A stretch of DNA of 24,725 nt from a virus: positions 1 through 24,725 of the IMG/VR virus record IMGVR_UViG_3300009285_003054. One strand, written 5' to 3'. Positions 1 through 24,725 of this stretch are shown piece after piece. The notes beneath the pieces are model-generated. The model saw only the letters and a program-made list of their open reading frames with translations. It had not been told where the DNA came from and did not search any database. The translations under genes and the position numbers were made by a program. Each line of letters begins with the position of its first letter. Within the stretch, counting starts at the first letter, position 1.

Positions 1-204
1 ATTCCTGACTTGATTCCTGACTTGATTCCTGACTTGATCCCCGACTTGATTCCTGACTTGATTCCTGACTTGATCCCAGACTTGATCCCAGACTTGATCC
101 ACGACTTGATCCCCGACTTGATCTCCGACTTGATTCCTGACTTGATCCCCGACTTGATCTCCGACTTGATTCCTGACTTGATTCCCGACTTGATCCCTGA
201 CTTG
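1..204 (-). repeat. Coding 12-bp tandem repeat, at least 17 units (minus strand CAAGTCxxx(A/G)AT)
   Basis: GACTTG recurs every 12 nt from position 1 to 204. Variation is limited to the third codon (R/G/W/V) and the first base of the fourth codon (N/D). Confidence 0.97.
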
Positions 205-420
205 AACCAAGTATACACTGCCTAAACAGCCGGCAAACGGACTGTTTAGGTGGATCCATATCGCTGGTGGCTCAACTCCCGCGCACCGATACGCGCGGGA
301 GATGGCATCTCGACATCGACTGTCGATTGGCTCTGTGGATAGGCCAATGTCCAACCATTTTTGCCTAAAAGTTGGAAGAAGTGCTTCTTGTTCGGGTGTC
401 AAATGTTCAATCTTGGACAT
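1..420 (-). CDS. DUF6745-like phage protein with QV(R/G/W)(N/D) tetrapeptide repeats; 3' end lies outside the window; absent from the ORF track
   Basis: My translation from ATG at 420 is MSKIEHLTPEQEALLPTFRQKWLDIGLSTEPIDSRCRDAISRAYRCAGVEPPAIWIHLNSPFAGCLGSVYLV followed by 17 QVxN/D units, open to position 1. The LTPEQ...KW..IGLSTEP...SP N-terminus plus QVWD repeats is typical of DUF6745-associated proteins. The start overlaps the upstream gene's stop by 14 nt. Confidence 0.85.
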   Translation of the reverse strand, partial: MSKIEHLTPEQEALLPTFRQKWLDIGLSTEPIDSRCRDAISRAYRCAGVEPPAIWIHLNSPFAGCLGSVYLVQVRDQVGNQVRNQVGDQVGDQVRNQVGDQVGDQVVDQVWDQVWDQVRNQVRNQVGDQVRNQVRNQVRN

Positions 421-700
421 ATTGTATTCCTTCGGGTTTGTATTCTCGCTGCTGGGTGACTGCGTAGTCTCCGGGAGGGAGACTAATAGTTCCATGCTCA
501 GGATGATCGATGTAGGCATCTGCTTGCGCACTGATGAAGACATCGGCACCATCGCGAAAAACATGGGACGAATCACTACTCCTAAGTGCGTGGGCGTGAC
601 CTGTAGCTGTACCACGACGTAGAACTCTATCGTGATGTGGCACTGCCGTATCCGGTATCTTGGTCACCCGCCGGATCAAAATATCTCCTTGTCTGTACAT
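407..700 (-). CDS. Conserved 'RQGD...TGHxH...HxEH...QREY' small protein, the usual neighbour of DUF6745 genes
   Basis: Motifs MYRQGD, TGHAH, HPEHGTISLPPGDY and QQREY are present. ATG at 700 follows GAAAGGAA, so I prefer it to the ORF-track start at 724. Confidence 0.85.
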   Translation of the reverse strand: MYRQGDILIRRVTKIPDTAVPHHDRVLRRGTATGHAHALRSSDSSHVFRDGADVFISAQADAYIDHPEHGTISLPPGDYAVTQQREYKPEGIQYVQD

Positions 701-740
701 GTAATGTTTCCTTTCTATACTCACAGGCTAAGAACTACCG

Positions 741-941
741 CTAACCTTGTTGTACCGGTTCAAACGAACCGTGTGACGCCGCCCGATGCGTAGCTTCCGA
801 TACACCGTCCGGTGAGAAACCACACGCCAATGCCATCATTCGATTCACATCATCCCGAGGATGCCAACTCGAACTTCCATCCGCAAGACCAAGACGTCTT
901 TTCTGCAGAGAGTTCAACTTCACCCACCCACACTCACTCAC
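741..941 (-). CDS. Hypothetical protein (66 aa)
   Basis: Fills the gap in a co-directional minus-strand run and starts right after the stop of 942..1481, within a (GTGA)n run. No recognisable motif. Confidence 0.4.
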   Translation of the reverse strand: MSECGWVKLNSLQKRRLGLADGSSSWHPRDDVNRMMALACGFSPDGVSEATHRAASHGSFEPVQQG

Positions 942-1481
942 TCACTCACGGGCGAGTGCGTAGAGCCTCTGCGATGCCAACCGATTTGCTCCAGCCAAGT
1001 TTGTCCCTGGGGGGACCGAGAAACCCGCAGCCAGAGCTTTTACATCCTCTGCCCACCCGAATTGGATGAGGAAAGAGAAGTACCTGGTTGCATGCCACAT
1101 TACTATGCTAGACACATCGTAATCCGTAGTAACTACAGGAAGCATCTGGAATACATCTTTGCGCCACACATCTGCGTCCGGCGGGACATCTTTCTTGAGA
1201 TCAATCCCCACCCCAGTGTCAATCCACGATCTCGTCGTGTCTCGCGCATCAGCAATGATCACGTTGATACTGGCTACTGTGGTGTTGCGCTTGATTACTA
1301 CATCCACGCGGGCGAATCCTGCATGGATGGGTCGCATATCGTCGGACCAGTAGGGATAAACCAGGTATCTGAGTCTGGGATCACCCCCATGCGGACCCGT
1401 ATACAGACCAACCTCCAGCACCCAATCTCTCCCCGTCGCACCCTTGTACTTACCAAACATCAAACTGCTTGGCGGGAACAC
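942..1481 (-). CDS. Hypothetical protein, possibly the 3' part of an interrupted gene spanning 942..1631
   Basis: 179-aa ORF co-directional with its neighbours. It is in frame with 1485..1631 and separated from it only by TAG-TGG. Confidence 0.6.
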   Translation of the reverse strand: MFPPSSLMFGKYKGATGRDWVLEVGLYTGPHGGDPRLRYLVYPYWSDDMRPIHAGFARVDVVIKRNTTVASINVIIADARDTTRSWIDTGVGIDLKKDVPPDADVWRKDVFQMLPVVTTDYDVSSIVMWHATRYFSFLIQFGWAEDVKALAAGFSVPPGTNLAGANRLASQRLYALARE

Positions 1482-1484
1482 CCA

Positions 1485-1631
1485 CTAGCGTTTTCCAATG
1501 TATCCGGTTATAGTGCTTTGACCGCACACCTTCAGGGGTTCAATTCTACCAAAATGATCAAACACGGTTTGATCATCGAAAATCACAGGGTTCTTAACGA
1601 CATACCTCTCCAAAGACTCAAACCCCTTCAT
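1485..1631 (-). CDS. Small hypothetical protein (48 aa, MKGFESLERY...)
   Basis: Strong SD GGAGGAG (about 1641-1647) upstream of ATG at 1631, downstream of a sigma70-like promoter. Confidence 0.6.
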   Translation of the reverse strand: MKGFESLERYVVKNPVIFDDQTVFDHFGRIEPLKVCGQSTITGYIGKR

Positions 1632-1734
1632 TGTAGTAGCCTCCTCCGTTTTTTTGTTTCTGACCACTTGAGCCAACTTTACAGAAATCTCACTTTACTG
1701 AACCGTTAAGTGAATATCTGCAAAGTACAAATAT

Positions 1735-1763
1735 GGTATATCTACTTGCTGCTACAATGTCAA
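1735..1763 (-). promoter_or_regulatory. Sigma70-like promoter for the leftward operon
   Basis: TTGACA (1763-1758), 17-nt spacer, TATACC (1740-1735), with a T-rich UP-like tract upstream. The -10 element is imperfect. Confidence 0.6.
1750..1758 (+). promoter_or_regulatory. Extended -10 element, candidate promoter for the large ncRNA
   Basis: TGcTACAAT at 1750-1758 with no good -35. Predicted transcription start near 1765. Confidence 0.35.
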
Positions 1764-1789
1764 CAAAAAAAGAAAACATAGCAAAATCA

Positions 1790-3540
1790 GTATGCTTCCC
1801 GGTACACACCAACAAGTCACTAATGCAGATAAAGCATGATGGGAGCCATCAATTTAGCAACTCCCCCACCGAACCAAACTTGTGAAAGGAAAAATCGGGA
1901 ACACCAAACGTGGGGTGTATTGGGTACGTTTTCCACCCCTTGTTCCACCCTCGAAGGTCCTGGAGTTAGGATCCCCGGGTGGAGGAAAGCGACCGGGTGT
2001 TTATGCAACATCCGACCAGCGAGCCCTAATTGTAATTATGTTGCCGCCTTGGCCGCTAGCGTGATCATGTTGGGTGACAATGCCCCGTGGTGTTGGTCCT
2101 TCTGATTTGCGCCTAGCGCCGAAATAGCGTGTCGAAGCCTACACCGTGATGTCCACACACTCAACCCTCTTCTCCACCTCTCCACCGCAAGGTGCAACCG
2201 GTGATAACATAGGGATAACAAGGTGTGCATCTGGATATTATAAGACCCGGGAAGAATGCCACTGGCAACCCTGCTTAACTCGCTTTCGAGTTCTGGGAAG
2301 TCCTCTCGCTGACCCTGGGCCAGGCCGCAAGCCCCAGGTTGGACCGTAATCGGAACACCAATCTATGCGGGTGGCGATGCTGTTTTCTCCGTAATAGGGA
2401 AACGCTTTTAATTACGTCCCTCTAATTACGAAACGGGAGTTTTTAAGGTACCTTCGAGCCTATCTCCTGTTAGGACGGGATGGCCAGTCCGACCGGTCTC
2501 GCAATAAACAAAAACGTCTGACCCCCCTTCTCGTGAGGATCCGTGAGGTGTCATTCAATAGTAACCCGGTAGGTGCTCTGATGACAAAGAGCTTCTGGTA
2601 ATCCGGGATAAAAACTGGAAAGGTTCTCGATTCTGTATTCTGCGGGTAGCTACCCCGGAGAGGAGCGGAGACGGACATATGGTAATCCGGACCTGGTTGT
2701 CACTGGGCACCCGACAAAGTCTAGCTAGTCTCCCTTAGAAAAGATACCGGCTACGGTCTCGTCTCGGCTGGAACTAATAGTCAAAACCGCCAGCCTTGTC
2801 ACGTAAGCCTATGCGTGATGAACGTGGTATATGTTCACGGGTGGTAAGAGTAGGAGTAGGGCACTACGAGGTGCTAACTTGATGTTGTATAACAGCATCT
2901 GCAACCTCGGAAGTAGCAGGGACGCCATAGGAGGGATCCCCGCCCGGTTATCGTAGCAGGATACAGCACAACCGCCGTCGAGAACGAAGAATGGCTTAGC
3001 GAGAGCACATGGGGCAGGTACATAGTCCCTCGGGGATCCGTGAGTACCCCAGAAATTCTACTACAGGGAAAACGGAGAAAGAGCGTGACAAACCCGGCTT
3101 AGACACCGCCTGACTTGACAGCAGGCATATGAGATTCCGGTGCCTTTGATAAGGCGAATACGAGGTAGACTTGCTACCAGAATAACTCGAACTAGTTGAT
3201 GGGGTTCGTAACCTAATAGCAAGAGAACCTTCGGGAATCTTCCGGGGAGCATAACTTTCCTTGGCAGGACCCCTAATGGCTACAGCGTTTAGGAGTAGAC
3301 ACACGTAGCCATACCGATACAGCACTCTCTGCAACCAGCAAAGACGGGCAACCTTCACATTCTAGTAAGCAACCCACCCATACCCTTCTCTGATAATCCC
3401 CTTACTCTCTGGGATCCGAGGAGAAGCAAAAGAAGAGTGGACATCCTACTAAGAAGGATAACGTAAAACCGTTACAGAGTGCTTTCTAGGGATCCAGAAA
3501 GGAAAGGGATGGTAAGGGCGGGTTTTGTCTTCCCGGGGAT
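1790..3540 (+). ncRNA. Large structured non-coding RNA with an RNase P RNA (rnpB)-like core at about 1914-3107
   Basis: No convincing ORF over about 1.9 kb in an otherwise gene-dense region. Ordered RNase P-like elements: P2 1927-1943/3063-3074, P3 1944-1950/1977-1983, GAGGAAAG 1982-1989, P4 1987-1997/3093-3100, P5 1998-2001/2965-2968 followed by CAA, P7 2010-2013/2959-2962, and ACAAACCCGGCTTA 3088-3101. Many additional hairpins and long-range complementarities. Confidence 0.7.
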
Positions 3541-3620
3541 AATAGAGAATCTAATAGGGGATTGACTACTTGTTTAGTATCTTCTGGATCTCTGGTAGGT
3601 ATCGACACCATTTAGTCTAC

Positions 3621-4181
3621 TCAAAGGCTGGGGGTCAACCAGCCTTTGCATTTCAACGTGTTCACCGCAATTCCAATCTGGCGGGGGGTGAATTGTTTCT
3701 TGTGCTTCCACATGCACACACGGGTGACTATCTCATCCAGGCTGTCACATGGTTCGTGCTGTGTGATCCAATGTACAGTCACTAGAAGCTCTAGCCCAAA
3801 GGCCGACTCAAAACCTGATATCAGATCTGCCACACGTTCTACCCGGGCCATCGTTTCTGGATGCTGCTGCAGGATGGCTGTGGCATCCTCTATGGCACCG
3901 GGTATTAGATTGATGTGCCCGTCAGGTGCATGCCCTGCATAGCCAGAGACCATGTGGTATTCGATCATATGCATGGCATGCCACAAATTCTTCGTGTTGG
4001 GACCAAGCAATACCTTGTTGAACTTCAGGCGGAGCGGCTCACCAGCTATTTGAAGAAAGTATAGCAACTTGTATACTTCGAGCATGGTCACGAATGGGTC
4101 GAGTAGACCTCTCAGGTATGTGTCCATCAATTTCACCAAGGCAGCTCGTCCAGGCGTCATGGTGGGAACGGACGGTGCCAT
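3621..4181 (-). CDS. Stand-alone DarG antitoxin C-terminal (DarT-binding) domain with no macrodomain
   Basis: MTPGRAAL..LM..YL.GLLDPFVT.LEV.KL.YF.Q.AGEPLRL, GFES.FGLELL.TVHW and KQF.PRQI..A...L..KGWL match the C-terminal half of macrodomain-type DarG as I recall it. It has its own SD (CAGGAG) and ATG at 4181. No darT is present in the window. Confidence 0.8.
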   Translation of the reverse strand: MAPSVPTMTPGRAALVKLMDTYLRGLLDPFVTMLEVYKLLYFLQIAGEPLRLKFNKVLLGPNTKNLWHAMHMIEYHMVSGYAGHAPDGHINLIPGAIEDATAILQQHPETMARVERVADLISGFESAFGLELLVTVHWITQHEPCDSLDEIVTRVCMWKHKKQFTPRQIGIAVNTLKCKGWLTPSL

Positions 4182-4279
4182 GTAAGAGGCTCCTGTATGG
4201 GTTTTCCTGCTATTGTACTTCTACTACTATACTTCTATCTTTAGAGGATTGGCTTCGGGGGATAGGGATTGAGAAGGAT

Positions 4280-4319
4280 CCTGAAATGGATTGGGTGAGC
4301 CTGAAATGTATTTGGTGAG
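4280..4319. repeat. Intergenic 20-bp tandem duplication
   Basis: CCTGAAATGGATTGGGTGAG (4280-4299) and CCTGAAATGTATTTGGTGAG (4300-4319), 18/20 identical. Confidence 0.85.
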
Positions 4320-4364
4320 AATGTACCTGGCAAGATGGGAGTGGGTTAGGGGGCGACTGTCTGT

Positions 4365-5969
4365 CTACTTGTGGAATTTGAAGACCAAGTTGGCGACCGC
4401 GTCCCGGAGTGCGTCGCCTGCCTCTTTCCAACCTTCACTGTCCACGTACCAGCAGTTGTCGTCTTCACTGTCAAACAAGAAACCTGTGTTCTTCATGACC
4501 TTGCTGGTGAGCAGGGGGTTGAGCTCGGTAAGCTTCTTGCCACCATCAAGGCAGTAGAACACATCGGTGTCTACCTTCTTTTTGGTGTACCCCAGTACCA
4601 CCGGGGCATCCTCATCATCCCCGGAACCAGCACACTCATCCTCATCAGCATCCTCACACTCATCATCCCCGGAACCAGCACACTCATCCTCTTCCGCGTC
4701 ATCGTCATCCTCTTCGGTGGTGGGATCTTCCACCTTGGGTTGCTGCTTGCCAGCGCCCTTGGGCTTGCTGTCAGCCTTGGCTTCCGGAACGTCTACCATC
4801 TTGAGCTGCCCCCAACCAGCCGTCGCTAGCTGATTGTTGAGCTTTAACCAGGCGGTATCCCCGGTGGCTCCTTCGACCAACAGGCTGGTGGTATAGGCCA
4901 GCATCTCAGAAACTTTCCGGAATCCCCACTTGAGATCAGTGTTGATGTCTTTGAACGTCGCCGCCCCATCCTTGGCCCCGGCGTCAACCGCATCCTGCAT
5001 GAGCTTCTTCACTGCCTTGATGGCACTCTTCTGTGCCTTGCTCAGCTCAGCCACTGCCGGGGGGGCCGTCTCCTTCTTGGCCTTGGGCTCCGTCGGGTCC
5101 GGGGTGGTCTCTGCCTGGCCAGCCATGAGATTGACCAGCACTACCTCACACAGCAGTGCCGCGAGGTAGTAGTGCTTGTCCCGGAGCATACCGATGGTCT
5201 TGGACAACCCATCGGCGGTTGGGTTGATCAACCCTTTAAGCAGCAGGTACCCATCCTTCGGGGATCCCACACCCAGCCCCATGGTGGTGCACGCAGTCAT
5301 GATACCCTTCTTGTCCTTGTCCTTGCACAGCGCCTGGATGTGCTCCAGGGTGTAAGCGTCGGCGGGCACTTCGGGGAGCCCATTGGTGTCGGCGTCTTCC
5401 TCCAGCCCATCTTCAATGAGCTTGGCATCCTTAATGACAAAGCATATTTGTCCCACATCTGTTCCCTTCGGGATGACAATCCCTAGCCTCTTGGCCTCCT
5501 GCAGCATTTCCTTTATTTCAGTTGCTGTGGGCTTCTTGGCAGCTGTCTTACTCATGGTCCATTCTCCTTGCTGTTGTTGTGCTTGGCGTTCTGTTGTTGC
5601 ACCCTCGCCCTGGGCTTTACGCTCACCTGCACCTACCATTGTACCCGATTTGTTTCCGTTTGTCAAGCGATTTTTTTCAGCCGCAATGATTTTCTCGGCT
5701 TCCATCACGTCATCTGCTGGGAAGATACATGCATAAGCACACGTCCACTTTGATCCTACCTGACTACTTCTACCAGTACCTCTTTCCTCTACAGTTTCCA
5801 CTTTAACCGACTTACCATTGAATTTCAAGACCTTGGCCAATGTCCTTTCTCCATTGGGCATTCCGAAGAGAACTCGGTCATCTACCCGCACGTGCTGGGT
5901 TACACAGTGAAATGCATGTTCTGCTGCTTCATGTTGTACGGTTGCTTTGCAGAATGGACATTTGTACAT
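4365..5969 (-). CDS. Hypothetical multidomain protein: N-terminal CPFC...H..H zinc-finger-like motif, SH3/KOW-like beta domain, Lys/Ala-rich middle and acidic linker
   Basis: 534-aa ORF with SD AAGGAG at 5976-5981 and a consensus-like promoter upstream. A second AAGGAG plus in-frame ATG occurs at 5555. Confidence 0.85.
   Translation of the reverse strand: MYKCPFCKATVQHEAAEHAFHCVTQHVRVDDRVLFGMPNGERTLAKVLKFNGKSVKVETVEERGTGRSSQVGSKWTCAYACIFPADDVMEAEKIIAAEKNRLTNGNKSGTMVGAGERKAQGEGATTERQAQQQQGEWTMSKTAAKKPTATEIKEMLQEAKRLGIVIPKGTDVGQICFVIKDAKLIEDGLEEDADTNGLPEVPADAYTLEHIQALCKDKDKKGIMTACTTMGLGVGSPKDGYLLLKGLINPTADGLSKTIGMLRDKHYYLAALLCEVVLVNLMAGQAETTPDPTEPKAKKETAPPAVAELSKAQKSAIKAVKKLMQDAVDAGAKDGAATFKDINTDLKWGFRKVSEMLAYTTSLLVEGATGDTAWLKLNNQLATAGWGQLKMVDVPEAKADSKPKGAGKQQPKVEDPTTEEDDDDAEEDECAGSGDDECEDADEDECAGSGDDEDAPVVLGYTKKKVDTDVFYCLDGGKKLTELNPLLTSKVMKNTGFLFDSEDDNCWYVDSEGWKEAGDALRDAVANLVFKFHK
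4611..4691 (-). repeat. 33-bp direct repeat with 48-bp period, encoding EDECAGSGDDE twice
   Basis: CTCATCATCCCCGGAACCAGCACACTCATCCTC at 4611-4643 and 4659-4691. Confidence 0.9.
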
Positions 5970-5981
5970 TGCATGCTCCTT

Positions 5982-6003
5982 TGTTACATGGATGTTACAT
6001 GGA
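5982..6003. promoter_or_regulatory. Perfect 11-bp tandem repeat between promoter and RBS, a candidate operator
   Basis: TGTTACATGGA at 5982-5992 and 5993-6003, abutting the SD at 5976-5981. Confidence 0.45.
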
Positions 6004-6034
6004 ATCGTTTTCGGGGTTGCATTATGTGGGATAG

Positions 6035-6063
6035 AGTATAGCAGTAATTCGGGCGGATGTCAA
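6035..6063 (-). promoter_or_regulatory. Near-consensus sigma70 promoter
   Basis: TTGACA (6063-6058), 17-nt spacer, TATACT (6040-6035), upstream of the 534-aa gene. Confidence 0.85.
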
Positions 6064-6071
6064 GGGAATTC

Positions 6072-6293
6072 TTATTCTGGATCCAAGGCAGTGTGTTCTG
6101 GGCACAAGAGGGTGGCTTGCTTCTGACGCCATACCCAACCTTTCTTTTCTGCTCGTCGCGTGAGAGCATGATCAAATGGGTGAGTAGGTGATGGGGATCT
6201 ACCAGGCGAACACACCAATGTTCGCCTGGAGCACACCACGGGGATAGCGGCTTTGTATGACTGTGGTTCTACGCTCTTCGACACATATCTCAC
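6072..6293 (-). CDS. Small hypothetical protein with a GW...LCPEH metal-binding-like end
   Basis: Starts a few nt after the upstream stop (6300) and ends just before the promoter at 6063. The C..C/GW/CPEH pattern is common in small phage proteins. Confidence 0.5.
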   Translation of the reverse strand: MRYVSKSVEPQSYKAAIPVVCSRRTLVCSPGRSPSPTHPFDHALTRRAEKKGWVWRQKQATLLCPEHTALDPE

Positions 6294-6299
6294 TGTGGT

Positions 6300-7205
6300 T
6301 CATCCTTGGTACTTCCAACCAGCAAATATAATCTTTCGACTTGGTGGGATGAATCTAACAAGTGCATTCAATACACCCAAGTCTGCACCCATTCGAGCAG
6401 CAGCAATGGCTGTGCTTTTGATTTTCTTCTCGGATAGCAGCTGATATGCAGCTGCTACCATTCGGCCTTCTTCATCCGATTCAATCCACATCTGCACATT
6501 GGCCCAGAGCTGCTTGAACTCCTCAGGATTTTTTCCATCCTCTAAGCGGGTGATGTTTACCCGCTTAGCTCCGGATATACTCCTCCTAGAGGTAATACCC
6601 GCGAGAAACCGCCATATCGCTAGCTGACACGCTTCTTGGTGCTTTTCCTGGATGCATCCAAAGAGTGTTTTCAGAGCGGCCATCGGGTCAAAGTCTTTGC
6701 TAAATTGTGGAATGATAGCAGTTGTTGTACGTAACACGGCGTCTATTTTAGTTGGGTGAATTGGTCGATACCCCGCGGCCTTGATGGACTCCTGAATCCC
6801 AGCTATGGTAGGCTGGGGGGTTATCAACCCCCAGGATCCGTCCACTGCTTGCTTGGCGTCTACTATTCGGATGTTCGCTCGGAGAGCATCGAGGATCTCG
6901 GGGTCGTCGTGGACTGACACCTTGATTTCTTCTTTGGTGAGGGGTCCCAGCTTCTTGAGGTTACGTGCCCCGCACACAATGAATACAATTGATTCTTCCC
7001 CATGTCTGTTGTGAATGGCTTCTCGGATATCCTCGCGAGGTACCTCGTCAGTCACCATGATGGTGCGTGTTCCGATAATGTTGGTAGAGAACAGGAACAC
7101 AACTGCGGGACTCTGATAACCAAACCCTGCCATTTTGGGAAAATACTGCGATTTTCCCAATTTGGTCGAAGGGTTCTTTGTCTTCTCTTTGGATTTTTTC
7201 ATCAT
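6300..7205 (-). CDS. Hypothetical protein in the replication cluster
   Basis: 301-aa ORF with SD AGGAG upstream. No motif recognised with certainty. Confidence 0.8.
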   Translation of the reverse strand: MMKKSKEKTKNPSTKLGKSQYFPKMAGFGYQSPAVVFLFSTNIIGTRTIMVTDEVPREDIREAIHNRHGEESIVFIVCGARNLKKLGPLTKEEIKVSVHDDPEILDALRANIRIVDAKQAVDGSWGLITPQPTIAGIQESIKAAGYRPIHPTKIDAVLRTTTAIIPQFSKDFDPMAALKTLFGCIQEKHQEACQLAIWRFLAGITSRRSISGAKRVNITRLEDGKNPEEFKQLWANVQMWIESDEEGRMVAAAYQLLSEKKIKSTAIAAARMGADLGVLNALVRFIPPSRKIIFAGWKYQG

Positions 7206-7251
7206 TTGTTGCTCCTATTTGTTAAGCATGGTAATTCTTTATGGTTTTTGA

Positions 7252-9336
7252 TTAGCGCCTTCTGCATTTCATATGCGAAATTCCTGCCGAATCTCTGTAG
7301 ACATGGATATGCTGAGAGAATGCACCGTGTCCACGGATTCCTTCCGAGTGTGAGATAGCAAATATAGACGGGAATTCAATACGTAATTCCGACAAAATGT
7401 CTATCAATGTGTCCCTACCACTATCGTCCAAACCCCCATCGAACTCGTCGAGGAAGAACACGTTCAGTTGGGTTGCTCTCAATTCTCGTTCCGCTAAAAG
7501 TAGGGCTAACGACAAGCGTTTTTTCTCACCTTCAGACAGAGATCCGATTTCAAAACACACACATTTAGGATCTTTCCTATCCGATGCCTCAAATATTATT
7601 TCAGCCTCTCCCGGTGCTAGAGTAAAATTGTACTTAGGTAGCAGATTCTGGATATAGGGTGTTAGCCGAGTCTGAATCTCTGCAAGGATTTGTTGCATCC
7701 TCTCCAAGCGTAGACCCCTATTCCCGAAGGCGTCTACGCAATCGGATAGCATGGTCAGTTTCTTTCGATTCTCCACACCCTTAGCTACTTCCTTTCGTGT
7801 CGTGCGAATCTGCGCACAGAGTTTTTGTATGCGGGAGATCTTTTGTTGTACCGCCAATAGGCGTCTGCTTTCCCTATCCCATTTGGATCGAATGTCATTT
7901 CTTTCCCTAGTTACCCGATCTACCATCCGCTGAGTCTTATCCGGATGGCCTTTAGGTAGATCGGAGATCTCTACCACCAACGCCTCTCTACGGAGGATTC
8001 CCTCTAGGTGTGTTTCTATGTCGGAGATCTCTTTGTCCGTCTGTGCAAGGGTAGTCTGAATCTTCGCGAGATTCCCCACCGGTAGTTGGTCTAGCTCTTT
8101 TTGTAGTCTTTGCTCCTCTTTGAGTTGAAGAATATACTCTTCGAATAGTTTTTGCTCGCGTTGAAGCGGAGTTAACTCCGCTTTCATCTTGTTTCGACCC
8201 TGCTGGAGTGATCCGAGTCGGCTAGGGTTTATGTCACCCCGCAATTTCTGTCGACATGTAGGACACCGATCGAGACCATTGAGAGATTCGATGATCTCTA
8301 TCTGGGCGTCAAGTTTGCTCAACTGTACACGTAAGGCTTTCAACGCGGATTTTCTCTTTTCTACGTTTTCGGGGATTGCGTAACCCGGAATACCTATCAT
8401 AGTGCTTTGCAGTAGCATCTTTTCCAAAACATTTCTGCGACGTAAGTCAGGGATTTTCCCACGCAGGGTATCTCTTTCTCTTCGGAGTTTACGGATCCGT
8501 TCTCGGGTGACATGACCATCTCCATCTTGGAGTCGACTTATCTCTCTTTCTAATTTCTTGCGTCTACGTTGCTTGTCCCGCCTACGCACGGCGGATATAA
8601 GTTTTACCTCTGTTTGAGCGTATTTCTCTTTGAGGTTCTCTACCCTTTGCTGAAGTGCAGAGACTGCACTTCGTATATGATTCAATGAGTCCTCTTGCGC
8701 CAGCTCGGACTCCAATAGCTTGAGGCGGGATGATGTATCTTCTATACCAGTCAATCTCGCTTGGATTCTTTCCCTAAGAGCTTTTATTTTGATCTGGATC
8801 TCATCATAGATGCCTAGTCCATAAGCATCGCTGATATACTTCGCACGGGAGCCCGGTGTACCTGACACCAGGGGGTGGGTCGCACGGTGAGGGAGACATA
8901 CGCTTGAGCAGAATTCCTCAAAGTTTATTCCGATTAGATTGGAAACATATGTCTGAGCTTCAACAGACCGAGTAGGAGATACGGGTTGGGGTTCATCACC
9001 ACGATATACTACTACCCCGTTCTTCTTGCCCTTGATCCCATAGGACTTGCAGACCCTGTATTTGGTATACTCCCCAGCTGTCTCCTCCCGGCGGAAGATG
9101 ATTTCCAGCGTCATCCCTTGCTTGTTGCGGAGTGCAACTCGATTTACTATGCGTTGTGCTCGACCACTCTTAGTGGTCTTCCCATAGAGGATATCGAGAA
9201 TTAGCTCGGTGATATTGGTTTTTCCCGAGCCATTGTGCCCAGTGACCAGGCACAACCCCTGATCTGCTAAGGGGAGGCGAAGACTACCCCAGGTGAGGCC
9301 GTTGTGGACACGTAACTCATCAAGCAGGATGTTCAT
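7252..9336 (-). CDS. sbcC: SbcC/Rad50 (T4 gp46-like) SMC-family ATPase
   Basis: Walker A GHNGSGKT, coiled coils with a central CPTC zinc hook, signature LSEGE, Walker B/D-loop FFLDEFDGGLD and H-loop ISH. ATG at 9336 overlaps the dnaX TGA (ATGA). Confidence 0.93.
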   Translation of the reverse strand: MNILLDELRVHNGLTWGSLRLPLADQGLCLVTGHNGSGKTNITELILDILYGKTTKSGRAQRIVNRVALRNKQGMTLEIIFRREETAGEYTKYRVCKSYGIKGKKNGVVVYRGDEPQPVSPTRSVEAQTYVSNLIGINFEEFCSSVCLPHRATHPLVSGTPGSRAKYISDAYGLGIYDEIQIKIKALRERIQARLTGIEDTSSRLKLLESELAQEDSLNHIRSAVSALQQRVENLKEKYAQTEVKLISAVRRRDKQRRRKKLEREISRLQDGDGHVTRERIRKLRRERDTLRGKIPDLRRRNVLEKMLLQSTMIGIPGYAIPENVEKRKSALKALRVQLSKLDAQIEIIESLNGLDRCPTCRQKLRGDINPSRLGSLQQGRNKMKAELTPLQREQKLFEEYILQLKEEQRLQKELDQLPVGNLAKIQTTLAQTDKEISDIETHLEGILRREALVVEISDLPKGHPDKTQRMVDRVTRERNDIRSKWDRESRRLLAVQQKISRIQKLCAQIRTTRKEVAKGVENRKKLTMLSDCVDAFGNRGLRLERMQQILAEIQTRLTPYIQNLLPKYNFTLAPGEAEIIFEASDRKDPKCVCFEIGSLSEGEKKRLSLALLLAERELRATQLNVFFLDEFDGGLDDSGRDTLIDILSELRIEFPSIFAISHSEGIRGHGAFSQHIHVYRDSAGISHMKCRRR

Positions 9337-10556
9337 TCTGCTTGATCCTCTGGCACACATGTGTCCCAGAGTCCGGTGACCACCAGAGTGGTCACCAAAG
9401 ATCCCGGTACAATGAAATTTTTGGCCCTCTCATACTGGCGAGCTAGATACTCACCCCCTCTAATGAGATCAGAGAGGGAGATGCCTTCCATACCCGCATC
9501 GACTCCAGCATCCGCATAAATCCGAAACATGCTGCTCGAGAAGTAGGGATCCACCAGACTTCTCGAAATGATCGCCTTGATTGTCTGATCCCACACTCGG
9601 ATCATTCCACCGAGCAACAAGTGGGCCTCCATACCCGACTTGTTTGCGGTTCGTAATGCTTCTGTTGGGTTTCCTGCCAAGATCTCTCCGATCACGTGCA
9701 TAGCCACTTGGTCGGGGTTTCCTGACTGTACGGAGTCGATGATGGTGGGCAGCATCCTCTTGATATCAACGCCACCCTTCCTTCTCTGCGCGTTTAGGAC
9801 CTGTTCGAGTACAGATATGCTGTCTCGGGGCGTATAATTGCACGCCACAACGATCCGCTTGAGCCACTTGTTGTCTAGTGTGGCATGTTCCTCTTTGACG
9901 ATCTTGGCTAGGCGTTTGCCCAGCTCTGCAAGGGTTGGTGGTCGGATCTTCAGGTGCCCAGCTCGGCATCTTCCTATCAGAGTACTTTTGAGTTTTCCTG
10001 GATCGGTCGTGGAAAGAATCCAGATGGTACTTCCCGCGGGGTCTTCCAACGGTTTGAGCATAGCCTCCTGTGCCTGTGGTGTAAGCCCCTGGGGCTCGTC
10101 CAACAGGATCACTCTACGCTGCCCCGTCATGGTGTGCAGTCTCGATTGCTGTACCAAGCTGCGGACATCATCAATGCCTCGCTCAGACGAGGCATTGATC
10201 TCGATATGTGCAGGGTGGGTAGGTGCGGGATAAGTAGCATACTTTTTGCACGAGTCACACTTCCCACAAGGATCTGCACCGGTCGTTACCCCGATGCAGT
10301 TTATGCGCATACTTATTAGCCGAGCGAAAGATGTCTTTCCTGTCCCTGTCCGCCCTTCGATTAACCATGCCCTCGGGATGCGCTTGGCACTGAACGCATC
10401 CCGTACCACCTCGATTGCAGATGTCTGTCCAGCGAAACTCCGCATATCTCGTGGTCGATACTTGTGAGTTAGGGGAATGCCTTCCTCGGAAGTTTCCTGT
10501 TCCTGTCGAGCCCGCTCCATTATTTTATTTCGTACTGTTACGCTCGGTTTGGCCAC
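9333..10556 (-). CDS. dnaX: DNA polymerase III gamma/tau-like clamp loader AAA+ subunit
   Basis: HKYRP, Walker A GRTGTGKT, zinc module C...PCGKCDSC, EINASSERGIDDVR, Walker B LLDE, LKPLEDP and GRC (SRC variant). SD AAAGGAGGT precedes the GTG start. Confidence 0.95.
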   Translation of the reverse strand: MAKPSVTVRNKIMERARQEQETSEEGIPLTHKYRPRDMRSFAGQTSAIEVVRDAFSAKRIPRAWLIEGRTGTGKTSFARLISMRINCIGVTTGADPCGKCDSCKKYATYPAPTHPAHIEINASSERGIDDVRSLVQQSRLHTMTGQRRVILLDEPQGLTPQAQEAMLKPLEDPAGSTIWILSTTDPGKLKSTLIGRCRAGHLKIRPPTLAELGKRLAKIVKEEHATLDNKWLKRIVVACNYTPRDSISVLEQVLNAQRRKGGVDIKRMLPTIIDSVQSGNPDQVAMHVIGEILAGNPTEALRTANKSGMEAHLLLGGMIRVWDQTIKAIISRSLVDPYFSSSMFRIYADAGVDAGMEGISLSDLIRGGEYLARQYERAKNFIVPGSLVTTLVVTGLWDTCVPEDQAE

Positions 10557-10587
10557 GAATACCTCCTTTGGTATATTTACCCAAACT

Positions 10588-11664
10588 TTACTCTGTGTTT
10601 CGTAGTAGGTATGGCTTGACTAGTCGTATGGCAGATCCTGCATCTTCCGGAGTGTAATTCTTTTTGTGTAGTAGCCATGCCCGGAGATCTCTGGATAGAT
10701 TTTGCTTGTGTGCCTGTCGGATCAAATCTTGAGGGGTGTGTCTAGTCGAGGATGACGCTTTCGGTGTGACTTTAACTACCACCCCACAGCTAGAGACATC
10801 TACATTGTTCCGATTAGACCGGAGGTTAACCCACCCTGGGTCTCTGGCGATCCTCTGGATGTCATCTTCTGTGGGGTCTTCCAGATTTATCAAAGGCAGT
10901 ATATCGGAGTGTTGTATAGGGATGAACTCTGGGTGGTGAGGATCGTCAGTGTCTACTAGGAGAACACCTTTTTCCAAAGTTTCCCCGAAGTTCATTTGTA
11001 CCGGGGGCCCAGAATAGTGCGCACCCTTCGCAATTTGTTGACATCGGTGAATATCCCCTAATGCCCAATAAGTCACCTCGGGGATTCTGGGAAAGCGAAT
11101 TCCAGACTTAGTATACTCCCCAGTGGTATCCAGATCCGTTATGGAGCCACGAAACATCTCGTGGCTCGCCACCACAATGGGTGGGGGTTTCTTTGGGAAT
11201 TCATCGCTTACTTGCTTAACCAACAAGGACACTCTTTTATAGAAGAGACGTTCTTTCCCCACAAAGGGGACTAAGAGAAAATGTATACCATCAACGATCA
11301 CGCGGACGGGTTTTATTTCTGCTACGGTGACGTGTGGGATTCGATTTGATGCCTGTAGAATGCTGAGGAAATGTAGTGATGTGTACCCACGCTCTAGTAC
11401 GTCGTGGTTTCCATTGATGATTAGAACACGGATGTCCCAATTGCTTAGCAGACATCTGAGTAGAACGTCACGCTCTTTAGGGTAGACATTCGAGTGCTCG
11501 AATACATCCCCGGCGAGCACTACGGTGGATGCGGCTCGATCCCGAGCCGCATCGAAGATACATTGTAGAGTACTGCTATATCTCCGAAGTTTCTGCTCCA
11601 TACTAACTGTCCGTAGACCCCGAAGCGCTCCAATGTGGATATCTGCTGTGTGGATGAATCGCAT
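10588..11664 (-). CDS. sbcD: SbcD/Mre11 (T4 gp47-like) metallophosphoesterase nuclease
   Basis: HTADIHIG, AGDVF, GNHD, SH, ALGDIH and YSG motifs; lies near sbcC. Confidence 0.93.
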   Translation of the reverse strand: MRFIHTADIHIGALRGLRTVSMEQKLRRYSSTLQCIFDAARDRAASTVVLAGDVFEHSNVYPKERDVLLRCLLSNWDIRVLIINGNHDVLERGYTSLHFLSILQASNRIPHVTVAEIKPVRVIVDGIHFLLVPFVGKERLFYKRVSLLVKQVSDEFPKKPPPIVVASHEMFRGSITDLDTTGEYTKSGIRFPRIPEVTYWALGDIHRCQQIAKGAHYSGPPVQMNFGETLEKGVLLVDTDDPHHPEFIPIQHSDILPLINLEDPTEDDIQRIARDPGWVNLRSNRNNVDVSSCGVVVKVTPKASSSTRHTPQDLIRQAHKQNLSRDLRAWLLHKKNYTPEDAGSAIRLVKPYLLRNTE

Positions 11665-11666
11665 GG

Positions 11667-13070
11667 CTACTCAATATCCTTGGTGAACTCTTTGTATTGT
11701 TCAAATGCCCACCCTGTGGCCATCTGTTGTCTGCAAATGTTGTGCAGGTCTATTAGATATGTTCCGGGGTCATGTGCCTCTTCGTAAACTAGTCTTCGGA
11801 ATTCCACCCATGACATGCTCACTCCGTAGAATTTCTTGGCCTTTTTGTAGACTATTTCTTTTGTATCCCCCACAACAGTCGGAACCTGAACATTAAGGGT
11901 AACCCTTTCTCGACCAACCCATTCTGCCTGTCCAGTCATGCAGAGGAATTGAAACACATCATACGCTCGATCCACCCCCGAGCCACCACCACCGCTCTCT
12001 TTGAAGCAGATTCGACTCCATGTCTGGTCAGTGGCTGATCCTCGTCTTCGATTTTTCTTGAATGCGTGAGCAGCGTATACAAAAAAATCCTTCCCACTGA
12101 GACGCCAAGACTGCTCTATCCGCCTCCCTTTGGCTTTTACTGCCGGTTGTGGCATGCCTGATGAACGCGCAGACATCCATTCGATGGTATCCGAGTGGTG
12201 ATGGAGTGCCGATCCCCCCGTCATGTACTCTGGAGATCCAAAGACCACCCCGGGTTTTACTTTGATATGGTTGGTGAAGAAAAGCACACCACCCTTCCGT
12301 TTAAGCAGTGATCTTACTACATGAAACCCGGTACCAAACATCCGGGCTTGAGCAGCCATCGGGTTGCTGTCGGGGTTATCAGCTAATGATTTAGGGGTAA
12401 GATTGGCTGCGCTATCACAGAAAAACGCAACCTGTGGTGGGCCGGATGTATAATCCGGTAAGGTTTTCAGTACCCATGCCATGAAGCGGAACCAGTCGTC
12501 ACCCGATGGAAAATCCACAAGTTTCAAACAGGGATGGGTCCAGGATTGATTTCTCGCGTCCCATTCCAGTTCTACACCCCACTTTCGGATAGCTACTGCG
12601 CCATATGTCCAGTCTATGGCTGTCTCTGCGTCGAAAACATAGGTTACGATCCTCCTAGCAAGACAGTCACCCATAGACTCAAAGTAATCGGTTGTCTTCC
12701 CTGCGTGGGGATGCCCCGCTTTTGTATGCACCTTCCCTGGTGGGATCCCACCCCCCAGTGCTAAATCAGCCACTAAACATCCGGATGTGACGCATACGGA
12801 TGCGGTCGATACCGTGGCGTCTTCCCGCCTGCCACTGGTTTTGTCCAGAATAGTTAATAGGGTTTTATCCGGTGTCTGCACCTCAGTCGGGGTGTACTGA
12901 TCACATGCGGGTGTCGAGTTGGCTACCCCCCTCATCAATCGACACCCTAACCGTGGGTTACCTAGCTCAAAACATGGTGCGTCAATCCATTTACAGTAAA
13001 TGCAACTTTTTTTCGACTTGTGGGGTTTTCTACCATGGGGAAGGGGGCCTGGCTGATGTGGCTTTAACAT
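11667..13070 (-). CDS. recA: RecA/UvsX-like recombinase with a Cys-rich N-terminal extension
   Basis: SG...DLALGGGIP.G, Walker A GHPHAGKTT, FDAE.AID, Walker B FFCDS, AAQARM and FTNH....GVVFGSPE..TGG.AL. Start placed at ATG 13070, which overlaps the upstream stop; the ORF track extends to 13160. Confidence 0.9.
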   Translation of the reverse strand: MLKPHQPGPLPHGRKPHKSKKSCIYCKWIDAPCFELGNPRLGCRLMRGVANSTPACDQYTPTEVQTPDKTLLTILDKTSGRREDATVSTASVCVTSGCLVADLALGGGIPPGKVHTKAGHPHAGKTTDYFESMGDCLARRIVTYVFDAETAIDWTYGAVAIRKWGVELEWDARNQSWTHPCLKLVDFPSGDDWFRFMAWVLKTLPDYTSGPPQVAFFCDSAANLTPKSLADNPDSNPMAAQARMFGTGFHVVRSLLKRKGGVLFFTNHIKVKPGVVFGSPEYMTGGSALHHHSDTIEWMSARSSGMPQPAVKAKGRRIEQSWRLSGKDFFVYAAHAFKKNRRRGSATDQTWSRICFKESGGGGSGVDRAYDVFQFLCMTGQAEWVGRERVTLNVQVPTVVGDTKEIVYKKAKKFYGVSMSWVEFRRLVYEEAHDPGTYLIDLHNICRQQMATGWAFEQYKEFTKDIE

Positions 13071-14800
13071 TGTTCTACTCGCTTTCGACATACTGCGCAG
13101 AACAGATACCTTCCCGTTCCACACAGACCGTAAATGGTTGCCGAACCACATTGGGGACACTGGTGCCCGGATGGGGCACTGTGAAATGACGTCAATTCAC
13201 CATCTGCTGTAAAATCAATCCCGGAAATAGACATACACCCGGGCTCTGGGCACTGCAGTACCGGAGTAGGTTTGTATATCAGTCGCATGGGAACCCTCAT
13301 GTGTACTCGAAGATTGTCACATGTGGGTACTTCGGATCCGAAGACCTGATTAATACTGCACCATTCCGTGGTTACTGCAGTCGTCATGCAGTTGCGCCAA
13401 AACAGTCGAAGCACCTTTTCCGGAGAGGTCTTTCCTTCGGCTACGCCATGCAGCATGGCTTCTATTTTGGGTATCATACGTGGGGATGCAGCCGAAGAGA
13501 AGACTCTATTGAGTACCCGCCCTACCAATTCCCCTGTCTGTGATAACCGAAGGGATGAGTCTTCGGTAGTGATGAATCCCGCATCAATTGCCCGTTGCAG
13601 ATTTCGGACAAAGTGCCCGATGTCATTTACTCCAATATCTCTAAGAGTCTTGAGTAGGCTACCTACAGTGTAGGGTGTCTTTTGTGGATCGTGAATCTCT
13701 ACATGTGAGGCGGTAACCAGAGTTTTCTCTGCATCCAACAAATATTGATGCATCTCATCCCAAGAACCCCCACTCTTCGATGTATGTGTCAAAAGTATTT
13801 GTTTCCGATGAATAGAGTGACACCACCGAATTCGTTGACTACTATATGTAGGGTTGGACGACTCCCCCCAACAACGGATGGCTAATTTGCCTACATTCCC
13901 TCTACTCACTTTTCGGATGGCTTCCGGTGCCATTCGCACACAGAGATCCCCATCTCCCTCCGGAAATTCAATGTGCCCCTGTAGATATATGTCTAGCATC
14001 TCCGCATAGGCTGACCCTGGGGAACTATTGCTATGTACCTCTCGCATTACATTGATCATCGAGAATGGGGATTTTTCCCGCATGACAGTTGGCTCATCAT
14101 CTATTGAGACCCGATATTTATTGGTCTCTAGTAGGTGAGCCACCATCTTCGCTCTAATCCGGGTCATCTGCCCAGAGTAGATTGTTTCCCCGGACTCTAG
14201 TGTCACACCCACTCGCCATACCTTTGCCTCGGGGTCTTTACATGTACTCCTAATGTGCTGTTCTTTTTCTGCGAGGATCTGGAGAATCACTCCAATAGTT
14301 CGATTTATGGGGAGATCTTCTGGAGCATGCATGATCTCATGGAGTACAGCTCGACCCTTAACTGCGATCATGCGATCCATAGCTACTCTTACCCAATATG
14401 CCTGTGCCACGGGGAGATCTACTTGTTTGGCGGATGCTATCGCCTTATGCAATCCCCTAACGGTCAAACGCATCAGGCGCACCCGCTTAGCTAGGGGCAA
14501 AGTTTCCTGCATAATAGATGCAAAAAACTCTCCTCGTGGGGTAGGTTCAGTAGCCAAATATACCCGATACTCGCTCATCTTCTGGAGCTGGCGTACTAGC
14601 TCGTGGTCAACTTCCCAGCGGGGGCGCATGGTCTTGATACAGATACCCAACTCGGGATAATCTGGCCAGGCCACTATGTTCGGATCGATGTGAGTTACTC
14701 TCCAGTGTGGAAGTAGTCTGCGGACAACACGGGCGACCCTTTCATCGTCTGTTACAAGAATTTTTTGGCCATGACGACTGTGCTTTGTCTGCTTGGGCAT
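13064..14800 (-). CDS. topA: Degenerate type IA DNA topoisomerase-like protein lacking catalytic residues, with C-terminal zinc ribbons
   Basis: Collinear remnants of TopA motifs: YLATEPTPRGE (vs LATDPDREGE), DRMI, NRT (vs GRVQ), PF, YLQGHIEFPEGD (vs YE.G.ITYPRTD), EAIR, PYT.GSL, TG.LV and E..L..VAEG, plus C-terminal CPEPGC, CPQC and CAVC. Confidence 0.8.
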   Translation of the reverse strand: MPKQTKHSRHGQKILVTDDERVARVVRRLLPHWRVTHIDPNIVAWPDYPELGICIKTMRPRWEVDHELVRQLQKMSEYRVYLATEPTPRGEFFASIMQETLPLAKRVRLMRLTVRGLHKAIASAKQVDLPVAQAYWVRVAMDRMIAVKGRAVLHEIMHAPEDLPINRTIGVILQILAEKEQHIRSTCKDPEAKVWRVGVTLESGETIYSGQMTRIRAKMVAHLLETNKYRVSIDDEPTVMREKSPFSMINVMREVHSNSSPGSAYAEMLDIYLQGHIEFPEGDGDLCVRMAPEAIRKVSRGNVGKLAIRCWGESSNPTYSSQRIRWCHSIHRKQILLTHTSKSGGSWDEMHQYLLDAEKTLVTASHVEIHDPQKTPYTVGSLLKTLRDIGVNDIGHFVRNLQRAIDAGFITTEDSSLRLSQTGELVGRVLNRVFSSAASPRMIPKIEAMLHGVAEGKTSPEKVLRLFWRNCMTTAVTTEWCSINQVFGSEVPTCDNLRVHMRVPMRLIYKPTPVLQCPEPGCMSISGIDFTADGELTSFHSAPSGHQCPQCGSATIYGLCGTGRYLFCAVCRKRVEQC

Positions 14801-15150
14801 GTTTTGGCTCCATCAAGAGGGCTGGCCACCCTTCGAATTACATCTTCAGTTATAGGATCAAATGACAGGAGTATGTTGTCACAACGGCAACCGTTGTGAT
14901 ATCTCAGTATACGGGGAATTCTCGCTACGGGAATATGGTGGGAATCCTCGGGGGTTATCATTACAATGGTGGGATGTTCTAGTAATGGTGCATTTTCCGA
15001 GAAAACTTGAATATGCCCAGACATCCTTCGATCATCTGGGGATATTATGAGCACTACACAGCAGGGGTACTTTCGGATATACTTCCGAAACCCCCTTGCT
15101 GTGATCCTCCTAGCCACATACATATCGACTGGTGTGGAAGACGAAGACAT
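14752..15150 (-). CDS. Hypothetical protein, possible thioredoxin-like fold without CxxC
   Basis: Pattern IT..GF......VVLI.SP....M, then V..IP.IL.Y.NG resembles thioredoxin, but there is no CxxC at the active-site position. Confidence 0.5.
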   Translation of the reverse strand: MSSSSTPVDMYVARRITARGFRKYIRKYPCCVVLIISPDDRRMSGHIQVFSENAPLLEHPTIVMITPEDSHHIPVARIPRILRYHNGCRCDNILLSFDPITEDVIRRVASPLDGAKTCPSRQSTVVMAKKFL

Positions 15151-15168
15151 TCTGGTTGCACCCTTCTC

Positions 15169-16509
15169 TCAATCCAACAGGGTTCTTTTTCGAGCAGCCT
15201 GTGGGATTCTGGTCTTCCGTCCAGAATCTACGGCACTTTTCTTGGTGTTGGCTGACCCCTTTTCTTTAGAGATCTTGCTGCGTTTGGGTTTCCTGGCTGG
15301 GGCATCTTCTTCGTCGCCATCATCCCTGTCTTCCTCGTCATCTTCCTCGTTATCCCACCCGGATTTCTTCCCTTTGGTCTGGGTGTCTTCTTCAATCAAC
15401 TCCGGACGAGGAAGTCCTTCCTCATCGTAGTATCCACAACGGACCAAAGTCTCTTTGAGCTCTTCCCCGCTTATTATGCTGGATGCGATCATCTCATCCA
15501 GTGGAGCAATCGCCGCCGGACGTAGCGTCTTGTATTTGCGGAGTAGCCCTTTTGCTTTGGTAGCGTCCCGTGTTGGTTTCCCATCACTGTCTACCTCCTT
15601 TGCTGTCTGCCGCATCGATGTGATAGTATCCAAGCCGACAGTGGTACCATCAGAGAGCTTGTACTTTCCGTAGACTATCGCTATCTCCTCCCGGGTCAAG
15701 TCGTTTTGAGTAACGTGGATGACAGACCACATCTGATCGGGGCGTTGTGATTTGTCCATGGTGATGCACACATCCCAGCCACCCTCATTCGCGAAGGGGT
15801 TGGACTTCACGGCTCGCGAGAGCCGTTCCATTGCCTGCCATGCAGTGTAGGGGACACCACCCCGATTAACCACACCAACCATTTCCTCGGTGAGCCTCCC
15901 CCCGCGTTTGGCCTGGCGTTTCCGGTCAATTGCATAGAACATAGTTCTACGCGGTGCCCTTGCTTTGAAATCTTCATAGAGTGGATCGGATACAGGAGCC
16001 AATGCAATAGCTTTGCCTAAGTCCAACGACCGTCGAGCAAAACGAGTCGTAGATACGATGCATCGGGCTCGTTTTTTTGCACTGGTGGTGGCCGTCGGGT
16101 TCTTGAGTACCTTGAGTGCTGCCATTATATCGGAAGGAATAGGTATCCCCGAACGTTGAAGATCCTTTGCAGTGAGGACCTCACCCGACTTGTATCCCGC
16201 TTTGGTGATTGGGTCTATGTAGTCTACCAACACCTCGCGGTATGGATCAAAGCGTGGACACATCACAGGGAAGCCCGGTGGTCTGCGTATGGCTTTGGGC
16301 TCTACCCCCCTTTTTCTTGCAAGTGATCTGTTTCTTTTGATCTCGTCGGCATATGCCGCTGCATCCGGAATGACCCAGTACTGCATAAGATCTTGGATGG
16401 TACCAACTGGTCGAAAATTGTGTTCGGTTGCAGTTATCTCGTGATATACAACCTCTTCATCCCACGGGGGCTTCTTACCCGATGCTTTTTTGTCATCAAA
16501 CGATTTCAT
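15169..16509 (-). CDS. Putative single-stranded DNA-binding protein (gp32-like) or other hypothetical replication protein
   Basis: 446-aa ORF with SD AAGGAG in the replication cluster, a GWDVCIT.DK.....WSV beta motif and a strongly acidic then basic C-terminal tail. The ORF is certain; the function is weak inference. Confidence 0.45.
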   Translation of the reverse strand: MKSFDDKKASGKKPPWDEEVVYHEITATEHNFRPVGTIQDLMQYWVIPDAAAYADEIKRNRSLARKRGVEPKAIRRPPGFPVMCPRFDPYREVLVDYIDPITKAGYKSGEVLTAKDLQRSGIPIPSDIMAALKVLKNPTATTSAKKRARCIVSTTRFARRSLDLGKAIALAPVSDPLYEDFKARAPRRTMFYAIDRKRQAKRGGRLTEEMVGVVNRGGVPYTAWQAMERLSRAVKSNPFANEGGWDVCITMDKSQRPDQMWSVIHVTQNDLTREEIAIVYGKYKLSDGTTVGLDTITSMRQTAKEVDSDGKPTRDATKAKGLLRKYKTLRPAAIAPLDEMIASSIISGEELKETLVRCGYYDEEGLPRPELIEEDTQTKGKKSGWDNEEDDEEDRDDGDEEDAPARKPKRSKISKEKGSANTKKSAVDSGRKTRIPQAARKRTLLD

Positions 16510-16573
16510 TTTTAGCTCCTTACCCTATTGTGTGAGGTTTCTGTTTCTTTAGGCAATAGTGCAGTGGCCACCG

Positions 16574-16966
16574 CTAAGTCAAGAGATCAAAAGAAGTACC
16601 AAAACGCGCGTTGTAATCATTGATCAATGCGTTTACTTTATCCCTGATCTCGGTCTCATACCGAGTATTGATATGGGCTATTAACCCCTGCAGCACATTC
16701 GACCAGATAGTGTGATCAAGTGTATCTAGATCGGGACCATCCTCCGGATTGTTTCGATCTGCAGCCGGTCCGAATGCGCTCCCCACTAGTAGAATCAGGG
16801 ATTCTCCCCCCATCGGGATAGTAATGGTTTCCCACACACCACCACCTTCTGCAGGAATACCCAGCGCAGCTAGGGCGGCGGCAAATTTGGTAGGGTTTCC
16901 TGCATACAGCGCGCGGACAAGTGTGTCAATTTCCGTCCGTATGTCGGAATACACAAGTAGTGCCAT
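16574..16966 (-). CDS. Hypothetical protein (130 aa)
   Basis: SD AAAGGAGGT and a TAATG stop/start overlap with the sigma gene. Confidence 0.85.
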   Translation of the reverse strand: MALLVYSDIRTEIDTLVRALYAGNPTKFAAALAALGIPAEGGGVWETITIPMGGESLILLVGSAFGPAADRNNPEDGPDLDTLDHTIWSNVLQGLIAHINTRYETEIRDKVNALINDYNARFGTSFDLLT

Positions 16967-18300
16967 TAACTACCTCCTTTGTTATGGTGTTCGATGTTTG
17001 TCCGAATTGCCACTTGGCGTAATCGTTCTGCCAAGATTTGATCAGGCGAACTATTATGCTCCTTGGGTGGGTACATGTTGTATAATCCGTAAACACAACA
17101 TACCACCCGGCATTCGTCCGCCGTAAGAGAGTTCAGTAATGATGGGATCATCCCCCCAGTATTCTCGAGCATCATCTCCTCCGGAGAGGGACTTGGGTCG
17201 GGGACCTTGTCACCTACTCTACCCCCATCCCCTTCGGGGCTAGCGGAGATAGGATCCTCCAGACTGGATGGTCGATTTACATTTACTGATTTGTAAATCG
17301 ACTCGACATCATCATAAGTCATCCCCGCTAGTTTCGCAATGGATATTAAATCCCCAGCAATACCGTTCTGGTGTGCCATTTCCTCAAGTTTTTCATGTTG
17401 CTTCCAGATCCCAGAGGGGACCCTAACAAGGTTAGCTTCGTCCTTTATGGTCAGAAGGATGGCTGCCCGGATCCACCAACGGGCAATACCAGAAATAGCC
17501 TTTCCCTTAAATGGATCAAAATATTCAATAGCTCTTAGTAGCCCATACGTCCCGTGTTGGAAGTTGTCTTCTATTTGCATTGGCGCGCGTCCATAGCGCT
17601 CCGCTATTTGCTGTGTAAGTCTCCCATACGCTAGTGAAATAGCGGTTTGCATTTCGACTACCAGACGCATTCTGTAGCGCACCTGTTGAATTATTCCATA
17701 GAGCGTGGCACGATCCCCGCCAACACGCTGTTCGACCTGTGCTAGTTGTCTTTCCAGTCTGGAAAGACGGTGTAGTATTTGCTGGGATGCCTTACGACTG
17801 TGTGAATGTGACATTTTCTCACGAATACACAGCATCTGATCCATCAACTTACAATAATTTCCCACCGCACGCACGAACGACTTGACTAAAATGCTATATA
17901 CTGCGGGAACAAATGGGAGGTGCTGGTATAGTGATGGAAAGATATCCGAGATATTATCACCCGTGGCGGCTGCATATAAAAACTCATGTCCTGCGGTAAG
18001 TGTTAGTACCCTGTATGCGGGATGACGCGCAGTTCCTTTGTGTCCCCTGTTTTCTAGGGACGTATCTGACTCAATGATAGCACTGTTCCGTAGAATACGT
18101 CCGGCCACCCGGGTGAATGTATCTATCATGAAATGGTTGAAGAATCCTGTATGTGATACGGCATATGCAGAGTCTCGGAGATATGTGAATATCTCGAGAT
18201 ATAGCCACAAAACCACTTCGTGTTTTATTTGAATCTGGTTATAGACTCTGCTTTTTGCTGTTACCCTGCTGACTTTCTTCGTGTATTTTTGAGGCATCAT
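16966..18300 (-). CDS. Phage sigma-70-family RNA polymerase sigma factor with a degenerate region 4
   Basis: Region 2 EDNFQHG.YGLLRAIE.FDP.KG...S..A.WWIR.AI and LVRVP, region 3.2 SSLEDPI, and region 4.1 L..LT..E..V....YGL. Confidence 0.9.
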   Translation of the reverse strand: MMPQKYTKKVSRVTAKSRVYNQIQIKHEVVLWLYLEIFTYLRDSAYAVSHTGFFNHFMIDTFTRVAGRILRNSAIIESDTSLENRGHKGTARHPAYRVLTLTAGHEFLYAAATGDNISDIFPSLYQHLPFVPAVYSILVKSFVRAVGNYCKLMDQMLCIREKMSHSHSRKASQQILHRLSRLERQLAQVEQRVGGDRATLYGIIQQVRYRMRLVVEMQTAISLAYGRLTQQIAERYGRAPMQIEDNFQHGTYGLLRAIEYFDPFKGKAISGIARWWIRAAILLTIKDEANLVRVPSGIWKQHEKLEEMAHQNGIAGDLISIAKLAGMTYDDVESIYKSVNVNRPSSLEDPISASPEGDGGRVGDKVPDPSPSPEEMMLENTGGMIPSLLNSLTADECRVVCCVYGLYNMYPPKEHNSSPDQILAERLRQVAIRTNIEHHNKGGS

Positions 18301-18981
18301 ATGGCTCCCACTAAGAAAAAAGTATCTCTAAAAGGTTTGCAAAATACTCACATGCCCGCGGGGGCCACCTTACCCAAGCTCACTATCAAGCAAATCGGAC
18401 GATTGACTGAGCGAGACGTGATTAGGCGGGCTGCTGAGACACACGTACAACCCTTTCTGGTGGAAGTTGATACCGACAACATAGGGGTGTACAAGGTGGT
18501 ACATGCCAACACCCTGCATAATACGGTAACCCATACGACTACCATTCTGTTTTACACCCATCCCGGGAATCTACCTGACGACCCCAAGAAACTCAAGGAA
18601 TTATTGAAGGTTCCGAAGGGATCAGAATTGTGGAATGTTCCGGTGTGGGTAACTTGTAACTGTGAATATTTCAAGTTTCATTGCGAAGTGGCCCTGCACA
18701 AGTTTGGGGTCACTGATATCATCTTCAGTGATGGTTCTTACCCGGACTTCACAAACCCCCGAATGGTACCCTACGGTTGTAAGCACATTTACGCACTAGC
18801 GCCTGTGGCAGTAAGTGGGCAGAAGATAGGGAAATCTCTGCAACCGGTTAAATCGGTACACCCCCCAGCAAAGGGGAGACTCCCGCGTCATCTGGAGGAG
18901 CATCTACAGCGCGGGAACAAGGCGGTTCCTACAGCAGAAGAGGTTTCCGAAGCGGCTATGTACGTTCGGAATTTCCTATGA
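18301..18981 (+). CDS. SWIM-type zinc-finger protein (CxC...CKH)
   Basis: VWVTCNCEYF....E..L and P..TNP.....CKH motifs. ATG at 18301 follows GAGG (18291-18294). The ORF-track start at 18220 would overlap the sigma gene. Confidence 0.8.
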   Translation: MAPTKKKVSLKGLQNTHMPAGATLPKLTIKQIGRLTERDVIRRAAETHVQPFLVEVDTDNIGVYKVVHANTLHNTVTHTTTILFYTHPGNLPDDPKKLKELLKVPKGSELWNVPVWVTCNCEYFKFHCEVALHKFGVTDIIFSDGSYPDFTNPRMVPYGCKHIYALAPVAVSGQKIGKSLQPVKSVHPPAKGRLPRHLEEHLQRGNKAVPTAEEVSEAAMYVRNFL

Positions 18982-19214
18982 GAGGTTGGATCGACATTAC
19001 ACAGAGGTTTTTAGGTAACCCGAACGCCCCACCCTTTGTGATGCAGGTAATCCGCCTAAGTAACTCCCCTCCCGTATACTCCTGCAAATGGGGATCCCGG
19101 TGCACATTACATGTTGCTCCGTCCACCAGTCGTCGCGTCCTACCCTGTTGTAAGTGGATAATGTTATCGAGTATTTCATCTCTCCCACAATGGGTGGGTT
19201 GCAAACTTCTTTAG
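18978..19214 (+). CDS. Small Cys-containing hypothetical protein
   Basis: ATGA overlap with the preceding + strand gene; ends convergently within the end of the methyltransferase gene. Confidence 0.45.
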   Translation: MRGWIDITQRFLGNPNAPPFVMQVIRLSNSPPVYSCKWGSRCTLHVAPSTSRRVLPCCKWIMLSSISSLPQWVGCKLL

Positions 19215-20069
19215 AGCTACACCACGGGCTACATCCACCCAAGGGACCCCTATTTTGTCGCTAAACTTGTCTCCGCCTAAGAAGTTTCTCTCTAGCCCAA
19301 TGGCCGCTATCATTGTGGTTCCCGATCCAAGGAAAGGATCGCACACACTACCACCGGGTGGACAAAAGCATTTGATTGCGTCTATGGCGAGTTGGGTACA
19401 AAATCTTGCGGGGTGCCCAACGGCTTCTAGGTAAGGATCATCGTGATTAAACCCAACCGTGTATGCCCACACGGTACCCCGATTGGCTAATCCCAATGAC
19501 TTACCCGACGCTTTTCTTTTCTTACACATCAGACCGTCTCTGCCACGGTTTGATTTCCAGCCGTAAGTACCGTGGCTAGCTGCTTGTGCTACCGCTAGTT
19601 TGTCTATGTACGGATTCCCACCTAACTTCTCAAACCAAAAGAGGTGCTCAAAGTCGTTGCGAAACCTACCAGAGAATGCACCTACTGCACCCGTGCGTTG
19701 GTAGATCATTCTATCCGGGACTCGCAGGCCAACTCGCTCAGCCCAATCGATTCTAACCTTATCTATCACCAAACTTCTCTCTGTTCCAAACCCTTTTCTG
19801 TATTTCCGAATAGGGGAGTCTATTACCATCAGGCACGTACCTCCGGGTTTGAGTCCACGAAGGATATAATCCCCCAACGTCTGATAATCCCGAAGTCCCC
19901 ATTTTACGTTGGCCCCGTAGTCCCTCGCGTCCATGTATGGTGGCGATGTCATGATTAAATCTACTCCACCGATGGACTCTGCTATTTTAAGTGTCTTTTG
20001 GAAGGATGCTTTGTATAATCCGATAATATATCTATCCCACCAAGCCATTGTTTCACCTTTGACAATCAT
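19176..20069 (-). CDS. Beta-class amino DNA methyltransferase (N6_N4_Mtase family), probably m4C
   Basis: Motif IV TSPPY lies N-terminal to HPARF and motif I DPFLGSGTT. No cognate endonuclease is seen in the window. Confidence 0.92.
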   Translation of the reverse strand: MIVKGETMAWWDRYIIGLYKASFQKTLKIAESIGGVDLIMTSPPYMDARDYGANVKWGLRDYQTLGDYILRGLKPGGTCLMVIDSPIRKYRKGFGTERSLVIDKVRIDWAERVGLRVPDRMIYQRTGAVGAFSGRFRNDFEHLFWFEKLGGNPYIDKLAVAQAASHGTYGWKSNRGRDGLMCKKRKASGKSLGLANRGTVWAYTVGFNHDDPYLEAVGHPARFCTQLAIDAIKCFCPPGGSVCDPFLGSGTTMIAAIGLERNFLGGDKFSDKIGVPWVDVARGVALKKFATHPLWER

Positions 20070-20090
20070 AGCACCAAAACGATAGGTATA

Positions 20091-20882
20091 TCAAATATCT
20101 CTCACTCGTTGATACATACGCCAGTTCCATATCGAAGGTAACCCGGAGATATCAGGTAGATAGAAACCAGCAACAAATCCCGGTTTTACCCATTTCCCAA
20201 GCATAGTTACTCGTCCACATTCTTCTAACCTCCACACTGCACCCTCAATGGGATCCAATTCTCCAGAAATTCCGGGAATGTTCTGAGTTGGATTGAAGTC
20301 CCAACTCAATTCTCGGATTTTACTCTCAATGTACGGGATGGTGGCGGGATCACCTACATGGATACAACGCACGTGCTGAACCAATTCCGAACATCTACTC
20401 CATAAGTCCGGTCGAGGTAGTCTTTGTCCCTGATTGTCGAAGATGTCGAACACAACGTATGGGGATGACTCTCGACAAGGTAGCGGGAGTTTTCCTATTT
20501 CACCAATATCCTTGACATGGTACTTTGTACCATGTGCCATGGCGACCCAATCACCCACGACACGCTCCCCTGAAGTAAGCAGGGTTTTGAATCGAGCGCT
20601 CTCTCGTCTAACCCACGCAGCGAACATTTTATGTTGTGGGTGTGGTGATGCGCTCGCCGAGTTTCCAGACCGGGTATATGCCTGGATACTATCACCATCT
20701 CTGGCTACGACACAGCAAGCGCCGTCCACCTTGACATCCACATACACAGAATTCCCGTGTTGGGTTTTTTGTGTCAATTGGTGTGCGTCATCTCTTGAAA
20801 GACTCTCGTCTCCTTTAGGTGCACTAGAACCGGGGAGGTGTGGTATGCTAGCATACCGATAATTTTTATTTTCAGTGACCAT
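20091..20882 (-). CDS. ATP-dependent RNA ligase-family nucleotidyltransferase
   Basis: Y.SIPHLPGS, motif I KVDG, TRSG, GDW (motif III variant), FDIF, EGAVWR (motif IV) and KWVK (motif V). Start placed at ATG 20882 after AAGGA. Confidence 0.85.
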   Translation of the reverse strand: MVTENKNYRYASIPHLPGSSAPKGDESLSRDDAHQLTQKTQHGNSVYVDVKVDGACCVVARDGDSIQAYTRSGNSASASPHPQHKMFAAWVRRESARFKTLLTSGERVVGDWVAMAHGTKYHVKDIGEIGKLPLPCRESSPYVVFDIFDNQGQRLPRPDLWSRCSELVQHVRCIHVGDPATIPYIESKIRELSWDFNPTQNIPGISGELDPIEGAVWRLEECGRVTMLGKWVKPGFVAGFYLPDISGLPSIWNWRMYQRVRDI

Positions 20883-20890
20883 GTAAATCC

Positions 20891-21475
20891 TTAGTATCTT
20901 GGACTTGGGTATTCCGCTGAGCAATTAGGTGTCTCGTATACGCGGACCCAATCGATCATGAAGAGATTGGCGTATAATTCATCACTGAAGATACGTGGGC
21001 ACACCAAATCATAGATAAAACGCGCCAGATTCTCGGCGCTCGGTGCGTAGGGGAGGATAAATCCGTATTTCCTTTTGGCACCCATACTGGATGCCGGATC
21101 CGGTATGACTAACTGTGCTTCCATTATGAGATCCGTCATGGATCCGGCAGTCGGAATCTCTAGGAGTGGGGGTTTATCTCTTCCCTGACTATACAGTGCT
21201 CGGATGAGTGGATCTCCTTTCTGCAGGATCATTGTGTGATCCCAGTTCTGGTCAATCCAACCACCCAATCGCGTCTTCAGTACACCAAAGTCTATCAATA
21301 CCCCGATGTTATCCAGTGTCTTTCCAGTGACTGCCATTTCAAACGAATATCGGTGGCCGTGCAGTGTGCTACACTTTCCCGGAGTACCGTCTAGGTTCAC
21401 CTGGTCGAGTAAGCGATGACCAGTGTCGGTCTCAGCCACCTTTCGGACAATCTGGAATCTTTTTTTGATATTCAT
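20891..21475 (-). CDS. queD: 6-carboxy-5,6,7,8-tetrahydropterin synthase (PTPS family)
   Basis: GHRL, KCSTLHGHRY (Cx3HGH), IDFG.LK, WDH, PSAENLA and ETP motifs. Confidence 0.93.
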   Translation of the reverse strand: MNIKKRFQIVRKVAETDTGHRLLDQVNLDGTPGKCSTLHGHRYSFEMAVTGKTLDNIGVLIDFGVLKTRLGGWIDQNWDHTMILQKGDPLIRALYSQGRDKPPLLEIPTAGSMTDLIMEAQLVIPDPASSMGAKRKYGFILPYAPSAENLARFIYDLVCPRIFSDELYANLFMIDWVRVYETPNCSAEYPSPRY

Positions 21476-21483
21476 TGTACACT

Positions 21484-21756
21484 CTACCCTCTAAATCCGA
21501 TAGTTAGTTTATGTGTTGTCGAATCCACGGATATTTCTTGAGATTCGACCCATACACAGCTCCTAGTACTATCCCTTGACCACCAGACCACCTCATACTG
21601 TATGAATCGCCCCAATCCCCTTACTGTAACGGCTGTTATCTCCACGAGTATATCATTCCGAAGGATGCTCTTTGATCCATCGGTACATCCCTCGTGGAAC
21701 AGTGCACACCCCCACCCTGCTGCGTGCGGCTTTGTGTAAAGTCCGGGAGGACGCAC
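21484..21756 (-). CDS. Small hypothetical phage protein; start uncertain
   Basis: ITAV.VRG....QYEV.WW....R...WV...E...IGF beta-rich pattern; fills the gap between two minus-strand genes. Confidence 0.55.
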   Translation of the reverse strand: MRPPGLYTKPHAAGWGCALFHEGCTDGSKSILRNDILVEITAVTVRGLGRFIQYEVVWWSRDSTRSCVWVESQEISVDSTTHKLTIGFRG

Positions 21757-22624
21757 TGTTTATAACCAGTGCTTCCACCCCATCTTTACTCTTTTTCCTC
21801 TTGAGCTTCGGGCGTACAATCTCATGTTCTTCCTCTGGTTCTTCTTCAGAGTCCCCTGCGTATCGTGCCTCCAATAGTCGATTCATTTTGGCCACTATTG
21901 GCCCCATCTTTGGGTAGCGTTCTGCTTCGTCTGTGAACATTTCGATATCGTGATCCCGTACACACCACACGCCTCTCTCGTTGCGATCACAGTGCATCAG
22001 TTCGTGATCACATAGCCATGTCTTCACTACAGGCTTAACAATCTCCCACACCCCTGCACAGAAAGTAATCTTGAAGTCGTATCCGGTCAAACGTCGGAAT
22101 TCCCCACCCAGTCTCTGGCAGAATCCCCACACCTCCCCCTGTACTCCGAAGGCGGCACCCATCTTGTCGGGCTCGTAGTCCTCCAGTACGAAGAGGATCC
22201 CAGCGTTGGCCAGGTGGTGGTGATACTGTACGATCAGGTCATCTGCCACCTTTCGGACATCCTGCCCTGCCTGCTCGACATTGCCCCCGAAGATTGACGC
22301 CCATGACTTCTGCAGGGTGGGCACCTGCGAGGGGAGCATGATAGGTTTGGCGTCTTCCCCACGTAGATTTCGGAGGTTGACGCGCAAGGTATACTCTCGG
22401 GAGGCAAATACGTCTTTCATTCGACGTAGGGCATCCATATTCCGAGGGTGATCTGGGTAGTAGTAAAACCCATCATTCCCGAAGAATGGATCGTCTTCCC
22501 CGTGGGCTTGGTAGAAGAGCATCCCCAAGTCGGTAGCATCTCCACTATCCAGATTTCCTTTGACATGCCGAAGAATGGGTTTATCTTTCGGTCCAAACGC
22601 GGTCCCCAGTAGAACTTTTTGCAT
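21653..22624 (-). CDS. Putative phage metallopeptidase-domain protein (HExxH)
   Basis: H.HL..A.I.F, YDF.I, DHELMHC and HDIE.F....RY motifs, with an uncharacterised N-terminal extension. Confidence 0.82.
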   Translation of the reverse strand: MQKVLLGTAFGPKDKPILRHVKGNLDSGDATDLGMLFYQAHGEDDPFFGNDGFYYYPDHPRNMDALRRMKDVFASREYTLRVNLRNLRGEDAKPIMLPSQVPTLQKSWASIFGGNVEQAGQDVRKVADDLIVQYHHHLANAGILFVLEDYEPDKMGAAFGVQGEVWGFCQRLGGEFRRLTGYDFKITFCAGVWEIVKPVVKTWLCDHELMHCDRNERGVWCVRDHDIEMFTDEAERYPKMGPIVAKMNRLLEARYAGDSEEEPEEEHEIVRPKLKRKKSKDGVEALVINSASSRTLHKAARSRVGVCTVPRGMYRWIKEHPSE

Positions 22625-22632
22625 AGTATCTC

Positions 22633-23697
22633 CTAGAACATGGATTCGATGTTTTCTACTCTGTCGAAAGCGATGTCTGCAAACCCACCATAAGCTTGAA
22701 TATCTTTGATGAGTTTAATGACATGGCGGATGCATTCACAATATTGTTCGGTGACATAATGTAAACATCGGCATCCGCAGATATGCCTATCTGTACAGGT
22801 CAGACACACGCGAGACTCTGGGGTATCGCCGATTTGGATTTCCCGGTGATGGTGGAGTTGGGCTATTGGTCCGAGGCAAAACCTCGGATTAAGTATTTGC
22901 TCCGGGCAGGCATATACAATTCCATCATTGAACGCAGTCATGTGGTGCGTACCCGCACCACACCCTGCTACTAGATTTTCGAATGGATCATACAGTTGTG
23001 GGTACAGTAGTCTGTGTGCTACATTGTCAAACGGAACTAATATTACTCTTTCTTCTCCTGTTAGTAGTCGATGTACCCACCAGTCAACCAGCTCCGTAAG
23101 ATCGTGAAGTCTCTCCTGTAGATCCATCGCGTCTCCATCTGGACGATTTTGGAACTGCCAGTAGATCTTCGAGAAGTTCTTTGCTACCCCCAATACAGAC
23201 CGATATAGCCCTGCGGATGGGGTAATAGTCATTCTGGCAATCATTTCTACAGTTTTGTCATCTGTCATTGTTTGGAATTTTTGAACCTCTTTGGTTACTC
23301 TGTCAAAGGTACCTTCTCCTCTAGACATATCGTTATCATTTTTAGGACCGTCTATAGATATTTGAATTTGATCGAGATGGTTCCTGATGTATGGTGTCAT
23401 TTTCGATAGTAGTGTACCGTTGGTATGCAAGCCATAACGGACTCGAAATTTTCGAGTCCCACGGATCACAGCTTCGATCCACTCTTGATTAAGGAGTGGC
23501 TCCCCTCCAGTGAACGTTACGAAATCCCTTGGAAGACACATGTTCTGCACTGCAAAAATAGCAGTGGTCACCGGAAGAATTGGGTATTGGTGCATCCGAG
23601 TATCCACGCCGGATGATGACGTGGATCCTCTGCCCTGATAGCAGTACGAGCACCTGAGATTGCACTTTGAGGTTACACAGAATTCGACACTGGCCAT
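22633..23697 (-). CDS. Radical SAM/SPASM-domain enzyme
   Basis: CNLRCSYC, GGEPLL, TNGTLL and ISIDG motifs, with C-terminal CGAG...YACP...CLTC.....CGCRC...C auxiliary-cluster cysteines. Confidence 0.93.
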   Translation of the reverse strand: MASVEFCVTSKCNLRCSYCYQGRGSTSSSGVDTRMHQYPILPVTTAIFAVQNMCLPRDFVTFTGGEPLLNQEWIEAVIRGTRKFRVRYGLHTNGTLLSKMTPYIRNHLDQIQISIDGPKNDNDMSRGEGTFDRVTKEVQKFQTMTDDKTVEMIARMTITPSAGLYRSVLGVAKNFSKIYWQFQNRPDGDAMDLQERLHDLTELVDWWVHRLLTGEERVILVPFDNVAHRLLYPQLYDPFENLVAGCGAGTHHMTAFNDGIVYACPEQILNPRFCLGPIAQLHHHREIQIGDTPESRVCLTCTDRHICGCRCLHYVTEQYCECIRHVIKLIKDIQAYGGFADIAFDRVENIESMF

Positions 23698-23748
23698 TAA
23701 TTACACCTTGTGGAAGTGTTATTTGTCCGACGGTTCTATCGAAACTCT

Positions 23749-24714
23749 CTATCTGGTCACATCGCCACTCCACCGAAGCCCTGGGATAGGGATTGTTCGA
23801 TCAGTGAATGCTTCTTTGTACTTATCCACAGATGCGTCCCAATTTGCTGCGATATCAACCACTCCTACTGGTGGGTATTCCATTGAGAATGCGCAGTCTA
23901 CAAACCGAATGAAAAGGTTAGGGACAATAGACAACCCCCGCAGGTCTGGTCTTTGTTTTGACATAACCAGCTCCAGGTTGGCTGCCATTTCCCGTGTGCT
24001 ATTTGTTTGGTAGCATTTTGGCATTGGCATTAATGTACCTCCAGCAAAACCAACTACCTCGCCACTAGGGAGTTTAGCGGTAACTGCTATCCCATAGCCA
24101 GCTCGAAGACATGGCAACAGCTGTGTCCCCAGATATATCTCGAAATCTGCTAGTGCTTGTGCTCTACAGAGTGTGGGACATTGGTAGAGTACCGGGAAGT
24201 CTACTGCTCTCTCAGGTGCCAAACCCATGAGTTCTTGGTATACCCGAGCATTCTCGGGTTCCCACCGATCCAAGAAATCGGGGAGTACTTCATGAGCATA
24301 TCCGGATGCGTTGGTGTAGTACGAAGTGTCATGTGTGGAAATATGCCCCGGCACATTTGAGTAGTATCCTACTTTTTTAGATTTCTCCCCATACACATGG
24401 GAAATATAGTCGAATCCCCGACTTTTAAGGGTGGTGCGTACCCAACTTTCTGTGTCTAACGGTCGATCGATCACGTGGGTTTTCCATCCATCTGAGACAC
24501 GCACCATCCCAAACTCGCTCCAAGGAACGTTCTCTGGAAGAAATCGCTCGAGGAGAAATTCGTTTTCGTATGTAAAAGTGGATACGCATGGTATCGTCTG
24601 AAAGGACGGGGTTCTACCTGCATCTATATCTTCAGACAATCCCACTCTCTCTACATCCTCCTGAATCGGACAAAACCATGTTTTGTCCGATTCATAGATG
24701 TAGAATTTTCGCAT
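23749..24714 (-). CDS. Hypothetical protein with a possible C-terminal GNAT-like fold (DUF2156/FemABX-like)
   Basis: 321-aa ORF with GEVVGFAGG, K.RPDLRGL and a terminal V..YK..F pattern. The function is tentative. Confidence 0.5.
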   Translation of the reverse strand: MRKFYIYESDKTWFCPIQEDVERVGLSEDIDAGRTPSFQTIPCVSTFTYENEFLLERFLPENVPWSEFGMVRVSDGWKTHVIDRPLDTESWVRTTLKSRGFDYISHVYGEKSKKVGYYSNVPGHISTHDTSYYTNASGYAHEVLPDFLDRWEPENARVYQELMGLAPERAVDFPVLYQCPTLCRAQALADFEIYLGTQLLPCLRAGYGIAVTAKLPSGEVVGFAGGTLMPMPKCYQTNSTREMAANLELVMSKQRPDLRGLSIVPNLFIRFVDCAFSMEYPPVGVVDIAANWDASVDKYKEAFTDRTIPIPGLRWSGDVTR

Positions 24715-24725
24715 GCTCTTTCCAC

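Follow-up and report, generated by a model that had tools for sequence, protein, structure and literature searches.

We report that the largest ORF-free stretch in a complete 177-kb groundwater phage genome (IMG/VR IMGVR_UViG_3300009285_003054) carries motifs resembling CR-I and CR-V of RNase P RNA, each present once in the 177 kb and both on one strand, 1106 nt apart in the order that RNase P RNA has, and mutually complementary as helix P4. Judged from these sequences, it is probable that the RNA descends from RNase P RNA and has either diverged very far or is in decay; that it is a giant functional ribozyme is unproven. The particular reading that we favour, tentatively and at a probability of roughly 0.45, is that of a plus-strand RNA gene of RNase P descent in which the innermost catalytic core alone survives. 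What we observe directly are two complementary motifs, each unique in the genome and both on one strand in RNase P order, together with an adjoining P3 hairpin and a stretch that lacks coding capacity; transcription, folding, activity and function we infer.

Results

An ORF-free locus in a compact phage genome

The window that was analysed is the whole stretch of 24,725 nt at positions 1-24,725 of the record, whose source groundwater site is represented by DNA run SRR2177950 (PRJNA292723), and the features to which we refer are these:

1677-3620: largest gap without ORFs in the genome (~1.94 kb), flanked in the ORF lists by minus-strand genes at 1485-1676 and 3621-4181
1927-1943, plus strand: candidate P2 5' strand, in which CGTTTTCC (1927-1934) pairs with GGAAAACG (3067-3074)
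1944-1983, plus strand: P3-like hairpin TCCACCC/GGGTGGA (1944-1950/1977-1983) enclosing GGTCCTG/TAGGATC, present in every fold
1982-1997, plus strand: CR-I-like GAGGAAAG-CGA-CCGGG, the P4 5' strand, read from the sequence as GAGGAAAG (1982-1989), CGA (1990-1992) and CCGGG (1993-1997); the only match in the genome to GAGGAAAG followed by 0-4 nt and CCGGG
1998-3062, plus strand: interior between the P4 5' strand and P2', in which neither an RNase P element nor an Rfam family is recognisable
3063-3074, plus strand: candidate P2 3' strand ACAGGGAAAACG, 13 nt upstream of the CR-V-like motif
3087-3101, plus strand: CR-V-like GACAAACCCGGCTTA, comprising J2/4 and the P4 3' strand; a unique match in the genome
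3102-3545, plus strand: non-coding DNA beyond CR-V, moderately structured on a local scale (3100-3370, z=-1.78; 3360-3545, z=-0.94)

The gap adjoins the replication gene module, and the RNase P-like motifs within it run antisense to the neighbouring genes, all of which lie on the minus strand. Recoding of any single stop codon rescues no frame between 1677 and 3620, and six-frame counts rule out stop-codon recoding since all three stops occur in many copies per frame. Small encoded proteins are likewise ruled out, because the small ORFs inside the gap have non-coding codon usage (about -0.05 bits/codon vs 0.17 +/- 0.06 for real genes) and gave zero matches to Pfam and PHROG. A 282-aa plus-strand ORF was rejected as a genuine upstream gene because codon usage favours the minus-strand ORFs that overlap it, and the motif CTGACTTGAT, seemingly enriched in intergenic DNA, proved to be merely a 12-nt tandem repeat at the contig junction. 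A tmRNA gene is present at 65379-65792 of the phage genome; a scan of the complete genome found no tRNA genes and no RnpA.

A consensus scan called no plus-strand promoter or terminator. From ~3371 to 3524 there is a long irregular stem followed by TTTTGTCTT, and together these may form the 3' end of a putative plus-strand transcript.

The CR-I/CR-V pair and helix P4

Every string that an earlier, sequence-only reading of this DNA had assigned to an RNase P element is present where it was placed, including AGCA-CAA at 2965-2971, CCGGTT at 2944-2949 and GGTAAGAG at 2843-2850. Its central claim, that the halves of P4 lie in CR-I and CR-V contexts 1.1 kb apart on one strand, describes an arrangement far beyond chance, both by simulation and by comparison with lone copies of the motifs. 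Motif frequencies from a 280-Mb Markov simulation were 0.031 occurrences per genome for the CR-I-like and 0.0025 for the CR-V-like motif, and the joint chance of the pair was ~5e-7 per genome, or ~0.02 over a scan of ~250,000 windows; these joint figures leave out of account that the pair lies in the 1% of the genome without ORFs, and also the P3 hairpin and P2. In other genomes, 195 copies of one motif or the other (45 canonical CR-V 15-mers in viral contigs, and 30 viral and 120 bacterial or archaeal CGA-variant CR-I 16-mers) all lack the partner.

Counterparts of CR-I (GAGGAAAGUCCGGGC) and CR-V (ACAGAACCCGGCUUA) are both present, in a form capable of pairing as P4, and the motif positions are intact (13/13 and 14/14). 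The CR-V core ACAAACCCGGCTTA stands at 3088-3101, and CR-V is the best match genome-wide of a 35-sequence RNase P nhmmer profile, at E=5.3 for the genome and 0.029 within the region. The P4 duplex predicted with 3087-3102 has 8 bp and an energy of -12.1 kcal/mol. To our knowledge the P4 pseudoknot helix holds catalytic metal ions in all RNase P RNAs, and its bulged U (U69 in E. coli) is near-universal and catalytically important. Here the bulge consists of the three nucleotides CGA (1990-1992; equivalently GAC) instead of a single bulged U, and J2/4 reads ACAAA, one nucleotide short of the canonical ACAGAA. The bulged U is present in 29 of 29 aligned reference RNAs, a count to be read in the light of a selection pattern that itself contained that U.

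The locus shares with bacterial type A RNase P RNA (RF00010; E. coli M1 RNA, rnpB) the placement of GAGGAAAG after the P3 hairpin, the 8-bp P4 pairing of AAG..CCGGG with CCCGGCUU, the J2/4 context ACA..AA with an A following P4, and a possible P2 whose 3' strand lies 13 nt before CR-V, a spacing that the variable linker in the Rfam model allows. It differs in spanning ~1.2 kb from P2 to the end of CR-V, whereas the whole type A RNA is ~350-400 nt, in the 3-nt P4 bulge and shorter J2/4, in having no detectable S-domain (P7-P14, CR-II, CR-III), P15-P18, L15 GGU or P1, in giving no covariance-model match, and in belonging to a phage without tRNA genes or RnpA.

Helices P1, P2 and P3

The P3 hairpin that had been proposed beside CR-I, into whose GAGGAAAG it runs directly, beats its shuffles (-20.6 kcal/mol vs -13.2 +/- 2.7; p=0.015). 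The proposed P2 is marginal against chance: its 8 contiguous Watson-Crick pairs are longer than expected (p=0.024), but its duplex energy does not improve on that of shuffled flanks (p=0.62). CGTTTTCC also has an alternative local partner, GGAAAGCG at 1984-1991, which is preferred by the unconstrained MFE. P1 is at chance (p=0.8). With P2 and P3 forced and the strands of P4 left free the predicted fold has -393.4 kcal/mol; adding the -12.1 for P4 places it ~9 kcal/mol above the MFE of -414.1, which is within prediction error.

Covariance models and the 1.07-kb interior

Searches with Rfam 15 of the window, of 1600-4500 and of 1990-3070 returned nothing at E<=10, RF00010 and RF00011 included, although an insertion of ~1 kb would defeat both of these models and the negative is therefore not decisive for a spliced core. 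The sequence-only reading had itself named the lack of a covariance score above controls as a result that would refute it, and for the unspliced sequence nothing beyond CR-V scored above noise. With R1, a model of the 3' half, the best match in the window is CR-V (12 bits, E=0.047), an alignment that covers CR-V alone and skips 108 positions; in the 3' half of the C-domain R1 did not find J5/15 GCAA, P15 with L15 GGU, P18 or J18/2 AGAnGAAU (CR-IV). A second half-molecule model gave <4 bits. On these two half models, held-out RNase P RNAs of the miniature phage type scored 36-58 bits (R1) and 26-46 bits.

The interior had been described as an expanded, hairpin-rich specificity domain, and neither part of that description is supported. 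An S-domain model, R3 (28 sequences), is at noise in 1677-3620, where its best match reaches 7.4 bits (E=1.6) and coding regions score higher. The MFE of 1914-3112 on the plus strand has z=-0.36, vs -1.0 to -2.3 for coding controls; the minus strand of the same segment folds worse than its shuffles (z=+2.49), the plus strand being better by 26 kcal/mol. The CR-II, L13 and CR-IV look-alikes noted previously are picked up by no covariance model. The interior is instead predicted to form nested long-range helices that clash with the P5, P7 and P15 proposed earlier, and forcing P5/P7, P15/P18 and P10 costs +16, +25 and +16 kcal/mol, respectively, beyond the core-only constraint, while P5, P7, P10/11, P15 and P18 together lie 57 kcal/mol above it. 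These helices are thermodynamically disfavoured and not supported; they compete with stronger long-range ones, e.g., 2623-2643/2956-2985.

RNase P RNAs in other large phages

The sequence-only reading also assumed that RNase P RNAs are chromosomal, and this premise was wrong: 14 of 17 large IMG/VR contigs with the CR-I 15-mer carry a full RF00010 match inside a tRNA array. Some of these contigs are genomes with a completeness rating of 100%, one of which has direct terminal repeats, and the phage RNAs range in size from 207 to 365 nt, with additional ~230-nt forms below the Rfam threshold. Jumbo phages therefore carry both canonical (L042, L063, L059 and others) and miniature (L060, 207 nt; L047 and L086, ~230 nt) RNase P RNAs in tRNA arrays. 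No published description of RNase P RNA genes in large phages was found in the open-access literature searched, which is no proof of absence. Since phages do encode RNase P RNAs, and in very different sizes, a phage origin of the present element is plausible.

The element resembles these phage RNAs in its large-phage carrier, its departure from the bacterial size norm and its reduced or absent S-domain. Unlike it, they keep an exact CR-I with bulged U, CR-IV and CR-V, score 26-58 bits and lie in tRNA arrays, and their host phages are unrelated to ours, with a weak match to the RecA-like protein in 1 of 17 records. This RNA is moreover expanded, not shrunk, and where the miniature type has a contiguous C-domain of ~150-240 nt in a tRNA array, the core here is split by 1.07 kb.

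Two other comparisons deserve mention. RNase P RNAs of groundwater CPR bacteria (Patescibacteria) have extended or missing helices, often lack the UGG/L15 motif and are often sub-threshold in Rfam (PMC8172020), all of which, with the groundwater origin, recalls our element; they are nevertheless found by cmsearch at lowered thresholds with the overall helix map kept, are chromosomal, and have grown by at most a few hundred nt (PMC8172020). GOLLD and ROOL are, like this locus, kilobase-scale and non-coding in phage genomes, but they lack RNase P motifs, and here there is no thermodynamic or covariation evidence of an ornate fold. A match to GOLLD, ROOL or OLE, named beforehand as a result that would count against RNase P, was absent, as were HEARO and all other Rfam 15 families at E<=10.

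Homologues and relatives

No homologue of the RNA segment was found in any collection searched. Blastn of 1700-4400 against 50,697 phage records gave no useful match, nor did searches with the 282-aa, 534-aa and SbcC-like proteins yield a useful related locus; in word searches among 5.8 billion proteins the 534-aa and SbcC-like proteins match themselves only. The RNA does not differ in further assemblies of this phage (L087-L089), and none of 76 canonical CR-I loci has an expanded form. An exact scan with ACAAACCCGGCTTAGA gave 9 matches that we read as chance; one with GAGGAAAGCGACCGGG gave 30 viral and 120 genomic matches, which we also take as chance as they have no downstream CR-V partner, and the viral ones look coding.

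The RecA-like protein does lead to relatives, the closest of which is 57% identical and occurs on 3.3-kb contigs only, in sample ERR2683180 / ERZ28614686. Those at 37-41% RecA identity (L096/L098, L097, L103, L104, L094 and the 250-kb L099/G018) vary in how many of the neighbouring replication genes they share, and the SbcC-like and 301-aa proteins are matched as well in L098 and L103. In the DNA available from the 37-41% relatives, the 534-aa gene, the 186-aa gene, the RNA segment and the RNase P-like motifs are absent. The neighbouring 186-aa gene encodes a DarG C-terminal domain that shares 55-60% identity with bacterial proteins; it was rejected as a lead to related phages because its kin belong to bacterial defence islands.

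Discussion

Descent from RNase P RNA is favoured by two motifs without a second copy in the genome, which share a strand and stand in the right order inside its largest ORF-free stretch, by CR-V being the top match of both nhmmer and R1, by the P3 hairpin (p=0.015) and the number of P2 pairs (p=0.024), and by the better folding of the plus strand. It is weakened by the lack of any Rfam match, the low half-model bit scores, the lack of an S-domain, a P1 and a P2 duplex energy that are at chance, the replacement of the bulged U, and a 1.2-kb sequence no stabler than its shuffles. Also weighing against it are that no homologue was found and that relatives (RecA 37-57%) keep the replication genes and not the segment in the DNA available; that no plus-strand promoter or terminator was called for an element antisense to its flanking genes; and that the phage has no tRNA genes or RnpA, whereas all phage RNase P RNAs seen here sit in tRNA arrays.

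One alternative is that the locus is a relic: a phage RNase P RNA gene whose middle was lost to insertion or foreign DNA, now non-functional, with P2-P3-CR-I and P2'-CR-V as leftover ends and the P4 bulge and short J2/4 as decay mutations. Both hallmark positions would then be damaged (U to CGA, ACAGAA to ACAAA), P1 is undetectable, the S-domain, P15 and P18 are absent, the interior is thermodynamically unremarkable, and the tRNA genes that accompany every phage RNase P RNA seen here were lost or never present. The absence of the segment and of the 534-aa and 186-aa genes from the available DNA of relatives marks this as a variable region, and the 186-aa DarG domain is a recent capture from bacteria. 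Yet 1.9 kb of dead DNA would be unusual in a compact phage genome (91% coding by a crude ORF count), nothing in the interior ORFs points to a decayed gene or a mobile element, no intron family matches, and decay that erased all other conserved blocks should not have spared 13/13 and 14/14 motif positions. The survival of exactly the two most conserved motifs would fit constraint better than neutral decay, and we regard a relic as unlikely, if well short of far-fetched.

Alternatively, the stretch might be a large non-coding RNA or a regulatory spacer with a function unrelated to RNase P (a long UTR or terminator region serving the minus-strand operon, say, or an origin or a site of protein binding with clustered GGATCC palindromes), its motifs being coincidental or convergent. 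Such a role would suit flanking genes that are all on the minus strand, an adjoining replication module, a minus-strand hairpin with a T-run at 2541-2520 that resembles a terminator, and the strong local structure (z=-3.1 in a sliding-window scan) on the minus strand at 3375-3524, directly after the 186-aa gene; moreover, no RNase P element is detectable beyond the two motifs. GGATCC occurs six times in 1969-3490 where ~0.9 are expected at the genome's own rate, but other 2-kb bins of the genome have 4 sites, so that the cluster is not extreme. The z of +2.49 for the minus strand of 1914-3112 also speaks against this reading, and a coincidence has to contend with the joint probability of the motifs (~5e-7 per genome, ~0.02 over ~250,000 windows) and with the 0/195 lone copies that have a partner elsewhere. 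On balance we find this explanation doubtful.

That the central ~1 kb is an intron or other intervening sequence, removed or cut so that an RNase P RNA of ~250 nt (the sum of the end pieces) remains, miniature or in two pieces and held by P2 and P4, has precedents in the phage RNase P RNAs without most of the S-domain (L047, L086, L060) and in the introns known from structural RNAs of groundwater bacteria (PMC8172020), but it is very improbable given that no group I or II intron model (RF00028, RF00029, D1-D4 families) or other self-cleaving family matched 1990-3070 at E<=10 in a setting where RF00028 matched L044 at 68 bits, that the spliced core alone does not fold into an RNase P C-domain and, in a weak test by sequence-only alignment to 22 C-domains, forms 15/45 consensus pairs vs 9.7 +/- 3.5 in shuffles (27/300 as good, not significant), and that the 3'-half model sees neither P15 nor P18.

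If the plus-strand gene of RNase P descent is real, its core would consist of a P3 hairpin leading into CR-I, with CR-V ~1.1 kb downstream and the two pairing as the 8-bp P4 pseudoknot helix, while a P2-type helix (1927-1934 with 3067-3074) may clamp both ends. Some 1.07 kb of lineage-specific sequence would stand where the specificity domain and P15-P18 belong, three nucleotides would have taken the place of the bulged U that is universal in P4, and J2/4 would have been shortened by one. Were such an RNA active, the canonical T-loop and CCA contacts to pre-tRNA would be impossible; it would instead have to employ host RnpA as a partner and act on other substrates, for instance the phage tmRNA precursor, or might merely bind RnpA. 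We speculate, while thinking it rather unlikely, that a 1.2-1.8-kb RNA keeps only the P2-P3-P4 pseudoknot with a remodelled metal-binding bulge and has a new 1-kb domain in place of substrate recognition, as an RNase P-derived ribozyme or RnpA-capturing RNA of new specificity, possibly directed at phage tmRNA or host RNAs.

Few ribozymes are universal, RNase P being one of them, and hardly any variation is seen in its P4 core, bulged U included. If the plus-strand gene is what it appears to be, a P4 with a 3-nt bulge, no specificity domain and a new kilobase of sequence would indicate how far this scaffold can be rebuilt, and would also test the redeployment of its catalytic core on non-tRNA substrates. 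If it is a relic, it would document that a jumbo phage lineage has lost an RNase P and tRNA module. Whichever holds, RNase P RNA genes do occur in large phages, in canonical, miniature and possibly expanded forms.

The CR-I/CR-V pair and helix P4

The sequence-only reading of this DNA proposed a giant (about 1.2 kb) RNase P-like RNA on the + strand at 1914-3107, and all of the strings that it quoted are present where it placed them. The halves of its catalytic helix P4, each set in a counterpart of a conserved RNase P RNA block (CR-I or CR-V), proved unique in the genome and lie on a common strand, spaced by 1106 nt and ordered as in RNase P, beyond chance expectation. The features concerned are:

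1944-1983, + strand: P3 hairpin, leading into GAGGAAAG
1982, + strand: CR-I-like GAGGAAAG + 0-4 nt + CCGGG, exactly one match in the genome
3088, + strand: CR-V-like ACA(N)AACCCGGCTTA, exactly one match in the genome

Judged against 280 Mb of first-order Markov sequence of this genome's composition, 0.031 CR-I-like and 0.0025 CR-V-like motifs are expected per genome. For both to fall within the same 2.4 kb of one strand, the chance is about 5e-7 per genome, or about 0.02 over a 250,000-window scan; both figures leave aside that the pair sits in the 1% of the genome without ORFs. The predicted P4 pairing comprises 8 bp (-12.1 kcal/mol). Among viral contigs, none of 45 lone exact CR-V 15-mers had CR-I within 3.5 kb upstream, and a CR-V context followed none of the copies found of the CR-I 16-mer with CGA in place of the usual bulged U of P4, 30 of them viral and 120 bacterial or archaeal.

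Other proposed helices and folding

Shuffled sequences fold less stably than the P3 hairpin (p=0.015). For P2 (CGTTTTCC / GGAAAACG), the length of 8 contiguous Watson-Crick pairs stood out (p=0.024) but the energy did not when compared with shuffled flanks (p=0.62), and its 5' strand has a local competing partner, GGAAAGCG, preferred in the minimum free energy (MFE) fold. P1 is at chance (p=0.8). Constraining the core only gives -393.4 kcal/mol, or about -405 with P4's -12.1 added, as compared to an MFE of -414.1, and is in itself acceptable. Forcing the proposed P5, P7, P10/11, P15 and P18 adds 16, 25 and 16 kcal/mol successively above that constraint, and much stronger nested long-range helices compete with this set, e.g., an 11+9 bp helix at 2623-2643/2956-2985.

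The intervening sequence had also been described as hairpin-rich. The MFE z-score of the 1.2 kb is -0.36 (+ strand) and +2.49 (- strand) as compared to -1.0 to -2.3 for two coding controls, and folding in sliding 150-nt windows is unremarkable, so that this description is unsupported; the sole thermodynamic hint is an advantage of 26 kcal/mol for the + strand over the - strand.

Covariance-model and profile searches

Against Rfam 15 there was no match at the gathering score, and none at E<=10 on 1600-4500 or 1990-3070; RF00010 and RF00011 gave no match over the whole genome. Because a 1-kb insertion would defeat full-length Rfam models, parts of the RNA were tested separately, with an nhmmer profile and three covariance models built from RNase P RNAs of phage and prophage contigs, gathered by scanning viral contigs for the exact CR-I 15-mer. 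The nhmmer profile found CR-V only, the genome's best match but a weak one (E=5.3 genome-wide, 0.029 within the region), as did the 3'-half model R1 (12 bits, E=0.047), which skipped the P15 and P18 positions. The 5'-half model R2, biased against a changed bulge because of how its references were chosen, had no match at 1914-2013. The specificity-domain model R3 remained at noise throughout the region where an expanded specificity domain had been claimed. For three held-out miniature phage RNase P RNAs, used as positive controls, R1 gave 36-58 bits and R2 26-46 bits; two of these RNAs fall below the Rfam gathering score. Sequence-only alignment of the spliced core (1905-2013 joined to 2959-3118) with 22 catalytic domains was not significant. 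Neither the detailed helix map of the sequence-only reading nor its expanded specificity domain should be retained.

The ORF-free gap and the neighbouring genes

The motifs lie in the genome's largest stretch without an ORF, 1677-3620. Each of its six frames holds numerous TAA, TAG and TGA codons, so single-stop recoding opens no frame. Small ORFs inside it have no Pfam or PHROG match and, by codon usage, resemble non-coding sequence (about -0.05 bits per codon vs 0.17 +/- 0.06 in real genes). A 282-aa + strand ORF (861-1709; -0.05 bits per codon) is probably spurious, a shadow of overlapping minus-strand ORFs at 407-724, 942-1481 and 1485-1676, which have gene-like codon scores (0.11-0.21), were also picked by the ENA gene caller, and are real genes. 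The + strand RNase P-like motifs are therefore antisense to the entire surrounding gene block.

Six GGATCC palindromes, mostly GGGATCC, occur within 1.5 kb (1969, 2537, 2934, 3034, 3412 and 3490), with GGATCCGTGAG present twice and perfect 9-nt complements at 1969-1977 and 3031-3039; genome-wide GGATCC is 2.4-fold over-represented (102 vs 43 expected).

On the minus strand beyond the gap, a 186-aa protein (3621-4181) is 55-60% identical to many bacterial proteins that defence islands (e.g., bacterial locus L136) encode behind DarT and a macro domain, and is therefore the C-terminal domain of a DarG, captured recently and lacking both DarT and the macro domain. In the adjacent 534-aa minus-strand gene, an ENA assembly (L087) has an extra 48-nt tandem-repeat insertion at 4611-4703, giving 550 aa, and four mismatches at 4692-4701; the difference is one of repeat number, varying either among members of the population or from one assembler to another.

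Genome setting and relatives

The IMG/VR record is 176.8 kb, with the window as its first 24.7 kb. In an ENA assembly from this groundwater sample (SRR2177950, PRJNA292723), the window's first base is joined directly to the record's last 2.4 kb, and contigs from independent assemblies measure 176.8, 177.2 and 177.3 kb. This shows a complete, circularly permuted genome of about 177 kb, for which the CheckV completeness of 57% is an underestimate. The contig break falls within a 12-nt tandem repeat, GACTTGATYCCY, of more than 20 copies (window 1-205; whole-record positions 176731-176803). The ORF containing it has gene-like codon usage, which suggests a protein with a 4-residue repeat. Directly 3' of the CR-V-like motif, CCTGACTTGA (3108-3117) is a 10-nt match to this repeat unit.

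The complete genome has neither tRNA genes nor RnpA. It has one tmRNA gene (whole-record 65379-65792, +; RF00023, 102.9 bits; tag ANNTKHYASEPARMVA), followed by about 640 nt of further ORF-free sequence (65793-66432). A replication/recombination module adjoins the locus, with SbcC-like, clamp loader, Mre11-like, RecA/UvsX-like, topoisomerase-like and sigma-like genes.

The phage is isolated: two of its proteins match themselves alone among 5.8 billion proteins. In an exhaustive search with the RecA-like protein, one relative, present on nothing longer than 3.3-kb contigs, was 57% identical and several others 37-41%. Neighbouring replication genes are common to the relatives, and two of these (L098, L103) have matches to the SbcC-like and 301-aa proteins as well. 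In their available DNA, all of them lack both the 534-aa and 186-aa genes, as well as the gap and the motifs, and they yield no comparative evidence on the RNA; further assemblies of this phage carry the RNA segment unchanged.

Phage-encoded RNase P RNAs elsewhere

Phage-encoded RNase P RNAs are real. Full RF00010 matches (108-308 bits) within dense tRNA arrays were found in 14 of the 17 large IMG/VR contigs with the CR-I 15-mer; the bearers measure 100-497 kb, with RNase P RNA genes of 207-365 nt, and include genomes rated 100% complete, one with direct terminal repeats. Miniatures of about 207-230 nt also exist; the two listed keep exact CR-I and CR-V, fall below the Rfam gathering score and reach 26-50 bits on the half models.

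Phage RNase P RNA loci
RF00010-bearing jumbo-phage contigs: L042, L063, L032, L078, L059, L083, L014, L082, L034, L021, L025, L044, L060, L024
L047:5635-5877, + strand: miniature, about 230 nt, in a phage tRNA array
L086:2248-2468, - strand: miniature, about 230 nt, in a phage tRNA array

The 202-kb phage contig L044 has a group I intron (3325-3528, -; RF00028, 68 bits) where its tRNA and RNase P genes lie. Some small viral contigs carry, terminally or close to a terminus, just the 5' or the 3' part of an RNase P RNA gene (L011, L015, L069, L076, and several loci with a lone CR-V at contig ends, L154, L166, L168); such partial genes may reflect prophages that integrated within rnpB or beside it. 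No paper describing a phage RNase P RNA was found in the literature searched, and a huge-phage survey mentions tmRNAs and not RNase P (PMC7162821). Groundwater CPR bacteria have been documented to possess RNase P RNAs that are diverged and extended (PMC8172020).

Origin of the locus

The motif pair is too improbable for chance and pairs into the helix that defines RNase P; for these reasons descent from RNase P RNA, summed over the explanations that assume it, is probable. Our favoured reading, to which we give a probability of roughly 0.45, is that the locus may be expressed as an RNA derived from RNase P RNA, very divergent and retaining a P2-P3-P4 core.

Alternatively, though this is rather unlikely, the locus might be the relic of a disrupted RNase P RNA gene, which would fit the damaged bulge, the missing P1 and specificity domain, a genome devoid of tRNA genes and a location in a variable region; decay accounts less well than constraint for the survival, in a compact genome, of precisely those two blocks that are most conserved. 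Somewhat less likely still, given the improbability of the pair, is a spacer or regulatory region whose RNase P-like motifs are fortuitous, and we consider an intervening sequence excised from the RNA improbable. It is this selective survival that leads us to favour a divergent RNase P-derived RNA, whose two blocks would have been kept under constraint rather than left over by decay.

Follow-up and report, generated by a model that had tools for sequence, protein, structure and literature searches.

The bulged U of RNase P binds a catalytic metal, and altering it is costly: a U52C change lowers activity ~12-fold and deletion of the U ~13-fold, and the residue has been called not irreplaceable (PMC3488217). 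The phage locus described here combines RNase P-like sequence with a departure at this very residue, in that the three nucleotides CGA occupy the place of the single U; the original prediction was of an RNase P-like RNA with a remodelled P4 active site. Because changing or deleting the U costs about an order of magnitude in activity (PMC3488217), a 3-nt CGA replacement would be expected to impair catalysis but need not abolish it. Even in a true RNase P, this replacement would predict impairment rather than any known new chemistry.

The locus belongs to a groundwater phage with a 176.8-kb genome (IMG/VR record IMGVR_UViG_3300009285_003054), and the window that we analysed comprises the first 24,725 nucleotides of this record. 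Assemblies of the phage, ~177 kb each, begin at different points, which makes a complete genome, circular or circularly permuted, probable. On the plus strand of the window, positions 1710-3620 form a gene-free region, delimited by an ORF scan and by syntenic gaps in two related contigs (L143 and L150, described below), that holds a large non-coding RNA; the RNA is at least 1.2 kb long, and probably about 1.9 kb. Under code 11 no ORF of the region exceeds 121 codons, and we rejected the idea of a gene hidden by a different genetic code, as no single stop-codon reassignment gave a consistent or credible ORF. Genes on the minus strand of the window encode an SbcC-like ATPase, a clamp loader, a phosphoesterase, a RecA-like protein and a sigma factor, together with a DNA methylase, an RNA ligase, QueD and a radical SAM enzyme; a Pfam search of the window's larger ORFs detected no integrase. 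A genuine tmRNA gene is present in the phage (genome positions 65379-65792; RF00023, 102.9 bits), and tmRNA is a substrate of RNase P. Neither tRNA genes nor an RnpA gene were found in the phage genome. No RNA-sequencing run containing the sequence of the region is listed among public runs, a scan of the region for promoters and terminators gave no clear candidate of either kind and was uninformative, and the folding energy z-scores of the region, unremarkable on both strands, were uninformative as well.

The CR-I-like motif, proposed as the 5′ strand of P4 and read directly from the sequence, spans positions 1982-1997 and consists of GAGGAAAG (1982-1989), CGA (1990-1992) and CCGGG (1993-1997). 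The CR-V-like motif ACAAACCCGGCUUA, which reads ACAAA-CCCGG-CUU-A and is proposed as the 3′ strand of P4, lies 1.1 kb downstream at 3088-3101. Both strings are thus present as originally predicted, including ACAAA within CR-V. The two motifs can pair as AAG/CUU and CCGGG/CCCGG (3 + 5 bp), leaving CGA, or GAC in an alternative register, bulged where bacterial RNase P RNA has one U. CR-I calls for a single bulged U within P4; here GAGGAAAG is exact and CGA stands in place of the U. Compared with the CR-V sequence ACAGAA...GGCUUA, ACAAACCCGGCUUA fits with one base missing.

We found these letters to be fully reproducible. Positions 1750-3650 are covered by Logan contigs of four groundwater runs with 0 differences at a word depth of 11-32, and the RNA region shows no difference in a separate ENA assembly (L020). 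As the stretch is letter-identical in five assemblies, an assembly error, which had been kept as an alternative explanation for the unusual bulge, is excluded; as all five derive from one study, they represent one phage population, and their agreement demonstrates reproducibility rather than conservation or occurrence in independent strains. Each of the two motifs occurs once in the 176.8-kb genome. Given the base composition of the genome, a scan of 250,000 windows should yield ~526 CR-I-like sites, and CR-I-like sites with a CR-V-like site no more than 2.5 kb downstream are expected an estimated ~0.05 times in the whole scan. The motif pair is therefore real and non-random. The 17-mer by itself is not diagnostic, since all 14 of its exact matches in IMG/VR are chance matches inside unrelated protein-coding genes. 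An enrichment of the motifs CGACC or GACCAG was also considered and was not borne out.

Searches with RNase P models did not extend this similarity to the level of structure. Rfam returned nothing at gathering score in the region, RNase P families included, and five RNase P covariance models (RF00010, RF00011, RF00373, RF00009 and RF02357) gave no match at E<=10 on any of four slices of 200-1500 nt (1500-3000, 2760-3140, 1890-2130 and 2700-2900), which included slices of 200-400 nt. RF00010 likewise found nothing at E<=10 over the whole 176.8-kb genome, while 11 of 14 control genomes were matched. We also used the canonical CR-I to collect 92 bacterial type A RNase P RNAs, from which we built a sequence profile that was then split into 11 sub-profiles. 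The best genome match of the whole profile is the CR-V-like site, with a weak E of 1.8. For two of the 11 sub-profiles, the genome-wide best match falls within the 1.26-kb core on the correct strand, and the two matches follow the order of RNase P: the CR-V sub-profile at 3091-3101 (E 0.29, also weak), and the sub-profile for P9/P10 at a plus-strand 24-mer, 2733-2756 (E 0.63, without covariance-model support). The CR-I sub-profile ranks the 1982-1997 site 23rd in the genome because of the insertion. The sub-profiles for CR-II, CR-III, CR-IV, P5/J5-15 and P15 had no match in the core; a GGGUGGUAAGAG string was seen by eye only, beside the failed searches for CR-II, CR-III and CR-IV. Given two weak sub-profile matches in RNase P order and the emptiness of the other blocks, the locus appears to bear a faint, collinear sequence similarity to RNase P RNA, without structural support and with most of the universal core missing. 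Covariance models of GOLLD, ROOL, OLE and other large RNAs of Rfam 15 had no match in the window, L143 or L150, and a limited literature search brought up no published account of an RNase P-like RNA from a phage.

To place the RNA in a comparative context, we searched for relatives through the neighbouring proteins (534, 407, 282, 186, 702 and 178 aa). The phage is nearly an orphan, and its only relatives are two distant syntenic contigs, L143 and L150; blastn of the region against GenBank phages gave no match. An exhaustive search with the 534-aa protein recovered two homologues of 36-37% identity, one of them on the 7.4-kb contig L143, and L150 was added by an alignment-based scan. L143 comes from sample SRR14610177 and L150 from the JGI 3300017960 series. 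The other neighbour-protein matches were discarded as distant clamp-loader relatives without the RNA, bacterial DarG-like proteins, or the same phage reassembled. Downstream of the 534-aa homologue and on the opposite strand, L143 has a gene-free gap of 1.5 kb, and L150 has a gap of ~1.5 kb that is ORF-poor and extends as far as the end of the contig. Beyond the gap, L143 carries genes that match those at the opposite end of the phage genome, next to the start of the window on the circular map, and the synteny is thus two-sided. Patterns made from the conserved block described below yielded no further members, or chance matches only, among viral and metagenome contigs.

Neither relative contains a CR-I-like or CR-V-like string, and neither is matched by the RNase P sub-profiles or by Rfam. 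The original prediction had proposed asking whether homologues conserve the 3-nt bulge, and on this comparison they do not. At the CR-V place, L143 reads GGAAAGAGG-GAGGACCCGGAC and L150 GUGAAAGCAG-CGCGUAUACCGUC, compared with GAGAAAGAG-CGUGACAAACCCGGCUUAGACACC in the window RNA, and the direct counterparts of 3088-3101 are GGAGGACCCGGAC in L143 and GCGUAUACCGUC in L150. L143 also has ACCCGG at this place, without the flanking RNase P letters. We rejected the possibility that L143 represents an insert-less version of the RNA, as a CCGGGUGGAG match had suggested, since the true counterpart of that L143 segment is 2974-2995 of the window RNA.

What the three RNAs do share lies elsewhere. The sole block with significant similarity to L143 and L150 is an 85-nt stretch at 2962-3047 (nhmmer E 2.8e-5; a blastn 25-mer with 92% identity). 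It runs into a two-helix element at 3029-3083, in which an outer helix (CUC 3029-3031/GAG 3081-3083) and a loop of GGGGA and GAAAG surround an inner helix (UCCGU 3037-3041/ACGGA 3072-3076). The inner helix forms 5 Watson-Crick base pairs in all three RNAs with different letters in each (GUCAC/GUGAC in L143 and CCUUC/GAAGG in L150), always right after the invariant GGGGA and right before the invariant GAAAG, and on a rough estimate the chance of such a helix at fixed positions in three sequences is <1e-6. The outer helix is CCCUC/GAGGG in L143 and CUGU/GCAG in L150. The invariant GGGG at 3032-3035 may additionally pair with an invariant CCCC in the loop (3047-3050) as a pseudoknot. A further module at 2541-2623, CCGURAGG followed by a variable hairpin and CUGGARGG, is common to L143 and L150 by eye and not significant by nhmmer; its flanks are kept while its closing stem differs in all three RNAs (CCCGG/CCGGG in the window RNA and GGUCCUUCGG/CCGAAGGCC in L150). 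As a MAFFT alignment of the three RNAs was not in register, helices were read from anchored positions. For the L143/L150 pair, RNAalifold proposed another eight helices, each containing two to four compensatory pairs, and strand-specific G-U pairs in the L143/L150 consensus favour an RNA on the strand analysed. Based on the covarying helix, the strand-specific G-U pairs, the module at 2541-2623 and the further compensatory helices, the best reading of the locus is that it represents a new and very rare family of large structured phage RNAs with three known members.

Several features immediately around the CR-I-like site resemble the P2/P3 arrangement of RNase P. A plus-strand P3-like hairpin at 1944-1983, in which UCCACCC/GGGUGGA encloses GGUCCUG...UAGGAUC (fold -22.2 kcal/mol, z -2.26), abuts GAGGAAAG directly, as P3 does in RNase P. 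Two pairings are available at the place of P2, and their positions fit RNase P: an outer one of 8 bp between CGUUUUCC (1927-1934) and GGAAAACG (3067-3074), and an inner one of 6 bp, the long-range helix LR1, between CCUUGU (1938-1943) and ACAGGG (3063-3068). Their combined 3′ strand, ACAGGGAAAACG (3063-3074), emerged from helix search and comparison, and its positions 3072-3074 are common to the covarying inner helix. As the covarying helix (3072-3076) overlaps the 3′ strand of the outer P2 (3067-3074) by 3 nt, the inner P2 alone (1938-1943 with 3063-3068) can coexist with it. Positional counterparts of LR1 are UCGCG/CGCGA in L143 and UCGCAG/CUGUGA in L150; by estimate ~0.1 such consistent triples are expected by chance, and these counterparts are no more than suggestive.

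The strand that would form the outer P2 has a second potential partner close by. Helix search and folding also pair CGUUUUCC with GGAAAGCG (1984-1991), giving a local stem, S1, whose 3′ strand GGAAAGCG-ACC (1984-1994) pairs with GGU-A-CGUUUUCC (1922-1934); the hairpin 1920-1998 folds at -33.5 kcal/mol. S1 includes the C and the G of CGA, with C1990 and G1991 predicted to pair with G1928 and C1927, respectively. Counterparts of S1 occur at the start of the relatives' RNAs (CUUUAC/GUAAAG in L143 and CUUUA/UAAAG in L150). When the 5′ and 3′ segments were folded together as two strands, S1 was kept alongside CCGGGU/ACCCGG and a P1-like GGUGU/ACACC, and the AAG/CUU half of P4 was lost. The CR-V strand also has alternatives of 8 bp, equal to or longer than P4, namely UUGUCACG (2796-2803) with CGUGACAA and GGUGUUUA (1996-2003) with UAGACACC. 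Complements of 8 bp are common in an RNA of this size, and a listing of helices shows dozens of at least 7 bp in the 1.9-kb region. Comparison with L143 and L150 shows no covariation in P4, as the relatives lack both strands. Given the competition from S1, the 8-bp alternatives on the CR-V strand and the loss of AAG/CUU in the two-strand fold, P4 is, as far as base pairing can be predicted, one among several possible pairings and has no comparative support.

Taken together, the claim of a remodelled P4 active site holds in part. A non-random motif pair with RNase P order and complementarity, and a P3-like hairpin in front of it, stand; against an active site, all RNase P models fail, CR-II, CR-III and CR-IV were not found, the relatives lack the motifs, bases of the CGA pair in S1, and the covarying helix overlaps P2. 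A remodelled active site is thus not established.

The explanation that we consider best, with a probability of roughly 40%, is that the RNase P-like core descends from RNase P RNA and survives as a relic, decaying or exapted, and not as a working canonical active site. Under RNase P descent, the 16-nt site would lie near the 5′ part of a large structured non-coding RNA on the plus strand, and the segments that close its ~1.1-kb central domain would retain a P2/P3/P4-like arrangement in this member of the family. The core would have decayed by replacement of the single catalytic U with CGA, by shortening of J2/4 by one base, and by loss of CR-IV and of the specificity-domain motifs, and the CR-I strand could be locked into the local stem (1922-1934 with 1984-1994) through the C and G of the CGA. 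The part under selection today would be a different one, the covarying and possibly pseudoknotted two-helix block at 2962-3083. Such descent is consistent with a complementary motif pair that chance should produce only ~0.05 times in the whole scan, with a P3-like hairpin abutting GAGGAAAG and 8-bp and 6-bp pairings at the P2 place, with the P9/10 and CR-V sub-profiles having their best matches in the core in RNase P order, and with the tmRNA carried by the phage. That the descendant would have decayed is suggested by the failure to find CR-II, CR-III and CR-IV, by relatives without the motifs, and by the retention of S1 in the two-strand fold. Against descent, searches with RNase P covariance models stayed empty at E<=10 for the slices and for the genome, and L143 and L150 lack CR-I, CR-V and sub-profile matches, although the P4 core should be the last part to disappear from true descendants. 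The outer P2 strand shares bases with the helix that covaries in all three RNAs, the CR-V strand pairs elsewhere at equal or greater length and P4 does not covary; in addition, RnpA and tRNA genes were not found in the phage, and folding energies are ordinary on both strands.

Nearly as probable is the best of the alternatives, a reading that is itself tentative and that we place below even odds: the RNA may be an unrelated large structured phage RNA without RNase P ancestry, whose resemblance to RNase P is coincidental. In that case GGAAAGCG would simply be the 3′ strand of S1 and ACCCGG a junction of the family, and there would be neither a P4 nor a bulge. The S1 counterparts in both relatives point in this direction, as does the ACCCGG that L143 has at the CR-V place without flanking RNase P letters; the sole elements that are conserved and covary (2962-3083) have no RNase P equivalent, every covariance-model search was negative, and 8-bp complements are common in a 1.9-kb RNA. 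What coincidence explains poorly is that both motifs occur in the right order, orientation and complementarity, an arrangement expected ~0.05 times in the whole scan, and that a P3-like hairpin lies beside them while the P9/10 sub-profile has its best genome match in a segment of the same RNA.

RNase P descent can also be put in a stronger form, which we consider unlikely: the phage lineage would have turned an inherited RNase P ribozyme into a giant (>1.2 kb) RNA with a different job, in which the catalytic pseudoknot survives in altered shape, with a 3-nt bulge and a competing stem. It might then serve as a switchable decoy for the host's RNase P protein or substrates, or perform altered chemistry, with the precursor of the phage tmRNA as one conceivable substrate.

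A working but greatly expanded RNase P ribozyme, whose core tolerates a 3-nt bulge and ~1 kb of peripheral expansion and which matures the phage tmRNA or host tRNAs, appears improbable. The core motifs are present in order, the phage has a tmRNA, and the catalytic U has been described as not irreplaceable (PMC3488217), but CR-IV, CR-II, CR-III and P15/L15 were not found and J2/4 is shortened, there is no covariance-model signal, the relatives lack the core, and the phage has no tRNA genes for such an enzyme to serve.

More improbable still is that pieces of a host rnpB were captured, as recombination debris or as an attachment-site-like copy of the ends of that gene, and embedded in the large RNA gene resident in the phage. 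This would account for P4 letters that are exactly those of a typical bacterial type A RNase P RNA with everything between them unrelated, and for relatives that have the same locus without the P4 letters, but it would call for two distinct pieces, 1.1 kb from each other and both correctly ordered and oriented, and Pfam recognizes no integrase in the window's larger ORFs. Equally improbable, the idea that the locus is not an RNA at all, being instead a DNA-level element (a replication origin or regulatory region) or an assembly artefact, would fit the lack of a listed public RNA run with the sequence, the unremarkable folding z-scores and the lack of a clear promoter or terminator, but runs counter to a helix that has compensatory changes in all three members, with strand-specific G-U pairs, and with five assemblies that agree letter for letter.

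If the core is a true relic, it would be a rare natural case in which a virus dismantled and reused a universal ribozyme; it would also show which core features decay first and offer a natural test of how far the metal-binding bulge of P4 tolerates change. If the resemblance is a coincidence, the locus nevertheless establishes a family of very large structured phage RNAs that had not been catalogued, with a covariation-supported core and a position beside replication and recombination genes in a phage that carries a tmRNA. It also serves as a warning that two short RNase P motifs are insufficient for calling an active site.

Compared with bacterial type A RNase P RNA (E. coli M1 RNA, rnpB, RF00010), the phage RNA has GGAGGAAAG directly after a hairpin, a CCGGG that with CCCGGCUUA could form P4, ACA.AA before the 3′ strand, a P2-like pairing before the hairpin, and a P9/10-like 24-mer in the right order. 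Unlike it, the phage RNA has 1.1 kb between the P4 strands as opposed to ~280 nt, a 3-nt CGA for the single metal-binding U and a J2/4 that is one base short; CR-II, CR-III, CR-IV and P15/L15 are missing, there is no covariance-model score, and the core is absent from the only relatives. The RNA differs from GOLLD, ROOL and OLE RNA in having no Rfam match and three members only, and its core is a different two-helix, possibly pseudoknotted element. It resembles these RNAs, of which GOLLD and ROOL are often phage-carried, in having no assigned function and in its overall character, that of a very large, multi-helix non-coding RNA of a phage genome in which conserved islands lie between variable hairpins.

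Independent assemblies of the phage (L020, L021 and G000) have sizes of 176.8, 177.2 and 177.3 kb with differing start points, which suggests that the genome is complete and either circular or circularly permuted, despite a CheckV completeness of 57%. Assemblies differ by 48 bp (16 codons) at window 4611-4703, an acidic repeat within the gene for the 534-aa protein, so that the product is 534 aa long in the window versus 550 aa in L020; several assemblies also break at this repeat. The ORF with which the window begins contains a short-period tandem repeat, as shown by numerous blastn alignments between offset positions (window 1-210 and L020 19180-19766), each ~200 bp long and 88-93% identical.

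A genuine tmRNA gene of the phage lies outside the window (G000 65379-65792, corresponding to 580-993 of the tmRNA locus L151; RF00023, 102.9 bits, E 1e-40), and its tag was given by ARAGORN as ANNTKHYASEPARMVA. This gene notwithstanding, no tRNA genes were detected in the 176.8-kb genome.

Adjoining the RNA is a gene for a 186-aa protein (window 3621-4181, minus strand). Bacterial proteins with ~59% identity to it number in the hundreds, and many of them exceed it in length and contain a macro domain (PF01661); close phage relatives of the 186-aa protein were not found. Further along, a 578-aa ORF (window 13064-14800, minus strand) had a weak match to the topoisomerase IA family (24.3 bits, under the cut-off).

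Two short words are enriched in the RNA region. The 1.9-kb gene-free region has six copies of GGATCC (window 1969, 2537, 2934, 3034, 3412 and 3490) versus 0.5 expected, and the whole genome has 102 versus 43 expected; no copy is present in the RNAs of the distant syntenic relatives L143 and L150. The phage also encodes an N6/N4 DNA methylase (window 19176-20069). CCUUCU, counted in window 1710-3620, L143 3951-5480 and L150 4361-6020, is ~12-fold enriched on the RNA strand of all three RNAs, with three, two and four copies, respectively, for an expected total of 0.8.

Follow-up and report, generated by a model that had tools for sequence, protein, structure and literature searches.

We describe a phage gene that encodes a stand-alone copy of the C-terminal, toxin-binding domain of the antitoxin DarG2. 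The gene lies in a window of 24,725 nucleotides at the start of the 176,803-nt virus record IMGVR_UViG_3300009285_003054. By descent, its 186-residue product is the C-terminal domain of a DarG2; it is not itself a DarG2 antitoxin, as macrodomain and darT are both absent. We put the probability that it is a stoichiometric, horizontally acquired anti-DarT2 factor of the phage at about one half (roughly 0.5), and treat it only as a candidate anti-DarT factor (Adf). The gene and its start signal are as follows:

3621..4181, minus strand: gene for a 186-aa stand-alone C-terminal (toxin-binding) domain of DarG2 (ORF, profile and structure matches)
4190..4194, minus strand: Shine-Dalgarno-like AGGAG, 8 nt 5' of the ATG (sequence)

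The initial annotation described an intact 186-aa gene with its own Shine-Dalgarno sequence that covers the C-terminal half of DarG, and the description holds. The reading frame runs from an ATG start with no internal stop, and the AGGAG is a motif found in the same pre-start zone of 22 of the 123 other long ORFs in the genome. Positions 157-327 of the 329-position PADLOC DarG profile match residues 4-178 of the protein (E 6.9e-40); the start falls inside what is, in a full DarG, the linker between macrodomain and C-terminal domain. The toxin-binding domain of Mycobacterium tuberculosis DarG (7YK3_B) is matched in sequence with an E value of 1e-10, and the predicted model of the phage protein matches 7YK3 with a TM of 0.74 and aligns with it over 166 residues in VIA-align (Z 16.3, rmsd 2.5), the next match in the structure search reaching only Z 6.3. 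Homology to the DarG2 C-terminal domain thus spans the whole domain in both sequence and fold. Its closest relatives are DarG2 domains of environmental bacteria, at 57-61% identity, with nothing nearer found; searches of Pfam, PHROGs and BFVD gave no match for the phage protein. The sequence, including the altered motifs LGPN and EYH, is the same across four groundwater runs of one study. An assembly error was considered and rejected, since three other assemblies and the four-run contigs are identical (all are from one study, which is possibly the source of the record). No RNA is among the listed holders of the gene sequence.

The phage genome can be regarded as closed because two other assemblies join the two ends of the record, via a short tandem repeat. 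For the same reason we rejected the suggestion that the genome is incomplete (CheckV 57%). The junction (genome end 176803 and window positions 1-225) lies in an array of 12-nt tandem repeats inside a minus-strand gene encoding QVRN/QVGD repeats. Two other features of the genome were noted. Some six-base-pair palindromes are strongly avoided throughout, with ACGCGT absent and CGTACG, CCTAGG, GACGTC and TTCGAA at 0.1-0.2 of expectation, which suggests host restriction targets and may help in finding the host. Pfam matches only part of a topoisomerase IA-like gene at window positions 13064-14800, and only weakly, with 24 bits where the cut-off is 35; the gene may be divergent or inactive.

Both features that would mark a full DarG2, a macrodomain hydrolase at the N-terminus and darT directly upstream, are absent. 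The claim that neither lies nearby can in fact be extended to the closed genome: the 176,803-nt record has no match to Macro, DarT, NADAR or Panacea, and no DarT-like sequence was detected by Pfam, tblastn or a 53-sequence profile. The gene is therefore phage-encoded in the absence of its cognate toxin. A nucleotide HMM built from 75 full darG genes aligned to positions 4170-3630 only (envelope to 4191). The spacer upstream of the gene was examined for traces of a lost macrodomain:

4182..4364, minus strand: spacer of 183 nt to the upstream 534-aa ORFan, without macrodomain remnant (HMM, tblastn)

Neither tblastn nor the nucleotide HMM nor a six-frame protein HMM found a remnant here, so the sign of recent truncation that the initial annotation proposed to look for at 4182-4360 is missing. 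The residues T-G-A-S-Y-M, in frame 5' of the start, loosely resemble the linker K-G-A-P-x-x-x-M, a likeness that is below detection and may be due to chance. The spacer also contains a weak sigma70-like site (TTGCCA-17-TACATT, at 4333-4305), one of 3 such sites found against 1.1 +/- 0.9 expected, which is not clearly above chance.

Replication and recombination genes form a block, at the end of which the gene sits. The upstream 534-aa ORFan (window 4365-5969) has a zinc motif resembling CxxC...HxxxC at its N-terminus and, close to its C-terminus, an acidic repeat; it yielded no homologue among 8000 scored candidates. Directly downstream lies a stretch of approximately 1.9 kb without a credible gene (window 1700-3620); Rfam gave no match across 1500-4400 (E <= 1 for the 1700-3620 stretch). 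These surroundings bear on the idea that the protein is the antitoxin of a cryptic toxin encoded elsewhere in the phage genome. Most genes of this phage belong to no known family, which would leave room for such a toxin; against this, Pfam, tblastn and the profile detected no DarT-like sequence in the closed genome, and the neighbours are an ORFan and a gene-free stretch, with no toxin gene adjoining. We consider this explanation very improbable.

As a stand-alone viral gene, this copy is the only example that we found, and it is known from one phage lineage only. All 40 other viral loci found by family alignment have the macrodomain fused in frame, and darT is present in nearly all of them. 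No stand-alone C-terminal domain turned up in these 40 loci, in cultured phages or in BFVD, and pattern searching favours consensus-like sequences. The sole cultured phage that matched, Thermus phage phiMa (MH673674), encodes a full-length darG in a complete darT-darG pair (L129:1838-3594). Sister phages carrying the gene or two neighbours were not found.

In bacteria, stand-alone copies exist. Of 80 genome loci, 77 carry a fused macrodomain and 3 lack it, and none of 80 metagenome loci is clearly stand-alone. Several bacterial stand-alone genes lie directly 3' of hsdS of a type I restriction-modification (RM) system, in the slot between hsdS and hsdR, with their motifs intact (L001:3001-3618, L057:2968-3606, L213:3001-3582, L102:2962-3570, L211:3001-3609 and L003:3001-3585); they often overlap the hsdS stop codon and lack both darT and macrodomain. 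At L102 the preceding gene (142-2965) encodes a NADAR domain fused to HsdS (732 aa), with a PRTase-CE gene before it and the stand-alone DarG C-terminal gene after it. In the RRDM island of EPEC, the hsdS slot is occupied by a full darTG2 (PMC12255303). The stand-alone genes in this slot fall on at least three tree branches and could represent recurrent darTG2 deletions or a retained module. Other bacterial C-terminal pieces derive from darTG loci broken by an IS insertion (L210) or by a deletion (L214). Because stand-alone copies exist in bacteria, the truncation may have taken place before the gene reached the phage. The proposal that the phage captured only the toxin-binding module is supported with respect to the orphan state, while capture of this module alone becomes one of two routes. 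The survey that the initial annotation called for has recovered bacterial copies but no further phage-borne ones.

The sequence of the phage copy is strongly altered. Of the 84 columns that are at least 90% conserved in the family, the protein differs at 18, whereas the 89 fused homologues have at most 6 changes (median 1) and the bacterial stand-alone copies counted have 0-3; at variable columns the phage protein is ordinary relative to its relatives. The substitutions LGPN for YGPY and EYH for EGH, already listed in the initial annotation, are real, yet the list understated the number of changes. In a quick tree, the protein forms a long branch in an open fork that points to no particular donor lineage, and its end branch (1.18, against a median of 0.24) is the longest in the clade. 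The changes are concentrated in one segment, and a second site has lost a codon:

3903..4013, minus strand: heavily changed segment, residues 57-93 (YGPY strand, helix and wing; alignment and models)
3705..3710, minus strand: in-frame one-codon deletion after W158 (consensus N; alignment)

Residues 57-93 account for changes at 12 of 24 conserved columns, compared with 6 of 60 outside (best-window p 0.002-0.006). Within the segment, YGPY has become LGPN, RHVL has become WHAM and EGH has become EYH (G75Y), with D84H and K88G in addition; two codons (DG) are lost from the DGGD loop with the frame kept, so that both deletions in the gene preserve the reading frame. The family motifs YGPY, EGH and GYxDG are not retained, G60-P61 of the GP strand being kept. 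Radical changes include G75Y (at an invariant glycine), Y62N, R67W and Y156C, and one-base steps explain 10 of the 16 substitutions at conserved columns; methionine and cysteine have been gained. The small beta-sheet of residues 57-93 is not predicted in the phage protein (pLDDT about 50), in which the helical core is confident, whereas a wild-type control run with the same alignment gives a confident three-strand sheet here (pLDDT 78-94). This loss in the model may mean that the protein is unstable. With 17 acidic residues the protein falls below all 119 homologues (minimum 18), and its net charge is -1 against a homologue median of -4, a deficit that could weaken mimicry of ssDNA; the acidic DGGD loop borders the predicted interface at residues 87 and 89.

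These features raise the possibility that the gene is a piece of darTG, or a gene already standing alone in an hsdS-hsdR slot, that was perhaps once useful but for which selection has relaxed or ended, leaving it on the way to loss. The long end branch, a number of conserved-site changes three times the maximum among homologues, the many one-base radical changes and the gained methionine and cysteine all favour this explanation, as do the fact that C-terminal pieces left by broken darTG loci are common in bacteria and the failure to find a second phage carrier. The lack of depletion of DarT2 target words in the phage genome is uninformative, or at most a weak point in the same direction. What does not fit is the distribution of the changes, including their absence from the conserved residues of the surface predicted to face DarT. 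In a co-folding model, this surface comprises residues 20, 23-30, 87, 89, 122-132 and 165-175, with three main patches:

4092..4115, minus strand: predicted DarT contact, residues 23-30 (LRGLLDPF), conserved residues kept (co-fold)
3786..3818, minus strand: predicted core DarT contact, residues 122-132 (SGFESAFGLEL; co-fold)
3657..3689, minus strand: predicted DarT contact, residues 165-175 (TPRQIGIAVNT), with R167, Q168 and A172 kept (co-fold)

Co-folding of the phage protein with a DarT2 from a related locus, the modelling suggested by the initial annotation, gave an ipSAE of 0.75 compared with 0.00 for the best control. This mark is reached by 58 of 80 solved pairs and by 2 of 110 mismatched ones; runs share at least 85% of contacts, and the pLDDT of the partner is at least 78. 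Because a like complex (7YK3) had already been solved and the model was given an alignment of wild-type relatives, the result indicates likeness to a DarG-DarT pair only, and not binding by this particular copy. Within the core contact the invariant residues G123, F124, G129 and L132 are retained, and the less conserved positions E122S and P127A, at the edge of the interface, are changed.

None of 12 conserved residues in the predicted interface is changed, against 18 of the other 72 (one-sided Fisher p 0.044); the contacts were read from a model of the protein with its changes in place, and any contact that these changes removed would be missing from the list. At an 80% conservation threshold the figures are 0 of 14 and 24 of 86 (p 0.016), and at a 60% threshold the result is weaker (p 0.13). 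Distant DarG2 homologues retain 58% of the interface residues and 70% of those in 57-93; the phage protein shows the opposite trend, with 100% of the former and 50% of the latter kept.

Four-fold degenerate sites are saturated with respect to the nearest homologues (21-39% identity). Because synonymous sites are saturated against all relatives, we relied on column conservation and on simulation under a null model, in which real homologous genes were mutated at random, at uniform rates, until 16 conserved columns had changed. The open frame survived in 0.22-0.24 of the neutral runs, which is a further point for a decaying gene; as the frame persists neutrally in 24% of runs, an intact ORF alone says little. 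The changes at conserved columns have a mean BLOSUM score of +0.44, compared with a neutral median of -0.53 and a 95th percentile of about +0.15, and changes this conservative have a neutral probability of 0.012. An untouched interface has a neutral probability of 0.08. The joint probability of no stop, an untouched interface and conservative changes is approximately 0.0006 under neutrality, for criteria that were chosen post hoc.

The simulation argues against simple neutral decay, and a period of selection followed by relaxation still fits. Codon use is between that of the donor-like homologues and that of the phage, suggesting that the gene is not a recent arrival. Decay, which the initial annotation had allowed for, is still a serious rival, but the clustering of the changes, the sparing of the predicted interface, the conservative character of the changes in the helical core and the two in-frame deletions are unlike uniform neutral decay. 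We regard a gene already heading to loss as the main rival, possible though less likely than not; it would then be ordinary darTG debris.

The same segment could also have been reshaped for a new partner. On this explanation, the changed GP strand and adjacent helix would direct the protein at a different toxin or other partner, a kind of switch seen in the related Panacea (DUF4065) antitoxins. DUF4065 proteins have been reported to be homologous to the DarG C-terminal domain (PMC13621843), and Panacea proteins gain cross-neutralisation through two substitutions beside the GPV strand (PMC8832971); the changes in the phage protein centre on the equivalent strand, in which G60-P61 itself persists. 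Neither the phage protein nor any of its 70 relatives has a Pfam Panacea match, however, no toxin gene is adjacent, and the conserved residues of the predicted DarT-facing patches are all kept, which a switch of partner would not require. A change of target is thus improbable.

Under the reading that we prefer, an anti-DarT2 factor, the phage would have acquired the DarG2 toxin-binding domain horizontally and would retain the gene against a DarT2 of its host. During infection, DarT2 freed from the host DarG would modify thymidines of the phage ssDNA by ADP-ribosylation, and the phage protein would bind DarT2 1:1 at its DNA-binding cleft, through patches 23-30, 122-132 and 165-175, and would block it with no involvement of enzymatic repair. 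The second surface (residues 57-93; GP strand, helix and wing), released from the constraint that acts in cellular DarG, may have drifted or been reshaped. This scheme takes domain identity, orphan state and change pattern from the phage sequence and sufficiency from the EPEC literature, and presupposes expression, binding and protection. [quoted passage not shown]

A more specific version, which we think unlikely, is that the domain is a working DarT2 inhibitor that has kept its grip on the toxin and lost the surface by which DarG in cells is controlled or, in infection, turned off. If so, the altered residues 57-93 would point to the switch that releases DarT. The gene can in addition be viewed as a natural mutant in which two conserved surfaces of the domain come apart: the one modelled to hold DarT, and the YGPY strand, helix and wing, which is conserved family-wide.

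Among known systems, the closest counterparts are the DarG2 C-terminal domains of M. tuberculosis (7YK3) and EPEC (PMC7003065), which share sequence family and fold with the phage copy and, as is predicted for it, sit on DarT; it differs from cellular DarG2 in the missing macrodomain and darT and in its altered YGPY, EGH and DGGD motifs. The bacterial hsdS-linked genes (L001, L057, L102, L211 and L213) have the same C-terminal-only architecture, with a start in the linker and no darT or macrodomain within 3 kb, but they are cellular and keep YGPY and EGH. Panacea/SocA proteins (DUF4065, PF13274; PMC8832971), with a reported distant homology and a GP motif on a small sheet, differ in having a PF13274 match and a paired toxin.

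A non-enzymatic stoichiometric inhibitor of DarT, as proposed in the initial annotation, is plausible in mechanism, given the rescue by the EPEC domain and the conserved residues kept in the predicted interface. The strategy is not new, since AdfB (Gp145) of vibriophage ICP1 already binds DarT and in modelling resembles the C-terminus of DarG (PMC11481870). AdfB and AdfA of RB69 (PMC11825919) are likewise phage-encoded and non-enzymatic, with a direct block of DarT proposed. AdfB is a mimic of 77 aa with <15% similarity to DarG and AdfA has no known homologue, in contrast to the 186-aa protein, a true descendant of DarG; we found no report in the literature of a phage-borne true DarG C-terminal domain. 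AdfN (NADAR; PMC11825919) and AdfM (macrodomain; PMC13309987), which act against DarTG, are orphan antitoxin domains in phages, as is the present gene product. They are enzymatic halves, however: they remove ADP-ribose and occur widely across phage families, whereas the present protein is the binding half and comes from one phage. Phages are thus known to carry enzymatic half-antitoxins or unrelated small binders, and the 186-aa gene, if functional, would complete this set of anti-DarTG strategies with a binding half taken directly from DarG2.
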